64,000 nt of DNA from an uncultured Elusimicrobia bacterium (GTDB lineage Bacteria; Elusimicrobiota; Elusimicrobia; Elusimicrobiales; UBA9959): positions 30,373-94,372 of the forward strand of contig CAIPTO010000106.1 of NCBI GenBank assembly GCA_903867985.1. Direction: 5' to 3'. The translations under genes were made by a program, and so were the position numbers. Numbering within the stretch: position 1 is the first letter of the stretch; the number at the start of each line of letters is the position of its first letter. The notes under the pieces were generated by a model. The model did no database searches, was not told the origin of the DNA, and saw nothing but the letters and a program-made list of their open reading frames with translations. This document shows, one piece after another, positions 1 to 64,000 of the stretch.

Positions 1-1944
1 TACGGTTTTGTGCAGTTCCTGGACTCGCGCTGCTTCCCGCCGAAGGAGATGGGGCCTGGCATAGATCCTTTCATCTGGCGCCAGGCCTTTGGCCCCCGGA
101 TATTCTCCACCTATGGGAACCCTAATTTTTTCGGGAATTTCTTAGTCCTGATACTCCCGATAGTGGTCACGCAGTATCTCAAGAGTCGTTCTGTTTACCT
201 TATTCCGCTTATCTTGCTTGATCTCCTCTGCCTTTATGGTACCGACACTAAAGGCGCCTGGATAGGTTTTGGCATATCAACCTGCGTATTCGCGGCGATC
301 TACGTCTATTTCTTCACACAACTGGACCGCAAGAAACTTCTGAAGACCTTTTTAGCGCTCGCCGCCGCGGCTCTCGTGGCGGTGGCCTCGGTGCTGGTTT
401 ACGCGCTGCGAAGTCCGACCTCCGTCCCTTTCCGTATTGCGACCTGGATTTCCACCTGGGAAATGGTCGAGACACATCCTCTTATCGGCACCGGCGTGGG
501 CAGTTTTAAGGTTATCTACCCGACTTACCGCCGGCCTATCATCTTCCATCTTGAAGGGAAACACAACACGGAAACCGACCACGCCGAACAAGAGCACCTG
601 GAACAATTAATGGACAACGGCCTTATAGGCTTTGGCATCTACTTGTGGCTTATCATTTTCGTCACCTTGGTGGGGCTGCGGGGGCTTAATTCCATGACCG
701 AAACACTCAAGGGGAACCGCCCTCCGCCCGTAGCCTACGACCTTCTGGGATATCTGACCGCGCTCCTGGGCATGCTTTTTCATAATTTCACCGATGTCAG
801 CATGCGATTCGTATCCTCCGGCATCTTCCTGGGACTCTTGCCGGGGGTTATCGTGAACCTCGCCCGCGGTCAGGCTATCTGGGAACTCCATTATAAAGAG
901 GACAAATCCGAGAGCGCGCAAAAATCGGAAGGCGGTTCCGGTTTCTATGTCTATTCCCTCTGGGCGCTCAGGGCCGCCGCTACGGCCGGAGTTCTTTACC
1001 TCGCTTTCCTCCTGATACGGGAATTTTCGGAACTGCAGGGGCCTCTCAGCGGGTATGCCATGGGTGGGGAGATACTCCAGTGGTGGGTGTCCTGGCTCGC
1101 CATGCTGGCCATAACACTGGGCCTTGCCTACTCGTTCATCCACATCAATCTTAAAGGCTTGTCGCGCGCTGTTCCGTTGGTCGCTCTGGTCACGCTGCTG
1201 CCCGTTTATTATTTCTGGGGCTGGTTTAAAGGCGACGTCTATCACAATATGGCGATATTCTTTTCCAAGCAAGGCAAGTGGGAAGACGCCATAAGCTACT
1301 ATAAGCGCGTCAACCACTTTAACCCGTATTTTATAATGCCCTATTACTTTGTCGGCAATGTTTTCAACGACCGTTTTAATATGGAGCGGCAGTACCGTAA
1401 GGATTGGGGTGATGAAAACGAGATCCCGCGCACTGATTTCGACCGGGCCATGGCCGCGTATGAAACAGTGCGCTCTATCGCTCCCAACTATGTGCAGATG
1501 CATCATCAGGTGGGCACGCTTTACATGAAGATGCATGATTATTACATGAGCCAGGGCAAGCCCGATGAGGCCGCTCAATTCTTTGATAAAGCCATGGCCC
1601 GCCTGAACCTATACGAAAATATCGACCCTGTTTATGCCCCTAATTACTACAGGAAGGCGCAGATCTATGTCGCAAAGCGGGACTACCCCGCAGCGGAGCG
1701 GGAGTACCTTAATAACATAAACGCCTGGAAATGCTATCGTCCGGGACATCGGCATGAGACTCCTGAAGGTTACACCTATCTGGGCAATATCGAATACGCC
1801 CTTGGAAAATTTAAGGAAGCGTTTGACGCGTATGGCAAAGCGCTTTCCCTGAACCCTGAAGCCCAGCCGGCTAAAAATCAGTACGCGGTCCTTAAGCAGA
1901 AATTTGGCTTCAGCACCCGGGTGGAACCCGAAAAAGTCAAGTAG
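1..1944 (+). CDS. Wzy_C / O-antigen-ligase-like polytopic membrane protein with C-terminal TPR repeats (5' end cut by window edge)
   Basis: The frame is open to position 1; the GTG at 10 is only the first start-like codon. It has the motif STYGNPNFFGNFL plus many hydrophobic helices. The C-terminal ~250 aa is TPR-like (AISYYKRVNHFNP, AYGKALSLNPEA). It is a paralog of the next gene. Confidence 0.6.
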   Translation, partial: YGFVQFLDSRCFPPKEMGPGIDPFIWRQAFGPRIFSTYGNPNFFGNFLVLILPIVVTQYLKSRSVYLIPLILLDLLCLYGTDTKGAWIGFGISTCVFAAIYVYFFTQLDRKKLLKTFLALAAAALVAVASVLVYALRSPTSVPFRIATWISTWEMVETHPLIGTGVGSFKVIYPTYRRPIIFHLEGKHNTETDHAEQEHLEQLMDNGLIGFGIYLWLIIFVTLVGLRGLNSMTETLKGNRPPPVAYDLLGYLTALLGMLFHNFTDVSMRFVSSGIFLGLLPGVIVNLARGQAIWELHYKEDKSESAQKSEGGSGFYVYSLWALRAAATAGVLYLAFLLIREFSELQGPLSGYAMGGEILQWWVSWLAMLAITLGLAYSFIHINLKGLSRAVPLVALVTLLPVYYFWGWFKGDVYHNMAIFFSKQGKWEDAISYYKRVNHFNPYFIMPYYFVGNVFNDRFNMERQYRKDWGDENEIPRTDFDRAMAAYETVRSIAPNYVQMHHQVGTLYMKMHDYYMSQGKPDEAAQFFDKAMARLNLYENIDPVYAPNYYRKAQIYVAKRDYPAAEREYLNNINAWKCYRPGHRHETPEGYTYLGNIEYALGKFKEAFDAYGKALSLNPEAQPAKNQYAVLKQKFGFSTRVEPEKVK

Positions 1945-1947
1945 ATA

Positions 1948-4731
1948 ATGCCACAAAACCCTGAAAAAACCGAAACAATGGACAGGTATTTGCTCACAAT
2001 GTCCCTTGTGATTTCTTTTTTCGTTTCGCCTCTGCTGTTCTTCACCGATCTGACGCGCAATCCCTATTATCTGCAGATAACTCTTTTAAATATATCCCTC
2101 CTCTGCGGTGGCGCAGTGCTGATAGCGGCCGCGATCAGAAGGAAGGCCTGGAATTTCCCTCCAAATATCCTTTATGGTCCGCTAGCCGCGCTGCTTATTG
2201 CCATGGCGCTAAGTTTCGCGCGGGCTTACTTTGCGCATGCCGCTTTTTTTCGCCCCTCAATACTCAGTGAGTTTACCCGCGCCGGAATGTTTATGGTCGT
2301 AAATTGCGCGCTGGTATTCATGCTGACCCAGAAGGTTCCGTTCGACTCCGAGCCACAGCGCAAGTCGACATACGGCTGGATGGCTCTCATTCTGTTATGG
2401 GGGGGGCTATGGTTCCTGTTCCAGGACCTGAGAGCTCCGGTGGCCGGCGATAGCCTGATTTCCCGCTTCTGGGACCCCTATGGCGGATTTCTCTGGCTGG
2501 CCGGGGTGGCAACAGCCTGGTATCTGGTGCGATATTTTAACCAGGAGGATTTTCTGCATCTGGCCATGGCGGTTGGCGCAATAGCCTCCTGCTACGGCAT
2601 CCTGCAATATTTCCGCGTGGAACTGATCTGGGATAAAATATTGACACCCTACGGCAACCGCTCTGTGTCCACTTTCGGCAATCCTAATTTCATCTCCTCC
2701 TATGTCGTGATGCTCAGCCCTTTTGCGGCGTCTTACCTTATATCAGCCAGGAAAGCGTCACACCGGTTTTTTTATGGGTTCGTGTTCATCTCCTATCTGG
2801 CTATGTTGATGGCCAGTCTGACCAGGTCATCCTGGATAGGCGAGTTTGTCGCTTTTGCGTTTCTATTTCCTTTCCCCGCGGTAAGGCGGAAATTTTCCGA
2901 TAACAAAAACTTCCTTAATTCTTTTTTTGCCGCGGCCCTTATCCTGCTGGTACTCTGGCCAAGCCAGTCTCTTGTGCCTTCAGGCGGATTCTGGTATATA
3001 AGCTCCGGGATCTGTTTTCTGTTCTCTCTTGGCGCGGTGCGGCGGAAGTTTTGCGCGAATAAAAAGTTCCTGCTGCCATTGTTCGCGGCCGTAATTCTTC
3101 TGTTCGTGATTTGGCGTCCCGAACCTCTCAAGCCTTCGGGCGGATTTTGGGATCTCCGTTCAGCGCTTTTTGAAAGGGTTTCGGAGGGTTCTCCTAAAAT
3201 AAATTCTATAGACGCCCTTTCTTTATCCGTGCGCGGCGCAAACGTCTACTCTTCTTTTCATCAGCGTCTGCTTATTTGGACTTCGGCCTGGCAGATGGGG
3301 CTTGAAAGCCCGATGTTAGGCAAGGGTTGGGGACTCTTTGAAAACTTTTACCCTTTCTATCAGGTCGGTTTACTTTTAAATTTCGACAGCATAAGGAACC
3401 TGCGAACTCACGCCAATAACGCTCACAACGAAATCCTGGAGATGTTCTCTCAGACCGGTTTGGTGGGCCTGGGAGTATATGTCTGGCTATTCGCGGTTCT
3501 TTGCGCGGCCTTCTTCCGATATTACCGGCGCTCCGGCCCGGAAGAGCGTTTCTGGACTTTACCGTTCGCGGCGGCCCTTCTGGGGATGCTCGCGGACAAT
3601 ATGTTTAATGTATCGCTGCATTTCGCGGTTCCGGCGTTGCTTTTCTGGTGGCTTATCGGCGCGCTTTCCAAGAAACTTTCCGGATCGCGTGAAGCAGGCG
3701 GAATTTCGTGGACGAGACCCGCCGCCGGAGTTGCTGCCGCATGCCTGCTCCTGCTTTTTTGCGCGGGAGGCGTCTGGTGCTGGTCTGCGCAGTTCATGCG
3801 CGAGGTTCATTATTTCCGCGGGTTTAAAAGTATGCGCAGGAGCGATTTCAGCGGGGCGGCGGCTGAGTTGAGGAAAGCGTACGACAGTCATGGCCGCGAA
3901 GTGAATAATAACTACGAGCTGGCCAACGCCTATGTGCGGGCCGGAGACCTGAACTCCGCTAAATGGGCCTACGGCGAGGCTCTGAAATCCAACGCCGGAT
4001 ATGATGAGATATATTTCAACATGGCGATAGTGGAGAAGCGGCTTGGTGAGATGGACTCGGCGCTATCCCACCTGAAAGTTTCCGCGTTTATAAACCCTTT
4101 GAGCGCAGCCACATATAATGTGATGGCGGAGATATACGTGAAAGCCGGAGCCCGCTCCGCCCAAGAGGCAAAAGAGATTTTTGAGCCGGCCGCGAAGATA
4201 TTCCCCGGGGATTCCGCCATTTTAAATAACCTCGGATACTTCTACACCATGCTTAAGGATTACCGATCCGCAAAAGACATGTACGGGCGGGGTGTCCGGG
4301 CTAATCCCGGAGACTCGATGACGGCCCAGAACCTCATCGGGGTGGCCGCGCAACTTGGACTAAGGAACGACCCTGATGTGGTGTGGTTAAGGAAGTACCA
4401 GGAGGTCCAGGGGCTACTGGCAGCCAACGACGCTTCCGCTTCAGCCAGGGCTGCGGCGGATACGCTGATCGGGCTTGACCCTGAAAATATCAATTCTCTG
4501 GCTTTGCGGGCCAAACTGAATTTTAAGGCGGGCGATATGGAAAACGCGAAGCGGGATCTTATTAAGGTTCTGAACTATAAACCTGCTGACTCGGGCGCGC
4601 ACTATGGTCTGGCGGTGATATACGAGAAAGCGGGGGATTTTAAATCCGCCAGAAGAGAATGGGAGGCGCTGCTTCAGGCCGAGCCCGGCAATGCATCAGC
4701 CGCCGGGCATCTTAGCAACCTGCCGCGTTAG
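1948..4731 (+). CDS. Wzy_C / O-antigen-ligase-like membrane protein with long C-terminal TPR domain
   Basis: 927-aa ORF starting 4 nt after the previous stop. It has the motif VSTFGNPNFISSYVVM and more than 10 predicted TM helices. The loop HANNAHNEILEMFSQTGLVG is typical of O-antigen ligase-like proteins. The C-terminal ~330 aa consists of TPR repeats. Confidence 0.6.
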   Translation: MPQNPEKTETMDRYLLTMSLVISFFVSPLLFFTDLTRNPYYLQITLLNISLLCGGAVLIAAAIRRKAWNFPPNILYGPLAALLIAMALSFARAYFAHAAFFRPSILSEFTRAGMFMVVNCALVFMLTQKVPFDSEPQRKSTYGWMALILLWGGLWFLFQDLRAPVAGDSLISRFWDPYGGFLWLAGVATAWYLVRYFNQEDFLHLAMAVGAIASCYGILQYFRVELIWDKILTPYGNRSVSTFGNPNFISSYVVMLSPFAASYLISARKASHRFFYGFVFISYLAMLMASLTRSSWIGEFVAFAFLFPFPAVRRKFSDNKNFLNSFFAAALILLVLWPSQSLVPSGGFWYISSGICFLFSLGAVRRKFCANKKFLLPLFAAVILLFVIWRPEPLKPSGGFWDLRSALFERVSEGSPKINSIDALSLSVRGANVYSSFHQRLLIWTSAWQMGLESPMLGKGWGLFENFYPFYQVGLLLNFDSIRNLRTHANNAHNEILEMFSQTGLVGLGVYVWLFAVLCAAFFRYYRRSGPEERFWTLPFAAALLGMLADNMFNVSLHFAVPALLFWWLIGALSKKLSGSREAGGISWTRPAAGVAAACLLLLFCAGGVWCWSAQFMREVHYFRGFKSMRRSDFSGAAAELRKAYDSHGREVNNNYELANAYVRAGDLNSAKWAYGEALKSNAGYDEIYFNMAIVEKRLGEMDSALSHLKVSAFINPLSAATYNVMAEIYVKAGARSAQEAKEIFEPAAKIFPGDSAILNNLGYFYTMLKDYRSAKDMYGRGVRANPGDSMTAQNLIGVAAQLGLRNDPDVVWLRKYQEVQGLLAANDASASARAAADTLIGLDPENINSLALRAKLNFKAGDMENAKRDLIKVLNYKPADSGAHYGLAVIYEKAGDFKSARREWEALLQAEPGNASAAGHLSNLPR
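2866..3171 (+). repeat. In-frame tandem duplication (2 x 156 nt = 2 x 52 aa) inside the Wzy_C-TPR gene
   Basis: GCGGTAAGGCGGAAATTTTCC at 2878 matches GCGGTGCGGCGGAAGTTTTGC at 3034. The protein units are AVRRKFSDNKNFL...PSGGFWY and AVRRKFCANKKFL...PSGGFWD. Confidence 0.8.
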
Positions 4732-4754
4732 AAGAGCGGAAATGAGAGTCGTGG

Positions 4755-4798
4755 GTAATATTTGCGTAACAATCCCGTAATATTTAGGTAAATATAAA
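4755..4798 (+). promoter_or_regulatory. Four GTAAY motifs phased at exactly 11 bp, upstream of the OmpA-like gene and pilus cluster
   Basis: GTAAT at 4755, GTAAC at 4766, GTAAT at 4777 and GTAAA at 4788. The unit is roughly GTAAYAWTNNN, in an AT-rich intergenic region. Confidence 0.35.
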
Positions 4799-4953
4799 GA
4801 TGTTCAATATGAATGGATTTGAGCGTATGCGATTCAGGATTACGGATTTAAGCCGGTAAGTATAGGGTCTGGCATCCGGGAGTTTAATCTGCAGTTTAAG
4901 TGTTCGATGTTCAAACGCTGTATCCGTCGGTTTGCGTTATCGGGAGCAATACA

Positions 4954-6810
4954 ATGAAAAAAAATTCAATTTTCAGATTTAGAACCTCCGCGGCCATTGT
5001 CGCCGCATTCCTGTTGTTGGGAGGGAATCTTTCCCGGCTTAACGGCCAAGCGGGCTCCGACGCTGGCGGGCTTACCCGTTCCATGGAGCAGGCTATAAGG
5101 CTGTATCACGAGGGGAATGATAATGATGCTATGGACCGCTTTATGGATATTCTGGTAAGAGGCACGCCTTCTGAAAAATCCCTCGCTAACGATTATATTT
5201 CCAAGATCACATTACGCATGAATACCGGAGTAAAAACCGTCAAAGACCCGGGATTGGACGTCGGGACCATAAAAGAAGCGGGGGGGAGCATACAGGCGCC
5301 TGTCCAGACACAGCAGTCAGCCAGGCTTGATCAAACTCCCTCGGAGGAGGAGGCTTTAGCCCAGGACGAGCCTCAGGCCAGAAAGGAACGCGTCACCAGC
5401 CGAATAAACGAAAAGATGATAGAAATGCGGCGGACGATTCTTCTGGAACTGGATAAATCCAGCGCCGTCAAGATATACATGGGTGATTCTATGCCCAAAG
5501 CTATCACCATCAACTCCCAGTATTTTTTCACCAACGAAACCGTGTTCAAGGCGAATGCGGCCGCCGACCTCTCGAATCTGGCAGGACTAATTTTCACTCT
5601 CGGCAAGGCGAACATTCTGATCCTGCCTGAGGGTACGGTGGAAGCGGATGTAAAGATCCGGAGCATCAGGCAGGCTATAGCACTTAACTCTTATCTGGTT
5701 TCGAGGGGTATTTCGCAATCCCGCATTGATCTGAATCTGACGGGTGCGGATGTTAAATTCCCAAAAGAACTGACCAGTGTCAGCGGTATGGTGATCCTTT
5801 TTAACTACGACAGGGTCCCCAAACTTATGGAAAGCTCTGATGCGCAATCAAAAGGACCCAAGGTCTCCCTTGGCATCTATCCTACGGCCATATCCGTACA
5901 GAAGAACGAGGGCGCCCTTGTTGAATTTTCAGTGTTCGAATCTCCCGTCGGCAAACCCTCGTGGAAATTTGAGATATTCTCAGTGCAGCCGGATAATTCG
6001 ATCATTTCGCTGCAGAAAATGGAGGGGTATGGTCCGCAGTATAATCAGAGCTACTGGAACGGACGCAAGAATTTTTTCGGCACCGCCTACCCCTCCGGCA
6101 AATATCTGTTCTCGGTGACGGCGACGGACCCTGAGGGCCGCGAAACGAATCTTCGTAGGCTTTTGATCGTAAAACCCAGTCCGGAAGAACAAAAAGCTCT
6201 TCAGACAGAAAGGCCGGCGGCTAAATCCGCGGCGGCATCCAAACAGGCCGGCGCATCCGGCCAGGCCAAGGTGGTTAAGGGAAAGAAACTCCCTTTAAAT
6301 AAGGGAAAGGCGGCGTTCAAGGGCGGCGCATCCGGGCTTAAGGCGGGGGTTAAGGGTAAAGGCAAGCTGGCGCCACTGACTAAGAAAAAGCCAGCCGCAG
6401 CCCGTGTGCCTAAAAAAGTTTCCACGGCTTCCGCGGAAGAATCCGCGCCGAAGGATGAAACAGTCTCCCTTGAGGGGGGCGCGCAGGAGTCTCAGACTGA
6501 GTTCAGCGGCCAGGTCAGCTATAAAATATATTTTCGCGAGGAGACTGCCATAGTCACCGCTAATAGCGAAAAAAAACTCGCGCAAGTCGCGGAAACTATG
6601 GGTTATTATCCCATGGCCAAGATCAAGCTTATCGGTTACGCCTATTCAGGGGAGGCCAACTCCGAGACCATGGCTCAGAACCGGGTTAATTATGTTTCCA
6701 TGCGCCTTTCCAGTAAATATAAAATCGAAAAAGACCGCATGGATATTTCCACACAGATATCTGATGCGCCCAAAAGCATTGTGGAGATAAAAATGTTGGG
6801 AAAGGAATAA
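4954..6810 (+). CDS. Secreted protein with two OmpA-like (peptidoglycan-binding type) domains, an Ig-like (FlgD-Ig-like) middle domain and a Lys/Ala/Gly-rich linker
   Basis: ATG at 4954 is preceded by GGGAG, and the signal peptide is MKKNSIFRFRTSAAIVAAFLLLGG. The OmpA-like segments are FKANAAADLSNLAGLI...LNSYLVSRGISQSRIDL and IVTANSEKKLAQVAETM...QNRVNYVSMRLSSKYKI. The track start at 4900 lacks an RBS. Confidence 0.55.
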   Translation: MKKNSIFRFRTSAAIVAAFLLLGGNLSRLNGQAGSDAGGLTRSMEQAIRLYHEGNDNDAMDRFMDILVRGTPSEKSLANDYISKITLRMNTGVKTVKDPGLDVGTIKEAGGSIQAPVQTQQSARLDQTPSEEEALAQDEPQARKERVTSRINEKMIEMRRTILLELDKSSAVKIYMGDSMPKAITINSQYFFTNETVFKANAAADLSNLAGLIFTLGKANILILPEGTVEADVKIRSIRQAIALNSYLVSRGISQSRIDLNLTGADVKFPKELTSVSGMVILFNYDRVPKLMESSDAQSKGPKVSLGIYPTAISVQKNEGALVEFSVFESPVGKPSWKFEIFSVQPDNSIISLQKMEGYGPQYNQSYWNGRKNFFGTAYPSGKYLFSVTATDPEGRETNLRRLLIVKPSPEEQKALQTERPAAKSAAASKQAGASGQAKVVKGKKLPLNKGKAAFKGGASGLKAGVKGKGKLAPLTKKKPAAARVPKKVSTASAEESAPKDETVSLEGGAQESQTEFSGQVSYKIYFREETAIVTANSEKKLAQVAETMGYYPMAKIKLIGYAYSGEANSETMAQNRVNYVSMRLSSKYKIEKDRMDISTQISDAPKSIVEIKMLGKE

Positions 6811-6881
6811 TTTAATAATGGACAATTGCGGCGTTCGTCAATATAAGTTATATTATAAAGTCAAAATACTAGGCGACTTCT

Positions 6882-8453
6882 ATGGCTCACAGTTCTGCCG
6901 CTAAAAATTCGATCGGCCTTTATATCTCTCCCAAAGAGATCAGTATCGCCCAGACCAGGCTGGGGAAAAACGGGAGGGTGGACGCCGAACATCTGATTAC
7001 GATTCCCACCGCTTTTCAGGCGAGGGAGGGGCTTTTGCGCCCCTTGTCCCTCAATGCTGATTTCTTCAGTGAAAAAGCCTCTTGGATTACCGCCTTCAAG
7101 TCCGCCGTAAAGAATGTCAGTTGGAGCACTTCCAGCGTGGTCGTAACGCTCTCACCGCAGTTCGCGATCCTCCGCTATTTTGTCATGCCCTTTGTCGAGA
7201 GGCGTTTTTGGAATAAATCTATTCCGATCGAATCGAAAAAATACATTCCTGTTTCGTTCGACGAAATAGTCTATGATTTTGCGGCCTACCCGCTGGAGAG
7301 CGGCGCAAAGCTGGGCGTCCTTTTCGGCCTTACTCAGCGCAAGAGCGTGGAATTTATTGTAAACATCCTCAAGAGCTTAGACCTGCAGCTCACAGCCGTA
7401 GAGGTGACGCCTTGTTCCGTGGAGCGCGTTTTCGCTTTTATGGACCCTAAAGATCACGCTTCAAAGGGGTATATACATTTTTCGGGCGGCGCCAGTCTTA
7501 TGTTGTTCTCCAGCGGCGGCTACCCGGTGCTTTACCGGGAAGCCGACTATGAAGCGGCCAGCACCCTGTCGGAACGCAAGCGTCTGGATATAAAGGGCGC
7601 CGTGCAGTTTGTTGATCGCTACGTCGGAGGACAGGAGTATAAACGCCTGATGTTGAGCGGAGATGGCGCGGATGCGTGGAAAGCCGTGGCTGAGCAGGAA
7701 TCCCCGATGCCGGTTGAGATCTGGGATCCGGCCAAGGCGGCCGCGCTCAAAGGCAATGTCTCCGCCCCCTTTTTTTCCATGGGCGCCTCCATGCGCGGCC
7801 GGGTCGCGGAAAAGCTCGCACTGGATGTTTCCGGCATCAGCACGGCTGCCATGATCGAGAAACAGTTGCAGGACTACGTTTGGAACGTTGTTTTTGTACT
7901 GGGGGGGCTGCTGCTATTCCTGTCGGTACTGAGCCAGATACGGATCATGACGATGGAATCAAAAATTTCAGCGATCAACTCCCAGATGGAAAATGCCTCC
8001 GAGCTGGAGGGCAACGACGAAGAAGCTATAAGGGCCAAGATAGAAAAAATGCAGGCCAACGCGAAGATGCTGTCCGTTCTTGTCAACGATACCGATTCTC
8101 TGGCTCCCAAGCTTCAAGTCATCGCCGAGAAGATTCCGCGGGAACTCTGGCTGCAGGATCTTCAATACATGGGGCCTTTTGCGACTTCAGAACTTCAGAC
8201 TTCTGCGAAAGTGATGAAACTCAACGGGGAAACGAATCTCAGCGGTGACATGAAGCAGCGGGTAGTGGACAATTTTAACAAGGCTCTTAAGGATTCCGGG
8301 GAGTTCAAGATTTTCGGGCCTCCTAATGGCGGGATGTCATTCACCACAGAGAGTGAGACTCCGGGTGCATCCGGAGGCTATGGCACAGACCAGGAATCGG
8401 CTGTGAAATCCACCGGCTTTACTATATTATGCACGGCCAGGAGGAAAGGCTAA
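6882..8453 (+). CDS. PilM-like actin-fold assembly protein fused to a PilN-like TM/coiled-coil domain
   Basis: The N-terminal ~330 aa resembles PilM (IGLYISPKEISIAQTRLG...). A single TM helix follows (VWNVVFVLGGLLLFLSVLSQI). The C-terminal domain is coiled-coil plus alpha/beta, in PilN style (IPRELWLQDLQY). The gene sits first in the pilus cluster. Confidence 0.6.
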   Translation: MAHSSAAKNSIGLYISPKEISIAQTRLGKNGRVDAEHLITIPTAFQAREGLLRPLSLNADFFSEKASWITAFKSAVKNVSWSTSSVVVTLSPQFAILRYFVMPFVERRFWNKSIPIESKKYIPVSFDEIVYDFAAYPLESGAKLGVLFGLTQRKSVEFIVNILKSLDLQLTAVEVTPCSVERVFAFMDPKDHASKGYIHFSGGASLMLFSSGGYPVLYREADYEAASTLSERKRLDIKGAVQFVDRYVGGQEYKRLMLSGDGADAWKAVAEQESPMPVEIWDPAKAAALKGNVSAPFFSMGASMRGRVAEKLALDVSGISTAAMIEKQLQDYVWNVVFVLGGLLLFLSVLSQIRIMTMESKISAINSQMENASELEGNDEEAIRAKIEKMQANAKMLSVLVNDTDSLAPKLQVIAEKIPRELWLQDLQYMGPFATSELQTSAKVMKLNGETNLSGDMKQRVVDNFNKALKDSGEFKIFGPPNGGMSFTTESETPGASGGYGTDQESAVKSTGFTILCTARRKG

Positions 8454-9052
8454 TGCCGATCATAATGGCACTGGTCAATAAGGCAACTGCCTTTTTTAAG
8501 GATATGTACGACAATGTCCTTATAATCTACGCGGAAAAAGGCATAGAGCCTTTTAAGAAGCCGCTACTTTTTGCCTTCCCCGCTGTTCTTATACTCTATG
8601 TCTTCTTTTACGCGCCGTTGGCATCGAAGGTCAAGATCGATGCGAACCGGCTGAAAAAATCTCAGGCTATCGCGGCCCATTATGCCGATTACAACGATGC
8701 AAAGACTAAGCTGGCGGCATATCAGAAAAAGCTGCCGCTTATCAGGGACAAAGACGAGTGGCTCAACTATATGATGACTTCCACGGCTAAAGCCCACGAA
8801 ATATCTTTTGATTCCATAGCCGCGCAGACTGAAAGTGAAATAGGGAATTTCCTGCTTGTATCGCGTTTTGTGTCCGTTACAACCACATACGCCAAATTCG
8901 GCAAGTGGGTGGCTGATATAGAGAATTCTCCGATATTGCTCAAAGTGACCGATGTGAGTCTGAAAAAAGACGCTTCGCGCGCCGGGACGGTCAGAATCAA
9001 TATGAAATTATCCACCATTTTCTCCAAATTCGGCGCAGCGGGGGGGAAATGA
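8453..9052 (+). CDS. PilO-like pilus assembly protein
   Basis: ATG at 8453 overlaps the upstream TAA (TAATG) and has AGGAGGA 9 nt upstream. It has one TM helix, a coiled coil and an alpha/beta domain. It occupies the position after PilM/N. Confidence 0.5.
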   Translation: MPIIMALVNKATAFFKDMYDNVLIIYAEKGIEPFKKPLLFAFPAVLILYVFFYAPLASKVKIDANRLKKSQAIAAHYADYNDAKTKLAAYQKKLPLIRDKDEWLNYMMTSTAKAHEISFDSIAAQTESEIGNFLLVSRFVSVTTTYAKFGKWVADIENSPILLKVTDVSLKKDASRAGTVRINMKLSTIFSKFGAAGGK

Positions 9053-9053
9053 T

Positions 9054-9725
9054 ATGAAGAGTTTTGCCAGTATGATCGGCTGGCTCCTCCTGGCGGCAGT
9101 ACTGGCCGTACCCTCCTTCCTTTTTTATAACTGGTGGACGAGCAATAATAAGAATGAAGCGGAGGCTCAGGCCCCGGTCCAAAGAGTTTCCACGGCCACT
9201 GTTTTTGCCGACGCTCAGGATAAATCCGCAACGCGCCAGGCGAGTACGGCTCCCATCGCGGCTGAGGGCCCTGTTTTTAGTGTTGCGCCTATCCAGAGGG
9301 CCGATCAAGCCGTGTCTACTGCCTCCGCATATGGCGCGGCATCAACGGCTTCTGCTGTGGCTGTGCCTCAGGTGAAGAAGACTCCTCCCGCCGCCGTTAC
9401 AACACAGGCCGCGCATTGGTCATATTTTGATCCAAAATCAGATCGCGATCCCACCATGACCCCGGGGGACTACCAGGCGATACGGGAAAACGAGCAGCAA
9501 AAGCTTGAGAATGAACGTAAATATCAATTGGCAATACGTAAACAGCGGTATGACGACGGGGAAGGACGCATAAAATTGCAGGGCATAGTTGGCAACAGCG
9601 TAATAATTAACGGCGAGATGTATTCGGTCGGCGACACCGTGACCGGAGTCAAAATTATAAAGATCGGAGCCAATTATCTTATTGGGGAGCGCAACGGAAA
9701 GAGGTTTAAGAAGATTTTGAAGTGA
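9054..9725 (+). CDS. Membrane-anchored protein, possible PilP/GspC-like secretin adaptor
   Basis: It has an N-terminal TM anchor and an Ala/Ser/Thr/Pro/Gln-rich linker. The C-terminal beta domain is IKLQGIVGNSVIINGEMYSVGDTVTGVKIIKI. It lies between PilO-like and the secretin. The function is inferred from position only. Confidence 0.35.
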   Translation: MKSFASMIGWLLLAAVLAVPSFLFYNWWTSNNKNEAEAQAPVQRVSTATVFADAQDKSATRQASTAPIAAEGPVFSVAPIQRADQAVSTASAYGAASTASAVAVPQVKKTPPAAVTTQAAHWSYFDPKSDRDPTMTPGDYQAIRENEQQKLENERKYQLAIRKQRYDDGEGRIKLQGIVGNSVIINGEMYSVGDTVTGVKIIKIGANYLIGERNGKRFKKILK

Positions 9726-9850
9726 TTGATAACAGCTGTTCAGGTGTAAGGCCGGGAAGACTTGCAGGGGAGAAACATAAACGCGGACTGGCGACCTGCA
9801 ATTAAGACGGCCTGGATAGCCGTAAACAATATGCAAATAACGGAGGTTAT

Positions 9851-11590
9851 ATGAAAAAGCTTAGAATTTTACTGACTCTCTGTCTGCTGGCCGAACAGTG
9901 CGTTGTGCCGGTGGCGGTGGTCTTCGCGCAGGACTCCCAAACTCTGGAATCTGACAAGAATTTTACGCAGGATCTTCAGGGACCTTCCTCCGAGGATGGC
10001 GGACCCATACTGAATCACCCGGCCCAGGAGAATCCTCCACCCCAGACAATGCCTCAAGCCTCCACTCCCGGCGCTCCCATAGAATCCGTGCAGATCGGTG
10101 CTGTTCCCCGGGAGGCCCCAATGTACGAGGAGGCTGAAGCTATATCGCCTCTTGACCGCAAGATAGGCCCCATTAGACTTAAGGGAGCCCCCCTGTCTAC
10201 ATTCCTGGACGTGGTATCGGCGCAATCTAAGGTGAATTTCATCATCACCGAAGGTCTTGAAGCCAAAACTATCACCGTTTTTTTACGGAAGACTACTGTG
10301 CGCGAAGCTTTGGAACTTCTGCTGCGAGTCAAGGGGCTGACCTACCAGCGTATAGGCAAAAGTAACACCTATGTAGTCCAGAAACGTTCCGCCGACATGC
10401 CTAATCTGATCACCAAAATATATGTGCTGAATTATATCCCGCTGATCGCGATCGGCTCCGTGGGCGAGGACATGGCGGCCGTCACTTCCCAGGATGTGTC
10501 ATCCTCGGGCGGTTTGTCCTCGGGTGGTTCATCCTCTGGCGGATCGTCCTCGGGCGGCTCATCTTCCGGCGGCAGTCAGCAGAATACCGCCAAGGAAGAA
10601 GATAAGGGTATAGCAATCATGAGTATTATCAGAAGCGTCCTTTCAAAGAAGTACGGCAAGATGGCTAATGATCCCAGAACTAATACTCTCATAATTACCG
10701 ATGTGCCGGAAGTTTTTCCGCAAGTCGAGCAGATTATAGCCGAACTTGATAAAAAAGCTCCCCAGATACTCATAGAGGCTCAGATAGTAGAGATCAACAC
10801 GGATCGCCTTAACGAGCTTGGCATAGAATGGGGCGGCGCACGGGGCGAGATGGCGTATTTCGCCGGCCCCGCCCGCGTGACCGACTACGGCTTAAGACCC
10901 GGATTTTTTTCCGGCGACCAGTGGAAGAATTTCTTTCCGAAATCGGTTGAGACCGTGGGAACACCTCCCTCAGCCGGCAGCACGATCGACCCGGTATTCA
11001 GTACCGGGCAACTCAGTCCTAAAGGCGTATTCTACGGCATATTCAGTCTTGCGCAGCTGCAGGCCACCTTCCGGGCCCTTATTTCGCGGGGAGAGGCGCG
11101 GTACCTCGGCAAGCCCAGGATCGTAGCCATGAACAACAAGACTGCCGTTGTGACGGTTTCCAGAGATGCGGCCGTAGGGCAGAGCTCCCAGGTCTCCTCC
11201 GCCGGAGGCTCAACGGGGTCGTCCACGACCGGGGCGGAAAGACGCAGGGTAGGCTTGACCCTTAAGGTCACGCCGCAGGTCAACAAGGAAGGTTATATTA
11301 CGCTGGTTGTCATGCCCTCTTACTCCGACCTGGTCGCTTCCGCTGTCACAACCACAGGCTCCACGATATACGACCCGGTAAGCCGCGGCGCGTCCACTAT
11401 GGTCAGGGTAAAGAACGGACAAACCGTTGTGATCGGCGGCATGCTTTCTTCCACTGAGACCAAGAGCGTGAAAAAAGTGCCGTTGTTGGGTTATATTCCG
11501 ATCATAGGCTGGCTGTTCACCAGCGTCAGTTCCAGGCGCACGAATACCGATCTGGTGATTTTTGTGACACCTACTATTTTGGTAGACTAA
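9851..11590 (+). CDS. Secretin (PilQ/GspD family outer-membrane channel)
   Basis: It has a signal peptide and the secretin N-domain motif NTLIITDVPEVFPQVEQIIAELD. The C-terminal secretin core is VPLLGYIPIIGWLFTS...TDLVIFVTPTIL. Confidence 0.85.
   Translation: MKKLRILLTLCLLAEQCVVPVAVVFAQDSQTLESDKNFTQDLQGPSSEDGGPILNHPAQENPPPQTMPQASTPGAPIESVQIGAVPREAPMYEEAEAISPLDRKIGPIRLKGAPLSTFLDVVSAQSKVNFIITEGLEAKTITVFLRKTTVREALELLLRVKGLTYQRIGKSNTYVVQKRSADMPNLITKIYVLNYIPLIAIGSVGEDMAAVTSQDVSSSGGLSSGGSSSGGSSSGGSSSGGSQQNTAKEEDKGIAIMSIIRSVLSKKYGKMANDPRTNTLIITDVPEVFPQVEQIIAELDKKAPQILIEAQIVEINTDRLNELGIEWGGARGEMAYFAGPARVTDYGLRPGFFSGDQWKNFFPKSVETVGTPPSAGSTIDPVFSTGQLSPKGVFYGIFSLAQLQATFRALISRGEARYLGKPRIVAMNNKTAVVTVSRDAAVGQSSQVSSAGGSTGSSTTGAERRRVGLTLKVTPQVNKEGYITLVVMPSYSDLVASAVTTTGSTIYDPVSRGASTMVRVKNGQTVVIGGMLSSTETKSVKKVPLLGYIPIIGWLFTSVSSRRTNTDLVIFVTPTILVD
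10499..10573 (+). repeat. Five 15-nt in-frame repeats encoding (S/L)SSGG within the secretin
   Basis: The five units are tcatcctcgggcggt, ttgtcctcgggtggt, tcatcctctggcgga, tcgtcctcgggcggc and tcatcttccggcggc. Confidence 0.85.
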
Positions 11591-11596
11591 TAATGC

Positions 11597-11671
11597 AGTG
11601 ACGAGTGGATAGTGGCTGGTGGACAGTAGTGGATAGTTACAGAACGTAGATCTTTTATTCACTGACCAGTG
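11597..11671 (+). repeat. Heptad array (AGTGNNN)x5 starting 7 nt after the secretin stop, with a CACTG..CAGTG partner
   Basis: AGTG at 11597, 11604 and 11611, GGTG at 11618 and AGTA at 11625 give an exact 7-nt period. CACTGACCAGTG lies at 11660-11671. Confidence 0.6.
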
Positions 11672-11683
11672 TTATTTAATATT

Positions 11684-13429
11684 ATGGCTCGAAAAAGACT
11701 CGGCGAAATAATGGTGGAAGCGGGCTGGATAACCGAAGACCAGCTTGTTAAGGCGCTCAAATTCCAGCAGCAGAATCCGTGCCTTATCGGCGAAGCTATC
11801 GTAAAAATGCACTTTTCCAACGAGGAGAAGGTTGCGATGGCTCTGTCTAAACAATTAGGCGTCCCTTACGCTTCCAGAGAAAATCAGATACTTAACCCTG
11901 AAAAGGGCCAGACCCTTGAAAAGATGATATCTGAGAAATTCGCGCGAGAGCACGTGGTGATACCGCTTTTTATCGAGAACAATGTTCTGGCCGCCGCCAT
12001 GACGGATCCGGCCAACATCCTGCTTGTCGACAATATAAGGCTGGTCACCGGGATGGATGTGCAGCCTTTCATCGCCACTAAAGCGCAGATCCTTAAAGTG
12101 ATAGATTCTTTCTACCAGGGCGCCACCGACCTCATTGACAGGGTTATGGATGCTGCGGGCCAGAGCAAGGGAGAGACCTCCGACAGCGACGTTATTACTG
12201 CTGACGGAAAGCTTGACCTTGACAAGGTCATCATGGGGGAGTCCAAAGGCGCGCAATCTATAAAACTGGTCAACGCTATATTAAAACAGGCAATATCCGA
12301 ACGGAGCAGCGATATTCATCTCGAAAAATTTGATGAAAAAGTCTCTCTTCGATTCCGTATAGACGGTGTGCTCTACGAACGCAGCGCCCCTCCAGGCGAT
12401 CTGGTGGACGCCCTGATCTCCCGCGTTAAGATACTTTCAAAATTGGATGTTTCAGAGCGCCGGCTACCGCAGGACGGCAGTTATTCCATAAAATATCAGA
12501 ACCGGATCATTGAAATTCGCGTATCGGTCTGCCCGACTGTCTTCGGGGAAAAGATGGTTCAGCGTCTTCTCGATAAAGGCGCCGTGGAACTTAATATCGA
12601 AAAACTCGGCTTTGAACCCCGGCAAAGCGCCGACTTCCTGAAGGCTGCGTCCGCGCCGCACGGCCTTATCTTCCTCACCGGACCCACGGGCTCCGGTAAG
12701 ACTACTACTCTGAACTCTGTTCTCAATACCATAAAATCCCCGGAACTCAATATCATGACTCTGGAAGATCCCGTGGAAATAAAGATGGAGGGAATAAGTC
12801 AGGTACAAATAAAACCGCAGATCGGCCTTACTTTTGCCACAGGGCTGCGCTCTTTCCTGCGTCAGGACCCCGATGTCATCCTGGTCGGCGAGGTCCGCGA
12901 TGATGAAACAGCTGAAGCCTGTCTTAAAGCCGCCATGACAGGCCATCTTGTGCTTTCCACGCTGCATACCAATAGCGCTCTTGAGGCGATTCCCAGATTG
13001 ATCGACATGGGTATTGAAAACTACCTTTTAGCCAGCACGCTGCTCTGCCTGGCGGCCCAACGACTGGTGCGGCAGCTTTGCCCTGAATGCAAGCAGCCGT
13101 ACAGACCGCCTAAAGAGGAAATCGATCAGATGATGGCTGAATGTCTGCTGAACCCGCTCCCCGATCCTGCAAGGCTGATGTTCTACAAACCCAAAGGATG
13201 CCCCAAATGCTCAAATATGGGCTATAAGGGCCGCAAGGCCATCTATGAGGTCTATTTCAACACCGAGGAAATGAAGCGAATCATTTTCAAGGACGCTGAT
13301 ATCCACAAACTGGACGAAGCCGCAAGAAAAAGCGGAGCCTGGGGGCTCAGGGCCAGCGGTTGGCGCAAGGTTATTGCCGGTCTCACCTCCGTGGATGAGA
13401 TGCTTTCGGTAACGGTTACTGAACGCTGA
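11684..13429 (+). CDS. pilB: Type IV pilus / T2SS assembly ATPase (PilB/GspE family)
   Basis: Walker A is GPTGSGKTTT. The Asp/His boxes include LRQDPDVILVGEVRD and LVLSTLHTN. The Zn motif is CPECKQ...CPKC, and the N-terminus has a T2SSE_N/MshEN-like domain. ATG at 11684 is preferred to GTG at 11669. Confidence 0.9.
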   Translation: MARKRLGEIMVEAGWITEDQLVKALKFQQQNPCLIGEAIVKMHFSNEEKVAMALSKQLGVPYASRENQILNPEKGQTLEKMISEKFAREHVVIPLFIENNVLAAAMTDPANILLVDNIRLVTGMDVQPFIATKAQILKVIDSFYQGATDLIDRVMDAAGQSKGETSDSDVITADGKLDLDKVIMGESKGAQSIKLVNAILKQAISERSSDIHLEKFDEKVSLRFRIDGVLYERSAPPGDLVDALISRVKILSKLDVSERRLPQDGSYSIKYQNRIIEIRVSVCPTVFGEKMVQRLLDKGAVELNIEKLGFEPRQSADFLKAASAPHGLIFLTGPTGSGKTTTLNSVLNTIKSPELNIMTLEDPVEIKMEGISQVQIKPQIGLTFATGLRSFLRQDPDVILVGEVRDDETAEACLKAAMTGHLVLSTLHTNSALEAIPRLIDMGIENYLLASTLLCLAAQRLVRQLCPECKQPYRPPKEEIDQMMAECLLNPLPDPARLMFYKPKGCPKCSNMGYKGRKAIYEVYFNTEEMKRIIFKDADIHKLDEAARKSGAWGLRASGWRKVIAGLTSVDEMLSVTVTER

Positions 13430-13467
13430 TTGCTTTAATCGGTTGTTTTTGATTTAATAACCACACT

Positions 13468-14691
13468 ATGGCAAGATTCATATATACGGTTCAAGACGCT
13501 CAGGGCACGGTAACGACCGGCCACGTCAACGCCGACGACGAGGATCAGGCGATACAATCTCTTCAGACGAAGGGATTGTTCATACTTTCCATCCAATCCG
13601 AAGATGTTAAATCTTCGAGCATTCTCAACCTGCGAAAGTTCAATAAGGGCAAAATTTCCGGACGCGATCTGGTCTTCTTCGGAGAGCAGATGTCCACCCT
13701 TCTGGGAGGAGGTATTCCTCTTGTGCGCGCGCTTTCGCTTCTGGGCGAGCACTCTGAAAATAAAAATCTGGCCAATGTGCTGGGCCAGATCACCAAAGAA
13801 ATTTCCGCGGGCGGTACATTTCATAAAGCTCTTGAAAAACATCCGAAAGTCTTCGATGAGATCTGGACCTCCCTGGTGCAGGCGGGTGAAGTCTCCGGAC
13901 AGTTGCCAACTGTACTGCGGCAGATAACAGCCTATTGCGAATCTCAGGAAAACATAAAATCCAAGATCATAACCGCGTTGGCTTACCCAGCCGTACTGGC
14001 GGTTTCATCTATGGGCGTGTTGGCCTACTTTATAATCTACATCGTGCCGGTTTTTGCCGACATTTTTAAGGACTTTAATCTGACTCTGCCTTTCCTTACC
14101 CGCATGATCGTGCATATCTCCAATATTTTTGCCAAATACTTCGTCTTTATGCTGGTGACGGGGATAGGATGTTTTGTGTCGGCACGGGCCTATATCGCCA
14201 CGCCGCCGGGCCTGCTGACATGGAATCATGTGCAGTTTAAAGTCCCGGTTTTCGGGTCTCTGATAAAGAATATGCAGACTGAACGGCTGCTTACTACCAT
14301 GTCCACGCTGATCCGTTCGGGCGTCAGTATTCTTAACGCTGTTTCAGTGCTGGAGGGCGCCTTCAAAAAAAATCTCATTTACCAGAATGCGCTTAAGAAA
14401 GCCAAGAATGATATAGCCAGCGGACGCTCGATCTCCGAGTCTTTCAAGAAGACCGGGATTTTTCCCAGTCTGGTGACCGAGATGATGTGGATGGGAGAAG
14501 AGTCAGGAAAACTTCCTGATATCATAGTGGTGCTTTCCAAGTATTATCAGGAACAGATAGACCAGTGGATCAGACGGTTTTCTTCAATGATAGACCCGAT
14601 TCTCGTGGTTGGGATCGGCGCCGTTATCGGCGTTATCGTCACATCCATTTTTATGCCTATTTTCCAACTGTCACAAATCGGAGCGAAGTAG
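13468..14691 (+). CDS. pilC: Type IV pilus / T2SS inner-membrane platform protein (PilC/GspF family)
   Basis: 407 aa with the two-repeat GspF architecture. Motifs include FFGEQMSTLLGGGIPLVRAL and LSTLIRSGVSILNAL-like. It has 3 TM segments and follows the ATPase. Confidence 0.9.
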   Translation: MARFIYTVQDAQGTVTTGHVNADDEDQAIQSLQTKGLFILSIQSEDVKSSSILNLRKFNKGKISGRDLVFFGEQMSTLLGGGIPLVRALSLLGEHSENKNLANVLGQITKEISAGGTFHKALEKHPKVFDEIWTSLVQAGEVSGQLPTVLRQITAYCESQENIKSKIITALAYPAVLAVSSMGVLAYFIIYIVPVFADIFKDFNLTLPFLTRMIVHISNIFAKYFVFMLVTGIGCFVSARAYIATPPGLLTWNHVQFKVPVFGSLIKNMQTERLLTTMSTLIRSGVSILNAVSVLEGAFKKNLIYQNALKKAKNDIASGRSISESFKKTGIFPSLVTEMMWMGEESGKLPDIIVVLSKYYQEQIDQWIRRFSSMIDPILVVGIGAVIGVIVTSIFMPIFQLSQIGAK

Positions 14692-14758
14692 GATACCGAC
14701 TCAAGTGGCTATGTGTTGCGCTGTCAATACGTCCAGGCACCGGGGTTGCGGGAGAGCT

Positions 14759-15238
14759 ATGAATAACAACAAAAAAGGCTTTACCCTTATTGAACTCGTG
14801 ATCGTTACCGTTATTATGGGAATCCTGGCATCCATGGGGCTTCCTTATTATTTGAAGACGGTTGAAGTTTCAAAGGCCAGCGACGCCTTATCGATCGGTC
14901 ATCTACTCGGCAATTCCTACCGGATGTACCTTGTGGATAATCCGAGCTTGCCTTTAACCGGCTCTATCACCAATGCGTGCAACACCGGCGCCTGCGACAC
15001 ATCCGCGACAGACGCCTGCAGGCTGGTAAGATGTAATTATGTGGCCAGGCAGGATTGGGACTCCAGCTCTTACAGCTATTCTATCGGCGCAGCCGCTGAC
15101 ATCGCGGCCACCGTTTCACGAAAGACCGGCGCAAGCCCCGGCACAAATAATACTCCTTACAACGGCTGGGGGTATACTTTCAGTACCACGGGCGGCTGTG
15201 CGGTTGTCGGCGAAGCTCCGTCCTGCCCTGGTTTCTAG
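14759..15238 (+). CDS. Prepilin-type N-terminal cleavage/methylation domain protein (probable major pilin/pseudopilin)
   Basis: MNNNKKG/FTLIELVIVTVIMGILA is the canonical G-FTLIE class III signal. GGGAGAG lies upstream of the ATG at 14759. The track start at 14609 overlaps pilC and is rejected. Confidence 0.8.
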   Translation: MNNNKKGFTLIELVIVTVIMGILASMGLPYYLKTVEVSKASDALSIGHLLGNSYRMYLVDNPSLPLTGSITNACNTGACDTSATDACRLVRCNYVARQDWDSSSYSYSIGAAADIAATVSRKTGASPGTNNTPYNGWGYTFSTTGGCAVVGEAPSCPGF

Positions 15239-15277
15239 GCGTGCCCCTTTTTTGTGAATTTAACGACAGACTGGAAT

Positions 15278-15739
15278 ATGTTCAAGGCTCGTACAAAAAG
15301 GCCCGGCCAAACTTTAATCGAGGTCGCTATTGCCACCATGATAGCGGCCATGACCACTGTCGCCGTATTTTCAGTTATTCTTTCAAGCTTCGTCTCCCAG
15401 AAGAAAGCCGATAAGAAGGAGCTGGCCGCGATGGTGCTAAAAGAGGCGCAGCAAACCCTGCAGACTTTTGTCAGCGCTGTGCCAAACGAAGTTAATTATT
15501 CCCCTAACATGGGTGGATGGTGGGCGGCGGATTCTCTATCCCCCGCCTGGGCCCTACGCGCCGGGCAGCATGACATTTCATCGCTTATGCTCTCCGAACT
15601 ACGGACGGACCCCGCTGTGCCATGCGTTTGGGGGAGTTCTTGTTATTTTGTGTACACCGTAACGGACACCGACTGCGGCTTTGGAGTCGGGAGCAACGCC
15701 TGCAAGACGGTGAGTTTTGATATGAAGTACGCGGATTAA
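15278..15739 (+). CDS. Prepilin-type minor pilin/pseudopilin
   Basis: It has ...KRPG/QTLIEVAIATMIAAMTTVAVF with Glu at +5. The start is ambiguous between ATG 15278 and GTG 15254. Confidence 0.65.
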   Translation: MFKARTKRPGQTLIEVAIATMIAAMTTVAVFSVILSSFVSQKKADKKELAAMVLKEAQQTLQTFVSAVPNEVNYSPNMGGWWAADSLSPAWALRAGQHDISSLMLSELRTDPAVPCVWGSSCYFVYTVTDTDCGFGVGSNACKTVSFDMKYAD

Positions 15740-15741
15740 AC

Positions 15742-16461
15742 ATGCCATTTAAATTTCGAAAAGGGTTCACGCTGGCGGAACTTGTCATTGCGACACTTAT
15801 TTTTGGTTTCATGATAATTTCTCTGGCTCTTATCTATTCCTCTGCCAATAACCATCTGTTCCATAACTACCGCATGAATACTTTTAAGTCCAACGCCTCA
15901 ATAGCGATGAAGACCATTACTTCCAAACTGCAGGAAGCCAATAGGATAGACGCGCCCGGATTTGACGCCTCTGGGGCCATTCTTGCTTTTGCCGTTAATG
16001 TCGACCAGCTGAGTGGTTGCTATCCTGTGAATCCCGCTGAGCCGGTCAGGTGGCATTATTTTTGTCACTCCTCGGCAGTTACTTCCGAATGCCCTTCAGG
16101 GAGCTGCCTGTATTACCACACGGACACTATTGTTGTCCCGTCGGGCAACAACTGCCCCAGCGGTCCGTCAGTATGGACAACTACAGACTACCCGGTTTTA
16201 GCTTGTGGGGGAGCCTACGGCACCGTAACGCTGCTGTCTTCTGACATCTTCCCCAAAACCGCCCCCGAGTTGTTCTCCCGCCGCAGTATCGACGGCATCG
16301 CCGGCAGCGCCCTCGTTAATATCAGCTTGCGCGTACGCTGGGACCCGGTCACCAATAACACCACAGGCCGTGATTTCCGGACCACGGATAAGCTTATTGA
16401 TACCACACTTAATACTACTGTCAGAGTGAATCGTGCCGGTCTGTCCGGGTCGGGTTTTTAG
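15742..16461 (+). CDS. Prepilin-type minor pilin/pseudopilin
   Basis: MPFKFRKG/FTLAELVIATLIFGFMI. Confidence 0.7.
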   Translation: MPFKFRKGFTLAELVIATLIFGFMIISLALIYSSANNHLFHNYRMNTFKSNASIAMKTITSKLQEANRIDAPGFDASGAILAFAVNVDQLSGCYPVNPAEPVRWHYFCHSSAVTSECPSGSCLYYHTDTIVVPSGNNCPSGPSVWTTTDYPVLACGGAYGTVTLLSSDIFPKTAPELFSRRSIDGIAGSALVNISLRVRWDPVTNNTTGRDFRTTDKLIDTTLNTTVRVNRAGLSGSGF

Positions 16462-16473
16462 GAAAAGTATTTT

Positions 16474-16770
16474 ATGAAATCACGGTCATATTGGAAAAAA
16501 GGCGCGATACTCCTGCAGACCCTTGTGATGTCCGTCATTCTTTCCATGATATCGGTGATGGTTCTCAAATGGATCATGGCCAGATACATCATCGTGGCCC
16601 GCATACAGCAAAGCGCCAAAAATACAGGCAATGCTCAGGGCTATGCCGCGCTGAACGTCAAAACCTGGACCACGCCCGCAAACGCGACCACGACCATGGA
16701 CCTCAAATCGGTTTCATTTCAGCAGGTCTCCACAGGAAAATTCACGACCACGGTAACCGACGAGTATTAG
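16474..16770 (+). CDS. Small pilin-like protein lacking Glu+5 (PilX/GspK-style minor component?)
   Basis: MKSRSYWKKG/AILLQTLVMSVILSMISVMVL has a hydrophobic N-terminal helix with Gln instead of Glu. It is the last small gene of the pilin row. Confidence 0.4.
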   Translation: MKSRSYWKKGAILLQTLVMSVILSMISVMVLKWIMARYIIVARIQQSAKNTGNAQGYAALNVKTWTTPANATTTMDLKSVSFQQVSTGKFTTTVTDEY

Positions 16771-16861
16771 CCGGGCCGTCCGGCAGCGATGCGCGGTCCG
16801 GCTTGTTCATATGGGCCGGGAAAAACTGTCAGGACGCATTTTTATCCGCCTCACTTACAAC

Positions 16862-17770
16862 ATGTCCGCCACGCTTATATTGATCCTGTGCTCAGCCCTG
16901 AATCTGGCGGCCGCGGAACCGGCTGCCGTTCACTCCTCCACCGTCTGGCACGTAAAAAATTCTCCGCATTTCGAGATATACCACGAATCCAACTGGTCGC
17001 CGGGCTCCATATCGCTTGAACTTGAGCGTCTTTATGGCAAGCTTCGCCTCAGCGTTTCGATGTTCGCGCCCTGGATGGTAAAAGAAAAAACTAAAATATA
17101 CATCTACAAGGATCAGGACTCCTATCTAAAGGGGGAGTTCAATCCGCCCAAGTGGTCAAAGGGCCTGGCGTATTTTTCCCAAAAAACGGTGGTAATCTTC
17201 GATTCAGGAGATATGCTCAAACTGCGCGCAGCCGCGTCGCATGAACTTTCTCACCTGTATTTTGAAAGTTTTTATGGAGAATACCTGAAATATCCGCCTC
17301 AGTGGCTCAACGAGGGTCTGGCCGTTCTTATGGAGGATATGTCATATCAGGATGAGGGACCATGGACTCAGGCCCTTAAATATTTTCCCAGGGAAAATGT
17401 GCTGCCGCTGAATGATTTTTTCAGGATCAGAATAGCCCAATTGAGTTCCGACGAACAGATCGGATATTGGTACCTGGAGTCTTTCGGAGTTGTTTCGTAT
17501 CTTTTCAGGCCCCGCACCCGGTTGCAGTTCGTAAATTTATGTTCTCTGTTGCGGAAAGGCGAACCCCTGGAATCAGCGCTGTGGAAATCATACCGGCTGA
17601 GCGGATCGGCCGGCATGGATCGTTCCTGGCGGGAATGGCTCAGAACTTATGAAAACAAGAATAATCGGGCTTTTTCAGCCAGTTATCCTACAGATAACTT
17701 TAATTTTAAAAAGATAGAATTTTCCACCTTCACGCTAACCAATTTTAACTCCGCCCGCCCCCGCCGCTGA
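16862..17770 (+). CDS. Secreted MA-clan zinc metallopeptidase-like protein (Peptidase_MA_2-like)
   Basis: The signal peptide is MSATLILILCSALNLAAA. HELSH (SHELSHLYFE) is followed by WLNEGLAVLMED, which would supply the third ligand Glu. ATG at 16862 is preferred to the track start at 16811. Confidence 0.55.
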   Translation: MSATLILILCSALNLAAAEPAAVHSSTVWHVKNSPHFEIYHESNWSPGSISLELERLYGKLRLSVSMFAPWMVKEKTKIYIYKDQDSYLKGEFNPPKWSKGLAYFSQKTVVIFDSGDMLKLRAAASHELSHLYFESFYGEYLKYPPQWLNEGLAVLMEDMSYQDEGPWTQALKYFPRENVLPLNDFFRIRIAQLSSDEQIGYWYLESFGVVSYLFRPRTRLQFVNLCSLLRKGEPLESALWKSYRLSGSAGMDRSWREWLRTYENKNNRAFSASYPTDNFNFKKIEFSTFTLTNFNSARPRR

Positions 17771-17809
17771 CCGGGCAAAGCCCCACAGCCAAAAATAAGA
17801 CCGCAGTTA

Positions 17810-17876
17810 GCCTCCCGAACGTGCGGTCCGCTATGTTGGCGGAAAGTTGGAACCGCAGCTTGGGGGTTAACCTGAA
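17810..17876 (+). repeat. Half copy (3' module) of the ~190-nt structured repeat, directly abutting copy A
   Basis: GCCTCCCGAACGTGCGGTCCGCTATGTTGGCGGAAAGTTGG...GGTTAACCTGAA aligns with 17994-18054 of copy A. Confidence 0.6.
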
Positions 17877-18056
17877 TCCTGCAGTTCAAGGTATATCCCA
17901 TTGATAAAATCAGGGAACAGAATTATTCTGCAGGATTCCCCGCAAAGCGGGCGGAGGGACCAGCGCTATGCGCGCCTGGCCCGACGAGGTGTATGCCTCC
18001 CGAATGGGCGCCCGCTATGCGGGCGGAAAACTTCAACTGAAGTTTTCAGGTTAATC
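17867..18056 (+). repeat. ~190-nt structured repeat, copy A (candidate ncRNA or MITE-like element)
   Basis: Termini TTAACCTGAA (17867-17876) and TTCAGGTTAA (18045-18054) are complementary. The inner stem is ATCCTGCAG/CTGCAGGAT. There are several GC hairpins with TAT loops. It is about 80 percent identical by eye to the reverse complement of 43301-43487. Confidence 0.7.
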
Positions 18057-20867
18057 CTTACTTTTTGTTCCCAGGTGTTCTTTAAGGTAAAAGCCGGTGT
18101 GAGAGCCGGGCACTTTGACGATGCCCGGCGTATCGCCGGCGTAAATGAGTTCTCCGCCGGCAGAGCCCCCGTCGGCGCCAAGTTCGATTATCCAGTCAGA
18201 AGATGCTATTACGTCAAGATTATGCTCTATGACCAGAACAGTGTTTCCTTGGTCGGCAAGCCGGTGAAGTACTTTCAGCAGTTTTTCCACATCGGCGAAA
18301 TGGAGACCGGTCGTGGGCTCGTCGAGGATGAAAAGCGTACGGCCGGTAGAGCGCTTTGCCAACTGCCCAGCCAGCTTCATGCGCTGTGCTTCTCCTCCCG
18401 AAAGAGTTGTGGCGCTTTGGCCGAGTTTTATGTAGCCCAGTCCCACTTCACGCATGGTTAAAAGCACTTTGGCTATCTGCGGTATCTCTGAGAAATGGAC
18501 GGAAGCCTCGTCGGCCGACATATCCAGGACCTCCGCGATGTTTTTTCCTTTGAATTTAACTTCCAGCGTGTCCTCGTTGAAGCGAAGCCCGTGGCATTCC
18601 TCGCATTTGACATAGATGTCGGGGAGGAACTGCATCTGGATCTTTATAGTCCCGTCGCCCTGACAGGTCTCGCAGCGTCCGCCCTTAACATTAAAAGAAA
18701 AGCGGCCCGGCTCATAGCCTCGGCGCTTGGCTTCAGGGAGGCGGGAGAAGATATCCCGGATGCAGTTGAAGACTCCGGTGTAGGTGGCTGGGTTAGAACG
18801 GGGCGTTCGGCCTATCGGCGACTGGTCGACTATGATGACCTTATCTATATTCTCTTCGCCTTTCATGCTTTTGAAGCGCCCGGGGTTTTCTTTGGAGTTG
18901 TAAAGTTTTTTGGACAGCGCTTTGTATATGATCTCGTATAGCAGGGTGGATTTCCCGGAACCGGACACGCCGCACAGCGTTACAAAAAGGCCGAGGGGAA
19001 TCTTGATGTCTATACCCTTCAGATTAAACTGTTCCGCTTTTATGAATTCCAGCCAGCCTTTATCCGGCTTGCGCAGCGGATGGCTGATAGAGACTTTCTT
19101 GTCGCCCCGCAGGAAAGCGCCTGTTATGGATTTCTTATTCCTGAGTATAGAGGCGAGATTCCCCTGAGCGATGACATGACCGCCGGCAAGTCCGGCGCCC
19201 GGTCCGAGATCCACGATGTGATCCGCGTTGCGGATGACTGCCTCATCATGCTCCACAACAATAAGAGTGTTGCCCAGATCGCGCAGCGACTTGAGAGTTG
19301 TTATAAGTTTGGCGTTATCACGCTGGTGCAACCCGATGGTGGGTTCGTCCAGCACGTAGAGCACGCCGGTCAGGCCGCTGCCTATCTGGGTGGCCAGCTG
19401 TATACGCTGCGCTTCGCCCCCGGATAGAGTTTCCGAGCGGCGGTCAAGCGAAATGTAACCCAGGCCGACATTTGTAAGAAAACTTAAGCGGGCATTTATT
19501 TCTTTGAGTATCAGTCTGGCGATAACGCGGTCTTTTTCACTCAGCGATAATCCGGATATAAACTCCTTAATCTCTGAAATGGGCAGGCTGGAGACCTGGA
19601 CGATGTTTTGACTCCCCACCAGTACATGCAGACCCTCGGGCTTCAGGCGCTGGCCTTTGCAGATACCGCAGGTTACTTCATGCATAAATTTGCGGTAGAT
19701 CTCTTCCTTGACGAAATCAGATTCCGTTTCCGTATACCGGCGCTTGAGGTTTGTAACTACGCCTTCAAACTCCCCGCCCGGTTCGCCGCGCAGGATTATA
19801 TCGCGGGCTTCCTTCGTCAAGTCACGCCAGGGCTTATCCAGGGAAATATTATTTCTTCCGGCCGCATCAATTATCATTTCCATGTAATAGCCAGACCAGG
19901 AGTTCTTCCAGCGGTGAGTGCGGGTAGTGACCGGGTTTGACCAGGCTTCGATCGCCCCGCCGTTGATGGATTTTGAGATGTCGGGGACGACCAGATCCGT
20001 ATCTATTTCAATTTTAACTCCGAGGCCGCCGCATTCCGGGCAGGCGCCGAAAGGGGAATTGAAGGAGAAGAGCCGGGGCTCCAATTCGGGAAAGCTGATG
20101 CCGCACGACGGACAGGCATTCTTCTCGCTGTAAAGGGCGGGGGCTTTGCCCGTGGCGCCGGATTCCACCGCAACCAGCCCGCGCCCCTGGGCCAGGGCCA
20201 GTTCCACAGTTTCCGTGAGCCGCTCTTTTTCACCGTCTCCGGCGGTCATCTCATCCACGAATAGTTCTATATTGTGCTTTACATAACGGTCTAGTTTCGG
20301 AACCGAGTCCAGGTCGAAAATTTTCCCGTCTACGCGGATTTTAATAAATCCGTTTTTTTTAAACTTAGCGAATAATTCCTCATAGGTGCCTTTGCGGCCG
20401 CTGATCAGCGGAGCGAGAATCTTTATTTTTTTACCTGAATATCGCGAGGATATCTCCGCGACTATACCTTGTGCAGACCAGGCCTTTATCGGGCGTCCGC
20501 ATTGCGGACAGAACGGCGATCCGACTTTGGCGTAGAGGAGGCGCAGATAGTCGTAAATCTCGGTAACCGTACCCACGGTGGAACGCGGATTTTTTGAGGG
20601 AGTGTGCTGCTGGATGGCGATGGCAGGCGAAAGGCCCTCTATGGATTCCACGTCAGGCTTTTCCATCTGCTCTAAGAATTGTCTGGCGTAGGCTGACAGA
20701 CTTTCCATGTAGCGGCGCTGTCCTTCAGCGTAGATAGTGTCGAAAGCAAGGCTGGATTTGCCCGATCCCGAGAGTCCGGTCAGCACCACCAGTTTATTCT
20801 TGGGCAACTCTATGGTTATATTTTTAAGGTTGTGCGCTTTCGCGCCGGTTATTTTGATCTTATCCAT
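18051..20867 (-). CDS. uvrA: Excinuclease ABC subunit A
   Basis: 938 aa with two ABC ATPase modules (GLSGSGKSSLAFDT, GVSGSGKSTLL, LSGGEAQR x2) and zinc-finger cysteines. Confidence 0.97.
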   Translation of the reverse strand: MDKIKITGAKAHNLKNITIELPKNKLVVLTGLSGSGKSSLAFDTIYAEGQRRYMESLSAYARQFLEQMEKPDVESIEGLSPAIAIQQHTPSKNPRSTVGTVTEIYDYLRLLYAKVGSPFCPQCGRPIKAWSAQGIVAEISSRYSGKKIKILAPLISGRKGTYEELFAKFKKNGFIKIRVDGKIFDLDSVPKLDRYVKHNIELFVDEMTAGDGEKERLTETVELALAQGRGLVAVESGATGKAPALYSEKNACPSCGISFPELEPRLFSFNSPFGACPECGGLGVKIEIDTDLVVPDISKSINGGAIEAWSNPVTTRTHRWKNSWSGYYMEMIIDAAGRNNISLDKPWRDLTKEARDIILRGEPGGEFEGVVTNLKRRYTETESDFVKEEIYRKFMHEVTCGICKGQRLKPEGLHVLVGSQNIVQVSSLPISEIKEFISGLSLSEKDRVIARLILKEINARLSFLTNVGLGYISLDRRSETLSGGEAQRIQLATQIGSGLTGVLYVLDEPTIGLHQRDNAKLITTLKSLRDLGNTLIVVEHDEAVIRNADHIVDLGPGAGLAGGHVIAQGNLASILRNKKSITGAFLRGDKKVSISHPLRKPDKGWLEFIKAEQFNLKGIDIKIPLGLFVTLCGVSGSGKSTLLYEIIYKALSKKLYNSKENPGRFKSMKGEENIDKVIIVDQSPIGRTPRSNPATYTGVFNCIRDIFSRLPEAKRRGYEPGRFSFNVKGGRCETCQGDGTIKIQMQFLPDIYVKCEECHGLRFNEDTLEVKFKGKNIAEVLDMSADEASVHFSEIPQIAKVLLTMREVGLGYIKLGQSATTLSGGEAQRMKLAGQLAKRSTGRTLFILDEPTTGLHFADVEKLLKVLHRLADQGNTVLVIEHNLDVIASSDWIIELGADGGSAGGELIYAGDTPGIVKVPGSHTGFYLKEHLGTKSKD

Positions 20868-20871
20868 AAGT

Positions 20872-20961
20872 GCAGAAGCAGAGGGGGGGCGAGAAGGGCA
20901 GAGTGAAATGTGAATTTCCTCACTCTCTACCCTAACCCCTAGACCCTGAACCCTCCCTATC
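20872..20961 (-). repeat. Heptad inverted-repeat element, (AGGGTNN)n type, spanning the nadB stop and the nadB-uvrA spacer
   Basis: On the + strand, CTACCCT, AACCCCT, AGACCCT and GAACCCT lie at 20927-20954 with an exact 7-nt period. The core hairpin is AGAGTGA 20900-20906 / TCACTCT 20920-20926. A purine-rich partner arm lies at 20872-20906. Confidence 0.65.
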
Positions 20962-22554
20962 GTATCTGTCCGCTTTCGTGTTCGCAGTGTAAGTTTCTTC
21001 AGTTTGCGGATAGTTGATGTTAAAATGCAGCCCGCGGGATTCCTTACGCTCCGCCGCGGAGCGTATAATGGTTTCTGCCAGACAGGCTATGTTGCGCAAT
21101 TCCAGCAGGTCCCGAGTTAGCAGGAAATCCCAGTAATATTTGGCGATTTCATCCGTTATGATTTTTATGCGGGCTTTGGCGCGCTCCAGGCGCTTATCGC
21201 TGCGAACGATGCCCACATAATTCCACATTAGCGTGCGGACCTCATCCCAGTTATGGGTTATCATTACTGCCTCGTCCGAATGCCGCGCGTTGCCGTAATT
21301 CCACACCTCAGCCCTGGCTGGACTTTTCGCTGTTTTCTTTCCCAAGTTTCCGCATATCGAGTCCGCGGCGCGCCGGGCGAAGACGCATGCTTCAAGGAGG
21401 GAATTTGAAGCCAGACGGTTCGCCCCGTGCAGGCCCGTGTGGGCCACTTCACCCACGGCGTACAGCCCGGGCATGGCGGTCCGTCCCCATTCGTCGGTTT
21501 CTATTCCTCCGCAGAAGAAGTGCGCGGCGGGCACTACGGGTATCGGGTCCCTGGTAATGTCGATGCCGAAGGAAAGACATTTTTTATAAATATTAGGAAA
21601 ACGCTTCTTTACAAACGCGGCCGGCCGGGCAGTGATGTCAAGATACACGCATTCCGCTCCGCTCTTTTTAAGTTCGTTGTCTATCGCGCGGGCCACGATA
21701 TCCCGCGGCGCCAGTTCTTTCCTGACATCGTAGGCCGCCATGAAAGGTTTGCCTTCGGGGTTGCGCAGGATCGCGCCTTCACCGCGCACAGCTTCCGATA
21801 TAAGGAAGGATTTAGCCTTGGGATGGTAAAGGCAGGTCGGGTGGAACTGGACGAATTCCATATTTATAAGCCGGAGCCCCGCCCGATAGGCCATAGCCAT
21901 CCCATCCCCGGTTGCGGTGTCCGGGTTGGAGGTGTAAAGATAGACTTTACCGGCCCCGCCCGAGGCCAGCACCGTTGCCGAAGCCAGGAAGCTGTGTATG
22001 ATGCCAGTATGCTCTTCCAGCGCGTAAGTTCCCCTGGCAACGTTGCGCTCCGGCCTGACCCCGGCCGGACGGGAGTCCAGTATCAGGTCCACTGCGGCGT
22101 GATCCTCGTAAAAACGGATTTTTTTATTCGCCCGGCATACCCGCAGCAGGGTTGATTCGATCTCGTGCCCGGTGGAGTCGGCGGCATGGAGTATACGCCG
22201 TCTGGAATGTCCGCCTTCCAGGCCGAGTTCAAAATCTGAGCCGTTCTTGGTAAAACACACTCCTAATTCCACCAGTTCCTTCACTCTTTCGGGGCCTTCG
22301 CGCACGGCAATTTCCACTATGTGAAGGTCGGCCAGGCCGGAACCGGTTTTTAAGGTGTCGTTGATATGAAGAATTGCGGCATCATCTTTGCCGGTTACGG
22401 CCGCGATCCCTCCTTGGGCAAGATCGGTGTTGGATACCTGGGCCCCGCGTTTCGAGACAAGGCTTACCGTGCCCGAGCGGGAAAGCCTATGGGCTGTCAG
22501 CAGGCCGGCCAGACCGGTTCCGATAACCAGAAAATCCGATTTATAAATGGACAT
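20932..22554 (-). CDS. nadB: L-aspartate oxidase
   Basis: The N-terminal FAD motif is DFLVIGTGLAGL. Flavoprotein motifs of the succinate dehydrogenase/fumarate reductase family include HPTCLYHP, RGEGAILRN and GLYAVGEVAHTGLHGANRLASNSLLE. Confidence 0.92.
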   Translation of the reverse strand: MSIYKSDFLVIGTGLAGLLTAHRLSRSGTVSLVSKRGAQVSNTDLAQGGIAAVTGKDDAAILHINDTLKTGSGLADLHIVEIAVREGPERVKELVELGVCFTKNGSDFELGLEGGHSRRRILHAADSTGHEIESTLLRVCRANKKIRFYEDHAAVDLILDSRPAGVRPERNVARGTYALEEHTGIIHSFLASATVLASGGAGKVYLYTSNPDTATGDGMAMAYRAGLRLINMEFVQFHPTCLYHPKAKSFLISEAVRGEGAILRNPEGKPFMAAYDVRKELAPRDIVARAIDNELKKSGAECVYLDITARPAAFVKKRFPNIYKKCLSFGIDITRDPIPVVPAAHFFCGGIETDEWGRTAMPGLYAVGEVAHTGLHGANRLASNSLLEACVFARRAADSICGNLGKKTAKSPARAEVWNYGNARHSDEAVMITHNWDEVRTLMWNYVGIVRSDKRLERAKARIKIITDEIAKYYWDFLLTRDLLELRNIACLAETIIRSAAERKESRGLHFNINYPQTEETYTANTKADRYDREGSGSRG

Positions 22555-22797
22555 TTCTCTTTTCTTATCCGTTTGAAAGTTTTAGAATATAGATAAGGCG
22601 AATGTAATATATATATATTTTACAATACTTGCCCCGCCCTTTTGGCCGCGTGATAAAGGATTCAGGAATTGGATATAAATCAAGCGCAAAGCCTGCTTAG
22701 CCAAAAAGGCGTGGTTTGCCTATGATCCGTCTCGGAGACGGCGTTTCTCAAGCGGCCGATACTGTGACCGCCGTGCGTAAGTGATGTAAATATCGAA

Positions 22798-23835
22798 ATG
22801 ACTAACTGGAAGAAAAAAATATTCATCTACGCCCCGATAGCGCTTTCGCTGGTCATACTGACGTCTCTTGTTTACCCCAATTTAGCCCCGCTGGCCGCAA
22901 CCCTTAAGACGGCGCATCCCGGTTTTATTTGTGTAGCGCTTATCTTCTCATTCATGAGCTACCTTTTTATGGGCTTTTCGCTCTGGGAGGTTCTGAGGAT
23001 ACTCGGCCACAGACTGCCCTTCTGGGAAACGGCCGGGGTTGCTTTCGTTTCCACAACGGTGAATTATTTCGTATCTTCCGGCGGCGTCAGCGGTTTCGCC
23101 ACCCGCGCGCATCTGCTGAGTAAGCGCAAAATACCCTATGGCATCAGTGTTACGTCTTCGGTGGTTATAAGCGTTTTCATCTATCTGGTCCTGTCCATTA
23201 TTATCGTGGAGGGGATGTTCCTGCAGCTGCTTAAAACCGAGCAATTCGGCACAAAGTTTTTTGAGGGAATCGCGGGCGTTCTGTTCGTTCTGTCCTTTGC
23301 CTTCGTCCTCGTCCTGATGTTTTTTCACCACGAGCTGCGTTCGGCCTGGGCGCGCAAAATTTACCACGCTGTTAATCACCTGCTGTTTTTCTTTTCAAAA
23401 AAAGAGATACCTGAGGAAACTTTTAAGGAATTCGAGTCCCAGCTCTCTACCGGAATACAGACCATACATTCCCGCAAATATGAATTGCCGTTGGTCCTGG
23501 GATATGTCTGTCTGGACTGGATAAGCAATATTTTCATACTGAATTTCGCCTTCCGCGCGGTAGGCGTGAACATGGGTTCTACAAAGCTTGTCATCGGTTT
23601 CGCGTTCGGCCAGCTTATGACGGTAATCCCGCTGCTGCCGGGCGGACTCGGCGCCATGGAAGCCGCCATGACGGCGGTTTACTCTCAAATGGGAGTATCC
23701 GTTGGCCAGGCTCTGGCGGCCACGCTCATCTTCAGGTTTCTTTATTACCTTGTCCCGTCTTTCGCCAGCATATTCGTTTATTGGGGGCTCAAAATGTCGG
23801 AGTTTAGACATCACGGCCGCCACGCCGGCGACTGA
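22798..23835 (+). CDS. Polytopic membrane protein, UPF0104 / lysyl-PG-synthase-TM-region-like (flippase-like)
   Basis: About 8 TM helices, with the motif PLLPGGLGAMEAAMTAVY typical of this family. Confidence 0.5.
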   Translation: MTNWKKKIFIYAPIALSLVILTSLVYPNLAPLAATLKTAHPGFICVALIFSFMSYLFMGFSLWEVLRILGHRLPFWETAGVAFVSTTVNYFVSSGGVSGFATRAHLLSKRKIPYGISVTSSVVISVFIYLVLSIIIVEGMFLQLLKTEQFGTKFFEGIAGVLFVLSFAFVLVLMFFHHELRSAWARKIYHAVNHLLFFFSKKEIPEETFKEFESQLSTGIQTIHSRKYELPLVLGYVCLDWISNIFILNFAFRAVGVNMGSTKLVIGFAFGQLMTVIPLLPGGLGAMEAAMTAVYSQMGVSVGQALAATLIFRFLYYLVPSFASIFVYWGLKMSEFRHHGRHAGD

Positions 23836-23857
23836 GCCAGAGGTTCGAACTTAATAT

Positions 23858-24388
23858 ATGAAGGAAAAGTTCATGCAATTTGTACCACAGGTCGCGCCGG
23901 ACGCCTGGGTGCATTCCTCCGCTTCGGTGATAGGCCGGGTCAGGCTGGATGCATTTGTTTCGGTATGGCCCGGAGCCGTAGTGAGGGGGGACGTGGATGG
24001 CATAGAGGTAGGGGAAGCCTGTAATATACAGGATTTGGCCGTTCTTCATCCCAATCGCGCCAAGCCGGTAATACTCGGCAGGGGCGTGACCGTCGGGCAC
24101 GGCGCGGTAATACACGGCTCGCGCGTGGGCGACCATTGCCTGATAGGCATGGGCGCTATAGTTATCGATTCTCAGATAGGGGAGTTCTCTCTGATCGGCG
24201 CCGGCGCTGTGGTAACCCCCGGCTCGGTGATCCCGCCAGGCAGCATGGTGCTCGGGATGCCGGGAAAAGTAGTTCGACCGTTAAAAAAAGAGGAAAAGGC
24301 CTCCTTAATAAGATCTAAGGAAGATTACATAAAACTAGCGCGGCAATACAGAAAGCAGGGTAAAACCCCGCAGCCCGGGCAATCTTAG
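23858..24388 (+). CDS. Gamma-carbonic-anhydrase-like / hexapeptide-repeat (LbH) protein
   Basis: Left-handed beta-helix hexapeptide repeats run throughout (VIGRVRLDAFVSVWPGAVVRGD..., IGMGAIVIDSQIGEFSLIGAGAVV). It resembles the YrdA/PaaY family. An alternative start is at 23873. Confidence 0.8.
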   Translation: MKEKFMQFVPQVAPDAWVHSSASVIGRVRLDAFVSVWPGAVVRGDVDGIEVGEACNIQDLAVLHPNRAKPVILGRGVTVGHGAVIHGSRVGDHCLIGMGAIVIDSQIGEFSLIGAGAVVTPGSVIPPGSMVLGMPGKVVRPLKKEEKASLIRSKEDYIKLARQYRKQGKTPQPGQS

Positions 24389-24397
24389 GAATAACAG

Positions 24398-24802
24398 ATG
24401 GTGCAAACAGACAAGACCAGGATACTTATCATTGAGGACAGTAAGAACACTTCAGGTGTTCTCAAGGAAGTGCTTGAGAGCGAAGGGTATATAGTGTGCC
24501 TGGCCGGCGACGGGGTGTCCGGAATAGCCATGGCCCGCCGCGAAAGGCCCGACCTTATACTGCTGGATCTGCTGCTCCCTAAGCTTAACGGCTATGAAGT
24601 CTGCAATAATTTAAAGCGCGATAACCTGACGCGGCATATCCCGATTCTTATCATCTCAACTATGGACAGCCCTGAAAGTTTAGAAAAGATAAAATTATGC
24701 GGCGCCCAGAATTTCATGAAAAAACCGTACAATCTGGACAACCTCCTGAGTGAGATAAAGCGTCTGCTAACCTTGCCCAGAGCCTTCGGTTCAGCGGATT
24801 AG
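24398..24802 (+). CDS. Single-domain response regulator (CheY-like receiver)
   Basis: RILIIEDS, the phospho-acceptor context DLILLDLLLPKLNG and ILIIST...K are present. There is no output domain. Confidence 0.85.
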   Translation: MVQTDKTRILIIEDSKNTSGVLKEVLESEGYIVCLAGDGVSGIAMARRERPDLILLDLLLPKLNGYEVCNNLKRDNLTRHIPILIISTMDSPESLEKIKLCGAQNFMKKPYNLDNLLSEIKRLLTLPRAFGSAD

Positions 24803-24814
24803 GCGGCAGGATCC

Positions 24815-25582
24815 ATGTCCGACTCACGGATTGTTTATTTCGGCGCCAAAAGCGCGGCTAAGTCCGGGGTTAGGAGTATTTATAAAAAGCTTTTTAAGGC
24901 ATTAGGTCCGCAGGGGTGGTGGCCGGTTACCGAAGTCCACGGACGGCTGCCGGTCTACCGGCCGCTATTTTACGGGCCGCATACCTGCAGGGCAATGTTC
25001 GAGATTTGTGCCGGTGCTATCCTGACCCAGAATACAGCCTGGGGAAACGCCTTGACCGCGCTCACCGGTCTTAACGGGGCGGGGGTGATGTCACCGTTAA
25101 AATTATCCGCCCTGCCGTCAGCCGAACTTTGCAGGCTCATACGATCATCCGGATTCTATAGACAGAAAGCTGAAAGGCTGAAAATTTTTTCCCGGTATAT
25201 AATTTCCAGACATCCGGAAGGCCTGGAGAAATGGTTTTTGGACGCCACTCCGGACGGGTTGCGGGCTGAACTGCTTACTATAAAGGGAATCGGCCCGGAA
25301 ACCGCTGATTCAATGGTCCTTTACGCCGGGGGAAAGGCTAAATTCGTGGTGGATGCCTATACTCACAGGGTGTTCGGGCGTCTGGGGTTTATTCCCGGGA
25401 CTTATGCCGGCCTTCAGGAGGGCTTTGAGACAGCTTTGCCGCGCGATCACAGGGTTTATAACGAGTATCACGCGCTCATAGTTGCGCTAGGCAAGAATTA
25501 CTGCCGAAAAAACAAGCCGGTTTGCGCGCAATGCCCCCTGAAAAGCGCGTGTTCAACGGGACGAATAGCGAAAAAGGGTTAA
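24815..25582 (+). CDS. HhH-GPD superfamily DNA glycosylase (endonuclease III-related) with Fe-S cluster loop
   Basis: The helix-hairpin-helix is LLTIKGIGPETADSMVLY. The C-terminal motif is CxxxxxxCxxCxxxxxC (CRKNKPVCAQCPLKSAC). Confidence 0.75.
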   Translation: MSDSRIVYFGAKSAAKSGVRSIYKKLFKALGPQGWWPVTEVHGRLPVYRPLFYGPHTCRAMFEICAGAILTQNTAWGNALTALTGLNGAGVMSPLKLSALPSAELCRLIRSSGFYRQKAERLKIFSRYIISRHPEGLEKWFLDATPDGLRAELLTIKGIGPETADSMVLYAGGKAKFVVDAYTHRVFGRLGFIPGTYAGLQEGFETALPRDHRVYNEYHALIVALGKNYCRKNKPVCAQCPLKSACSTGRIAKKG

Positions 25583-25673
25583 AGGAACCGCCATTCAGAA
25601 ACGTGCTTATTTAATACTGATTCTCCGGTACCCCGATCCTCAGTTAAAATACGAAGACTAAAGAGAAACATAT

Positions 25674-26741
25674 ATGATAATAGAAGAACTGGAAAAAGCA
25701 GCAGATTTTTTGGAAGACGGGAAGTCGGACGCCGCTTTTAAAGCCCTAAAAAATATAGGCCTGGCCAAAGGCTTCGAAGGCCGCTGGTATTACCTGTATG
25801 GGGAAGCATGGCGGCTTAAAGGTATATTTGATAAGGCTATCACCGCTTACGAGTCTGCCATGACGCACGGCCTGCCCGCCGCCGAGTTCTTCTGCCAGGT
25901 CCTGATCAAGACCGCCGCCTGCCACAGGGCGTTAGGTCATGAAAAACAAGCATTTGCTTTCGCAACCGCAGGTCTAAAAGCCGCATCCAAGGCCCCGGCC
26001 CTGAAGCCTGAGGCCGAGCTGGAGCTGGCTATGGCTTACCGCCTGAAAGGAAATTTTAAAAAAGCTTCTGCGATGCTCGGCCGCATTCTGCGCGCCTATT
26101 TGAAAGAGGATGATTACGGCGCGGCAGCCTTTATCCTATGGGCGCTTGGAGGTATATACAGGCTTGAAGGCCGGTACGCGCTTTCAATAGAATCCTTTCA
26201 GTTGTCCGGCGCTTACGCGGGCAGGGATAACGATAAATCAGCCGAGGGTTACGCCCTGTTCGGGTTAGGCGGTGTGCTGCGAGTGGCGGGTTTTATGAAC
26301 CCGGCGCGAACGGCTTATGAAGAGGCACGCAAGCTCTTCCGAAATACCGAAGACGCTTTTGCCAGGGCCTACGCGGAATGCGGCCTGGCCAATGTCCTGC
26401 GGCAGCAAGGCGAACTGAACACCGCATTCGACGGCTATCAACGGGCGCATAGGATGTATTCGGAAATTGGTGATAAGCCCGACCTTGGTTTCGTGGAATG
26501 GGGGCTTGGGGAAGTCTATAAAAAGCAAGGTGAGTTTAAGAACGCAATGGTCTGCTTTAAGAACGCTTTACGCCTGTTTAAGGGGAACGCGGAGCCGCGG
26601 GGGGAAATATTGAGCGGGCTTTCGATGGCAAATGTATATTATCTGGAAGGCCATGTCGCCGAGGCGGATAAAATGTATTTTGCCGCCGTAGCCAAAGCTA
26701 AAAAACACGGCCTTCACACATATCTTGAAACCTTCACTTAA
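25674..26741 (+). CDS. TPR repeat protein
   Basis: It has repeated 34-aa TPR-like units, for example AYEEARKLFRNTED, AFDGYQRAHRMYSEIGD and AMVCFKNALRLFKG. Confidence 0.6.
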   Translation: MIIEELEKAADFLEDGKSDAAFKALKNIGLAKGFEGRWYYLYGEAWRLKGIFDKAITAYESAMTHGLPAAEFFCQVLIKTAACHRALGHEKQAFAFATAGLKAASKAPALKPEAELELAMAYRLKGNFKKASAMLGRILRAYLKEDDYGAAAFILWALGGIYRLEGRYALSIESFQLSGAYAGRDNDKSAEGYALFGLGGVLRVAGFMNPARTAYEEARKLFRNTEDAFARAYAECGLANVLRQQGELNTAFDGYQRAHRMYSEIGDKPDLGFVEWGLGEVYKKQGEFKNAMVCFKNALRLFKGNAEPRGEILSGLSMANVYYLEGHVAEADKMYFAAVAKAKKHGLHTYLETFT

Positions 26742-26809
26742 AAAAGGCTTACAAACGCGTAATTGCCTTGGTCTAGTGGCATAATTCCCACATTCAATAA
26801 AGCGAGATA

Positions 26810-28666
26810 ATGAGAAATACGACTCTTTTCCTGGCGATAATTTTCAGCTTTTCGTCCGTTTCTTATGCCGGCTTAAGCATAGGGCTGCCTGGCGCAATAA
26901 AAAAACAGGTGCGCAGACTGGATAAAAAAGTGCTGTCTGCCCTAAAAAGGAACGGCGCGCCAACGTCCTTGTCCGCCCAGGCAGGCAATGCCGCGGCTGA
27001 AATAACATGGACATCCGTGTCAGGCGCCTCCTCGTATAATTTGTATTGGGGCAACACTCCGCAGCAGGCAACGGGGACCGGGAACAAGGCGTCCCTGGTA
27101 ACCAGTCCATACTATCTGACGGGGTTGGCGAACGAAGTGACTTATTATTTTGCAATTTCTTCGGTGGCGGACGATGTGGAATCAAATCTCACACCAGTCG
27201 CACATATGAGCCCTTCGTTTTTGCTGCCATTGCGGCCCGAAGGCGTTGCCGGCGTCAGCGGAATCGGGGAAGTTACCCTGATCTGGAATTCAGTTCCGGG
27301 GGCCGCCTTTTACAATATATACTGGGGCGCCGCGTCAGGGGTGACAAGCGCGTCAACGAAAATCAGCAGCGCAAGCGCCCCTTACGCGCACACCGTATCG
27401 GCATACGGGCAGACATATTATTACAGGGTATCCGCCCTGAACGCCGCGGGCGAGTCGCTTTTGAGCGCGGAGACGCGCGGCCGGTCAATAGGCGTTAACG
27501 ACTTGAACTGGTCTGACAAAAACCGGCGTATTTTAAACCAGTTGGTAACAGATTATGGCTTTGGCGGGCAGCATTATAGTATCGAAAAACCCCCGTATGC
27601 CGTTCTTGACTGGGATCAGACATGCGCCTATTTAGACGTGGAAGAAGCCATGATGCGGTATCAGTTGTTTCATCTTGTATACAAACTTACAAAAGATGAG
27701 TTCAGGGATTTGCTGAAAGACAGCATCAACGGAATAACCCAATTATCGCAAGGCTATCAAAATGTGCGGCTTACCGATATCAATCGGGATCTTATAGCTG
27801 ACTATGATTTTCTATATGATAATTTCTCCGGATTTAACGGCGCGATGACTATTGAAGAAATACGGGAGACGCTTCAGTATAAGGATTTTATCGCAAAGAT
27901 CCCCTTTTTATATGCCGGATATTGCGAAACGCCTGGAATCGGAGCCGACTACGGCTATCCCTGGGTCCTTTATCTGTTCGAGGGGTTTACGACAGATGAA
28001 GTAAAAGTCCTGGCCAGAGAAGTCATCGCATACGAACTCGGCAACAGTATCAGCGAACAAACACTGCAGTCGCCCGCGAACTTGCCCACTAACGCCGGAG
28101 CTGTCAGCTATTCCTATAAAACAGGATTACGCGTTTTCCCGGAGATGCAAAAACTTATTTCCACGTTTAAAACCCATGGGATCGACGTTTTTATCGTGTC
28201 GGCGAGCTATAAACCCGTAGTTGAGGCGTTTTCCGGGATAGGCGCCTACGGGTATAATATATCAGCCGAAAAGATAGTCGCGATGGAGCTGGCTACCGGA
28301 AGCGATGGCAAAATTCTTCCCGGGTATAAAGCGGGATGGGTTAAAACATTCAGGCAGGGAAAGGTTGACGCTGTTAATATGGCAATCAAGACGGGACTTG
28401 GCAAAAACTGGGATCCATTATTTTCCGCCGGAGACAGTGACGGAGATTATGAAATGTTGACAGGCTTTCCGGATATGAAGTTATCATTGGTCTGGAACCG
28501 GGTAAAAGGCGGGGATATTGGGAAACTTTGCAGACTGGCTGTAGATGAGGCCTCCGGCGTTACGCCGAGATATATTCTTCAGGGGCGTAATGAAAACACC
28601 GGCGCGGTCATCCCGTCCATGGAATCTATTCTTTTCGGAAAGACCGAACCGCAGCTGCTGTATTGA
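26810..28666 (+). CDS. Secreted protein: two FN3-like domains plus a HAD-superfamily (subfamily IB-like) hydrolase domain
   Basis: It has a signal peptide and two units of the type AEITWTSVSGASSYNLYWG...YYFAISS / VTLIWNSVPGAAFYNIYWG...YYYRVSA. HAD motif I is DWDQT (DxDxT) and the C-terminal motif is GDSDGDYEML. Confidence 0.55.
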   Translation: MRNTTLFLAIIFSFSSVSYAGLSIGLPGAIKKQVRRLDKKVLSALKRNGAPTSLSAQAGNAAAEITWTSVSGASSYNLYWGNTPQQATGTGNKASLVTSPYYLTGLANEVTYYFAISSVADDVESNLTPVAHMSPSFLLPLRPEGVAGVSGIGEVTLIWNSVPGAAFYNIYWGAASGVTSASTKISSASAPYAHTVSAYGQTYYYRVSALNAAGESLLSAETRGRSIGVNDLNWSDKNRRILNQLVTDYGFGGQHYSIEKPPYAVLDWDQTCAYLDVEEAMMRYQLFHLVYKLTKDEFRDLLKDSINGITQLSQGYQNVRLTDINRDLIADYDFLYDNFSGFNGAMTIEEIRETLQYKDFIAKIPFLYAGYCETPGIGADYGYPWVLYLFEGFTTDEVKVLAREVIAYELGNSISEQTLQSPANLPTNAGAVSYSYKTGLRVFPEMQKLISTFKTHGIDVFIVSASYKPVVEAFSGIGAYGYNISAEKIVAMELATGSDGKILPGYKAGWVKTFRQGKVDAVNMAIKTGLGKNWDPLFSAGDSDGDYEMLTGFPDMKLSLVWNRVKGGDIGKLCRLAVDEASGVTPRYILQGRNENTGAVIPSMESILFGKTEPQLLY

Positions 28667-28726
28667 AATCAGCTTTAATATTCCCCTAGGTAAATTCCGG
28701 ATAAACTTTCCACTAAAGTAGGGTAG

Positions 28727-28757
28727 AAATCATGAAAACAGGCGTTTTGATTTTATT
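28727..28757 (+). terminator. Hairpin plus T-tract between the convergent FN3-HAD gene and the mini-pilin gene
   Basis: AAATCA-tg-AAAAC aggc GTTTTGATTT is followed by TATT. It lies 60 nt after the stop at 28666. Confidence 0.5.
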
Positions 28758-28769
28758 GCCTAAGCATGG

Positions 28770-28955
28770 TTACCGGGTGGGGGACCCAAGAGTTTGGGCC
28801 GCGTTGCCAATAAGAGCCTGTATCTGTGAAAATAGCTGGGGGATGTATCTCTTTAGGGCCATTCCGGCAATTAGCACTACTCCCGTTGTGACGGCCAACA
28901 TTAGCAGATATTCAACCGTGTTTTGGCCTTTCCGGCACTTAAATATTTTATTCAT
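28770..28955 (-). CDS. Small Flp-like / class III signal peptide pilin-like protein
   Basis: 61 aa. MNKIFKCRKG/QNTVEYLLMLAVTTGVVLIAG matches the G-xxxxEY Flp/class III signal pattern. AAGGAA lies 7 nt upstream of the ATG. The gene starts 40 nt downstream of the lptB stop on the same strand. Confidence 0.5.
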   Translation of the reverse strand: MNKIFKCRKGQNTVEYLLMLAVTTGVVLIAGMALKRYIPQLFSQIQALIGNAAQTLGSPTR

Positions 28956-28995
28956 TTATAGTTTCCTTACCGATGTGATAAGCCGGAAACCGGCA

Positions 28996-29715
28996 TTACA
29001 TTTTAAAATCCCAGCCAAGGTAGAATTCCCGCGCTTTGGGGTCGTTCAACAGCACTTCCGCCGTTCCTTCTATCAATATCCGGCCCTCGTATATGAGGTA
29101 AGAACGATCCGTTATTGAAAGGGTTTCCCGGACATTATGGTCCGTTATCAACACGCCGATACCCTTGTCCTTAAGGTGCCGTATAATATTTTTCAACTCG
29201 CTCACCGTTATCGGGTCTATTCCGACAAAAGGTTCATCCAGCAGTATTATCCTCGGTTCGTTTATCATGACCCTGGCTACTTCCAGCCTACGCTTTTCTC
29301 CGCCGGAAAGCGTCCAGGCTTTTTGTTTTTTCAGCTTCATCAGGCCAAATTCAGTTAAAAGGGAATCTACGCGGCTGGTGAGCGCGGCTTTATCGCTGGT
29401 GGTCCGTTCAAGTATCGCCACTAGGTTATCCTCGACGGTGAGGCCGCGAAACACCGTGGGTTCCTGCGCCAGATAACCGATGCCGCCCCTGGCCCGCAGA
29501 TACATCGGCATACCGGAGACATCCTTCCCGTCAATGAAAACTTTCCCTGAATCGGGCTCAAGAAAGCCGACCAGCATGTGAAAAGTCGTGGTCTTTCCGG
29601 CCCCGTTCGGGCCCAGCAGGCCGCAGACTTCCCCGGATTTTATGTCCAGACTTATCCCGTTCACGACTTGCCTGCGGTTAAAGCTTTTTTCCAGCAGTTC
29701 GGATTTGAGTCTCAT
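28996..29715 (-). CDS. lptB: LPS export ABC transporter ATP-binding protein
   Basis: GLLGPNGAGKTT, LSGGEKRRLEVAR, ILLDEPFVGIDP and the C-terminal LptB-style tail are present. It follows lptC-lptA. The start at 29715 is preferred (purine-rich, weakly SD-like GGGGAA upstream); the alternative is 29748. Confidence 0.9.
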   Translation of the reverse strand: MRLKSELLEKSFNRRQVVNGISLDIKSGEVCGLLGPNGAGKTTTFHMLVGFLEPDSGKVFIDGKDVSGMPMYLRARGGIGYLAQEPTVFRGLTVEDNLVAILERTTSDKAALTSRVDSLLTEFGLMKLKKQKAWTLSGGEKRRLEVARVMINEPRIILLDEPFVGIDPITVSELKNIIRHLKDKGIGVLITDHNVRETLSITDRSYLIYEGRILIEGTAEVLLNDPKAREFYLGWDFKM

Positions 29716-29794
29716 GATATTCCCCATTCCAGGTTCAATGTTGAACATTTAAGGCCGGATATTTGCGAAAACCCTGCGTCAGATATCGCCCTCT

Positions 29795-30475
29795 TCAGTT
29801 CCCGCGCGGCTTTTCCCCTGATTTTACCCAGCCGGCGACATTGTTGTAGAGTTTTACGTCTCCGGTATCCTTAAAATATTTCATCTTTTCGCCGGTCATG
29901 GCAAAGTCGCGTCCATCCCTGATGCCAACCGCCACCGGCGTGGATCCGTAGATCAGAAAAGATCGTTCAGCGTCGCTGTAGAATCCGTTGGCCGAGAAAA
30001 TCTCCATATTTTCCGTTTGCAGATAGAAATTCCCGAGAAAATCCATAACGGCCTTTGTGTTGTCGGAGTTGATGCGGTCGCAGCGCCCCCTCAGGATCTT
30101 CCCATCGGGAGAAAGATATTTCATCTTTATCAATTCCGTGCCCCGGAAAAGTTCAGCCTGTTCAAAGTTTTCGCGATATGTTCCGTTATCGCAGTAAAGC
30201 TCGATATTGGACCCGTCCAGAAATTTGCGCAGACAGTAGACGGAGCCTTTGACGGTCCAGGTCCGGGGCTTGCGGTCGTATACTGCGTGGTCAGCCTTAA
30301 GGTTATATGCCGCGTTACGGAAAGATACGGCCCCTTCGAATATTTCCCGGTCATTGGCGCGATCCATCGTCCATTTGTCGCTTTTTACCACCGATCCTCT
30401 CATGAAATCATCCCTCTGGCCCGCCGAAAGGGGGGTGATGATTGCCAGCATAGCCGAAAAGATGAACCTGCTCAT
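29795..30475 (-). CDS. lptA: OstA-like periplasmic LPS transport protein (LptA-like)
   Basis: It has a signal peptide, an all-beta OstA_N-like repeat pattern and a position between lptC and lptB. Confidence 0.6.
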   Translation of the reverse strand: MSRFIFSAMLAIITPLSAGQRDDFMRGSVVKSDKWTMDRANDREIFEGAVSFRNAAYNLKADHAVYDRKPRTWTVKGSVYCLRKFLDGSNIELYCDNGTYRENFEQAELFRGTELIKMKYLSPDGKILRGRCDRINSDNTKAVMDFLGNFYLQTENMEIFSANGFYSDAERSFLIYGSTPVAVGIRDGRDFAMTGEKMKYFKDTGDVKLYNNVAGWVKSGEKPRGN

Positions 30476-30969
30476 TTCCCTCCCAGCGTGGTGGTTTCCT
30501 GTTGTGTTATCGCTATCTCGGACAGATCCGGGTTCGCGGTAAATCCGCGTCCCTGAGTGACGGTGTTGCCTTTAAATATAGTTACCGCATCGTCGGTCCA
30601 TATTTTATTCTTTTCGGAACTAAAAAAAAGTCTCGTGGTCAGCAGCAACATGCCGTCGGTATTTGACTCCACCCGTACATTCTTCTCAAGCTGGGCGTCC
30701 TTTTTGATCATATTCAGAAACCCGGTTTCAGATTTGAGTTTTGAGGTGAGCTTATTATCTTTAAATAAATCCATTTTCGGACTATAAAAATATATCCTGG
30801 TTTCGCCTTCTTCAAAACGCGCCGTCTTAGAAACCAGGGTCCATTGCAGCTGATTGTCATTCACCTGAGAAAATCTCACGCCGGTCATTAAGCTCGCTCC
30901 CTCCCTAACGGTCGGAACGCCTGAGGGCGCTTGTGAGCAGGCCGTGAGAACCATATGCAGTATCAGCAC
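30472..30969 (-). CDS. lptC: LptC-like LPS export component
   Basis: It has a short N-terminal anchor (MLILHMVLTAC), a beta-jellyroll-like sequence and a 4-nt overlap with lptA. It has a GTG start. Confidence 0.55.
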   Translation of the reverse strand: MLILHMVLTACSQAPSGVPTVREGASLMTGVRFSQVNDNQLQWTLVSKTARFEEGETRIYFYSPKMDLFKDNKLTSKLKSETGFLNMIKKDAQLEKNVRVESNTDGMLLLTTRLFFSSEKNKIWTDDAVTIFKGNTVTQGRGFTANPDLSEIAITQQETTTLGGK

Positions 30970-30983
30970 TGATATTAAAAGCT

Positions 30984-32015
30984 TCAGATGAGGCCCTCTT
31001 TTAAAAGATCTTTTTCATCTATGATCCCGACAGGACGCAAGGTCTTGCGGTCTATGACCGGCATGTTATCTATTTTCCTGGCCGAGATCAGTCTGGCGGC
31101 GTCTATTGCCATAGTGTGGGGGTAAACGCAAATCGGCTTAATGGTCATAAGCTCGTCTATCGGTGATGAAAGGGCGGCTTTGCCGCGCTCGAGGCTCCTG
31201 CGGAGGTCTCCGTCGGTAAAATAACCGGCGAGACGCCCCCGCTTGTCGATGACAGATACGGCGCCGGTTTTGGTGCCGGTCATTACGGTCAGAGCGGCTT
31301 TAAGTGTTGAACCGGAGCGAACGACGGGGTTTTCGCGGCCCTTATGCATCAGATCGGATACGCGCAGATTTAAAAGCTTCCCCAGATTTCCGCCGGGATG
31401 CAACCTGGCAAAATTAGAGTCGTCAAATCCTTTCACGCGCATCAATGTAACAGCCATGGCGTCGCCCACCGCCAGCATGGCCGCAGTGGAAGAGGTTGGT
31501 ACTATATTGTACGGGCAGGCTTCATTCCGGATATTGAGCCGGAGAACGATGTCCGAATATCGCGCGAGTTTGGAATCCGGATTATTGGTCAGGGAAATTA
31601 TTTTCAGGCCCTCTTTTGCCAGCAGGGGGAGGAGCCTGGTCGTCTCTTCCGTTTCGCCGGAGTAGGAGAGCGCCAGAATGATGTCCTCTTTGGCGATCAA
31701 GCCCATGTCTCCGTGCAGGGATTCTACCGGGTGAATATATACGCTGGGTGTGCCGGTGGATGAAAGCGTGGACGCGATCTTCCTGGCGATAATGCCGGAT
31801 TTACCTACGCCGAGCACCACCACCTTCCCCCGTGCAGCCAGAAGCAGGCGGGCGGCGCAGACAAAGTCTTTGCCGATGCCGGCCGCGACAAGCCTGAGCG
31901 CTCCCGCCTCCTGCGTCACTACCGACCGGGCGGCCTTAAGGAGAAACGCGTCCGTAGGTTTGCGCGGTCTCATCGTGCGGATACTCGCCCGTCCGGATAA
32001 AAAAGACGGGGTCAT
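30984..32015 (-). CDS. kdsD: Arabinose-5-phosphate isomerase (SIS + tandem CBS; KdsD/KpsF)
   Basis: The SIS motif is VVVLGVGKSGIIARKIASTLSSTGTPS, and two CBS domains follow. The ATG at 32015 overlaps the upstream ORF stop by 4 nt. The longer track ORF to 32219 is rejected. Confidence 0.85.
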   Translation of the reverse strand: MTPSFLSGRASIRTMRPRKPTDAFLLKAARSVVTQEAGALRLVAAGIGKDFVCAARLLLAARGKVVVLGVGKSGIIARKIASTLSSTGTPSVYIHPVESLHGDMGLIAKEDIILALSYSGETEETTRLLPLLAKEGLKIISLTNNPDSKLARYSDIVLRLNIRNEACPYNIVPTSSTAAMLAVGDAMAVTLMRVKGFDDSNFARLHPGGNLGKLLNLRVSDLMHKGRENPVVRSGSTLKAALTVMTGTKTGAVSVIDKRGRLAGYFTDGDLRRSLERGKAALSSPIDELMTIKPICVYPHTMAIDAARLISARKIDNMPVIDRKTLRPVGIIDEKDLLKEGLI

Positions 32016-32275
32016 GGCGCGGGAACCTTGTGCGGGTTCAGCCAGGGTGTCATCTCGGACGGAATCTTGCGCTGGTTGTATGGGGGCGGCAGTTTGTGGA
32101 GAAGCCAGCTTACAGTAAAAAAGAGCACGGTGACCGAGATATATATCCAGGAAAGGGTTTTTAAATGCCATTTCCAGTCCGGGAACCATACCGGCGGTAA
32201 AGTGAGGTCCCGGCCGCATTTTTTGCAGAGTTTAAGCGTGATCTTGTTTTCCTGTCCGCAGTTTAAGCATTTCAT
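32012..32275 (-). CDS. Small zinc-ribbon membrane protein of unknown function
   Basis: MKCLNCGQENKITLKLCKKCGRDL is a CxxC...CxxC motif and is followed by one TM helix (LSWIYISVTVLFFTVSWLL). AGGA lies 7 nt upstream. The gene sits 9 nt after the kdsA stop and overlaps the kdsD start by 4 nt. Confidence 0.5.
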   Translation of the reverse strand: MKCLNCGQENKITLKLCKKCGRDLTLPPVWFPDWKWHLKTLSWIYISVTVLFFTVSWLLHKLPPPYNQRKIPSEMTPWLNPHKVPAP

Positions 32276-32284
32276 ATTCTTGTC

Positions 32285-33139
32285 CTAAAGGCTCCGTAGC
32301 GCTTTGTTGTTTGCAAGTTTCATGGCCAGTCCATCTATCTGGTTCAGCATATCCACGGCATCCGGAATCCTACGGAGTTGAAGGGAATTGGGTCCGTCGG
32401 AAAATGCTTTAGCCGGATCGGGATGGGCCTCAAAAAATATACCGGCTATCTTAAGCGCCGCGGCCGCCCTGGCCAGCGGTAGAGCAAATTTCACGTCGCC
32501 GCCGGTGCTTTTACCCAGGGCGCCCGGCTTCTGCACTGAATGGGTGCAATCGAAGATTACCGGGTAGCCGAAATTTTTCATGATCTCCATGCCGCGCATG
32601 TCCACTACAAGATTATTGTATCCGAACGAGGAACCGCGCTCGGTCAGAAGTATCCGCTTATTGCCGCGTGATTCTATCTTTGAAATAATGTTGCCCATAT
32701 CCCAGGGAGCCAGAAATTGTCCTTTCTTGACATTTACGGCGCACCCGGTGTCGGCGCAGGCGAAGAGAAGGTCTGTTTGCCGGCACAGAAAGGCCGGAAT
32801 CTGCAGGATATCCGCAACTTCCGCCACGCGGGCAGCCTGCGATGGTTCGTGTACGTCTATCAGCACTGGTACATCAAGGCGGTTTTTCAGGTCTTTTAGA
32901 AAATCAAGAGCGGTTTCCATCGGAATGCCGCGGAAAGAAGAATGAGATGTGCGGTTGGCTTTATCGAACGAGGCTTTGAGTACAAAAGAGGTGCCGAGTT
33001 TTTCAAACATCCCCTTCATTTTTACGGCTTGAGCGGCGTAAGTCTTCACGGATTCAATTACGCAGGGGCCGGCTATATAAACAATGGGCGCGTTATTTGA
33101 GAACACCGCAGTTTTTATTTTTACGCTGGTCTGCGTCAT
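32285..33139 (-). CDS. kdsA: 2-dehydro-3-deoxyphosphooctonate aldolase (KDO-8-P synthase)
   Basis: The KdsA pattern runs the full length (IAGPCVIES, KASFDKANRTS, DVHE, LQIPAFLCRQTDL, TERG, DCTHSVQ). Confidence 0.93.
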   Translation of the reverse strand: MTQTSVKIKTAVFSNNAPIVYIAGPCVIESVKTYAAQAVKMKGMFEKLGTSFVLKASFDKANRTSHSSFRGIPMETALDFLKDLKNRLDVPVLIDVHEPSQAARVAEVADILQIPAFLCRQTDLLFACADTGCAVNVKKGQFLAPWDMGNIISKIESRGNKRILLTERGSSFGYNNLVVDMRGMEIMKNFGYPVIFDCTHSVQKPGALGKSTGGDVKFALPLARAAAALKIAGIFFEAHPDPAKAFSDGPNSLQLRRIPDAVDMLNQIDGLAMKLANNKALRSL

Positions 33140-34755
33140 AGTATGAATGCCTCCCTGGCCGCCGGAGCCCCGTGCTTGAGGGCTGCGGCTACAAATCCCC
33201 GGAAGAGCGGGTGAGGCGTAAGGGGGCGGGATTTAAGCTCAGGATGAAACTGCACGCCCATGAACCACGGGTGGCCTCTCAGCTCCACGATCTCAGGAAG
33301 GCCCTTTTCCCTGTAGAAACCGCTGACCGTCATGCCTTTTTTCTCATATGCTTTGAGGTAGCGGGTATTAAATTCGTAACGATGGCGGTGCCGCTCGGAT
33401 ATGAGCGTTCCGCCGTACATGAGCGCGGCGAGTGACCCTGGTTTAAGCCGGCAGGGATAAGCTCCGAGGCGCATGGTTCCGCCTTTTTCCTTCACGCCTT
33501 TTTGTTCGGCCAGGAGATCAACCACCGGGAACTTCGACTTGGGGGCGAATTCCGTGGAGTTGGCTTTTTTATAGCCCAAGACGTCGCGGGCGAACTCTAT
33601 GACCGCGCATTGCATACCCAGGCAGATGCCCAGGAAAGGAACACCCTTCTCCCTGGCATAGCGCACTACGCTTATCTTGCCTTCTATTCCCCGGTCACCG
33701 AAGCCGCCGGGCACGATTATTCCGGAAGCCTTGGATAGACGCTCCATGCAATCCTTATCTTCTACATCCACAAAATCCAGATCCATGCGGACCCCGTTGG
33801 CGATAGCTCCGTGGTGGATGGCCTCTACAAGTGATTTATAGGAATCTTTAAGTTTGGTGTATTTTCCGGCTATGGCGATGCGCACGCCCTGCGCCTTCTC
33901 CGCGGTTTTCAGTTTTTCCACGAAAGAGTTCCATTCTTCAAAGTCCCATTTCTTGCTCCTCATACGAAGCAGCATCATGATCTGTTCGTCTATCCCCTGT
34001 TTCTTTAAAACATTGGGGACGGCGTAAATTGAGAAGGTGTTTGGCGCCTCTATCACGGCCTCGTCGGGCACGCTGGTAAAAAGAGCTATTTTATTGCGTA
34101 TTTCTTTGCCAAGGGGTTTTTCCGTGCGGCAGACAATAATGTCCGGGTCTATTCCTATCTCGCGCAGCTTGTTGACCGAATGCTGGGTGGGCTTGGTCTT
34201 AAGCTCGTCGCTGGCCGAAAGATATGGAACCAGCGTCACATGTATATATATCACATCGGTTCGCGTCCTGTCGGGCCGCATCTGTCTGGCGGCCTCCAGG
34301 AACGGGAGGCTCTCGATGTCGCCAACGGTGCCGCCGATTTCCACAATGGTGATATCGAATCCCTCTCCGGCCTTATAGAACCTTTTTTTTATCTCGTCGG
34401 TGATATGCGGAATGACTTGGACGGTCTGGCCCAGATAAAGACCTGAACGCTCCTTTGCTATCACGGTCTGATATATCTGCCCGGCAGTCATATTGTTGTC
34501 GCGACGGGTGTCTATCTCGAGAAAACGCTCGTAATAACCCAGATCCAGATCGGTTTCGGCTCCGTCGTCAGTTACAAAGACTTCGCCATGCTGGAATGGA
34601 GCCATGGTTCCCGCGTCCACGTTGATATAGGGATCGCATTTTACAATGTTGACTGACAACCCGTGGGCTTTTAAAAGGCGCCCCACGGAAGCGGCCGTTA
34701 TCCCTTTACCCAGCGAACTAACCACACCGCCGGTCACAAATATATATCTGGTCAT
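33136..34755 (-). CDS. pyrG: CTP synthase
   Basis: MTRYIFVTGGVVSSLGKG is present. The glutamine amidotransferase domain has GICLGMQ and HRHRYEFN. Confidence 0.97.
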   Translation of the reverse strand: MTRYIFVTGGVVSSLGKGITAASVGRLLKAHGLSVNIVKCDPYINVDAGTMAPFQHGEVFVTDDGAETDLDLGYYERFLEIDTRRDNNMTAGQIYQTVIAKERSGLYLGQTVQVIPHITDEIKKRFYKAGEGFDITIVEIGGTVGDIESLPFLEAARQMRPDRTRTDVIYIHVTLVPYLSASDELKTKPTQHSVNKLREIGIDPDIIVCRTEKPLGKEIRNKIALFTSVPDEAVIEAPNTFSIYAVPNVLKKQGIDEQIMMLLRMRSKKWDFEEWNSFVEKLKTAEKAQGVRIAIAGKYTKLKDSYKSLVEAIHHGAIANGVRMDLDFVDVEDKDCMERLSKASGIIVPGGFGDRGIEGKISVVRYAREKGVPFLGICLGMQCAVIEFARDVLGYKKANSTEFAPKSKFPVVDLLAEQKGVKEKGGTMRLGAYPCRLKPGSLAALMYGGTLISERHRHRYEFNTRYLKAYEKKGMTVSGFYREKGLPEIVELRGHPWFMGVQFHPELKSRPLTPHPLFRGFVAAALKHGAPAAREAFIL

Positions 34756-34780
34756 TGGAATGCCCTTATTGCAAGTTCAA

Positions 34781-34848
34781 AGGATTAAATACAGAGGATT
34801 AAGAACTGATCTTTCGCCGACCGCTTAATCCTTACGACTTATCGCTTA
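34781..34848 (-). repeat. Heptad inverted-repeat element, TAAG type, in the kdsB-pyrG spacer
   Basis: On the + strand, CCGCTTA, ATCCTTA, CGACTTA and TCGCTTA lie at 34821-34848 with an exact 7-nt period. The last TTA is the kdsB stop codon. The partner units are AAAGGATTAAATAC and AGAGGATTAAGAAC at 34779-34806. The 9-bp stem is AGGATTAAG/CTTAATCCT. Confidence 0.7.
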
Positions 34849-35580
34849 ATTCCCGTTTTTGATAAACTTTTCGGCCGCCTTCAGGTCCGCCGGCGTATCT
34901 ATGGCCGGTCCCAGAATCTTCACGCTTGCCACGCCTATCGTCATTCCGCATTCAAGAGCGCGGAGCTGTTCCAGCCGCTCCAAAAGTTCAAGCGGGCTCG
35001 GTTTAAGACGCACAAAGCGCTCCAGCGATGAGCGCTTGTATATGTAAAAACCGCAATGCTTATACCACGGAGATTTTTTCAGGCCTGAAAGCGGATGGTG
35101 GAAGGGTATGGGGGAGCGGGAGAAGTAAAGCGCCCGGCCATCCCGATTCATTGCGACTTTGACGCAGTTGGGGTTGGCTATATCAGTTTTGTCCATTATT
35201 GGCGCGCAGGCGGTTCCGATGTCGAAACCCGCGCGCATTTGCTTAAAAGCCGCCAGCAGCGTTTCTGCGCGCATGAACGGCTCATCGCCCTGGAAATTGA
35301 TTATAAATTTCTTTTTGGAGCCTTTGGACGCCTCGTAAACGCGGTCCGTGCCGGAAACGCATCTGGCACTGGTCATAACGGCATCGGCGCCGATGCTTTT
35401 CGCGAATTCCAGCACTCGCCTGTCCTCGGTAGCGATGAGTACCGGACCAAGGCCCGATTTGACCGCGGCTTCGTGGCACCACTGAAGCACGGCCTTGCCG
35501 CGGATCTTCGCCAGAACTTTGCCGGGAAAGCGCTGCGAATTATAGCGGGCTGGAATGACTATTAAACAGTTTTTGTCCAT
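34846..35580 (-). CDS. kdsB: 3-deoxy-manno-octulosonate cytidylyltransferase (CMP-KDO synthetase)
   Basis: VIPARYNSQRFPGK and NFQGDEP motifs. Confidence 0.9.
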   Translation of the reverse strand: MDKNCLIVIPARYNSQRFPGKVLAKIRGKAVLQWCHEAAVKSGLGPVLIATEDRRVLEFAKSIGADAVMTSARCVSGTDRVYEASKGSKKKFIINFQGDEPFMRAETLLAAFKQMRAGFDIGTACAPIMDKTDIANPNCVKVAMNRDGRALYFSRSPIPFHHPLSGLKKSPWYKHCGFYIYKRSSLERFVRLKPSPLELLERLEQLRALECGMTIGVASVKILGPAIDTPADLKAAEKFIKNGN

Positions 35581-36578
35581 GATTTTATGTTTTCCAGAAG
35601 CTCTTCCTTCCTTACGGAGGCGGTGCCGAGCTTCGCTACTACGATGCCTGCCGCGAAGTTGGATATTAAGGCCGCTTCTTCCAGCGTCGCGCCTGCGGCT
35701 GAAGCCAGGGCCAGCGTTGAGATGACCGTATCGCCCGCGCCGGTCACATCGTACACTTCCCGGGCTTTGGTGGGGATGTGCAGAGTTTTCATGCGGCCGC
35801 CGGTATTATTAAAAAGCGTCATGCCGTGTTCGCCTTGGGTTACGAGCAGCGACCGGCAATTAAGCGTCCTGATTATTTTTTTACCCAGTTCTTCTACCGC
35901 GGCCTGACCCTCTTTTTGTATCAGGCGCATCCCCTGGTATGCTTCCATTGTGTTCGGCGTCAGACAGGTTACTCTTTTATAGCGGGCGAAGTGCTCTATT
36001 TTTGGATCCACGAAAACCGGTACGCCTTGCCTGATAGCCAGCTTTATTGCAGCCTCGATGATATGCGGCGTAAGCAGGCCTTTGCCGTAATCCGACAATA
36101 TCAGGGCGCCGGCTCCGGCTTCAAGCTGCGCGTCCAGCGCGGCCAGTACGGATTTCTGCAGAGAGGGAGTGATCTTGAGTACGGGTTCGCGGTCAAAGCG
36201 CACCACCTGCTGGTGTTCGGCTATGACGCGGGTCTTTTCGATGGTGAAGGTGGGGGGGTGGGCGATAAGGGAACCGGTATCAACGCCTTTTGCTGAAAGG
36301 ATTTCTGCAAGTTCTTTCGCGGCTGCGTCCCGGCCGGTTATGGATATCAGGGCGGGCCGGGCGCCTAACGCGGCGAGATTAGCCGCCACATTCCCGGAAC
36401 CTCCGGCAACGGTATGTTGCTCCCGCACTTTCACTATGGGAACGGGCGCTTCAGGAGAGATCCGTCGTACAGTGCCCATGATATACCGGTCAAGCATTAC
36501 ATCACCCAGGACCGCTACGCGCTTTGAGCTGAAATTGTCAATTATCCCGCGGAGTCTGCCGAAAGCCATGTTATCCAT
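35562..36578 (-). CDS. hldA: D-glycero-beta-D-manno-heptose-7-phosphate kinase (RfaE domain I type, PfkB family; kinase domain only)
   Basis: PfkB motifs include VLGDVMLDRY...GGSGNVA and DVTGAGDT. At 338 aa it has no adenylyltransferase domain. Confidence 0.8.
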   Translation of the reverse strand: MDNMAFGRLRGIIDNFSSKRVAVLGDVMLDRYIMGTVRRISPEAPVPIVKVREQHTVAGGSGNVAANLAALGARPALISITGRDAAAKELAEILSAKGVDTGSLIAHPPTFTIEKTRVIAEHQQVVRFDREPVLKITPSLQKSVLAALDAQLEAGAGALILSDYGKGLLTPHIIEAAIKLAIRQGVPVFVDPKIEHFARYKRVTCLTPNTMEAYQGMRLIQKEGQAAVEELGKKIIRTLNCRSLLVTQGEHGMTLFNNTGGRMKTLHIPTKAREVYDVTGAGDTVISTLALASAAGATLEEAALISNFAAGIVVAKLGTASVRKEELLENIKSWTKTV

Positions 36579-36801
36579 GTCTTAATTATACTAAAAATAC
36601 ATATCCTGATATAACGCGGTGCTGGTAATGTTTTCGGGTAACGGGCCGAGGGTGGAGCGAAGCGGCAAATTTTATCGCATTCAAAGAACGTTCGGGTGGA
36701 TTTCTTCGGAATTTTTATTTATCGGCATTTGCTAGAATATTGGAGTTATGGCGCTTGTCCGGTGTATTTTTGCCTGAATTGAAAACATTACTGCTTAACT
36801 T

Positions 36802-39024
36802 ATGACAATGAACGGCATGTTTCCAGTCTCCCGAAAAATTGAATGGACTGATGCGTGGGGCGGGATGGCGGCAATGTTGGTGGCGCTGCCCTCCGCCATC
36901 GCGTTCGGCGTCGCCATGTACGCCCCGCTCGGTCCCGGGTTTGCCGGAGCCGGCGCGCTTGTGGGGATTATCGGAACCGTGGCCATAGGCCTGCTTGCCC
37001 CGGGGTTTGGAGGCGCTCCGCGCCTTATCTCCGCTCCCTGCGCTCCGGCGGCTGCTGTTATGGCGGCGCTGTGCGTCCGCTTGCTGGACGGAGGCGCGCC
37101 CACTGAACGGATTGTCGTTTCCCTTGCCGTGGTCGGACTGCTTTCAGGCGTTCTGCAGGCGCTTTACGGCGCGCTCGGCGGCGGGCGTCTTATCAAATAC
37201 ATCCCTTATCCCGTGGTAACGGGGTACATGAGCGGCGTAGGTTTGCTGATAATATTAAAACAGGCCGGGCCCTTTCTCGGACTTGAGAAGGGTACTTCCC
37301 CGCTTGCGGGAATGTTTTCTCCTAACGCCTGGCAATGGCCGGCGGTTTTGGTCGCGCTCGTAACAGCCGGCGTGATGGTTGCCGCTCCGCGGCTTACAAA
37401 ACGGATCCCGGCGGCCATACTGGGCCTCGTGGCCGGAATTGCGGCGCACCTCGCTGCGGGGGTTGTCAGACCCCAGTTACTGACGCTGGAGGCTAACCGG
37501 TTTATTATTGGCGCCATTTCCACCAGCCCGGGAGTTGTCGTAAAAGGCATTGTTTCCAATTTCAACGCACTGCGCCTTATGGGTATGCATGACGTATACA
37601 TGCTTATCGGTCCGGCGCTCACGTTGTCGGTTCTTCTTTCCATAGATACGCTTAAAACCTGTGTGGTAACCGACTCCATTGTGCGCGCCCGACACGATTC
37701 CAACCAGGAATTAAAGGGGCAGGGTGCGGGCAACATGGTATCTGCTTTGATCGGCGGTATGCCGGGCGCCGGCACCATGGGAGCCACTTTGGTGAGTCTA
37801 GCAAGCGGCGGCAAAACCCGACGCGCAGGTCTGCTGGAAGGCGCGTTTGCCCTTATAGCGGCGCTTGTTCTGGGAAGCGCCATCGGGCGTATACCTCTTG
37901 CGGCACTGGCGGGGATACTGGTAGTGGTCGGATTGCGGATGATAGACCGCTCCAGCGTGCGTCTGGCGCTGCGCGGTTCCACCGTTCTGGATTTTGCAGT
38001 TATCGTATCGGTCGCGGGTACGGCGCTTGCGGCAGATCTTATTTCGGCCGCCGGTGTGGGCATTGCCCTCTCAATTCTCCTTTTTATACGCGAGCAAATG
38101 CGCAGCAGCGTGGTCCGGCGCAAAGTGACGGGCGCGGAGATTTACTCAACACAACAACGCCTGCCTGGAGAGCGCGCGGCGCTGGCGGAGCGCGGCGTGG
38201 AAACGCTTGTGGTTGAACTCCAGGGGAGTCTGTTCTTCGGCACCACCGACCAGCTATTCTCAGAAATAGAGAGCGATATGCGCTCATGCCGGCGCCTGAT
38301 CCTGGATATGCGCCGCGTGACTTCCGTGGATTTTACCGCAGTGCATATGCTGGAACAGGCAGGGGAAATGATGGGGGAGCGCGGCGGATCGCTTGTTTTT
38401 TCTCATTTACCCCCGAGTCTGCCCACCGGGCAGGATCTACGCGCTTATTTCGAACAGCTGGGTCTGACTCATCACGATGGAAGGGGACGTATCTTTGAAA
38501 CGCTTCATGACGCGCTTGAGTGGGCGGAGGACTGCGCCATAGAAGAGGCTGGTATCGAACGCCCGGGCGCGGGGGAACTGCTGGATCTTTCGCAGATAGA
38601 TTTTTTACTGGAGATAGATCCCGCCTCTTTGGCGGCGCTCCGCGTGGCTTTCGAAGAGCGCCGCGTGGACGCCGGCAAACCGATATTTAGTCGTAAGGGC
38701 CAGGGTGATGAGCTTTTTGTAATTCGCCGCGGGCGTGTCAGGATAATACTGCCGCTGAAAGATACTCATCGCCAGCATCATCTTGCCGTATTCGGCCCCG
38801 GAGATTTCTTCGGCGAGGTGGGGTTTTTGGCCCGCATGCCGCGGACGGCTGACGCGATCGCCCTGACAGATACGGACCTTTATGTGATAAGCCGGGCCGC
38901 TTTCGATGTCATATCCCGCCGCAATCCAACCGTTACGATGGCGCTATTTCAGCGACTTGCAAGCGTAGAGGCGTTGCGTTTACGGGACGCTGACAGCGAA
39001 CTGCGCCGCCTTCAGGACAGCTGA
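36802..39024 (+). CDS. SulP-family anion transporter with C-terminal STAS and cyclic-nucleotide-binding domains
   Basis: The polytopic SulP core includes LVALPSAIAFG and GQGAGNMVSALIGGMPG. The STAS region is LVVELQGSLFFGT. The CAP_ED-like domain is GDELFVIRRGRVRI...GDFFGEVGFL...RTADA. Confidence 0.85.
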   Translation: MTMNGMFPVSRKIEWTDAWGGMAAMLVALPSAIAFGVAMYAPLGPGFAGAGALVGIIGTVAIGLLAPGFGGAPRLISAPCAPAAAVMAALCVRLLDGGAPTERIVVSLAVVGLLSGVLQALYGALGGGRLIKYIPYPVVTGYMSGVGLLIILKQAGPFLGLEKGTSPLAGMFSPNAWQWPAVLVALVTAGVMVAAPRLTKRIPAAILGLVAGIAAHLAAGVVRPQLLTLEANRFIIGAISTSPGVVVKGIVSNFNALRLMGMHDVYMLIGPALTLSVLLSIDTLKTCVVTDSIVRARHDSNQELKGQGAGNMVSALIGGMPGAGTMGATLVSLASGGKTRRAGLLEGAFALIAALVLGSAIGRIPLAALAGILVVVGLRMIDRSSVRLALRGSTVLDFAVIVSVAGTALAADLISAAGVGIALSILLFIREQMRSSVVRRKVTGAEIYSTQQRLPGERAALAERGVETLVVELQGSLFFGTTDQLFSEIESDMRSCRRLILDMRRVTSVDFTAVHMLEQAGEMMGERGGSLVFSHLPPSLPTGQDLRAYFEQLGLTHHDGRGRIFETLHDALEWAEDCAIEEAGIERPGAGELLDLSQIDFLLEIDPASLAALRVAFEERRVDAGKPIFSRKGQGDELFVIRRGRVRIILPLKDTHRQHHLAVFGPGDFFGEVGFLARMPRTADAIALTDTDLYVISRAAFDVISRRNPTVTMALFQRLASVEALRLRDADSELRRLQDS

Positions 39025-39051
39025 GTGTTGCTGCCTGTTTTTTGCGGAAAG

Positions 39052-39879
39052 TCAGTTCATGCGGCGCTTTACAAGTTTGGCGGTTACGGAACCGATGAAG
39101 ATCTCGGCTTTTAAAATGAGCGGCAGACGCAGTTCGTCGTCCGTTATCCAGACAAGCATTTTCTTTCCTTGTTTGGCCACGAAGAGACCGTCATCCCCCA
39201 GCTGTGGCTCCACCAGAACGCATTTGAACTTGCCGTAGGCGGTAGATTCCTTTTCACGCTTCCTGAATTTAACATCCATGCGCCAGTTTCGCTTGGTATT
39301 GATCAGTATCTCCTGGCTGGTGCCGGACCTTAAGTCCATTGTGCGAACCAGGTAGAGGGCTGAGAGGACATCGTTGACCGGCCCGTCCAACGTCCCTTCC
39401 ACGGGTGCGGCAATTTTAGATTTACCCATTTTCTCGCCGTGAAAAGTCTTGGTTGTGTTATCAAAGATCACCCATTCATCAAAGAAGTGATGTCCTTCCC
39501 GGATACTTTTGCGATAGCCGAAGGAATACAGGTCCCGGATATCCATCCATGACTCATTGATATCATTTACTGTGTAAAAATTATTTATAAAGGCCGCAGA
39601 CTTTGCGCCTGAAATTATATGATAGGCCGTCCGGCCGTCTATCATTACAATTTTATCTATCTGCAGGTAGGCGGAGCCGACGTTTATAAGGCCCCAATAG
39701 ATTTCGTATTCAAGACGCTCGTTGTGCCAGCCATCGCGCACGACCGTGGTATCCACGGCGATAGCAGGCTCAAGGGCTGTATAAGGATGAACAAGAACCG
39801 CCTGTTTCTCAAGGGCAGAAAGTGAAACGGCGCAAATCGTCAATAGCGCTCCGGCGAAAAGCGCATTCTTAAAAACCAT
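39052..39879 (-). CDS. DUF3108-like secreted protein
   Basis: It has a signal peptide. LEYEIYWGLINVGSAYLQ and an overall beta-rich pattern resemble DUF3108. Confidence 0.5.
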   Translation of the reverse strand: MVFKNALFAGALLTICAVSLSALEKQAVLVHPYTALEPAIAVDTTVVRDGWHNERLEYEIYWGLINVGSAYLQIDKIVMIDGRTAYHIISGAKSAAFINNFYTVNDINESWMDIRDLYSFGYRKSIREGHHFFDEWVIFDNTTKTFHGEKMGKSKIAAPVEGTLDGPVNDVLSALYLVRTMDLRSGTSQEILINTKRNWRMDVKFRKREKESTAYGKFKCVLVEPQLGDDGLFVAKQGKKMLVWITDDELRLPLILKAEIFIGSVTAKLVKRRMN

Positions 39880-40420
39880 ATTTTATCCGCGCCCAGACGA
39901 TGGCCGCCACGGCGGCCATCCCGGTGAAGCCGCGCCATTCCTTATTCTTCAGGAAGACTTCCAGGGATAACGAGTTCCGGTCAAAAAAATCCGGGATGGC
40001 GCGGAGCCGGGGCAGCATGGAGTTAACCCGCTTTATGTACTCAGCATACTGCGCGCCGTATTCGCCGCGCAGAAAATCCTCCTCGGCGCGTATCTGTACT
40101 TTGTAGATAAGGGTGAAGGAGATGGTCGTTATCAGCCATACAATCCCCGTACGCAGAAGATCATGGGGATTTGAAAGGGCGATGAGGAGGCCGAGCACCA
40201 TTACCGCGGTGCCCAGATAAAGGGGGTTGCGGACCGCGGCGTAGGGGCCGGTGACCGTGAGCGTTTTGGACTTTACTATCGCCGCCGAGGCCAGCACGCG
40301 GATGAGCTGCCCCAGGAGCATTACTGCCATGCCGGCCGTGAAAAGGGACCAGCTATCCGGCCTTGCCAGCATTATCACCGCTACAGCTACGATCTGTGAA
40401 ACGAGTATTCTTTTTTTCAT
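39869..40420 (-). CDS. ICMT / phospholipid-methyltransferase-family membrane methyltransferase
   Basis: It has 4-5 TM helices and the family motifs GPYAAVRNPLYLG and EEDFLRGEYGAQYAEYIKRV. Confidence 0.55.
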   Translation of the reverse strand: MKKRILVSQIVAVAVIMLARPDSWSLFTAGMAVMLLGQLIRVLASAAIVKSKTLTVTGPYAAVRNPLYLGTAVMVLGLLIALSNPHDLLRTGIVWLITTISFTLIYKVQIRAEEDFLRGEYGAQYAEYIKRVNSMLPRLRAIPDFFDRNSLSLEVFLKNKEWRGFTGMAAVAAIVWARIKYGF

Positions 40421-40461
40421 GATTATCCTTTGCTGAAAATATCAGCCGCGTCAGGCGCGAA

Positions 40462-41082
40462 TCACTTCCGTGCTCTGCTGATCCAACGCGCTGCGGCTAA
40501 AATGCCGGATTTTATCACGCGTCCTCCGGCAAGATCGTGTTTTTTGCGCAACTCGCTAAAACCGTGGCCTGTTGTAACCAGTATGGACGAGAGACCCAGC
40601 GCGTCCGCAAGTCTCATGTCGGATTCTTTGTCGCCTATAACGATGGACCGCGCAAGGTCCACTTGCTGGTGCTTCAACGCCTCTTTTATAAGGCCGGTGG
40701 CGGGTTTGCGGCAAGCGCAGCCCGCGGTCGGCAGATGGGGACAGAAATACACTCCGTCAAGTTCCACGCCTTTTGCGCGCAGATCTTTAACGAGTTTCAT
40801 GTTAATCGCCTTCGATCTGGCCATGGTCATATACCCCCTGCCGACCGCCGCCTGGTTCGTAACCACTATCAGCCGGTAACCGAGGCGGGCGAGGAGGAGC
40901 AGGGCTTTAAAGGCGCCCGCGTAGAATTTGAGACCTTGCGGATCGGTAAGATAGAACCCGGGGCGGTCGTGGATGATGGTTCCATCCCTGTCGAGAAACA
41001 CCGCGGGGCGTTTAGCGTTATCCTTGTTTTTTCGCAAATAAGCAATCATAGATCGTGCAGTTTTACCGTTGAATTTTGGCAA
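40462..41082 (-). CDS. gmhB: D,D-heptose 1,7-bisphosphate phosphatase (HAD-IIIA)
   Basis: FLDRDGTII, VVTNQ, the zinc loop CPHLPTAGCACRKP and VIGDKESD are present. Confidence 0.8.
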   Translation of the reverse strand: MPKFNGKTARSMIAYLRKNKDNAKRPAVFLDRDGTIIHDRPGFYLTDPQGLKFYAGAFKALLLLARLGYRLIVVTNQAAVGRGYMTMARSKAINMKLVKDLRAKGVELDGVYFCPHLPTAGCACRKPATGLIKEALKHQQVDLARSIVIGDKESDMRLADALGLSSILVTTGHGFSELRKKHDLAGGRVIKSGILAAARWISRARK

Positions 41083-41086
41083 ACCT

Positions 41087-42184
41087 TCAGTTCTCGGTTT
41101 TGCACCTTCGTGGCGCTATTATCTCCATCAGGCGCGCGCGGCCATCGCGCGGAAAGACGATCTTTACCGAGAGGATGAACACGTCTCCATTGATGACCTG
41201 CGCCCAGTCAGCCGGGAAGCGCACGAAATCCTTGTATGTGGTTATAACCGGCATATCTTCGCGCGTGGCCTGTACGGCCGCCAACTCCTCTCGCGTGAAG
41301 CGGTGGTGGTCGGGGTAGCGCCAGATCTGGGCCGGAACGGCCTTAAGGCCCGCCAGAGTGTCCTCAAAGGATTTCGGATCCCCTATGCCGGAAAGCGCCG
41401 TCACTTTCCTATCCCGGAATTCGGAGAGGGGAACCTTTTCATTTTTAAGTGCGTCGACAAAAGTTTCGGGAGAATGCATGCTCTCTATAACGACCGCGGA
41501 AGCGTTCAGCTTTTTTATTTCGTCCTTGATCGTCTCCACGCCTGCCTGGCAAGCGTGCTCGCAATGTGACAGTATGACTGCATCCGCCCTATCCAGGCCT
41601 ATGGAGGTTTCGCGCAGATCCCCCAGCGGGATCAGCTCGTCTTTATGAAAGGGCGCGGTGGCGTTGACCATGACGATGTTTTTGTCACGGCGCAGCCTGA
41701 AGAACTGATACCCATCGTCCATCAGGAGAAGATCGCTCTTGAATTTTTCCAGCGCCGCGAGCCCGGCCTGGTAGCGGTCTGAGGAGACCAGGACCGGAAT
41801 GCCGTGATCTCTTAACATCTCAAAGATCATGACGGCTTCGTCGCCGGCTTCGTCGGCGGAAAAGGATTCGCCGTCGGCCAGGATAGTCAGTTTTTTGCCG
41901 GGGGCTTTGCGTTTATACCCCCGGATAAGGATGGCGGGATTATAGCCTTCTTTTTTGAGCTCCATGGCGGCCATGACAACTGTTGAAGTTTTACCCGTCC
42001 CCCCGGCTGAAAGATTGCCGAAGCAAATCACCGGAACCGGAAGCTTGTAGCTTTTAAACAGGCCGGCCGAGTAAAGCGCCCGGCGCAGCGATATCGCCCC
42101 GATATAAACGAGGGACATAGCGCGCAGGAGCAGCCGCCCCGACGCCTTTTTTCTGAGACCGTCCCTGATTTTTTTTGCATCCAT
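41087..42184 (-). CDS. lpxK: Tetraacyldisaccharide 4'-kinase
   Basis: The P-loop is GNLSAGGTGKTSTV, with RGYKRK and DDGYQ motifs. Confidence 0.85.
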   Translation of the reverse strand: MDAKKIRDGLRKKASGRLLLRAMSLVYIGAISLRRALYSAGLFKSYKLPVPVICFGNLSAGGTGKTSTVVMAAMELKKEGYNPAILIRGYKRKAPGKKLTILADGESFSADEAGDEAVMIFEMLRDHGIPVLVSSDRYQAGLAALEKFKSDLLLMDDGYQFFRLRRDKNIVMVNATAPFHKDELIPLGDLRETSIGLDRADAVILSHCEHACQAGVETIKDEIKKLNASAVVIESMHSPETFVDALKNEKVPLSEFRDRKVTALSGIGDPKSFEDTLAGLKAVPAQIWRYPDHHRFTREELAAVQATREDMPVITTYKDFVRFPADWAQVINGDVFILSVKIVFPRDGRARLMEIIAPRRCKTEN

Positions 42185-42188
42185 AATA

Positions 42189-43274
42189 TTACGCGATCCC
42201 TAGTCCGAGTTCGCCGGCCATAGCGACAAGTTTAGCAAATACTGCTTCCGGAGAAAGTTCTTGAAGGCATTTTACGCCGCCTTTTGACGTCGGCCGCATC
42301 GTAAAAGGCGCGGAATTCACTGTGCCAGGACATTCGTTTTTCTGGCAGGCGATGCAGGCGAAGGCGTCATTTCTTATGATCTGATGTTTCGGGTCGTTCG
42401 GCGGTGTCCAGCTTTCAGGCCGGCTTGAACCATAGATCCCAAGCGTTGGCACTCCGGACGCTTGCGCGATATGTTTGGCGCCGTTGCAATTAGAAATCAG
42501 GAGCGCCGACTGCTGAAGCAACGCCGATAGCCTGGAGAGATCGGAGGTTTCGGGTGCGAGGAAGACGGCCGGATGATCGGCGGCCCGGACGATGTCTTCG
42601 GCAAGTGATTTTTCGCCCGGCCCCCATAGAACAAGCACAGCGGCCTTTGTCTTTCGGACTATAAGCCCGGCCAGGCGGGCATAATGTTCCGCTGGCCATA
42701 GGCGGGTCATCCGCCTGGAAGCCGGGGAAAAAAAGATCAGTTTGCTCCTGAGGCCGGTATCGGGGACAAGCTTCGTCACCTCGCCGGCGGCCCAGGCCAA
42801 GTCGTCGGTCGCCGGATAGAATTTAGGATATGGATAAAAGATATTTCCGAGGCCGAGCTGGCTCAGGAGGTCGATCTTAAAAAAAGGATTGTACTCGCGC
42901 TGACCCGGCCGCAACTCCAGTTTAAGGTTGTAGGCCCAGGCCGAGTGGGTGTATGCCGGGCCGGCTTTTACCTTAGCACCGCTCATAACCGTAACGAGAG
43001 CTGATCGGGGATTGGACATCAGATCAATTACAAGATCGTATCGGCGTCGCCTCACCTCTAAAAGCCATTTAACCGGTTTTTTCGCGTCATAAACCAGCAC
43101 TTCGTCAACGGCGGGGTTGCGCGCTAGGGCCTGATCAGATGGCTGCTGAGTAAGGAAATCCAGTTTCGCGCGCGGGAAATTGATCTTTAAAACTTCCGCC
43201 GCGGAGGAACTCAAAAGCACGTCGCCTATCTGGCGGAACTGTATCAAAAGTATTTTACCGGGATTGAGATTCAT
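42189..43274 (-). CDS. Glycosyltransferase family 9 (LPS heptosyltransferase-like)
   Basis: The GT9 N-terminus is KILLIQFRQIGDVLLSS and the C-terminal motif is ISNCNGAKHIAQASGVPTLGIYG. Confidence 0.8.
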   Translation of the reverse strand: MNLNPGKILLIQFRQIGDVLLSSSAAEVLKINFPRAKLDFLTQQPSDQALARNPAVDEVLVYDAKKPVKWLLEVRRRRYDLVIDLMSNPRSALVTVMSGAKVKAGPAYTHSAWAYNLKLELRPGQREYNPFFKIDLLSQLGLGNIFYPYPKFYPATDDLAWAAGEVTKLVPDTGLRSKLIFFSPASRRMTRLWPAEHYARLAGLIVRKTKAAVLVLWGPGEKSLAEDIVRAADHPAVFLAPETSDLSRLSALLQQSALLISNCNGAKHIAQASGVPTLGIYGSSRPESWTPPNDPKHQIIRNDAFACIACQKNECPGTVNSAPFTMRPTSKGGVKCLQELSPEAVFAKLVAMAGELGLGIA

Positions 43275-43300
43275 ATTTTTTCATCGCGTTTTTCGGAATG

Positions 43301-43487
43301 ATTAACCTGAAAGTTGCAGGTGCGACTTTCCGCCTGTATAGCAGGCGCCCGATCGGGAGGCATACATCTTCTCGGATACATCGCGCATAGCGCTTGATCC
43401 TCGACCCGCTGCTGCGGGGAATCCTGCAGAATAATTCTGTTACTCGATTTTATCAATGAGATATACCTTAATCTGCAGGATTCAGGC
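43301..43487 (-). repeat. ~190-nt structured repeat, copy B (inverted relative to copy A)
   Basis: The reverse complement aligns with 17870-18056. The element begins directly after the deacetylase TAG stop (43487-43489) and ends 27 nt before the GT9 ATG. It is therefore co-oriented with the flanking - strand genes. Confidence 0.7.
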
Positions 43488-44305
43488 TAAAACAGTCTTG
43501 ACGCTCCCCGCTCAAGATGAAGTCTTAGATCCAGATTACCCTCGCCGCGTTTTATAAAAAGGCGGTCAATGGGACCGGAATCCGGGTTCCATGGCCAGGG
43601 CGTTTTGCCCTGCTTAAAACTGAAATCCAGAACATAGCCGGCCTTTAGCGCGCTGGCCCGTACCGCAGGCGAATAAGCGCCCGCCCCGTAAGGGTAGGCG
43701 AAAGCGGACATTTCCGCTCCGAGCGCGGCCTCAAGTTGTTTTTTTGATTCCGTTAATTCCCATGCCGCGTCTTCCAGGGTGAGCTTTTCAAGATTGGGGT
43801 GGTTCATGGTGTGAGATCCGAATTCTATGACCCCGCTTTCCCGCATTTCCCTGAGCATCGCCAGGTCGGCCATGTTGACCCACGGTTCGGTTTTAGGGTT
43901 GTGCCAGAGATTGACTTTGCCGATGGTGTTGTAAACCACAAAAATATTTCCTTTGGCGCCGAGCTCGCGCAGTATTTTGTAAGCATGCGAGTAGTTGTTC
44001 TCATAGCCGTCGTCGAAAGTGATGAGCACCGCTTTCTCGGGGAGTGGTTTTTCGCCTCTATGGGCTTTAAGGAGATCCGAAAACAGTACCGTCACGTAGC
44101 CATGGGCGTTCAGCCAGGCGACCTGAGAACGGAATTTTTCAGGGGTAACCCACAGGTCTTTCAGCTTTGAACCGGCGGGAGGGGTCCCGATCTTATGATA
44201 CACCAAAACCCGGAGGCCCGGGGTCGTGCGTCGCCACCAGGCCCAACGGGCGCTGACAAGCGCCGCTCCCAAAAAAGCTGCAGAGGCAAGAAATTCTTTA
44301 GTCAT
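43487..44305 (-). CDS. Polysaccharide deacetylase (CE4 / NodB-type) with N-terminal membrane anchor
   Basis: VLITFDDGYENNY, GSHTMNHPNL and AFAYPYG are present. The ATG at 44305 has GGAG 5 nt upstream, whereas the track start at 44326 is TTG. Confidence 0.8.
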   Translation of the reverse strand: MTKEFLASAAFLGAALVSARWAWWRRTTPGLRVLVYHKIGTPPAGSKLKDLWVTPEKFRSQVAWLNAHGYVTVLFSDLLKAHRGEKPLPEKAVLITFDDGYENNYSHAYKILRELGAKGNIFVVYNTIGKVNLWHNPKTEPWVNMADLAMLREMRESGVIEFGSHTMNHPNLEKLTLEDAAWELTESKKQLEAALGAEMSAFAYPYGAGAYSPAVRASALKAGYVLDFSFKQGKTPWPWNPDSGPIDRLFIKRGEGNLDLRLHLERGASRLF

Positions 44306-44343
44306 GATTGCTCCGTAATTATTCAAGTTGCACGATCTGTTGA

Positions 44344-45873
44344 TTAACCCTGTCCGAGCAGTATATTTTTTCCCTTAATATTCGCTTTATCCAGAATCTG
44401 CTTAGCCGCCGCCAGAACTTTATCGGGGGTGATCATGCGCATGCAGAGAAAATGACCGCGCGGACATTTCTTTGAGCCGTGGAGGGCGCAGGGCCGGCAG
44501 GAGAGTTCTTCTTCCAACACCAGATTATTATTACCATAGGGGAAAAAGCCAAGCTCCCGTGTGGTCGGACCGAAAATAGCCGCCACCGGTACTCCGAAAG
44601 CGACCGCGATGTGCATGGGTCCTGAGTCGTTGGTTATAAACAGCTTAAGGCTCTCTATCAGCGCCATCAGGTCATCCATCCCTGTTTTGCCGGTGAGATT
44701 AAGCACCGAGCCGGGCGCGGCTTTTTCAATTTCAGCATTCCACGCCACCTCGTTCTTGCCGCCTACCAGCAGCACTTTTGTATCGTATGCCCGCGCCAGC
44801 TCAGTTATTAGACGGGCCCAATACTCGCGGGGCCAGCGCTTTGTCGGCCACACCGAACCGGGGTTGGCCCCGATAAATATGGTTTCGTTCACTCCCAGGT
44901 CCTTCAATGCGCCGATTTTCCCGCGGAGCGCGGGGAAGGAGGGATCTGTATCTCCCGAAAGCGGAAGTATCAGGGTCAGATTGCGTTCAATGTCATGTAT
45001 AAGCCAGGAAAACGGGACTTTATGGGTGAACAGGAAGCTTCCAGCGCTTGAATCGAAGCCTATGCGGATCGGAATGCCGGCAAGGCGTGCCATCAGGGCG
45101 CTGCGCAGAGATCTGTGAGGAACTATCACAATATCGAAACGGCGCTGCTTCAACTCTTTTAGAAGACGAAAAAATTCTCCAAAAAATGAATGAGAGGTTT
45201 TTTTATTGTCAGTAATAACCTCTGAGGCCAGCCCTGACGAGGCGAAGATTTGCGCCGTTTCAGGCCGGGTGAGCACCGTTACATCCGTGTCCGGCAGAAC
45301 TTTTTTTATCTTCTCCAGCAGTGGCAGAGTGAGGACGGCGTCTCCAAGAAAGGCGGTTTGAAGCAGGGCCAGGCGCTTGGGCCCCTTCTTAAGCGCGGCG
45401 GTGCTATTTTGAAGGATCCAGTCGCCGACCAGGGGTTCCCGGTAAACAACCGGCACATCTATGGCCTCAAGCGATTCGAGATACCTTTCCAGCGTGTGTT
45501 TCTCCAGGGCCGGGCTGGGTATGCGGAAATTTACGAAAAGCCGGCGGGCCAGAGAATCCTTACGATATCGCGCCTTACGTTTAATGCCGGAAAAAACTGA
45601 AAGCAGGCGGCTGCGCAGGTTGGCGTGCAGGTCGATGAGGATATCGTAACGCCCCTTCTTTATCGCCCTGAGCGCGGACGCGAAATCGGTGAACGCCAGG
45701 ATATCCGAGATGAATGGATTTTTAGCAGCGGCCTCGGCAAATTGGGGCTTTACCAGCATGGTGATGCGCGCGCCGGGCCAGCGGCGCCTGAGATTACGCA
45801 GAACCGGTGCCGTCAGTATTATGTCGCCAAGCGACGACATCCTGATTACAAGTATACGCGGCGCTATTTCCAT
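44344..45873 (-). CDS. GT9 heptosyltransferase-like protein with a duplicated N-terminal half-domain
   Basis: RILVIRMSSLGDIILTAPVLRNLRRRWP (aa ~6) and RLALLQTAFLGDAVLTLPLLEKIKKVLP (aa ~180) each start a GT9 N-domain. There is a single C-domain (ITNDSGPMHIAVAFGVPVAAIFG). ATG at 45873 is preferred to CTG at 45924. Confidence 0.75.
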   Translation of the reverse strand: MEIAPRILVIRMSSLGDIILTAPVLRNLRRRWPGARITMLVKPQFAEAAAKNPFISDILAFTDFASALRAIKKGRYDILIDLHANLRSRLLSVFSGIKRKARYRKDSLARRLFVNFRIPSPALEKHTLERYLESLEAIDVPVVYREPLVGDWILQNSTAALKKGPKRLALLQTAFLGDAVLTLPLLEKIKKVLPDTDVTVLTRPETAQIFASSGLASEVITDNKKTSHSFFGEFFRLLKELKQRRFDIVIVPHRSLRSALMARLAGIPIRIGFDSSAGSFLFTHKVPFSWLIHDIERNLTLILPLSGDTDPSFPALRGKIGALKDLGVNETIFIGANPGSVWPTKRWPREYWARLITELARAYDTKVLLVGGKNEVAWNAEIEKAAPGSVLNLTGKTGMDDLMALIESLKLFITNDSGPMHIAVAFGVPVAAIFGPTTRELGFFPYGNNNLVLEEELSCRPCALHGSKKCPRGHFLCMRMITPDKVLAAAKQILDKANIKGKNILLGQG

Positions 45874-46141
45874 ATTTAATCCAAAAATTATATCATTTAA
45901 GACAGTGCTGTAGCACGGCAGCAAACAGCGCCGCCGCGGAAAGCTGTGACGCGCCTTTGCCGCGAATGCTCTTTCAGGTTTCCAAGGGTTTCTGGCTGGT
46001 GAATATTGTTGATTTCCGCTCCGGAGTAGCCCACTTCGGCATAAAGGAAAGCCATCACCTTATCTGGTCACGCTTCTGGGCGGCCGCCTTATTTTGCGTC
46101 TTGTCGCAGGCATCCGCAACAAAGATTTAATTTAAATTCTA

Positions 46142-46169
46142 TTGACAATTAACGACCAGTCTATATAAT
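46142..46169 (+). promoter_or_regulatory. Near-consensus sigma70-type promoter placed for a leaderless transcript
   Basis: TTGACA (46142-46147), a 16-nt spacer and TATAAT (46164-46169). The ATG of the next gene is at 46175, 6 nt after the -10 element. Confidence 0.5.
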
Positions 46170-46174
46170 ATAGT

Positions 46175-46711
46175 ATGGCCAAGTGGAAAAGATCAGCCGT
46201 TTGCGGGTTAGTCTGCCTTGTGGCTATAGTCTCATACAGAGTAGCCGGAGCCATCCTCACATCCCCCATCTACCGCATCCTTGTGAACGAACAGACCACT
46301 ATCGGCAATACCGCGGCTAAAACGGGGGGGGCTTATTCTCTTCTCGGCAGCACAGGGCAACTTGGCTACGGAGCCATAGGGAGCTCACGCTACTCGGTCA
46401 CCTGGGGCTCTGTAAATTCCGCTCCGTCGCCCCGCGATAACGTGAACGCCTCCCATGTTTATCCCAATCCCTGCAACCTGCGGGAAGGCTGTGTCGCAGT
46501 GACTTTTACCCGCCTTACGTTCAAAGCGACGATACGCATTTACACTATTTCGGGTGAGCTGGTGCGCACAATAGAAAAGAACAGCAACTTCGACAATGTG
46601 CTTTGGGATCTGAAAAATGGCAGCGGGCGTCAGGTGGCCAGCGGTTTATATATCTATTTCAACCAAGGCGGCGGCACCTCCAAAAAAGGGAAACTGGTCA
46701 TAGTCAGATAG
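46175..46711 (+). CDS. Small secreted protein with C-terminal beta-sandwich resembling a T9SS type-A sorting / FlgD-Ig-like domain
   Basis: The signal/anchor is MAKWKRSAVCGLVCLVAIVS. The C-terminus is VYPNPCNL...IRIYTISGELVRTIEKN...WDLKNGSGRQVASGLYIY. Confidence 0.45.
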   Translation: MAKWKRSAVCGLVCLVAIVSYRVAGAILTSPIYRILVNEQTTIGNTAAKTGGAYSLLGSTGQLGYGAIGSSRYSVTWGSVNSAPSPRDNVNASHVYPNPCNLREGCVAVTFTRLTFKATIRIYTISGELVRTIEKNSNFDNVLWDLKNGSGRQVASGLYIYFNQGGGTSKKGKLVIVR

Positions 46712-46772
46712 TTTTATTGAACTTAGCAACCCATAGCCTTGCAGTTATGAATCCGATTACGGGAGAAAGTAT

Positions 46773-49700
46773 ATGAGAATGTTCAGGAACACGATCGTGA
46801 CGCTCGGACTGTTGGGCGTTTTTAATTTTTGCGCAATGGCGGGAGAAATAAAACCCGGCTCAGTGCCCGGCTCCCTCAATTACCAGGGCCGCCTTGAAAG
46901 GGATAACGCGCCCGTCAGCGGGCCGGTTTATCTGACTTTCAGGATCTATAATGTTGCGACCGGTGGCGATCCGGCCGCGTGCGGAAATTCGGGAGCGCCC
47001 TGCCGATGGGCCAGCGCCGAAGCCGTGGTCAACGCCGTGCAGGGCATTTTTAACGCGTCAATAACCCCACCTTGGAGTGTTTTCGCGAACGGCGAGGCGC
47101 TTTATCTTGAGGTGCAGGTTGAAAGCGACGTTCTGTCTCCCAGAGAGCCGCTGAACAGCGTGGCTTACGCCATGGTGGCAAAGAAGCTGGAGGACGGAGC
47201 TTCGATTTCGGTTACCACGCTTACCACCACCGGTAATGTCGGTTTAGGCACCAGCTCTACCGCGAACAGGCTATCCGTAAGCGGGATAATAAAACTTGTC
47301 GGCACTTCCGACGGGATCTGTTTCTCGAATAACACATGCATGTACACAGCGGGAGTCGGCACCGCGGTCGGCGGCGTTACCAGCCCTGTGGAGAGCATTC
47401 TGGAATCCGACACCGCGCTGGCCGGCGGTGAAATGATATTTAAGACTTCAACTGTGGAGAGAATGCGCATAAAGGATGCTTCTAAAAACGGCAGAATAGG
47501 CATAGGCCCGCTTGCTCTGACTGATCCGCTCGGGACCGTGGATATAGACGGGTCGCTCTATGTGGGAAGCCAGGGCATCTATGATAGGACAGGCGGATCG
47601 GTGACCGTAAAGGGGCTTTATGTTCCGGACGGCGGAATAACCGGCGCTAACTCGGAGTATTTATTGCTGGGCAGTGAAAATGACGTGATAGCGCTTGTGA
47701 GCGGCGGCGCCGAGCGGCTACGCGTGCATTCGAACGGAAATGTCGGCATAGGACTTTCAAATCCCTCGGATAATCTTGAGGTGGCGGGCGATATAGCCTC
47801 AAATACCGGCGTCAGGGGCGGAAGAGTTTCGATGGGAGATTATTCGACCTGGACCAACCTTGCGAACGAGGTGCGATCCGAAACCGGATACCATCTTCTT
47901 CTTCAGCAGACCAATAATTATAATGTAGGCATAGGCACCAATGCTCCTACTGAAAAACTCCATGTGCGCGGCAACATTAAGGCTGATTACGGGGTTATCG
48001 CTGCCACCGCCGCCTTCTCGGATTCAGTTCGGGTTGATGACGAGGGGAATTTCACGGCCAACTCCGGCCACGGGAATATGGTCTATCTTTCATCAACCGT
48101 AGTATACGGCACCCTGCTGGTGACCGGTGGCGTGGGCTCGGAAAAGGGCCTCCCCGCTTACCTCACAGACAATAATATCTTAACCGGACAGAACACTTTC
48201 ACGGGTCTGGTAACGGTTTCCACCAGCATGATCGTTTCCAACCGCGTCGGCGTGGGAGTCAGCGATTTCGATTTCCCTGCCTCCAAATATCTTCAGATAG
48301 GAGACGATAAACCGGAGTTCTCAGGTGATGACGCCGCGGCCTACCTGGTGTCCGGGAGCGCGGCTAACTCAAAAGTCTCTTTTTATCGCGGAGCTGTGGA
48401 GGCCGCCCGCATCCAGACCAACAGCGGCAATAACCTAGCGTTGGTGATAAATAATTCCACCAAGTCGGTTGTTGACAGCACCTATTACCGCATATACAAC
48501 AGCGTAGTTCTTATCTCAACCGGCAGTAGTTCCGTAAGCGCGACCACGCCGGCCGTTTATGTGAGCTCCTCGCTGGGCAATATAGGTATGGGCACCTCCA
48601 TCCTGGATCCGAATCATCGCCTTACCGTCGCCGGCAATATACGGATTTCCGGGCCCACCACCAACGGCCTTATTTTCGCGGATGGCACGACTATGTGGAC
48701 CGCCAATGTCGGTTCTGTGGGCTCAGTTTCCAGTAACGATGACGCGGTGGTGCGGGCCGATGCCAATTCCGACGGCATAGGCAATGTCGTGCTGCGCGTC
48801 GGAAGCGTGGACGGACTTCTGCTTAACTCCGGCGGCAATATCGGCATCGGCACATTAACGCCTTTGAGCAGGTTGGATGTCGCCGGCGATCTTAATATCA
48901 GCGCCGGTGGAATTCTGCTGACCGCAGGCACGGAAAGGATCTCAGCCGGCGGGGTTTTAACAAACACGACCTGGCACGGCAATACGGTGGATGTAATTTA
49001 TGGCGGCACCAATTCCGACACGGCCCTCTCGGGAAGCTCAATAATGGTTTCAGACGGGGCAAGTATAGTGCAAGGGAACAAAGGCACAGCAACCACGGTT
49101 TTGCATGGCAACGACGCCGGAATTCCCACTTACGCAGCCGTGGCGCTTGGGGCTGCCGGAGATGTGAGCGGTACTTTGACCGTGGCCAACGGCGGAACGG
49201 GACTCGCCTCGGGTCTTGCCGGCGGTCTCCCCTATTATTCCGCGACCAACGAGATGACTTCCATGTCCGCTGGCAGCATTGGTCAGCCGCTTCTTTCCAA
49301 CAACACCGGTGCCCCATACTGGGGAACCCTGAGCGCATCATATGGCGGAACAGGGCTGACTGCCGGCACTGCCGGCGGTCTTCCATATTTTTCCGCGACT
49401 AACGCTATGGCCTCTACGTCGGCCGGTACCGCCGGTCGGGCTCTTCTTTCAGGCGGCACAGGCGCTCCGACCTGGGGACAGGTTTCGCTCACCGCCGCCG
49501 TAAGCGGCACCCTGCCGATAACAAACGGCGGTACCAATTCCGCAACCGCCCTCTCGGGAAGTTCGATCATGGTTTCAAACGGTACCAATATTTTACAGGG
49601 ATCGGCTGGTACAGTGACCACGGTGCTGCATGGCAACGCGTCAGGCACTCCGTCCTACTCAGCGGTGTCGCTTACGGCGGATGTAAGCGGCATTTTGCCC

Positions 49701-50372
49701 GCAACCAACGGCGGCACCGAGAACGGGTTTGTCAAATTCAGCGGCCCGGCCTCAACGGCTAAAACATTTACTCTGCCGAACCAAACAGCCATCATCCTGA
49801 CTGATATTGCAACAGTGACGGTGGCCCAGGGCGGAACCGGATTGAATGTGGGTGTTGCCGGTGGTTTTCCTTATTATTCCGCGACTAACGCTATGACATC
49901 AATGTCGGCCGGTACTGCCGGCCAGGCGCTTCTTTCCGGCGGCACAGGCGCTCCGACTTGGGGGACCTTAAGCGCTTCATACGGGGGCACTGGACAAACC
50001 AGTTATGCCGTGGGTGATATCCTTTACGCTTCAGGGACCGGAACATTATCAAAATTGGCTGACATTGCAACGGGCAATGCCTTGATTTCCGGCGGCGCTA
50101 ATACCGCGCCTTCATATGGAAAGATAGGCCTGACTACGCATGTAAGCGGTACCCTGCCGATAGGCAGCGGCGGTACCAACAGCACCTCCTTTACTGCCAG
50201 CCAGGTTATACGCATGAATTCCGGCGGCACAGCCCTTGAAAGCCAGGCCGGCGCTTCCGGGACATATAGCGTTGCGCGCACGACCACAACAACCGGAACC
50301 CCATGCAATGATTGGACTTTCGCTAACGGCGTACTTACAGGTGTTTCAGGTGATAAGGCATGCAATCCTTAA
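46773..50372 (+). CDS. Large secreted fibre-like repeat protein (phage tail-fibre-like motifs)
   Basis: It has a signal peptide. The N-terminal domain is LNYQGRLERDNAPVSGPVYLTFRIYN...LSPREPLNSVAYA. About 7 GN(V/I)G(I/L)GT...L.V.G units follow. The C-terminal third is built of nested units with NGGTG/YGGTG/GGTNS motifs. Confidence 0.5.
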   Translation: MRMFRNTIVTLGLLGVFNFCAMAGEIKPGSVPGSLNYQGRLERDNAPVSGPVYLTFRIYNVATGGDPAACGNSGAPCRWASAEAVVNAVQGIFNASITPPWSVFANGEALYLEVQVESDVLSPREPLNSVAYAMVAKKLEDGASISVTTLTTTGNVGLGTSSTANRLSVSGIIKLVGTSDGICFSNNTCMYTAGVGTAVGGVTSPVESILESDTALAGGEMIFKTSTVERMRIKDASKNGRIGIGPLALTDPLGTVDIDGSLYVGSQGIYDRTGGSVTVKGLYVPDGGITGANSEYLLLGSENDVIALVSGGAERLRVHSNGNVGIGLSNPSDNLEVAGDIASNTGVRGGRVSMGDYSTWTNLANEVRSETGYHLLLQQTNNYNVGIGTNAPTEKLHVRGNIKADYGVIAATAAFSDSVRVDDEGNFTANSGHGNMVYLSSTVVYGTLLVTGGVGSEKGLPAYLTDNNILTGQNTFTGLVTVSTSMIVSNRVGVGVSDFDFPASKYLQIGDDKPEFSGDDAAAYLVSGSAANSKVSFYRGAVEAARIQTNSGNNLALVINNSTKSVVDSTYYRIYNSVVLISTGSSSVSATTPAVYVSSSLGNIGMGTSILDPNHRLTVAGNIRISGPTTNGLIFADGTTMWTANVGSVGSVSSNDDAVVRADANSDGIGNVVLRVGSVDGLLLNSGGNIGIGTLTPLSRLDVAGDLNISAGGILLTAGTERISAGGVLTNTTWHGNTVDVIYGGTNSDTALSGSSIMVSDGASIVQGNKGTATTVLHGNDAGIPTYAAVALGAAGDVSGTLTVANGGTGLASGLAGGLPYYSATNEMTSMSAGSIGQPLLSNNTGAPYWGTLSASYGGTGLTAGTAGGLPYFSATNAMASTSAGTAGRALLSGGTGAPTWGQVSLTAAVSGTLPITNGGTNSATALSGSSIMVSNGTNILQGSAGTVTTVLHGNASGTPSYSAVSLTADVSGILPATNGGTENGFVKFSGPASTAKTFTLPNQTAIILTDIATVTVAQGGTGLNVGVAGGFPYYSATNAMTSMSAGTAGQALLSGGTGAPTWGTLSASYGGTGQTSYAVGDILYASGTGTLSKLADIATGNALISGGANTAPSYGKIGLTTHVSGTLPIGSGGTNSTSFTASQVIRMNSGGTALESQAGASGTYSVARTTTTTGTPCNDWTFANGVLTGVSGDKACNP

Positions 50373-50390
50373 ACCTGTGGCATCCTGCTT

Positions 50391-51674
50391 TTAGCGGGAG
50401 GGGAACTGAGAGGTTATTTCTTTCAATGTTAGCGCGGTGGCGCCCTTTAGCGCTTCAAGGGCAGCTTTGGCGGCGATTCCGGCTTCCTTAAGGGCAGCGG
50501 GATCTTTTAGAAGTGAAATTGTTTTATCGGCAAGTTCATCGGCGGTACATACCATGAAGCCGCCGTTCCTATTCATAAGAGCCTGGGCGCCTTCCTGAGT
50601 ATGCTTTATATTCGGGCCGAAAAGCACAGGTTTCGCGAGCGCGGCAGGCTCAAGCACATTGTGCCCGCCCGTATCGTCCAGCGTGCCTCCCACGAACACA
50701 ACATCGGAGTAGGAATAAATATCAGCCAAGCGGCCGAACTCATTAACCAACAGGCAGTCAGGGCCCGGCCGGGCGTGCGCGCGCTGGGACCAAAGCGGGG
50801 CTATCAAGCCTTTGTTCCGGATCCTGGATGCGGTTTCTGAAGCTGTTTCCGGATGCCTGGGGGCTATTATCATCCGGGTATCCGGGAGAGCCTCTTTGAT
50901 CTTAATGAACGCCTCCAATATCACGTTTTCTTCAGCCGGGTGAGTGCTTCCGGCGCAGAATATTTTTTTATCCTTCCAGCCTGCCGCCTCAATAAACTCC
51001 ATAATCGCAGCGCGGCCCTGCGGCTGCAGATCCACCAGATCGTGTTTTATGTTGCCCGTAAGCGTCAGCTTTTCCGCCCCGCCCAGCAGGAGATCGTATC
51101 GTTCCAAGTCGCCGCGGCTCTGCGCGGCTATCTTGCAGATATTGGCGAACATGAGGCGCGAGAGAGGTGAAAACAGCCGGTAAAAGCCCAGGGTGCGCGC
51201 TGAGATACGCGCGTTTATTATCATAACATTGACTCCTGCTTTGCCTGCCGCGTAAAGCAGGTTGGGCCAGAGCTCGGTCTCGGCTATCAGCAGCAACTCC
51301 GGACGCGCCGCGGCTATAAAACGTCTCATAAGGGGATAGAAATCCAACGGAAGCAGGAAAGCGTGAGTCGTCAGCCTGAGGGCTTCCGCCCGTCCTGAGG
51401 AGGTGGAAGTAGTGATCATTATCGGCCTTGACGGGCAGCGCTCACGCATTAAAGGCAGGATCTTGCGGAGCGCCTTAACCTCACCTACCGATGCTGCGTG
51501 AAACCAGAGCGGGCGCTCGGAGAAAGAGGGCACGGTGATGGCGAAGCGTTCTCTAAGCTCCGCCAACAGGTTATTCAGCAGGCTGCGCCGGGGGGAAAAC
51601 AAGAAAAAAACCAGATAGAGCGCCGCGATAAACGGCGCAAGGAGATTGTAAAGAATTAACAATAAAAAGCCCAT
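50391..51674 (-). CDS. waaA: 3-deoxy-D-manno-octulosonic acid (KDO) transferase
   Basis: LWFHAASVGEV, ETELWPNL and GGTLDDTGGHNVLEPA motifs. Confidence 0.9.
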   Translation of the reverse strand: MGFLLLILYNLLAPFIAALYLVFFLFSPRRSLLNNLLAELRERFAITVPSFSERPLWFHAASVGEVKALRKILPLMRERCPSRPIMITTSTSSGRAEALRLTTHAFLLPLDFYPLMRRFIAAARPELLLIAETELWPNLLYAAGKAGVNVMIINARISARTLGFYRLFSPLSRLMFANICKIAAQSRGDLERYDLLLGGAEKLTLTGNIKHDLVDLQPQGRAAIMEFIEAAGWKDKKIFCAGSTHPAEENVILEAFIKIKEALPDTRMIIAPRHPETASETASRIRNKGLIAPLWSQRAHARPGPDCLLVNEFGRLADIYSYSDVVFVGGTLDDTGGHNVLEPAALAKPVLFGPNIKHTQEGAQALMNRNGGFMVCTADELADKTISLLKDPAALKEAGIAAKAALEALKGATALTLKEITSQFPSR

Positions 51675-51699
51675 AGTTCAGGGAGTAATGATCAAGGAT

Positions 51700-51793
51700 T
51701 AAGCACTAAGGATTAAGTGATAAGAATTAATTTTTTTACCTATGTCTTACGACTTACAGCTTACACCTTATAATTTATCCTTATCACTTAATC
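51700..51793 (-). repeat. Heptad inverted-repeat element, TAAG type, filling the DUF374-waaA spacer
   Basis: On the + strand, TAAG lies at 51700, 51707, 51714 and 51721 (TAAT at 51728). CTTA lies at 51746, 51753, 51760, 51767, 51780 and 51787. The 14-nt perfect complement is 51711-51724 / 51780-51793, which overlaps the TGA stop at 51784-51786. Confidence 0.75.
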
Positions 51794-52413
51794 AGTTCCA
51801 GAGCTTCAGCCCCAAGCGAGTTTAAAGCCTGCTCCAGTTCTTCGGCCTTGGCCGGTATGGAATCAGTTTCGGAAACGCTGATAGGGTCGCCATAGACGAT
51901 CGCGGCTTTGCCGAAGGGCAGTGGGAATTCAAAATTATCCCAGGAATTAAAAGTGATCTTGCGCGAGAGTCCTACTCCGGTAGGCAGTATTTTCATGCCG
52001 GTCCTCTGAGCCAGATAGATGACGCCCTGCTGGACTTTTCCCTTAGGCCCCTTTGGGCCATCGGGCGTAATTGCCACCGGGAAACCGGCGGCCGCGCGCT
52101 CTATGAGCTCCATGAGGGATTGGGAGGCGCCTCGGCTGGTGGAACCTCTGACGGTATTGTGCCCGAACTTGCGCAGCACTCTGGCCATGTATTCTCCATC
52201 AGTGCTTTTACTGACCAGCGCTGATATGCCCATGCCGCGGTGAGAATAAAGCATGAAGGCCAGTTGTGAATGCCAAAGGGTGTATATGAAGTCGGCGTTC
52301 TCCGGCCTGTTTTCCCATCTTAACCGCGTGGTAGCGCCTGTGAATAATATATATAGATACGCCAGGAACGGCAGAATGGAATGCAGGGGGCTTGAGTGCG
52401 TAGACTCATTCAT
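51784..52413 (-). CDS. DUF374 / lysophospholipid-acyltransferase-like protein
   Basis: LWHSQL, SKSTDGEYMARV, VRGSTSRG and ITPDGPKGP are present. The ATG at 52413 overlaps the upstream gene by 8 nt. The longer track ORF is rejected. Confidence 0.7.
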   Translation of the reverse strand: MNESTHSSPLHSILPFLAYLYILFTGATTRLRWENRPENADFIYTLWHSQLAFMLYSHRGMGISALVSKSTDGEYMARVLRKFGHNTVRGSTSRGASQSLMELIERAAAGFPVAITPDGPKGPKGKVQQGVIYLAQRTGMKILPTGVGLSRKITFNSWDNFEFPLPFGKAAIVYGDPISVSETDSIPAKAEELEQALNSLGAEALELIK

Positions 52414-53083
52414 CTTGTTTGATTGCCTGCGCCGGCGTTGGCGTAGCCTTGCCGGCTGCAGCGGAACCCACACCCGGCTTCTTCTTTTTCTTGGCCAGCC
52501 AGGGTATGCTGAAGACAAGTGAATATTTTGGGCTGAGTGAACCGCAGTTCAGGCTGACCCCGACATGCCCGGCATTAAGGCGGCTTAGTATCGCCGCAAG
52601 CGTATCCGGATCTGACTGGTAAATCGGTTCATTTTCCGTCTCTGGTTTTGGGCAGGCGTATATATAGCGCGGGTCGCCGAGATCCAGCCCTTCGGCGGAG
52701 ACTTCCTGGGCGATAAGTTCGGACACCACTTTAAGACCTGTTTCCGCGAATACAAGCGCGGCAGTTTCGGCGAGCCTGAAAAGCTCCGGGTCGGTTATGG
52801 CATTCAGCTTCTCTTCGAAGGCCGCCCCGAGCGTTATGATCCCGACAGTTCCGGCCCCGCCGTTCGTGAGCCCGTCCTTTTTAGCCAGGTCGTCCTCCGG
52901 TGTCAGGAGGTCGAACATCGTGGAGGGTTCCAGGGCCGCGGCGATGGAGGCTACGTATTCCTTGGCGCTTTCCTGATCGGCCAGGCCCAGAGCGAACAGG
53001 TCTATCTTGCGCTTTTTAGCCTTGCGCAATATATCGTAGGTGTATATCGGTATCTTGAACTTCTTGATTTTTCTCACGGTCAC
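52406..53083 (-). CDS. Hypothetical protein with basic N-terminus and poly-Lys tail
   Basis: 225-aa ORF lying 9 nt after the secF stop and overlapping the DUF374 start. It contains AKKKKKPG near the C-terminus. I recognise no family. Confidence 0.5.
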   Translation of the reverse strand: MTVRKIKKFKIPIYTYDILRKAKKRKIDLFALGLADQESAKEYVASIAAALEPSTMFDLLTPEDDLAKKDGLTNGGAGTVGIITLGAAFEEKLNAITDPELFRLAETAALVFAETGLKVVSELIAQEVSAEGLDLGDPRYIYACPKPETENEPIYQSDPDTLAAILSRLNAGHVGVSLNCGSLSPKYSLVFSIPWLAKKKKKPGVGSAAAGKATPTPAQAIKQDE

Positions 53084-53092
53084 TCCAAACCG

Positions 53093-53980
53093 CTATTTAT
53101 TCCTACGCTCCCACTGATATACCATCGGGGTGCAAAGTGCGATCGTCGAATAGACGCCGGTAATAGTGCCAATGAGCATTGCAAAGGCAAAGTTGTTGAT
53201 AGCGCGGCCGCCGAGAAGATAGAGCACCAGCACGGTTATAAAGACGGTAAAGGTCGTTATTATGGTGCGGGATAGACATTCATTTACGCTGAAGTTGATC
53301 AATTCTCCGAGCTGCATTTTCGGATAATTCCTCATATTCTCGCGCATGCGGTCAAAAATGACGATCGTGTCATTGATGGAGTAGCCCGCTATGGTAAGGA
53401 AAGCCGCGACTATCACCAGGTCTATCTCACGGTTCGTAAGCGACATGGCTGTAAGCGCGACAAAAACATCATGCAGCAGACCTATTACGCCGGCTGCGCC
53501 CCATATCGGATTGGAAAACCGGAACGCCACGTAAATAATTATGCCGAACATCGACAATACTATAGCGAAGAGAGCTTTCTTAGCCAGGTCTCTTCCCACT
53601 ACGGGGCCGACATAGTCGCGCTTTTCCTCCGTAAACGAGGCCCCTTGTATTGTTTTCAGGGCGGCGATTATCTGATTGGCTTTTTCGTTGACGTTTTCCT
53701 GCGTGCCTTTTACTTTGATCGCATAGGCGTTTTCACCGGAGAAACCCTGTATGCTGGTTTCCACTTTCGCCGCGTCCAGGGCGGACCTGAGCGCGCCTAT
53801 TTCGACGGGCTTGTCGAACTTTACCTGCATCAGAGTGCCGCCAGTGAAGTCAAGCCCCAGGTTTATCCCCTTCACGGAAAGGGAAACGATGCCCGCCAGC
53901 ACTACTATCCCGGAAATAGCAAAGAACACATGGCGTAGTTTTATGAAGTTGATGTTGGTCTTGTGGAGTATCCTTATCAT
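53093..53980 (-). CDS. secF: Protein translocase subunit SecF
   Basis: LGLDFTGG, SINDTIVIFDRMREN and 6 TM helices are present. It overlaps secD by 4 nt. Confidence 0.93.
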   Translation of the reverse strand: MIRILHKTNINFIKLRHVFFAISGIVVLAGIVSLSVKGINLGLDFTGGTLMQVKFDKPVEIGALRSALDAAKVETSIQGFSGENAYAIKVKGTQENVNEKANQIIAALKTIQGASFTEEKRDYVGPVVGRDLAKKALFAIVLSMFGIIIYVAFRFSNPIWGAAGVIGLLHDVFVALTAMSLTNREIDLVIVAAFLTIAGYSINDTIVIFDRMRENMRNYPKMQLGELINFSVNECLSRTIITTFTVFITVLVLYLLGGRAINNFAFAMLIGTITGVYSTIALCTPMVYQWERRNK

Positions 53981-55413
53981 ATGCTGAGCTCCTTGGGATT
54001 GGATGTGAGCAAGAATTCATATATGGCCCTGGTCACAAACACCGACGTGAACATACCTATCAAAAGACCTATGGTCAGCGTAACGGCGAAGCCTTTTACG
54101 GGACCTGAACCGAACTGGAACAGGAACACCGCCGCTATCCAGGTGGTAACGTTGGAGTCCAGAATGGCGCTCCAGGCCTTGTCGTAACCCGTGGGGATTA
54201 TCATCGCCACGGGCTTGGAGAGAGCCATTTCCTCGCGCATGCGCTCCAATATCAGCACGTTCGCGTCTATAGCCATAGCAAGGGACAATATCATGCCGGC
54301 GATGCCGGGGAGGGTCAGCGTGGCCGAGAAGTAGCTCATCGCGGCCAGCAGCAGCACGAAGTTGAGGAACAAGGCGATGTCCGCTATAAAACCGCCGCCT
54401 TTGTAATAGACAATCATAAAGAGTACGACCAGCAGGAACGCGATGCCCATGGCGCTTACGCCCTTCTTAATGGAGTCCTCCCCGAGACCGGGGCCGACCA
54501 CGCGTTTCTCAATGATCCGGACCGGGGCGGGCAAGGCTCCGGCGCGCAGGATGATCGAAAGGTTCCGTGCTTCTTCCATGGTGAATGAACCTTCTATCAC
54601 TCCGCTTCCGCCGCCTATGCGCGATTTAATGACGGGCGCCGAATGCACCACGCCGTCCAGAACGATGGCCAGGTATTTGCCTATATTCTCGCCTGTGTAG
54701 CGCTCGAATATTTTCCCGCCTTCCTTATTGAACGTGAAAGAAATATTTGGATAGCCGAACTGGCTGTCGGTGGATACCTTGGCATTCTCCAGGTAGGCGC
54801 CGGTAATCCCCACGGAGGAAGATAATACGTAGTATTTGGCCCTGGAGCTTTCTTCTCCGGAGGATGCCTTAAAGAGCGCGGTGTTCTTAGGCATGAGTTT
54901 GGCTATCTCGGGCACAAGTTTTCCGTCCTTGTCGAAGGGGGAATCGGTGAGATCCGATATCTTGGACAGGGCCTTTTCGGCTTCCGGGCTTGTGTCCACA
55001 AGGCGGAATTCCAGCAGGGCCGTTTTACCTATAAGATTTTCAGCCTCTTCAGTGTTAGAGATGCCGGGCAGGTCTACCGAAATCCAGCGTTCGCCCTGGC
55101 GTGAGATCGGCGTTTCGCCCACACCATACTGATCTATCCTGTTGCGGATAATCTCTATCGCACGGGTAATAGCGTCGTTGAGTTTCTCCTTCTTGTCCAA
55201 CTTTTCCACTTCGAGCTCAAGGAGCATATGGGTGCCGCCGCGCAAATCCAAGCCGAGGTTTAACATGCGCTTTGGACGTTCGCGAACGGCTTCCAGCTTC
55301 GCTCTTTCATCAGCCGGCTTGGTGTACCATTCAACCGAGGGGTACAACAGCCACACCGACAGAATCGTTAGTCCCAGCGTAAGGCCGAGTTTCCAGTGCG
55401 TTGTTTTTTTCAT
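53977..55413 (-). CDS. secD: Protein translocase subunit SecD
   Basis: LNLGLDLRGG, LPGIAGMILSLAMAIDANVLILERMREE and a periplasmic P1 domain are present. Confidence 0.93.
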   Translation of the reverse strand: MKKTTHWKLGLTLGLTILSVWLLYPSVEWYTKPADERAKLEAVRERPKRMLNLGLDLRGGTHMLLELEVEKLDKKEKLNDAITRAIEIIRNRIDQYGVGETPISRQGERWISVDLPGISNTEEAENLIGKTALLEFRLVDTSPEAEKALSKISDLTDSPFDKDGKLVPEIAKLMPKNTALFKASSGEESSRAKYYVLSSSVGITGAYLENAKVSTDSQFGYPNISFTFNKEGGKIFERYTGENIGKYLAIVLDGVVHSAPVIKSRIGGGSGVIEGSFTMEEARNLSIILRAGALPAPVRIIEKRVVGPGLGEDSIKKGVSAMGIAFLLVVLFMIVYYKGGGFIADIALFLNFVLLLAAMSYFSATLTLPGIAGMILSLAMAIDANVLILERMREEMALSKPVAMIIPTGYDKAWSAILDSNVTTWIAAVFLFQFGSGPVKGFAVTLTIGLLIGMFTSVFVTRAIYEFLLTSNPKELSI

Positions 55414-55428
55414 TTTGGAGGCTCCTGA

Positions 55429-55698
55429 TTATTTAACCGGGTTAACGAGACCGGCGACCGCGGATCTGACAATAGTAACTTTTACGCTTTTGGCTATTTC
55501 AACTTCCAGCTCATCGCCGTTTAATCCGGTTATAACGCCCACAATGCCGCCGTTGGTCAGAATTTTATCCCCCGACTTAAGGGCTTCGATCATATTCTTT
55601 CTGTCTTTCATCTGCTTCTGCTGCGGACGTATGACGAAAAAGTAAAAGATACCCATTATTATGATTATTGGAATAAATTGAGTGAGTTGGTTGTTCAT
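55429..55698 (-). CDS. yajC: Preprotein translocase subunit YajC
   Basis: IIIIMGIFYFFVIRPQQKQMK and GGIVGVITGL are present. GGAGGAA lies upstream of the ATG at 55698. Confidence 0.85.
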   Translation of the reverse strand: MNNQLTQFIPIIIIMGIFYFFVIRPQQKQMKDRKNMIEALKSGDKILTNGGIVGVITGLNGDELEVEIAKSVKVTIVRSAVAGLVNPVK

Positions 55699-55843
55699 TG
55701 TTCCTCCGTAATTAATATATATCCGTACTAATTCTACCAAATTTTAACGGCAAATGTTCGCCTGTGCCGCATGGGCTCTTCAGGTTACAAGTTGACGGTT
55801 GTCAGGCGCGGCTTTTAACTGTCCGCCGTCAACCCGGTTTTAT

Positions 55844-57019
<1,176 letters not shown>

Positions 57020-57057
57020 TTATGCTAATTATTGCTGATTCCTGCCCCGCTGTCGTA

Positions 57058-58116
57058 CTAGCTTATAAACATCGCGTCGCCATAGGAATAGAACCTGTAT
57101 TTTTTATCCACGGCCTCTTTATATGCATTAAAAAGAAGGTTCCGGCCTGCGAACGCGGCGGTCATGTAGAGCGGCGCGGAAGAGGGCACGTGCAGATTAG
57201 TGAGGAAAGCACCCGCGATTTTAAACCTGTAGCCCGGATAGATGAAGAGTCCGGCTTGCCCCTCACCCGGCAGGAGCCTCCCGGACTCGTCCGAAAAAGT
57301 TTCCAAAGTCCTCATGGACGAAGTTCCAACTGCTATTATCCTGCGTCCTCTTCCCTTTGCGGAATTGAGGGCGTCAGCAGTTTCGGCTGACAGAGAGCAC
57401 TCCTCGGCAAGCATCACGTGCGCCGCCGGATCTTCGCCGCGTACGGGCTTAAACGTGCCCCAACCTATATGCAGAGTTACGTAGCGCACCTCAACGCCTT
57501 TCGCTCGTATCGCACTCAGCAGTTCAGGTGTAAAGTGGAAGCCGGCTGTCGGAGCGGCGATGGATCCTGGAACCGCGGCAAAAACTGTCTGGTAACGGGA
57601 GTCGTCAGGAGTTTCGCTTTCCCCTGCCTCGTTCTTTTTTCTTGCTTTAAGGATGTACTGAGGCAGCGGGACTTCGGCGTTATACTCCAGGTAAGCCTGG
57701 TCGAGAGGGCAAGAAAGAGTGAACAGAAAACTGCCATCCGGATTTTGACGCAAACAGACGGCTTTTGCCCCGCCTCTGCAGATAAGCGTCTGGCCGGGCT
57801 GGATCTTGCGGGCCAGCGCGCTCCATGTTTTCAGGTCCGCGCTTTCCGGCTTGATCAGCAGCAGTTCAGACTTGCCTCCCGTGGGTTTCAGGGCGGGCAG
57901 TTTAGCCTTCCAGACCTTGCTGCGGTTAAGTACCAGGATATCTCCGGGCAACAGGAGGTCCGGCAAGTCGCTAAAAACTTTGTGCTCTGTATTTTTGCCG
58001 GCGCGGTTAATGATTATAAGCCTGGAAGAGTCCCTCGGTTCAGCCGGTCTGGCCGCTATGAGGGGGTCAATGTACAAACTGTCAAATTCTGTAAGGGCGG
58101 CCTCAGTCATTAACAT
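57058..58116 (-). CDS. queA: S-adenosylmethionine:tRNA ribosyltransferase-isomerase
   Basis: PRDSSRL, GSIAAPTAGFHFT, VTLHIGWGTF and AVGTSSMRTLE are present. Confidence 0.95.
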   Translation of the reverse strand: MLMTEAALTEFDSLYIDPLIAARPAEPRDSSRLIIINRAGKNTEHKVFSDLPDLLLPGDILVLNRSKVWKAKLPALKPTGGKSELLLIKPESADLKTWSALARKIQPGQTLICRGGAKAVCLRQNPDGSFLFTLSCPLDQAYLEYNAEVPLPQYILKARKKNEAGESETPDDSRYQTVFAAVPGSIAAPTAGFHFTPELLSAIRAKGVEVRYVTLHIGWGTFKPVRGEDPAAHVMLAEECSLSAETADALNSAKGRGRRIIAVGTSSMRTLETFSDESGRLLPGEGQAGLFIYPGYRFKIAGAFLTNLHVPSSAPLYMTAAFAGRNLLFNAYKEAVDKKYRFYSYGDAMFIS

Positions 58117-59242
58117 CCCCTATTGATGTTCCGGGGTAATACTGGCGGAGTATTTTTTTATAGTTCTTTCCGTTCAGAGCCATGTGCTTGGCGCCTTCTT
58201 GACACATCCCCACGCCGTGCCCCCAGCCCCGGCCGTAGAATTCATAGCCGCCGCTGCCAGGGGTAATCCGCGTGATAAAAGTGCTTTTTATATCATAGGT
58301 GCCGAAATTTTTGCGCAATTCCGCAGCTGCCGCGGTGAACGAGCCGGCGTCGGTCGCGAATTTCAGTTTCAGGGCGCGGCCGGAACGGTCGCGCTCGGAT
58401 ATTCTAACTCCCTTTATTTTCAGGGCGGAGGAGCCTTTTTTCTGGATAAAAGAGAGAAGATCCCGGGCCGTAGCGTAATACTCCCAGCTGGAATGGATAG
58501 AGTCGGAGCAAAAAGGGTCTCTGACGCCGTAAAGAGGTTTTATTACGTCTTCGCCCCACGCGGAACTTGCGCTGGCCGTGTGGCCTCCGCAGCAGGCGTG
58601 AAAAAAAGCGGTTATAAGCTTTTCCTTATACTTCAGCACTTCGCCGCGGGTGGATCTGACCGCGTCGATGATGCGGGAATTCATTCCGGAGGCGCCGTTG
58701 TAGACCTGTGTTTCCACTCCGTCCGTTATATCGTAGTCCTTCTTCGGATCGATGTTTTTTAGCGCGTAAGTGCGCGAGGCAACGGCTTGAGCCTTCAGGG
58801 CTTCCAGCGGCCAATCCGGACTCATTTCCACGGGCAGTACTCCGCAGAGATAATCTTCGACGGAGAGATGTTCTATAACCTCCAGTTTCTCGGCGGCGGT
58901 CGTCTTCATGTATAGATCGCCTTTATAAAAGTGTCCGTTGATTTTAACGCAGTCGCCGCCATCCGCGGCCAACAGCTTAACAGGCGACTCCAGCGTCTCG
59001 CCGGCCACGGCGAGATGCGTGGGATTGACGTATTTGACTTCGTATATGGACCTTTCCAGCAACATATATTTTTGCCCGGTCTTAACCTCCAGCGCGTAAA
59101 CTTTGGCTGAGGTGACGAGTTTGAATTGATTGGTATTGCGGGAGATAGCGACCCGGATAACGGAGGGGATTTCCTCTCCGGAGCCGGCTGCGGAGTTGAG
59201 GGGAGCGAACGATAACATTGCGCAAAGAAAGAGTCGTATCAT
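58103..59242 (-). CDS. SpoIID/LytB-domain protein
   Basis: It has a signal peptide, AQAVASRTYAL, FHACCGGHTAS and GHGVGMCQEGA. Confidence 0.8.
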   Translation of the reverse strand: MIRLFLCAMLSFAPLNSAAGSGEEIPSVIRVAISRNTNQFKLVTSAKVYALEVKTGQKYMLLERSIYEVKYVNPTHLAVAGETLESPVKLLAADGGDCVKINGHFYKGDLYMKTTAAEKLEVIEHLSVEDYLCGVLPVEMSPDWPLEALKAQAVASRTYALKNIDPKKDYDITDGVETQVYNGASGMNSRIIDAVRSTRGEVLKYKEKLITAFFHACCGGHTASASSAWGEDVIKPLYGVRDPFCSDSIHSSWEYYATARDLLSFIQKKGSSALKIKGVRISERDRSGRALKLKFATDAGSFTAAAAELRKNFGTYDIKSTFITRITPGSGGYEFYGRGWGHGVGMCQEGAKHMALNGKNYKKILRQYYPGTSIGDVND

Positions 59243-59267
59243 AAGAAGCAGGGCAGGGGATCGCGCT

Positions 59268-60293
59268 CTATAGGAACTTCTCCTGCACCGGAGCTTTAAG
59301 ACCGAGATGAAGATAGGCTTTCCCGGTCAGGATCCTGCCCCGGGTGGTGCGTTGTATAAATCCGGACTGCATAAGGAATGGTTCTATCACATCGGTAAGC
59401 GTGTCAATTTCTTCAGACACCGCAACCGCAAGGGTCTCCACGCCCACGGGGCCGCCGCCGAATTTCTCCGCTATGGTTCGCAGCAGTCTGCGGTCCAGAC
59501 TGTCCAGCCCTTCTTTGTCTATCTCCAGCGAATTCATGGCTTCCAGCGTTACGGCCGGAGTTATTATTCCTTTTGCCCGGACCTGCGCAAAGTCGCGTAC
59601 GCGCTTAAGCAGGCGGTTGGCAATTCTTGGGGTACCTCGGGAACGCGCCGCGATATGGGCTAATCCCTCCCTTGTAGCCTCTGTCTTGAGGATCCGGGCC
59701 GATCGCTCCAGTATCTGTTCTATCTCGGCGCTGCCGTAAAATCCCAGGTTGAAAACGATGCCAAACCGGTCCCGCAGGGGGCCGGTAAGCAAGCCGCTTC
59801 TGGTTGTCGCGCCCACCAGCGTGAATTTGGGGACCGCCAGTCTGAGCGTGGTGGCGCCGGGACCCGCGCCGGTGCTGATAAAAAAAAGAAAATCTTCCAT
59901 GACGGGGTACAAGGCCTCTTCCACGGAGGCGTTAAGACGATGTATCTCGTCAATAAAAAGAATGTCGCCCTCCTGCAGCTCGGTGGTAAGCATCGCCGCC
60001 AAATCTCCCGGCTTTCCCAGGACGGGGCCGGAAGTGACTTTTATGTTTACCCCCATTTCTTTTGCGAGGATATAGCTAAGCGTGGTTTTGCCGAGACCAG
60101 GGGGGGAATAAAACAGACAGTGATCAAGCGCTTCTTTGCGGCCCTTGGCGGCCTCTATGAAAACCCGAAGATTTTCTTTCAATTTTTCCTGTCCGACGAA
60201 TTCATCAAGGCTGGAAGGGCGCAGGGCGCTGTCCATGTATCTGGCGTCGTCGCCGGTCGCTTTCGCGGAAAGTAAGTTTTCTTTTTCGGGCAT
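59268..60293 (-). CDS. ruvB: Holliday junction branch migration helicase RuvB
   Basis: [20 protein letters not shown] and the RuvB winged-helix C-terminus are present. Confidence 0.97.
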
Positions 60294-60329
60294 AATCAGT
60301 GTTTGGCTGCGGGTCGTTGAGCGGTTGTC

Positions 60330-60947
60330 TTACTTAGGCGAAAGTCTTTTGAGGGTGCGTTTCAAAAGTTCTTCCGCGCTCTCTGTCGCAGAGCGCTCCT
60401 CAGCGGCGGCCGCTTCCAGGGCGATTTTGGCCTCTCCGGCCCTGAACCCGAGACTGGCTAGAGCGTTGAGAACCTGGGCGTATACGCCTTGCGCGGTGAA
60501 GATCCCCAGCCGGGCTGAGCCGGCGGTCTGGAAATCAGGCATCTTATCTTTAAGAGCGGCGATAAGCTTATCGGCTGTCTTTGCCGTGAAACCAAAGATG
60601 GAAGTGAGAAGCTTGGGGTCGTTATTTATAACAGCCTGCCTGAAGTCCGGCAGGGATTTAAGGGCCTTGTTGAGATAGTCCAGCGCTTTCTTGGCGCCCG
60701 TATTGGGCACGGCATCGCGGAAAAGATCGAAGAGATTTTTTTCTTCCTTAGTCATAAAACCGTAAAGAGCCGTCCCGCCGTACATGCTGATAGACTCAGC
60801 CACCAACACAAACGCTTCGCTGCCTTCAGGACCGAGATTTCGCAGGGAGGTCTCGCAGAGAAAAACCTCGTAACCGACCCCGCCAGCTTCTATAACGGCG
60901 CCATCATCCGTTTTAAGCGCCACAGAACCGCGCAGGGATGCGATCAT
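60330..60947 (-). CDS. ruvA: Holliday junction DNA-binding protein RuvA
   Basis: MIASLRGSV...GGVGYEV is present together with HhH motifs. The ATG at 60947 overlaps the ruvC stop by 4 nt. Confidence 0.9.
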   Translation of the reverse strand: MIASLRGSVALKTDDGAVIEAGGVGYEVFLCETSLRNLGPEGSEAFVLVAESISMYGGTALYGFMTKEEKNLFDLFRDAVPNTGAKKALDYLNKALKSLPDFRQAVINNDPKLLTSIFGFTAKTADKLIAALKDKMPDFQTAGSARLGIFTAQGVYAQVLNALASLGFRAGEAKIALEAAAAEERSATESAEELLKRTLKRLSPK

Positions 60948-61444
60948 GCGGCCCTCGCCAGCGCCGCTTTGAAAGGCGCCACGCGTATGTGACAAATAGC
61001 GGCGGCCATAGCGTCCGCTATATCGTCGGGGCGGGGGGGGGCTTCAAGGTTAAGCGTCATTTGCACTATTCTCTGGATCTGTGACTTTTCCGCGCTGCCG
61101 TTCCCGCTGACCGTCTTTTTTATGGTCTTGGGGTTATACGAACTTATCTTACGCGAGAGTTTTTCGCAAGCCAGCAATATGACACCGCGGGCGTGGGTGG
61201 TGTTTGCCTGCGTCTCGGCTCTCTTAGAGAAAAAAACTTCCTCTATCGCCACTTCGTCGGGATTGTTCTCTTTTATCACGTCGCTTAAAGCGTCGTAAAT
61301 TTCCGCCAGGCGTTTTTCGAGGCGAAGTCCTTTCTCAGTGTGAATGAGCCCCGACGCCAGCAGGCGCGGAGATTCCGAAGGGGCGCTTTCCAGCACTGCC
61401 CAGCCGGTACGGTCGAGTCCGGGGTCGATGCCCAATATTCTCAT
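60944..61444 (-). CDS. ruvC: Crossover junction endodeoxyribonuclease RuvC
   Basis: MRILGIDPGLDRTGWAV and DIADAMAAAICH. Confidence 0.93.
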   Translation of the reverse strand: MRILGIDPGLDRTGWAVLESAPSESPRLLASGLIHTEKGLRLEKRLAEIYDALSDVIKENNPDEVAIEEVFFSKRAETQANTTHARGVILLACEKLSRKISSYNPKTIKKTVSGNGSAEKSQIQRIVQMTLNLEAPPRPDDIADAMAAAICHIRVAPFKAALARAA

Positions 61445-61459
61445 AAAAGATTTTATGTC

Positions 61460-61540
61460 AGGGTATAGAGGGGTGAGGGTCCAGGGTTTAGGAACCCTGT
61501 ATTTGCCGCGCTATACCCTCCACCCTGATCCCTATACCCC
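61460..61540 (-). repeat. Heptad inverted-repeat element, AGGGT type, in the yebC-ruvC spacer
   Basis: On the + strand, ATACCCT, CCACCCT, GATCCCT and ATACCCC lie at 61513-61540 with an exact 7-nt period. The G-rich partner is 61460-61493. Nested stems are GGGTATAG (61461-68) / CTATACCC (61532-39) and CAGGGTT (61482-88) / AACCCTG (61493-99). Confidence 0.7.
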
Positions 61541-61544
61541 GGTT

Positions 61545-62297
61545 TTATTCCAACTTGGATAGAATGGAGTCCGGAATGTCAAAATTGGAATGGACCTTCT
61601 GAACATCATCATGGTCCTCGAGATTGCTCATCAGGTTGACAACCTGCTGCGCCTTATCTTCTCCCACTTTGACTTCGTTTTTTGCGAGCATGGTCAACTC
61701 AGCCAGTACGATGGGGATCTTGCGCTCTTCCAGTTTTTTCTTTACGGACTCAAAGTCCGCCGGGGCGGTGATTATCTCATACTCGTCGGATTCGGGTTGC
61801 GACTTGAAATCTTCGGCGCCGATATCGAGGGCCAGCGTCATCAGTTCATCTTCCTTGGCATCGGCTTTTTTTACTGAGATATATCCTTTCGGCTCGAACA
61901 TCCAGGCCACGCTGCCGGTGCTGGCTATATTGCCGCCGGAAACCTCAAAGATCTTTCGTATTTCGCTGAAAACCCGGTTTCGATTGTCGGTGGTGACTTC
62001 CACAAGAACGGCGATGCCGCCCGGGCCGTAGCCCTCATACATTATTTCCTCGTAAGTTACGCCGGGCAATTGGCCGGTTCCCCGCATTATGGCGCGTTTT
62101 ATATTATCAACGGGCATATTGGCCTCTTTGGCGTCTTCCATAGCTTTGCGGAGGCGGGGATTTTCGTCAGGTTTACCGCCGCCTATCTTAGCGGCCATGG
62201 CGATTTCTTTTATGATCCTCGTGAAGACTTTGCCTTTCTTCGCGTCCGTAATGGCTTTTTTGTGTTTTATTCCTGCCCAGTGAGAGTGTCCACCCAT
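61545..62297 (-). CDS. yebC: YebC/PmpR-family transcriptional regulator
   Basis: MGGHSHWAGIKHKKA... and the full-length family pattern are present. Confidence 0.93.
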   Translation of the reverse strand: MGGHSHWAGIKHKKAITDAKKGKVFTRIIKEIAMAAKIGGGKPDENPRLRKAMEDAKEANMPVDNIKRAIMRGTGQLPGVTYEEIMYEGYGPGGIAVLVEVTTDNRNRVFSEIRKIFEVSGGNIASTGSVAWMFEPKGYISVKKADAKEDELMTLALDIGAEDFKSQPESDEYEIITAPADFESVKKKLEERKIPIVLAELTMLAKNEVKVGEDKAQQVVNLMSNLEDHDDVQKVHSNFDIPDSILSKLE

Positions 62298-62573
62298 AAT
62301 CGGCTCCTTTGCCTCCAGAGGGCTGGAGGATCAGAGGACTGGAGGATCGGCCGCAGCGGTTTACATCCTGCTGGTCCAAAATGCTGATAATCCTCAGTCG
62401 TCTCTATCACATCGTTGAAATTCAACTTTTGCACGCGACTCAGTAAATAAATTCTATAATAATATGCGGTCTTTCACAAGACCCGCGGATGGCTTATTAG
62501 TGATCAGCGGCAAGTGTTAAGGCAACCGAAGCATTATCGATGTCCGCGACTAGCCGCTAAACATTTGATTTAT

Positions 62574-62647
62574 GCCCCCTTAGCTCAACTGGATAGAGCA
62601 ACTGCCTTCGGAGCAGTAGGTTAGAGGTTCGAACCCTCTAGGGGGCA
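62574..62647 (+). tRNA. tRNA-Arg (anticodon UCG)
   Basis: Manual cloverleaf. The acceptor is GCCCCCT/AGGGGGC and the D arm is GCTC/GAGC. The anticodon stem is ACTGC/GCAGT with loop CTTCGGA. The T arm is AGAGG-TTCGAAC-CCTCT and the discriminator is A. No CCA is encoded. Confidence 0.9.
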
Positions 62648-62683
62648 CAAAATTTAGGTCATTGCAACTAGATGCAATAACCT

Positions 62684-62787
62684 GCCATTCGCCGTTTGCC
62701 ATAGGCCGTACGCAGAAAGCCCATGCAGAAGGCTCATAAGGGAATCTCTTTAAAAGTTTATGGCTAATGGCATAAGGCAAATGGCGG
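62684..62787 (+). repeat. Heptad inverted-repeat element, GCCRT type, between tRNA-Arg and the next gene
   Basis: GCCAT at 62684, GCCGT at 62691, GCCAT at 62698 and GCCGT at 62705 have a 7-nt period. The inverted partners are ATGGC at 62760, ATGGC at 62767, AAGGC at 62774 and ATGGC at 62781. Confidence 0.7.
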
Positions 62788-62856
62788 ACGTTTACTGTCA
62801 TAATTTCGTAATCTATTCTTAACGTTCCTGAAAGACGGATATAAGACACTATATAT

Positions 62857-64000
62857 ATGGCATCAGGCAAATACATTATAAGCGTGAGTAAACCGCTTTC
62901 AATACAATTCCTTTCGTACGTCCTGGCAGGCATATTGCTGGGAGTGTTTTCCGCATCTGCAGCGGCCGGCCAGCGCAAGGCGTCAGTCAGGCTTTCCCCA
63001 TTGTCCGATTCGCTCCGGAAAACTGGAAAGGTCCCCGATTCTGCGGCCCGTGACACCTTCCGTGCCTTCGCAAAAAAAACAGGGACGAATGCCTGGCGCG
63101 TGAGATATAGCCCGAAAACCGCTCTGCCGGAAGCCCTTGTCGGCGCAAAAACTTCAGGATATGCCGGAACCCCGGCACAAGCCGCCATCGCTTTTTTGAA
63201 TGACAATAAGGACCTGCTTAAAATTGATGTCGATCAGCTGCGCCAGGCTTATTCCAAAGTTTTTATGGGCGTCACGCATATCCAGTACGAACAGGTCTAT
63301 AACTCGATACCGGTAGAATTCGCCTACGTCAGGGTGCATGTCGGGCCCTCAGGGGAGGTGACCGGTTACCAGGCAAAATTCGAGCCTGATATCAATGTCC
63401 GTCTCTCTCCCGCATTCCCCGCCTCTTCCGCGGAAAATACCGTGCTATCCGATCTGGGTTTTTCGGCGCGGGTAACAGATAAGACTTTGGTCCTTTTTCC
63501 GGACCAGGCGGCAGACGGCGCATTAAAACTGGCATGGAAGGTGCGCGCCCGGGCCGCCAATACCGCAAGCGGCGTCTGGGTATATTATGTCGGCGCCGAG
63601 GACGGCAAGATACTTTTCAGCTACAATGACCTGCGCTACGCCTGCCCCGATAACACCAAATCCACGGGCACCGTGAAGGGGTCGGTCTATCCCATCTCAC
63701 CGGTGCCGACTGACACCAGTCGCACCATAACGCGTGAATCCTGGACTCAGCCCACGCCCAATACACCTATCGACAATCAATACGTATGGGTCACCGGCGA
63801 TCTGAATTTACCCACAAAGGCTACTACTGCGGCCGGAGAATATTGCAATGCGACCGCAGGCAAGGTGTTCGCTTCGCTTAAGGGACCGTATTTTTCCGTG
63901 GTCAACTTTCGCGGCCCAAGCGCCCATTTTGATAACGGCGGCGGAACATGGCGCTCTGTTTCTACCGCCGTGACCAGCCCGATTCCTTACGCCAATTCAA
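62857..64000 (+). CDS. Secreted protein, N-terminus resembling a thermolysin-type propeptide (FTP + PepSY-like); 3' end beyond the window
   Basis: It is not in the ORF track because it has no stop in the window. I translated it by hand from the ATG at 62857 with no stop to 64000. The signal/anchor is LSIQFLSYVLAGILLGVFSASAAAG. The FTP-like segment is VTHIQYEQVYNSIPVEFAYVRVHV. The PepSY-like segment is LVLFPDQAADGALKLAWKVRA...VWVYYVGAEDGKILFSYN. Confidence 0.5.
   Translation, partial: MASGKYIISVSKPLSIQFLSYVLAGILLGVFSASAAAGQRKASVRLSPLSDSLRKTGKVPDSAARDTFRAFAKKTGTNAWRVRYSPKTALPEALVGAKTSGYAGTPAQAAIAFLNDNKDLLKIDVDQLRQAYSKVFMGVTHIQYEQVYNSIPVEFAYVRVHVGPSGEVTGYQAKFEPDINVRLSPAFPASSAENTVLSDLGFSARVTDKTLVLFPDQAADGALKLAWKVRARAANTASGVWVYYVGAEDGKILFSYNDLRYACPDNTKSTGTVKGSVYPISPVPTDTSRTITRESWTQPTPNTPIDNQYVWVTGDLNLPTKATTAAGEYCNATAGKVFASLKGPYFSVVNFRGPSAHFDNGGGTWRSVSTAVTSPIPYANS

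Follow-up and report, generated by a model that had tools for sequence, protein, structure and literature searches.

The DNA analysed here, a 64,000-nt stretch from an uncultured Elusimicrobia bacterium (the window), carries two copies of a repeat at gene ends, which raises the question of what this repeat is and how it came to lie there. A sequence-only reading of the window had offered three possibilities: a small ncRNA gene family, a structured 3'-UTR or terminator module, or a MITE. The analysis supported the third of these, on the basis of inverted ends, 4-bp duplications, dispersed copies and empty orthologous sites. Taken together, the results make it likely that the repeat is a small non-coding MITE of Elusimicrobia, which targets YTAR sites, mostly TTAA, and is moved in trans.

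Copy A (positions 17867-18056, plus strand) aligned from end to end with the reverse complement of positions 43301-43490 (copy B) at approximately 80% identity, as the sequence-only reading had stated, and the two copies constituted the top inverted-repeat pair of the window. They are oppositely oriented and lie 25 kb apart. Searches with nhmmer, using an HMM built from A and B, recovered each of the two copies with E = 1e-67 and yielded a partial third match at positions 17806-17870 (E = 1e-7). A covariance model of the 3' domain of the element matched this third, half copy over its full model length with 27.6 bits (E = 3e-5), versus 79-95 bits for intact copies. The half copy (17807-17866, plus strand; TTAGCCTCCCGAA...CTTGGGGG) had been taken for a duplication of the 3' module of copy A. 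The partial copy is real, and it is an older, 5'-truncated and decayed copy that retains the 3' domain only; it ends in ...GGGGG/TTAA, and copy A later inserted into this flanking TTAA. The description of the element as non-coding was correct, since 1-nt indels and a 46-nt insert between copies leave no shared open reading frame.

The window consists of housekeeping DNA, with genes for a type IV pilus/T2SS, uvrA, LPS core, lpxK, Lpt, SecDF, queuosine and ruvB, and is part of an Elusimicrobiales genome; its deacetylase and peptidase have 100% identical counterparts on a 103-kb ENA contig, and their named relatives are from Elusimicrobiales MAGs. Copy B lies between genes for a polysaccharide deacetylase and a heptosyltransferase in an LPS-core/lpxK operon, upstream of lpxK. 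Copy A lies between a peptidase gene and uvrA. Both copies had been described as directly following a stop codon. This applies to copy B, which sits on the TAG of the deacetylase gene, but not to copy A, for which the peptidase stop codon is 96 nt upstream and the half copy intervenes.

Further copies were sought in MAG and metagenome collections with a degenerate pattern for the 3' module. This search yielded six dispersed loci in the Elusimicrobiota MAG ELA399 and 15 true loci in metagenomes, corresponding after de-duplication to about 20 elements at no fewer than 16 independent loci. Eight other pattern matches (L011, L013, L020, L022, L023, L025, L027 and L028) were chance hits in GC-rich coding DNA and were discarded. 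The flanks of the other copies were unrelated to the window, so that only the element itself was common to both. No copies were present in a scanned collection of viral contigs, and blastn returned no match in plasmid and phage collections. The copies fell into two subfamilies, alpha and beta, whose main difference is located in hairpin P3.

Trimmed on the alignment, the element proper extends from CCTGAA to TTCAGG over 180-181 bp. Its terminal inverted repeats of ~17 bp are imperfect (CCTGAAtccTGCAGTT versus CCTGAAagtTGCAGTT, 13-14 of 17 bases matching). In the beta-like copy A, the element proper covers 180 bp (17871-18050, plus strand). Its left repeat, CCTGAATCCTGCAGTTC (17871-17887, plus strand), agrees in 13-14 of its 17 bases with the reverse-complemented right end, and its right repeat (18034-18050), which reads CCTGAAAACTTCAGTTG on the minus strand, is the 3' arm of hairpin P7. 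Copy B, a member of subfamily alpha, covers 181 bp (43306-43486, minus strand). Copy A is flanked by TTAA on the left (17867-17870, plus strand), which at the same time flanks the older half copy on its right, and by TTAA on the right (18051-18054, plus strand), in which positions 18051-18053 form the uvrA stop codon TAA on the minus strand. The corresponding 4-mers of copy B, both on the minus strand, are TTAG on the left (43487-43490), with the deacetylase stop codon TAG at 43487-43489, and TTAA on the right (43302-43305).

The outermost bases of the repeat had previously been interpreted as part of a 10-bp closing helix. Among 20 aligned copies, the left 4-mer was TTAA in 11, TTAG in five, CTAA in three and ATAA in one. 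Because TTAA is palindromic, only the variant 4-mers can tell a direct from an inverted repeat, and the informative pairs agreed directly (TTAG/TTAG, CTAA/CTAA twice, and ATAA/ATGA). Across the 16 independent loci, a direct match was found at 52 of 64 4-mer positions (permutation p = 0.0016), and the inverted reading gave p = 0.86. This direct-repeat behaviour, together with the A.C mismatch that 8 of the 20 copies show at pair 4-360, led to rejection of a TTAA...TTAA closing helix, the outer part of which is target-site duplication instead. A TA-only (IS630-type) duplication was likewise rejected, as the TA-adjacent left base complemented its right partner at only 7 of the 16 loci. These statistics indicate that the flanking 4-mer is a 4-bp target-site duplication with the consensus YTAR, mostly TTAA, the type of evidence by which the MITE option was to be checked. 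As no empty/filled pair could be aligned on both flanks, the duplication is inferred from these statistics and not from a single pair; comparison with an empty orthologous site confirmed the left junction.

Comparison of orthologous sites provided evidence for mobility. At site B, where the window reads ...AAGACTGTTTTAG/CCTGAA...TTCAGG/TTAA/TCATT..., the sequence at an 85% identical deacetylase orthologue is ...AAGACTGTTTTAA/AGCG... and contains no element, the heptosyltransferase gene following after a 52-nt spacer; the empty orthologous site ends in ...GTTTTAA. An 81% orthologue is followed by a 6-nt spacer, again without an element, and in both of these empty-site orthologues the deacetylase stop codon lies inside TTAA or CTAG. 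Next to an 83% orthologue, a diverged member of the family in the opposite orientation abuts the same stop-codon TTAA, and an 86% orthologue is accompanied by a probable distant relative (covariance model E = 0.004). At site A, an 87% peptidase/uvrA orthologue has a 55-nt spacer that contains neither the element nor the half copy, and beside a 76% orthologue a diverged copy of the long form, oppositely oriented, again adjoins TTAA. The presence of empty sites (L035/36, L044 and L037) and of sites occupied in other species by other members (L038 and L042/43) at orthologous positions showed that the element is mobile, that its targets are TTAA-like and that the same gene ends are hit repeatedly.

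The proposed sequence of events would thus be that a unit of ~181 bp with inverted ends inserts at YTAR and duplicates it. This target preference also bears on the association with stop codons, which lie inside the duplicated 4-mer at 5-6 of 16 loci. In the window, the density of YTAR in non-coding DNA is twice that in coding DNA, the stop codons of 21 among 50 genes fall within a YTAR, and about 30% of the non-coding YTAR sites are stop-codon sites. A YTAR target preference combined with selection against intragenic insertion therefore predicts the observed stop-codon fraction, and, as TAA and TAG are contained in YTAR, the position at stop codons is no evidence of a 3'-UTR function. Intragenic insertions would be selected out, with the surviving copies accumulating at gene ends, where the duplication would regenerate the stop codon on either side of the insert. 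The element thereby illustrates clearly how a preference for YTAR/TTAA can seat an insertion exactly on a stop codon with neither neighbouring gene harmed.

This origin of the stop-codon position also weakened the earlier suggestion of a structured 3'-UTR or terminator module, for which a hairpin followed by a U-tract was lacking. No terminator-like hairpin with a U-tract was detected in copy A or copy B, whose P7 is rich in AU and leads into UUUCAGG. Strong termination by copy B is moreover unlikely, given its place inside the LPS-core operon upstream of lpxK. Of 15 copies, 12 were co-oriented with the gene immediately upstream, a moderate signal, and two copies were antisense within tandem gene pairs. 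Most copies would, with this orientation, probably be co-transcribed as 3'-UTR or intercistronic RNA.

Insertion of IS5 generates a 4-bp target duplication with the consensus YTAR and occurs preferentially in non-coding DNA (PMC5009759). Like IS5, the element is flanked by 4-mers of this type (TTAA, TTAG, CTAA and ATAA), a signature expected if an IS5-type DDE transposase acted in trans; unlike members of the IS5 group, it has no transposase gene, and the link to the group is by target signature only. The ends of IS5 (GGAAGGTGCGAA...) show no evident resemblance to the CCTGAA... ends of the element. No transposase was encoded in the 64-kb window, where a Pfam analysis of about 47 ORFs returned housekeeping genes only, and neither an autonomous partner nor a transposase with matching ends was found in the window or in the collections scanned. 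Mobilisation in trans by an IS5-like DDE transposase is the probable mechanism. Solo ends were encountered as remnants at other loci. Two solo left ends were considered as ends of a parent IS and dismissed: at L005:5517 a remnant of 17 nt lies between two stop codons, and the left end at L018:1308 is followed by unrelated short DNA.

The main mechanistic rival is a hairpin-end element moved by an HUH/Y1 transposase, such as an IS200/IS605 PATE or a REPIN/RAYT system, which would insert beside TTAA without duplicating it, so that the right-hand TTAA would belong to the element. Several features of the family resemble such elements. Subterminal hairpins are present at both ends, and in L038, L042 and L034 their structure is conserved but not their sequence; the left and right hairpin arms are alike (GAAtccTGCA versus GAAagtTGCA); the interior is made of short REP-like palindromes; and a single empty site is compatible with either mechanism, since TTAA is palindromic. 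This resemblance is nevertheless partial. The co-variation of left and right 4-mers as direct repeats is not predicted by an insertion without duplication, which disfavours this mechanism, as do the opposite orientations of copies A and B, the absence of Rfam matches on either strand and the absence of tnpA and tnpB from the window. An HUH/Y1 origin is accordingly regarded as quite improbable, and a MITE with duplicated YTAR targets remains the preferred reading.

The sequence-only reading had rested to a large extent on differences that preserve base pairing, and the fold was examined in the enlarged family. In copy A, on the plus strand, the predicted structure includes hairpin P2 (17874-17938), whose 11-bp stem GAATCCTGCAG/CTGCAGGATTC encloses a dispensable AT-rich interior and is paired in 98% of cells over 18 copies. 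It is followed by P2b (17939-17951, CCCGC-AAA-GCGGG; 97% paired, no covariation) and by P3 (17952-17986), whose internal loop is a tandem G.A/A.G and whose apex is GCGC-UAU-GCGC. The 3' domain (17995-18050), the unit that is preserved in the half copy, consists of a predicted closing helix GCCU/AGGU around hairpins P5a (CCC-GAAU-GGG), P5 (CGCCCGC-UAU-GCGGGCG) and P7 (GAAAACUUC-AACU-GAAGUUUUC). Each terminal repeat forms one hairpin arm, that of P2 on the left and that of P7 on the right. Alternative long-range pairings, of the 5' end with a middle AGGUG and of GCCU with AGGY so as to close the 3' domain, each had some support in these 20 similar sequences.

Copies A and B differ by 36 substitutions, about 18 of which occur in nine base pairs that are changed on both sides with pairing kept (one in P2a, four in P3, one in P5 and three in P7). 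The pairing-preserving differences noted earlier in three helices were therefore confirmed, with the addition of the terminal hairpin P7, whose three changed pairs had been missed. One of the three helices was real and retained pairing but had been given incorrect boundaries, which were corrected to CGCCCGC-TAT-GCGGGCG (18009-18025). Substitutions in about 20 copies were likewise helix-keeping. In the 20-copy alignment, a structure of eight helices (P1 tip, P2, P2b, P3a/b, P3c, P5a, P5 and P7) was paired in 95.8% of cells, with double changes at 10 pairs. Its covariation score was 0.140 versus 0.081 in shuffles, a value that none of 500 shuffles reached, and when partners were slid by 1-3 columns as a control only 30-46% of cells were paired. 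The most informative helix was P3, with four covarying pairs around the conserved tandem G.A/A.G. The diverged copy L038 retained P3, P5a, P5 and P7 despite its different sequence: its tandem G.A is replaced by G-C/C-G, resulting in a continuous 9-bp P3 helix, CCC/GGG of P5a is replaced by GCGC/GCGC, and P5 and P7 each contain one compensated pair.

The elements occurred in discrete lengths between 135 and 361 nt. The standard form measures about 189 nt. In the 135-nt form (L003 and L019), the interior of the 5' hairpin P2 is deleted and the remainder is intact and conserved. A 235-nt form has a 46-nt insert (i1) at the apex of P3, a form of ~315 nt has a 126-nt insert (i2) in the loop of hairpin P4, just 5' of the 3' domain, and the 361-nt form contains both. 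Insert i2 was found at the same position in both subfamilies. The length variation was thus confined to hairpin interiors or tips and would have arisen by deletion inside P2 or by insertion at the P3 tip or in the P4 loop. Nested mobile elements were considered as the identity of i1 and i2, which were, in the sequences analysed, found only within copies of this family and had no inverted ends. The P4 helix itself, GAGGU/GCCUC, was weakly supported. A C-UAU-G apex recurred above covarying stems in several hairpins: a standard copy has two such hairpins, i1 contributes three and i2 one further, and L038, in which part of i1 is an inverted duplicate, has about eight.

Whether the fold reflects a functional RNA or a property of the DNA was evaluated by comparing strands. 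The folding of copies A and B was markedly better than that of dinucleotide shuffles (z = -8.0 and -5.4, respectively), and the same held for their reverse complements (z = -9.4 and -5.4). Mismatches in helices were balanced, with about 10 G.U and 11 A.C. The balanced mismatches, the folding of both strands and the inverted part of i1 together single out no strand as RNA. As the ends and hairpins are palindromic, the same substitutions maintain pairing on both strands, and the striking apparent RNA covariation has a simpler origin in palindromic transposon ends and hairpins. In short palindromes, compensatory changes can arise free of selection by template switching within quasi-palindromes. 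The compensatory changes in the element could therefore be the product of such DNA-level template switching, with no RNA function involved.

These observations also affect the proposal of a small ncRNA gene family, in which the copies would be independent sRNA genes whose internal promoter drives a ~125-nt transcript that spans P2b, P3 and the 3' domain and stops at P7. The promoter-like sequence TTGATA-17 nt-TATTCT, located in the P2 loop, was indeed present in both window copies (17901-17929, plus strand, in copy A; 43428-43456, minus strand, in copy B), with a sigma-70-like match at 9 of 12 positions in each, and shuffled sequence gave 0.2-0.4 such sites. It is directed into the structured half of the element, and the part downstream of it is the best-conserved, covarying region. 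It is not, however, a defining feature of the family. The -35 hexamer is conserved only in subfamily alpha, members of beta having TTTAAG, TTTAGG or TTGGAG, and the entire promoter-like segment is deleted in the otherwise intact and conserved 135-nt forms. In addition, P7 has no U-tract or terminator-like site at which a transcript would end, a sigma-70-like consensus may not be the promoter rule of Elusimicrobia, and the element has transposon ends and target duplications. This proposal is considered very improbable. The sequence-only reading had not recognised the element as tmRNA, 6S, RNase P, SRP or a known riboswitch, and Rfam searches agreed: the window had no match at the gathering score, and at E values up to 10 the 361-nt form had none and copy A had two noise matches only (12-16 bits, versus thresholds of 45-70). 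The MITE reading accounts for the ends and duplications of the element, and a possible function of its transcripts has to be considered separately from its origin.

Such a function is suggested by the slow evolution of resident copies, which was analysed at four loci that are orthologous between two lineages and have flanks with 85-95% identity. In three of the four orthologous pairs, the elements were 96.4-99.4% identical. Within these pairs, 9 mismatches were counted in 502 nt of element and 496 in 5990 flanking nt (Fisher p = 2e-9), and the difference was unchanged when only the nearest 150 nt of flank were used. Intact resident copies thus evolved 4-5 times more slowly than the neighbouring, mostly coding DNA, and the truncated copy in the window has decayed. 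Retention of locus-specific variants makes homogenisation by other copies unlikely. The fourth pair, which differs by the presence of i2, diverged like its flanks. All sequences are from metagenome assemblies, in which repeats are prone to mis-assembly; within that setting, the slow evolution suggests selection on the intact element. It also counts against a purely selfish MITE, for which drift after insertion would be expected and is not seen in the resident copies.

The fold might, by inference from this conservation, be selectively maintained, for instance as a structure for stabilisation or processing or as a platform that proteins bind. This leads to a rival that shares the MITE origin with the best explanation and differs from it only in claiming a present function: an exapted, cis-acting RNA module, which as a folded transcript would by now be of use to the host at the ends of genes. 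The candidate roles are that it might be a stabiliser of 3' ends against exonucleases, an intercistronic site for RNase processing or a platform for a protein that recognises C-UAU-G. Such a function is consistent with a conservation of resident copies 4-5 times that of their flanks and their retention of locus-specific variants, with decay of the truncated half copy, with co-orientation of 12 of 15 copies with the upstream gene, with covarying stems under a constant loop motif, and with length changes restricted to hairpin tips and loops; effects of ERIC and Correia elements on mRNA are documented (PMC2229807, PMC3049150). It is less readily reconciled with G.U and A.C mismatches that show no strand asymmetry, with the two copies that are antisense within tandem gene pairs, with diverged members that are reversed at the same sites, and with an orthologous pair that evolved as fast as its flanks. 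Exaptation is on balance considered possible but not probable, and the host-level role of the fold to which conservation would point is correspondingly doubtful. Unlikely, too, is the more specific proposal of a mobile, host-retained structured RNA module, whose core of repeated C-UAU-G triloop hairpins, a tandem G.A motif and the three-hairpin 3' domain has spread via stop-codon TTAA sites to many genes' 3' ends and acts in cis or as a protein platform; if it were true, purifying selection on resident copies would be several times stronger than that on neighbouring genes.

The small non-coding MITE that is thus favoured can be compared with several known classes of intergenic repeats. ERIC (IRU), a 127-bp MITE-like imperfect palindrome, is similarly a small, non-coding, intergenic repeat with inverted ends. 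Its longer variants are due to inserts at fixed internal positions. The two elements differ in that they share no sequence similarity and occur in different host phyla, and in that ERIC forms one long stem, whereas the element described here combines several local hairpins with a three-hairpin domain and makes a 4-bp YTAR duplication. ERIC sequences are co-transcribed with neighbouring genes, with an orientation-dependent effect on mRNA (PMC2229807). The Correia/NEMIS elements of Neisseria contain promoter-like sequences and give rise to transcripts that fold (PMC2229807, PMC3049150), and, like the present family, they are non-autonomous, carry inverted repeats at their termini and vary in length through internal deletion. 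The repeats of Correia elements are 26 bp long, their duplication is TA, and they have an IHF site and a single long duplex that is cut by RNase III; the element described here has repeats of ~17 bp, a YTAR duplication, a multi-domain fold and another host, and no IHF-like site was seen in it when the consensus was checked by eye.

With REP/BIME and REPIN sequences the family has in common a location at gene ends and an interior mosaic of short GC-rich palindromes (SSC-TAT-GSS), which can occur in either orientation. REP elements can have a stabilising effect on the mRNA upstream. Their units measure 20-40 nt, lack inverted terminal repeats and target duplication and are tied to RAYT, in contrast to the defined 181-bp unit found here, which has ends and duplications and moves as a whole. 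The CIR of Caulobacter and the BOX of pneumococci are modular and have multi-arm predicted RNA folds of phylogenetically conserved structure (PMC2229807, PMC3049150). The element resembles them in its multi-arm fold, modular make-up and conserved structure, but sequences and hosts are unrelated, and it is unclear how CIR and BOX move, whereas insertion polymorphism and duplication are evident for the present family. By analogy, the element may work like ERIC, Correia, CIR or BOX, with no sequence in common. Its fold with several domains, its choice of target and its modular inserts set it apart from them, and its well-conserved, hairpin-rich core is unusual.

The family is apparently the first MITE family to be documented in the poorly studied Elusimicrobiota, being absent from the literature searched, from Rfam and from the plasmid and phage collections. 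The slow evolution of its resident copies and its recurring C-UAU-G hairpins are leads on the domestication of MITEs as structural modules of RNA or DNA. In practical terms, repeats of this kind can be mis-annotated as sRNAs and break metagenome assemblies; several of the metagenome contigs in the present data set terminate inside copies of the element.

In other species, the TTAA at the deacetylase stop codon and the spacer between the peptidase and uvrA genes, the two positions occupied by the element in the window, each hold different and more diverged relatives of it. Such relatives were located in the comparison contigs L034 (3316-3480), L042 and L043 (2316-2480 in each), and L038 (1625-1921), in the opposite orientation. 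The element family thus extends beyond the members that the strict search pattern was able to recover. In the window, the stop codon of uvrA is provided by the right TTAA of the element, and the encoded UvrA protein ends in HLGTKSKD (18051-18075), whereas the protein encoded by L037 (approximately 2415-2445), an 87%-related genome without the element at the uvrA end, terminates in HLGVRSR.

At one orthologous site, a 126-nt insert, i2, located just 5' of the 3' domain of the element, was present in one lineage (L005:3815-3940) and absent from the other (L021:7589-7591). Its position was identical in copies of the alpha and beta subfamilies. Recombination or site-specific insertion has carried i2 from one copy to another.

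Left ends of the element were also found alone. A solo left end of 17 nt, TTAG|CCTTAATCCTGCAGTTC|TAG, at L005:5517-5540 (equivalent to L015:9718-9741), resembles either what a deletion would leave behind or the footprint of an excision; two convergent ORFs meet here, with their stop codons exactly on either side of it. On the minus strand of L018 (1176-1333), a solo left end of 26 nt precedes a complete copy, and approximately 130 nt of unrelated DNA rich in hairpins separates the two, a tandem or nested arrangement that resembles locus A in the window, where copy A is inserted beside an older, decayed half copy. The ends of four metagenome contigs (L032, L033, L037, and L038) fall within or right beside a copy of the element, and its repeats evidently interrupt short-read assemblies of these genomes.

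The recurring spacer motifs ATGGCTAATRGC and GGCAAATGGC, together with GCC-ATA-GGC palindromes, may represent another REP-like repeat family of these genomes, distinct from the element. This set occurs in the window at 62700-62810, just past a tRNA gene (62574-62647), and in comparison loci L002 (1285-1400), L012 (2418-2433), L018 (1215-1226), and L041 (2320-2470). Repeats were also detected within genes of the window. Diverged internal direct repeats (49000-50250; units of approximately 150-180 nt, 62-87% identity) lie in an ORF of 1199 amino acids (46773-50372) and suggest that it encodes a repeat-domain surface protein. Within the gene for a PilQ-like secretin (9851-11590), a 15-nt periodic repeat resembling TCATCCTCGGGCGGT comprises at least four units (10499-10572).

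Follow-up and report, generated by a model that had tools for sequence, protein, structure and literature searches.

The junction analysed here lies within a 64-kb stretch of DNA (the window) from an uncultured Elusimicrobiota (Elusimicrobiales) bacterium with a G+C content of approximately 52%. All of the top NadB and YebC homologs come from Elusimicrobia MAGs, and the YebC protein shares 91% identity with its counterpart in 'Elusimicrobia bacterium RIFOXYA12_FULL_51_18'. Both genes flanking the junction are encoded on the minus strand. The upstream gene, nadB (20932..22554 including the stop codon), codes for an L-aspartate oxidase of 540 amino acids; this assignment is based on the ORF and its translation, on NCBIfam NF006567 (707.9 bits, cutoff 629) and on the match to E. 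coli NadB in the PDB (1CHU, E = 3.8e-158, residues 5-518 aligned). The downstream gene, uvrA (18051..20867), encodes 938 amino acids and was identified from its ORF and from NCBIfam NF001503 (1382 bits). Since the alignment with this profile starts at residue 1 of the protein, the ATG at 20867, located 64 nucleotides past the nadB stop, is taken as the true start of uvrA. On the minus strand, the sequence between the nadB TAG and this ATG is GGTAGAGAGTGAGGAAATTCACATTTCACTCTGCCCTTCTCGCCCCCCCTCTGCTTCTGCACTT.

The nadB reading frame ends with ...DRYDREGSGSRG followed by the stop codon TAG at 20934-20932, and at the DNA level the 3´ end of the gene reads GAC AGA TAC GAT AGG GAG GGT TCA GGG TCT AGG GGT TAG. 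These last codons run through a G-rich heptad array, GGGAGGG TTC AGGGTCT AGGGGTT AGGGTAG (20927..20957, minus strand), which contains the nadB stop and is the 5´ arm of a predicted stem-loop. An earlier note on this DNA had read the minus strand as AGGGTTC AGGGTCT AGGGGTT AGGGTAG AGAGTGA and its translation as ...EGSGSRG*; both readings were confirmed, the former at 20954..20920. Four AGGG motifs follow each other at an exact spacing of seven nucleotides (20930-20954, minus strand). Compared to 100 dinucleotide shuffles the heptads are real beyond chance: four AGGGN3 units in a row were counted once (0.00 expected), and runs of three were counted four times (0.01 expected), at two loci near 20.9 kb and 61.5 kb. 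One further locus of the AGGG type is present in the relative L087. Tandem Repeats Finder (TRF) assigns the array a low score of 31 (3.7 copies of a 7-nucleotide period, 73% matches), because the units have only the AGGG(T) core in common. Stop triplets in the array region are TAG, starting at 20959, 20941, 20934 and 20929, and TGA, starting at 20922. The proposal that the unit junctions create a TAG every seven nucleotides in three frames did not hold, since the TAGs at 20941 and 20934 are the sole pair seven nucleotides apart and the stops fall into two reading frames only. The strings TTAGGG and TTTAGGG, which are found in the array and in the relatives, are a coincidence to be expected of any heptad with three Gs, and nothing else supports a telomere-like reading.

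The remainder of the spacer is made up of an inner hairpin and a C-rich stretch, both of which had been described before and are indeed present. The heptamer AGAGTGA (20920..20926, minus strand), previously counted as a fifth unit of the array, makes up the 5´ side of this hairpin, and TCACTCT (20900..20906, minus strand) the 3´ side. The two sides are 100% complementary across a 13-nucleotide loop, they pair in the minimum free energy structure, and with 7 bp they constitute the sole exact inverted repeat in the region. The C-rich 3´ arm GCCCTTCTCGCCCCCCCTCTGC (20878..20899, minus strand) is predicted to pair imperfectly with the G-rich array.

A consensus scan of positions 20600-21200 revealed no sigma-70-like promoter, and a scan of the same interval for a T-run (intrinsic) terminator on the minus strand spacer was likewise negative. 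The sequence downstream of the stem is CTGCTTCTGCACTTATG and not the T/U run that follows the GC stem-loop of an intrinsic terminator. Since there is neither a promoter nor a T-run terminator and since the gap in the relatives is just 12-13 nucleotides, the junction is most simply read as one at which uvrA would be co-transcribed with nadB. No Shine-Dalgarno tetramer is located upstream of uvrA, as had been noted before. The absence of such a motif was thought to indicate a disruption, an argument that is lost here, since only 13 of the 41 ATG-start ORFs carry the tetramer (background 12.5%) and about two thirds of the genes lack it. Searching the whole window with Rfam 15 at the gathering threshold yielded one tRNA and nothing else, and a permissive search of 20780-21050 gave just chance hits to miRNA models with 14-18 bits (cutoffs 60-97). 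An NAD riboswitch or attenuator in the spacer was rejected, as Rfam gives it no support. A LexA/SOS operator in the inner palindrome was considered and is not favoured: no promoter was found there and relatives are without the segment. To our knowledge, there is no LexA/SOS operator consensus for the phylum Elusimicrobiota.

To place the array in context we searched for further stretches with the same period. A period-7 array was defined as a self-similar stretch with at least 14 of 21 matches, and its frequency was compared with that at lags 5, 8, 10 and 11, which are not multiples of three. The window contains ten arrays at lag 7, compared to 0, 1, 0 and 1 at the other four lags, and 41 kb of sequence from close relatives contain 11, compared to 0-4. 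The NadB loci of other phyla (1.24 Mb; 1.48 Mb in total including the window) served as negative control for the enrichment and gave 98 arrays at lag 7 versus 62-93 at the other lags, which is no comparable excess. Of the loci retrieved from genome and metagenome collections, L007, L087 and L088 were informative; most of the others were distant NadB loci and entered this control. Six of the ten arrays in the window are intergenic. The window harbours six intergenic heptad elements, five of them with inverted arms. Element A (11591-11668) has an AGTGG core and lies between the genes for a secretin and a T2SS ATPase; element B (20870-20960, AGGGT core) is the one studied here, between nadB and uvrA. 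Element C (34756-34845) with a GGATTAA core separates kdsB and pyrG, element D (51675-51783) with a TAAGGAT core separates the DUF374 gene and waaA, and element E (61459-61540) has again an AGGGT core, is located between yebC and ruvC and is predicted to fold on the sense strand with -43.6 kcal/mol (z = -4.3). The last one, element F (62683-62790, ATGGC core), follows a tRNA-Arg gene. Between relatives, the sister elements A and C change in copy number by whole units: the six units of element A in the window compare with four in the relative L169, and element C and its L169 ortholog are one 7-nucleotide unit apart.

The nadB-uvrA junction itself is occupied by different heptads in different relatives, and the end of NadB differs accordingly. 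In L167 (85% NadB identity) it reads GGCGGTG ATCAGTG ACCAGTG GTGAGTG ... CACTGAT CACTATC and the protein ends with GGDQ*; in L087 (80%) it reads AACCGGT AATCAGT GGCCGGT AACCGGT ... ACCGGTT ACTGATT and the protein ends with SGNR*; and in L168 (84%) GCGNAAA-like units are found together with the tail GVTVKRKA*. The core types of L167, L087 and L168 are thus CAGTG, CCGGT and GCGNAAA, respectively. L007 has a plain GC hairpin at this position, and in L009 (67%) NadB ends with DRYQ* and the spacer is nine nucleotides long. UvrA has a new C-terminal tail in L087 as well. Exchange of the core is also observed at the yebC-ruvC junction, where the AGGG-type palindrome of the window is replaced by a TAAG-type in L171 (92% YebC identity) and by a non-heptad hairpin in L170.

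Judged from these comparisons, the nadB array belongs to a family of period-7 arrays and palindromes found across the clade, with cores such as AGGG, AGTG, TAAG, ATGGC and CCGGT. Members of this class occupy spacers between co-directional genes, vary by gain and loss of units and replace one another between relatives at a given junction. The NadB tail is one case of a general pattern, in which the last codons and the stop come from whichever heptad array occupies the tiny spacer. Nor is this array a single, isolated capture by nadB; in other relatives, arrays of other core types encode other NadB tails at this junction.

Heptamer repeats have been described in several bacteria. Rehm et al. (2015, PLoS One, PMC4692102) reported GGGAATC and GGGGA(C/T)T repeats in Xanthomonas and Nostoc, which are enriched in non-coding DNA and preferentially comprise four units. 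Each of the Xanthomonas genomes contains 70-75 inverted pairs, potential stem-loops that compete with G-quadruplex (G4) formation; the length of the repeats differs between species, G4 formation was demonstrated in vitro, and the repeats have no established function (PMC4692102). The array at nadB resembles these repeats in its 7-nucleotide unit with a tract of three to four Gs, in having about four units, the minimum for a G4, and in its position on the coding strand between two genes of the same orientation, where it includes the stop of the first one; for the published repeats, a location overlapping this stop or no more than 50 bp away from it was described (PMC4692102). Similar are also the inverted C-rich partner, which would form a stem-loop competing with the G4 (often the case in their repeats), the variation in length between related species and the absence of a known function. 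With at least four G-tracts and loops of 1-7 nucleotides, the array is predicted to be capable of G4 formation. In contrast, its units are degenerate, whereas theirs are near-perfect copies of a consensus specific to the genome (GGGAATC or GGGGAYT), its right arm is no clean inverted copy, it is found in a different phylum, Elusimicrobiota, and the G-rich core is only one of several that behave alike (AGTG, TAAG, ATGGC, CCGGT). Abundance was judged here from approximately 64 kb plus approximately 100 kb of relatives, with two AGGG-type loci in the 64 kb. By its position and its G4 motif the array would thus belong with the repeats of Rehm et al., whereas the degeneracy of its units sets it apart from them.

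Short tandemly repeated repetitive (STRR) sequences of cyanobacteria form heptanucleotide arrays as well, and they also make hairpin arms, such as in helix P12 of RNase P. According to the summary of Mrazek (2007) given in PMC4679880, long simple-sequence repeats in many bacteria are most often built of heptamers, and polymerase slippage was proposed as their origin; for Calothrix PCC 7601, three different heptamers are mentioned as STRR (ref. 39 in PMC4692102). These repeats share with the elements described here that several 7-nucleotide units occur per genome, that they are mainly intergenic and that heptamers are favoured. In the window, too, lag 7 is in excess over other periods that are not multiples of three, the arrays are mostly intergenic, and elements A and C differ between relatives by whole units. 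Unit sequences and taxon differ, and the arrays here have 3-7 degenerate units and mostly form inverted pairs filling intercistronic spacers. MacGregor (2015, PMC4679880) described direct repeats of the heptamer TAACTGA in marine Beggiatoaceae, some Cyanobacteria and Bacteroidetes. These are likewise short intergenic arrays (2-6 copies) at gene boundaries, and the genomes that carry them are poor in canonical ribosome-binding sites. Stop triplets are part of the unit, and a post-transcriptional role has been proposed for them but not shown. Unlike the elements in the window, with their many cores and inverted pairs and with the studied copy at a stop codon, the TAACTGA repeats have one dominant unit, are nearly all direct and are mostly located shortly before start codons. 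The closest known elements are the G4-type GGGNATC repeats of Xanthomonas and Nostoc together with the cyanobacterial heptanucleotide repeats; the array is of a known kind and not a new kind of system.

REP/BIME elements are enterobacterial palindromes located between cistrons; the work on malE-malF and that of Liang, Rudd and Deutscher (2015) reportedly indicate that they can protect upstream mRNA and interfere with ribosomes terminating nearby. The nadB-uvrA spacer would share with REP an imperfect GC-rich stem-loop between the cistrons of an operon, close to the upstream stop, and might act alike; it differs from REP in having no REP consensus, no near-identical copies in the sequence searched and arms with a 7-nucleotide periodicity. 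No RAYT gene was present among the Pfam hits of the neighbourhoods around the loci (64 kb of this genome).

The nearest relatives separate the parts of the element. The gap between nadB and uvrA is 64 nucleotides here but 12-13 nucleotides in L001 and L004, and alignment assigns the difference to a segment of approximately 52 nucleotides (20870..20921, minus strand, boundaries approximate) that carries the hairpin loop together with TCACTCT and the C-rich arm. This segment is missing from the two nearest relatives, which keep the G-rich array; their sequence is GGAGGGTTCAGGGTTTAGG(G/C)GTTAGGGT, found in the loci of the NadB homologs P0002 (L001-L003, including GCA_037137395.1) and P0003 (L004, L088 and L169). 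Array, hairpin and C-rich arm were formerly regarded as one unit, a view that has to be given up, as the array is common to two relatives and the rest is a species-specific indel. An assembly artefact can be excluded for the 64-nucleotide spacer, because it is the same in every contig carrying the identical NadB, in four samples; L005 and L006 are 100% identical over it.

Such a clean presence/absence of approximately 52 nucleotides between close species might point to a small mobile palindrome of the MITE or REP kind that was inserted into the 12-13-nucleotide spacer, or of which the array is one half, with a transposase encoded elsewhere. The different heptad palindromes at the same junctions and the recurrence of the same cores at non-orthologous sites would agree with this. 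However, no second copy of the segment turned up in the 64-kb window, a small part of the genome, nor among the 169 loci (about 1.4 Mb of other sequence); blastn-short with the 64-nucleotide and 95-nucleotide regions matched only contigs of the same strain and the orthologous array. The alignment revealed neither terminal inverted repeats nor a target-site duplication at the boundaries of the indel, and no transposase family is among the Pfam hits of the neighbourhood genes. In addition, the arrays vary between relatives in whole 7-nucleotide units, as slippage predicts. We therefore consider a mobile element unlikely. Since multiple copies, terminal inverted repeats or target-site duplications and a U-tract are all missing from the sequence searched, the feature is, by its sequence characters, not a REP/BIME, a MITE or an intrinsic terminator. 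At synonymous sites the three species lie almost equally far from each other, and the distant spacers cannot be aligned, so that a gain of the 52 nucleotides here and a loss in the relatives would both fit. The junction spacers of L167, L168, L087 and L007 gave no significant alignment to the spacer of the window; the best one, with L168, has a score of 17, which was matched by 31 of 300 shuffles. The 8-mer CTCGCCCC, which is common to the window and L168, was rejected as evidence for homology, the alignment being non-significant.

The array, inner hairpin and C-rich arm together are predicted to fold with -38.7 kcal/mol, a value matched by 15 of 200 shuffles (z = -1.66), and the base of the stem takes in the AU of the uvrA AUG. 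A long stem between the G-rich and the C-rich arm is thus plausible but not proven by this model. A G4 might form instead: a regular expression scan found the canonical motif GGGAGGGTTCAGGGTCTAGGGG at 20957-20936 (minus strand), and for the left arm alone a G4 is predicted with -14.9 compared to -1.4 kcal/mol. The four to six G-tracts could then act as a regulatory element at the nadB stop and upstream of uvrA, in the mRNA or in the non-template DNA, modulating termination, translation or uvrA initiation, and in this species the C-rich arm would be a competing hairpin that turns the element into a G4/hairpin switch. In L004, which has no C-rich arm, the predicted G4 is marginally the minimum free energy structure (-11.8 versus -10.6 kcal/mol), and the array resembles a class for which four units are preferred and whose consensus oligonucleotides form G4 in vitro (PMC4692102). 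However, in the full region of this species the hairpin (-38.7 kcal/mol) outcompetes the G4 even with G4 energies switched on, and in L001 and L002 a change from GGGG to GGCG breaks one tract and no G4 is predicted. The window holds four G4 motifs where 2.6 are expected, which is no enrichment. Most arrays of the same class in the clade (TAAG, AGTG, ATGGC, CCGGT) are unable to form a G4, which therefore is not the common denominator of the class. A regulatory G4 is, in our view, quite unlikely.

It might also be possible that the arrays of the clade are actively generated and exchanged intercistronic hairpins with a period of seven nucleotides and interchangeable 4-nucleotide cores, made by templated or mobile copying of arms. 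Such a mechanism would copy one arm into the other and replace the core type at the same junction. With units that contain stops and a period coprime to three, it would place stops in all frames at operon junctions. Hints in this direction are the swapping of cores at orthologous junctions between relatives at 91-92% identity and the paired changes in both arms of element C (GGATTAAG/CTTAATCC compared to TGATCAAA/GTTGATCC, comparison with L169). Stop triplets on the sense strand of the arrays are in excess (64 versus 45.2 +/- 4.7 in shuffles), in a set of arrays that was chosen post hoc and has non-independent units; in the same post hoc selection, each of the three frames contains a stop in 10 of the 23 arrays. 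If true, such a system would set the translational coupling between cistrons and routinely make new C-terminal tails. We regard this as a speculative and rather improbable scenario.

The part of NadB that is encoded by the array lies outside the conserved enzyme. The C-terminus conserved among the 120 best homologs reads ...NT.VDRY, and in 85 of the 113 of them that could be scored the stop follows 0-4 residues later. Here, translation and comparison with homologs reveal nine codons past ...VDRY (DREGSGSRG, 20935..20961, minus strand), and homology to both the NCBIfam profile and the 1CHU structure stops at residues 518-521 of 540. An ending EGSG(S/F)R(G/R) is found in only three of the 120 best homologs, P0001 from this species and P0002 and P0003, each of which is 92% identical to P0001 NadB and which are 94% identical to each other. 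The expectation that the tail is lineage-specific was thereby borne out; distant orthologs with the same tail, which would have spoken against it, were not among the 120. That the repeat had captured or replaced the native end of nadB was correct insofar as tail and stop are encoded by the repeat. Replacement did not take place: because the enzyme end through DRY is intact, the native NadB end is, as read from the alignment, extended by nine codons.

The tail could also have been selected for a function in NadB, such as that of a flexible Gly/Ser linker or of a tag for degradation or interaction, with the repetitiveness of the DNA being incidental. The protein length of 540 amino acids, the position of the stop and the EGSG core are alike in all three species. 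Against selection, each of the substitutions within the tail (R/V/L, S/F, G/R) is non-synonymous, the tail lies beyond the alignable fold and is absent from every other homolog among the 120, and the tails of other relatives are unrelated and encoded by other heptads. A selected tail is thus very unlikely, and the sequence looks like an unconstrained extension read from the repeat. The tail DREGSGSRG and its stop would therefore be by-products of the repeat and no conserved part of the enzyme, and the idea of a repeat-derived tail put forward in the earlier note appears essentially right.

That similar heptamers line up by chance and without biological meaning where a G-rich gene ends, for which one could cite the low TRF score and the degenerate units, is already refuted by the shuffle expectations, by the conservation of the array in two other species and by the specific enrichment of period-7 arrays in the clade.

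At the DNA level the array shows no extra conservation. It is kept in L001 and L002 (26 of 30 identical positions over the last 30 nucleotides of nadB) and in L004 (27 of 30), which equals the average of the gene (0.90-0.91 among the three species) and is not clearly above the identity at third positions (0.78-0.82). The number of units is the same in all three species. The array is not hypervariable, because three independent assemblies of the species are identical across the region. The degeneracy of the units would fit better with an old or constrained array than with ongoing slippage.

Taken together, we favour, with a probability of roughly 0.55, the reading that a slippage-type heptad array lies at the end of nadB, that the NadB tail is its by-product and that the array takes part in an intercistronic RNA stem-loop. 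Arrays of this kind would arise and change through replication slippage of 7-nucleotide units seeded at a stop codon or in a spacer. A degenerate array of four to five AGGGTNN units on the sense strand would thereby have come to abut the conserved nadB end ...VDRY, and after loss of the stop or expansion of the array the ORF would run on into the array until the next in-frame stop. The nadB frame enters the array for nine codons and stops at a TAG formed by a unit junction. In this species the extra 52 nucleotides or so may pair with the array, generating an imperfect stem-loop of approximately 30 bp that would fill the whole 64-nucleotide spacer and have the last nadB codons as its 5´ arm. 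Judged from its sequence this stem-loop is not a canonical terminator. In a nadB-uvrA mRNA it might, by analogy, act as an intercistronic structure of the REP kind, i.e. as a barrier for 3´ exonucleases and a decoupler of the cistrons. Ribosomes finishing nadB could open the stem-loop, and uvrA initiation would then be tied to the translation of nadB. Membership in the heptad-repeat class is much firmer than this role at the RNA level, which we infer.

With the favoured reading, a non-coding simple-sequence repeat located beside a stop codon would write a lineage-specific C-terminal tail onto a conserved enzyme, and the tails gained at one gene junction would differ between sister lineages, according to the repeat present there. 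This calls for caution in annotation and in calling lineage-specific tails adaptive. Heptanucleotide and G4-type repeats, so far described mainly from Xanthomonas, cyanobacteria and Beggiatoaceae, would now extend to uncultured Elusimicrobiota. The C-rich arm, present here and missing in two close relatives, provides a natural pair for studying the effects of such repeats on polycistronic mRNA.

A second AGGG-type heptad palindrome in the window, with its sense on the - strand, fills the spacer between yebC and ruvC (61459-61540). Its sense strand reads GGGGTAT AGGGATC AGGGTGG AGGGTAT ... ACCCTGG ACCCTCA CCCCTCT ATACCCT, and the predicted fold has a free energy of -43.6 kcal/mol (z = -4.3). 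At the same junction, the heptad palindrome of the related locus L171 (92% YebC identity) is of the TAAG type, and the hairpin of L170 (91%) is not built from heptads. A 16-nt tandem duplication at 62316-62348 (CAGAGGACTGGAGGAT, 2.1 copies, 94% matches) lies a short way 5' of yebC, which starts at 62297. Another heptad palindrome, of the ATGGC/GCCAT type, is located at 62683-62790, directly downstream of tRNA-Arg(TCG) (62574-62648); its folding energy of about -53 kcal/mol takes in an adjoining hairpin.

The spacer between the DUF374 gene and waaA (Kdo transferase) is filled by a TAAG/GGATTAA-type heptad palindrome (51675-51783), in which the sense-strand arm nearest the stop contains TAA every 7 nt and eight stop triplets altogether, spread over all three frames. 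kdsB and pyrG are separated by a GGATTAA-type heptad hairpin (34756-34845), whose ortholog in the related locus L169 (437-515) is one 7-nt unit shorter. Between the two copies both arms have changed in pairs (ATTAA/TTAAT in the window versus ATCAA/TTGAT in L169), suggesting that either the hairpin is maintained or its arms are homogenised.

Sense-strand stop triplets were also counted across 23 heptad arrays from the window, L087, L167 and L171. The count was 64, compared to 45.2 +/- 4.7 in mononucleotide shuffles of these arrays, which were chosen post hoc, and none of the 500 shuffles reached 64; in 10 of the 23 post hoc selected arrays, stops fall in all three frames. Given this post hoc choice of arrays and the non-independence of repeated units, the enrichment is only a hint.

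The interval from the secretin gene to the T2SS ATPase gene holds an AGTGG-type heptad array with six units in the window (11591-11668) versus four in L169 (20714-20823). The mechanically called GTG start at 11669 lies inside this element; the ATG at 11685, conserved in L169, is probably the true start. Within the secretin-like ORF itself (9851..11590), a 15/30-nt tandem repeat was found at 10499-10572 (TCCTCGGGCGGTTCG, 4.7 copies, TRF score 79-99), presumably a low-complexity coding repeat.

Many neighbouring genes in the window overlap or are separated by less than 15 nt, and Shine-Dalgarno usage is low: GGAG, GAGG or AGGA at -21..-4 precedes 13 of the 41 ORFs starting with ATG, against a background of 12.5%. 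In L087, a locus from a relative with 80% NadB identity, five copies of GAATCCG (2950-3000) are located directly 5' of the nadB ATG, and an AAAGGAT-type array (7493-7540) encodes the final codons of UvrA. Thus, gene starts as well as gene ends are overlapped by heptad arrays in this clade.

Follow-up and report, generated by a model that had tools for sequence, protein, structure and literature searches.

Heptanucleotide repeats with an inverted arm between kdsB and pyrG of an uncultured Elusimicrobia bacterium: a probable member of a lineage-wide intercistronic class

In the majority of bacterial genomes, heptanucleotide repeats have been described as the most abundant class of long simple sequence repeats (SSRs), and an origin by polymerase slippage has been proposed for them (Mrazek 2007, as cited in PMC4679880). 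Known long heptanucleotide SSRs include the STRR sequences of cyanobacteria (Calothrix/Nostoc), the (GGGANTN)n repeats of Xanthomonas, the GGGGA(C/T)T repeats of Nostoc and the TAACTGA repeats of Beggiatoaceae (PMC4692102, PMC4679880). The Xanthomonas (GGGANTN)n arrays mostly comprise four heterogeneous units, are mostly transcribed, include some inverted pairs and are under-represented between divergent genes (PMC4692102). A heptad format is also known from the sites bound by the omega2 protein, 5'-(T/A)ATCAC(T/A)-3', which occur as 6-10 heptads (PMC4627068). Our search of full-text literature for Elusimicrobiota together with tandem repeats and intergenic sequence returned no relevant report.

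Here we describe the spacer between kdsB and pyrG in a window of 64,000 nucleotides (the whole stretch of DNA that was analysed), which KdsB homologues place in Elusimicrobiota. The genes around the element are all on the minus strand. The locus exhibits the following features:

35562-36578, minus strand: heptose-7-phosphate kinase, a gene neighbour
34846-35580, minus strand: KdsB ORF, 244 aa (NCBIfam match, 4.6e-77)
34846-34848, minus strand: kdsB stop codon TAA (plus-strand TTA), the opening three bases of the array
34821-34848, minus strand: first arm, in mRNA sense TAAGCGA TAAGTCG TAAGGAT TAAGCGG, with TAAG invariant and the triplets variable
34804-34823, minus strand: loop of 20 nt separating the arms of the 9-bp stem
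34795-34803, minus strand: proximal stem half of the second arm, mRNA CUUAAUCCU, pairing perfectly with 34824-34832
34773-34788, minus strand: distal copy of the second arm, mRNA UUAAUCCUUUGAACUU, partner of 34825-34840
34763-34767, minus strand: putative Shine-Dalgarno-like AAGGG, as read from the sequence, 7 nt 5' of the pyrG ATG (34753-34755)
34756-34845, minus strand: kdsB-pyrG spacer, 90 nt
33136-34755, minus strand: PyrG (CTP synthase) ORF (match 3.4e-244)
32285-33139, minus strand: KdsA

On the plus strand, positions 34821-34848 read ccgCTTA atcCTTA cgaCTTA tcgCTTA, with a period of exactly 7 nt. An initial annotation of this DNA had described this array as (NNNCTTA)x4 and its last TTA as the stop codon of kdsB. 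The former is read directly from the sequence, and the latter agrees with the NCBIfam assignment, 34846-34848 being the end of the 244-aa minus-strand ORF identified as KdsB. The opposing arm that it proposed is also found, with GGATTAA at 34782-34788 and again at 34796-34802, an offset of 14 nt. So is its 9-bp stem: AGGATTAAG (34795-34803) and CTTAATCCT (34824-34832) are 100% complementary over 9 nt and lie 20 nt apart or, in terms of the mRNA, CUUAAUCCU in the second arm complements AAGGAUUAAG without mismatch. The distal copy UUAAUCCUUUGAACUU is 81% complementary to 34825-34840 over 16 nt, a pairing that excludes the one made by 34795-34803; the minimum free energy (MFE) fold of the corresponding spacer in the closest relative (L001, see below) uses this distal-arm pairing. 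Taken together, 34773-34788 and 34795-34803 constitute a decayed CTTA-heptad arm with an apparent period of 14 nt. The Shine-Dalgarno-like AAGGG is outside the element proper, this motif and the pyrG ATG being located about 20 nt past the second arm. The MFE of the kdsB-pyrG copy is no better than that of shuffled sequences (z = -0.19; z = -0.35 for the L001 copy), and this copy is the weakest hairpin within the class described below.

A second TAAG locus is found upstream of waaA, again between co-directional minus-strand genes:

51739-51790, minus strand: first arm, TAAG heptads (plus-strand CTTA at 51746, 51753, 51760, 51767, 51780 and 51787)
51693-51731, minus strand: second arm, CTTA heptads in the mRNA (plus-strand TAAG, four to five copies)
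51675-51783, minus strand: spacer of 109 nt between the DUF374 ORF and waaA, with both flanking genes on the minus strand

This element is a larger version of the kdsB-pyrG layout, with about seven TAAG units, an A7 loop, four to five CTTA units and a stem of 17-22 bp. The stop codon of the DUF374 ORF (TGA, 51784-51786) falls within its first arm. Segments 51711-51732 and 51772-51793 are 91% complementary over 22 nt, and the predicted fold (z = -1.97) contains a 17-bp stem. The order of parts is common to both loci: stop codon, TAAG heptads, loop, CTTA heptads, about 20 nt, start codon. The pattern TAAGN3TAAGN3TAAG with at most one mismatch has 10 matches in the window, all of which are inside these two spacers. 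The expectation from dinucleotide shuffles is 0.24, and none of 100 shuffles reaches 10; the four-unit TAAG pattern with at most three mismatches gives 12 matches against 0.33 expected. The arrays are thus no product of chance low complexity, in agreement with the initial annotation.

The initial annotation also relied on an 11-mer shared by the two loci. The match itself is exact (CTTACGACTTA at 34831-34841 and at 51746-51756), and yet it says little, because both loci are already known to be CTTA arrays. Given two CTTA-heptad arrays, at least one common triplet is expected with a probability of 0.17 if only the same strand is considered and of 0.28 if both strands are; for the two triplets that are actually common to both loci, CGA and ATC, P = 0.04. 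The 11-mer is therefore weak evidence (P about 0.2-0.3), and none of descent. The broader proposal, that the loci are related by descent or by a common constraint, stands as far as the shared architecture is concerned. A link specific to TAAG or to this pair does not, since other cores occur in the window and other heptads in the orthologous spacers of relatives, so that the common factor is a lineage-wide class or process.

Two ideas suggested by the TAAG core were tried and rejected. A TAA every 7 nt provides a stop in all three frames; this idea was dropped for the class as a whole, stop codons being missing from most other cores (AGGGT, AGTGG, CAGGT, GCCAT). The pair TAAGGAT/ATCCTTA was considered as Shine-Dalgarno/anti-Shine-Dalgarno mimicry, which fails for the other cores, and waaA has no obvious Shine-Dalgarno sequence.

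The best genome match for KdsB is a metagenome-assembled genome (L001) with 93% identity. This sister species exhibits about 87-89% nucleotide identity to the window and has kept both TAAG elements, in the kdsB-pyrG spacer (L001) and in the DUF374-waaA spacer (L036). Conservation in related genomes, by which the initial annotation had proposed to judge the element, is accordingly observed. Between the window and L001, the kdsB-pyrG spacer differs at 12 of 89 sites (13.5%), with two single-base gaps, against 221 of 697 fourfold-degenerate sites (31.7%) in the four flanking genes (P = 3e-4). For most other spacers of this collinear block the difference is 18-48%, and gaps are numerous. A "fifth" TAAG in L001 aligns with TCGG in the window and is therefore a substitution rather than the gain of a unit. 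In the waaA spacer, by comparison with L036 (seven TAAG and five CTTA units), there are indels of 6 nt and 21 nt. Length changes of unit size between species are thus seen at the waaA locus, and the changes at the kdsB-pyrG locus are substitutions and the two 1-nt gaps.

When both loci and all arms are pooled, 4 of 60 core positions are substituted as against 10 of 42 positions in the variable triplets (P = 0.019). The triplets therefore drift at about the synonymous rate, and the cores are constrained. Substitutions in the 17-bp stem of L036 are not compensatory: three of the 17 pairs are broken and the predicted register is shifted, so that covariation lends no support to a fixed structure. 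Within the species, six metagenome contigs from six assemblies encode an identical KdsB and have an identical spacer, a comparison of low power since their DNA is 99.9-100% identical to the window; in three contigs with an identical WaaA, the spacer is constant at 109 nt as judged by gene coordinates only. The expectation of the initial annotation that slippage would leave differences in array length is thus borne out only in part, by the indels of the waaA element against the sister species, and finds no counterpart for the kdsB-pyrG array in the six near-identical contigs. Judged by the constant length in these six contigs, the repeat does not look like a hypervariable one of the phase-variation type.

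At greater distance the elements of both spacers are labile, their place being taken by other cores, ordinary hairpins or nothing. Among five usable KdsB homologues at 86-93% identity, TAAG heptads are found only in the 93% one, three have no heptads, and one (L004, 86%) has AAGTCTA heptads with an inverted arm. The kdsB-pyrG spacer contains four CAAGTCA units in L009 (74%) and GATTAAG-type heptads with an inverted arm in L025 (60%). In relatives at 83-88% KdsB identity it is absent (0 nt), is 18 nt long or consists of 154 nt of unrelated sequence, and in one further contig it measures 117 nt by gene coordinates only; in high-GC relatives it is short or contains G+C-rich hairpins. Upstream of waaA, L041 (69%) exhibits four CAGGT followed by four ACCTG, and L037-L040 exhibit ordinary hairpins. 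Across the two spacers, heptads with different cores are thus carried by L004, L009, L025 and L041, and the heptad element is missing from most of 28 Elusimicrobiota loci. The cores also recur at non-orthologous places, namely TAAG in L025 and L041, AGGGT in L004, L006 and L009, and AGTGG in L025. In L006, AAGGAT heptads lie about 2.8 kb downstream of kdsB, roughly at the place where the Kdo cluster of the window ends. In L041, a TAAG/CTTA element of the same layout precedes a gene that we take, from its N-terminal sequence, to be tgt; a Kdo/LPS context is therefore not a rule.

Further copies, the other point on which the initial annotation had made its proposal depend, were found by scanning the window for self-similarity at period 7. 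At least four more spacers contain heptads or inverted heptads with other cores (AGGGT twice, AGTGG and GCCAT):

11591-11668, plus strand: AGTGG/AGTGA heptads, starting 6 nt after the stop codon of ORF 9851-11590
20868-20960, minus strand: four AGGGT heptads overlapping the end of ORF 20932-22554 (fold z = -1.7)
61445-61544, minus strand: four AGGG(T) then four ACCCT, filling a co-directional spacer (fold z = -4.5 for 61440-61550)
62683-62788, strand not assigned: four GCCAT, about 40 nt, four ATGGC, 36 nt downstream of a tRNA gene (62574-62647, plus strand)

The AGTGG/AGTGA heptads are followed by a short CACTG/CCAGTG arm, and their fold is not significant (z = +0.55); at 20868-20960 a small hairpin and a CCCT-rich arm come after the AGGGT heptads. 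The GCCAT/ATGGC element (62675-62795) folds with z = -4.2 on the plus strand and -2.9 on the minus strand, and z values in relatives are -3.5 (L041), -4.7 (L025), -3.4 (L004) and -2.9 (L009). For most members the predicted fold is thus much more stable than that of shuffled sequence (z from -2.9 to -4.7), and in the strong ones complementarity of the arms extends to the variable positions. Throughout the class, the heptad unit consists of a conserved core of 4-5 nt and two to three free positions, with an inverted array of complementary cores behind it. Tandem Repeats Finder detected the waaA-locus arm and the ACCCT array with low scores and missed the kdsB-pyrG array, because its units are just 4/7 identical. 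For the same class we used degenerate pattern searches over the window and all 120 fetched loci, unit number and register being too variable for a seed alignment.

A census was made on about 0.6 Mb of Elusimicrobiota sequence, about 0.2 Mb of it heptad-bearing, with crude longest-ORF gene calls. When only arrays with an exact 4-mer core and four or more units are counted, the window and 29 loci together contain 24 at period 7, and the other periods from 4 to 14 yield 0-8; these arrays are concentrated in the window and in L001, L004, L006, L009, L012 and L025. Period-7 arrays of at least three units are present in 21 of the 90 spacers of nine heptad-bearing sequences (0.5 in shuffles), and other periods give 0-6 of the same 90, periods 6 and 8 being next highest. 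By location, the spacers (14.8 kb) contain 24 arrays and the coding sequence (179 kb) contains 14, so that arrays are about 20-fold denser in spacers. The arrays lie 3' of genes: they occur in 22 of 68 co-directional and 2 of 9 convergent spacers, and in none of the 13 divergent, promoter-only spacers (Fisher P = 0.017; P = 0.0015 by spacer length). Of 10 independent inverted pairs, 9 have the purine-rich arm ahead of the other (P = 0.02). On the sense strand of the stop-proximal arrays, most core families (TAAG, AGGG, AGTG, CAGG, AAGTC, AGAAG, AAGAGT, CAGTAAT) contain an invariant AG at a fixed phase, with CT in the second arm, so that the element reads (N-A-G-N4)n; GCCAT, GAACC and GGAT have no AG. 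This pattern was noticed post hoc and may reflect purine richness only, since AA is nearly as frequent as AG in the same arrays.

Several described kinds of signal were looked for at the TAAG loci. At gathering threshold, Rfam returned only a tRNA for the whole window. With E-values up to 10, it gave no match in 34650-34950, and sub-threshold plant microRNA and snoRNA noise only in 51600-51880. No intrinsic terminator (G+C-rich stem with a U-tract) was found in 34600-35000 or 51550-51950, and no sigma-70-like promoter at either TAAG locus. The copies share no REP-like family consensus, having nothing in common beyond a core of 4-5 nt that itself differs by locus. A HutP-type pattern (at least three XAG with 4-nt spacers) is present on the mRNA strand of the kdsB-pyrG array, where AAG recurs every 7 nt, four times; no second XAG-rich period-7 set occurs downstream of this array.

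We consider it probable that a lineage-wide intercistronic class, carried by a subset of Elusimicrobiota, is born by slippage and acts as a stem-loop at the RNA level, and that the kdsB-pyrG element is one of its copies; we are far more certain of the membership in the class than of the function. Replication slippage in a 7-nt register, the origin proposed for heptanucleotide SSRs of bacteria in general, would create the arrays and alter their length, and the inverted arm may come from inverted duplication or template switching. Owing to the inverted array of complementary cores, all of the spacer between a stop codon and the following ribosome-binding site is able to form a fold-back structure. 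The element probably acts on the mRNA, where it would provide a register-tolerant stem-loop between cistrons of a polycistronic transcript; the periodic cores would permit several pairing registers, such as the alternative partners at 34795-34803 and 34773-34788. The stem-loop may punctuate the transcript, as a barrier to decay from the 3' end, as a processing site or by decoupling neighbouring cistrons, and would be neither a promoter nor an intrinsic terminator nor a gene-specific switch. Retention of the repeats could reflect the usefulness of an intercistronic stem-loop at the RNA level, or at least that such repeats are tolerated only there. The restriction of conservation to the core is the main internal tension of the hairpin explanation: a factor reading the periodic core fits it at least as well as a plain hairpin.

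Other explanations have to be weighed against this one. We regard it as unlikely, though by no means negligible, that the elements are a neutral by-product, i.e. decaying, functionless heptanucleotide SSRs of slippage origin that persist in spacers because nothing removes them. Their evolutionary lability (in relatives at 87-88% KdsB identity, a kdsB-pyrG spacer of 0 nt or 18 nt, or 154 nt of unrelated sequence), their absence from most of the 28 loci, the functionally unrelated flanking genes and the weak fold of the kdsB-pyrG copy are all in line with such a process, as is the lack of any function found for the Xanthomonas, Nostoc or Calothrix repeats (PMC4692102). However, decay should hit all seven positions alike, whereas the cores do not vary within an array, and their changes between species are about 3.5 times rarer than those of the triplets. 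The divergence of the spacer at less than half of the fourfold-site rate, the empty set of 13 divergent spacers and the purine-first order in 9 of 10 independent pairs also speak against neutrality. Cis-regulation specific to TAAG and to Kdo/LPS-core genes (kdsB-pyrG-kdsA, DUF374-waaA) appears very improbable. This explanation corresponds to a narrow reading of the "common constraint" of the initial annotation. It is true that both TAAG loci of the window are in Kdo-related clusters, that the sister species keeps both, and that heptads accompany kdsB in L025 (GATTAAG, same spacer) and L006 (AAGGAT, about 2.8 kb downstream). Against it, the same layout with TAAG/CTTA precedes the putative tgt in L041, relatives of intermediate distance have non-TAAG heptads or none in the same spacers, and elements with other cores show an identical architecture next to unrelated genes and next to a tRNA gene. 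It is less probable still, to a degree that we would call slight, that the elements are mobile or mobilised palindromes of REP/REPIN or MITE type. The elements resemble these families as intergenic hairpins that occupy co-directional and convergent spacers, are numerous in a genome and vary in presence or absence across orthologous spacers; but no consensus extends past the 4-5-nt core, the cores vary by locus, no terminal repeats or target-site duplications were seen, and an internal 7-nt periodicity is foreign to REP or MITE sequences.

The remaining alternatives invoke a protein that reads the core. At the RNA level, a hypothetical oligomeric protein, in principle like TRAP or like HutP, a protein of Bacillota, might bind N-A-G every 7 nt on the first arm and, by competing with the hairpin, set read-through or translation of the downstream gene; we consider this improbable. 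The invariant AG at a fixed phase in most stop-proximal core families, with CT in the second arm, and the conservation confined to the core would suit such a reader, and HutP does read XAG motifs with 4-nt spacers, three per face, recognizing only A and G (PMC2425495). On the other side, the AG pattern is post hoc and purine richness may suffice, AA being almost as frequent; the GCCAT, GAACC and GGAT families have no AG; no second XAG site lies 12-17 nt downstream, and there is no G+C-rich terminator with a U-tract; and the elements, occurring about once per 10 kb at housekeeping genes, do not resemble a dedicated attenuator. In its strongest form, a long shot, all cores would be variants of one (N-A-G-N4)n code, and a single oligomeric protein analogous to HutP/TRAP would read hundreds of hairpins. 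If true, this would amount to a genome-wide, protein-gated punctuation of operons in this Elusimicrobiota lineage. At the DNA level, the heptads could be iterons for a protein of ribbon-helix-helix type (cf. the omega repressor/ParB of pSM19035) or for another DNA-binding oligomer, to which we give very little credence. Contiguous 7-bp repeats with a conserved core, both direct and inverted, have the same format as omega2 sites, and a core-reading protein would account for core-only conservation. The elements, however, lie inside operons right after stop codons and in none of the 13 divergent spacers, and no promoter-like sites were found at either TAAG locus. Several unrelated cores per genome would also demand several cognate proteins, and the strong members are complementary at the variable positions, which a DNA binder reading the core does not need.

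The elements can be compared with the known systems as follows. The likeness to heptanucleotide SSRs comprises the 7-nt period, short arrays of about four heterogeneous units with some positions conserved, the bias to intergenic positions near ORF ends with depletion between divergent genes, the occurrence of some inverted pairs able to form stem-loops, and a position kept between related species while length and sequence vary. Unlike in a perfect SSR, only 4/7 positions are conserved here, as is also the case in Xanthomonas (GGGANTN)n. The TAAG core is not G-rich, so that a G-quadruplex explanation is inapplicable. In contrast to the described families, several unrelated cores coexist in one genome here, and most of the copies examined are paired with an inverted arm that takes up the spacer between stop codon and ribosome-binding site. 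REP/BIME/REPIN sequences are likewise imperfect hairpins present in many copies in transcribed, co-directional or convergent spacers, and their role in mRNA punctuation is a plausible analogue; the copies described here differ in having no consensus and in the internal 7-nt periodicity of their arms. With the HutP sites of the Bacillus subtilis hut terminator they share an A-G that recurs every 7 nt, in three or more units, on the 5' side of a hairpin (PMC2425495), in contrast to which they have no second XAG site, no G+C-rich terminator and no U-tract, and occur at many housekeeping loci. The omega2 iterons of pSM19035 are similar in that 7-bp units with a conserved core follow one another without gaps, both directly and inverted (PMC4627068), but those are promoter and centromere sites of a plasmid, whereas the elements here are chromosomal and within operons, with several cores and with arms 20-40 nt apart.

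The best reading is thus that the kdsB-pyrG element is an intercistronic hairpin of the heptanucleotide-SSR type, a known kind of repeat in a further phylum. For annotation, it should not be taken as a gene-specific riboswitch or as a site of an LPS regulon. The described heptanucleotide families have no established function, and the Elusimicrobiota case adds to them a phylum and a core that is not G-rich. Here the comparison with the sister species places the constraint on the periodic 4-nt core only; this, together with the absence from divergent spacers and the purine-first order, argues that such repeats are more than slippage debris. Ordinary as a locus, the kdsB-pyrG spacer is a clean case in which to ask what role heptanucleotide repeats play.

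The two TAAG loci, heptad-repeat elements at 34756-34848 (between kdsB and pyrG) and 51693-51790 (between the DUF374 ORF and waaA), have a TAAGGAT(TAAG) unit in common (34824-34834 and 51707-51717). All four copies of GGATTAAG in the window fall within these same spacers. TAAGGAT contains a Shine-Dalgarno-like AAGGA, and the partner of this motif, AUCCUU, resembles an anti-Shine-Dalgarno sequence, a feature lacking in the other heptad cores. This pair might bear on post-termination ribosome behaviour.

Besides the TAAG loci, four spacers of the window exhibit heptads or inverted heptads with other cores, two of which have a fold z < -4. These elements and two tandem repeats of other kinds are as follows.

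Heptad elements with other cores, and non-heptad tandem repeats
11591-11668: spacer element, AGTGG core
20868-20960: spacer element, AGGGT/ACCCT core
61445-61544: spacer element, AGGGT/ACCCT core
62683-62788: spacer element, GCCAT/ATGGC core, 36 nt past the 3' end of a tRNA gene
62316-62348: 16-nt tandem repeat CAGAGGACTGGAGGAT, 2.1 copies, 94% matches, not heptad
10499-10572: 15/30-nt tandem repeat, TRF score 99, within the coding region of ORF 9851-11590

A decayed, weak TAAG-like array (62497-62521; 3 mismatches against the four-unit pattern) and the GCCAT element flank the tRNA gene on opposite sides. The CAGAGGACTGGAGGAT repeat precedes the ATG of a minus-strand ORF (61545-62297) by 19 nt, and the 10499-10572 repeat probably encodes a repetitive peptide segment.

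At 43275-43486 the window exhibits a palindrome, CCTGAATCCTGCAGA...TCTGCAGGATTCC, whereas the orthologous region of the sister-species locus L001 contains ATGGC/GCCAT-type heptads; one element looks to have been replaced by another in this spacer. The low L001 divergence of a 329-nt "spacer" is accounted for by an ORF inside it. This 61-aa ORF (28770-28955, minus strand; MNKIFKCRKGQNTVEYLLMLAV...), appearing as spacer in the 150-aa ORF map, is well conserved in L001 and is, by our own reading of its sequence, Flp-type pilin-like.

TAAG-kind heptanucleotide arrays also occur outside Elusimicrobiota. Comparison locus L083 (8355-8445), from an unrelated organism (WaaA just 33% identical, GC 49%), exhibits about eight near-perfect TTAAGAG/TTAAGAA heptamers, with four heptads of the GACACGG type plus a run of T7 after them. 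This array lies upstream of a putative leuA, identified by our own reading of the N-terminal sequence.

Arm order and AG phase were surveyed in the sense-oriented arrays of the window and of L001, L004, L009, L012, L025, L036 and L041, all comparison loci from other sequences. Of 10 independent inverted pairs, 9 have the purine-rich arm in first position. An invariant AG in fixed phase is present in most first arms, corresponding to a (NAG-N4)n format, a pattern spotted post hoc and with AA nearly equalling AG in frequency. This format resembles the sites of the Bacillus subtilis RNA-binding protein HutP, which are XAG motifs with 4-nt spacers.
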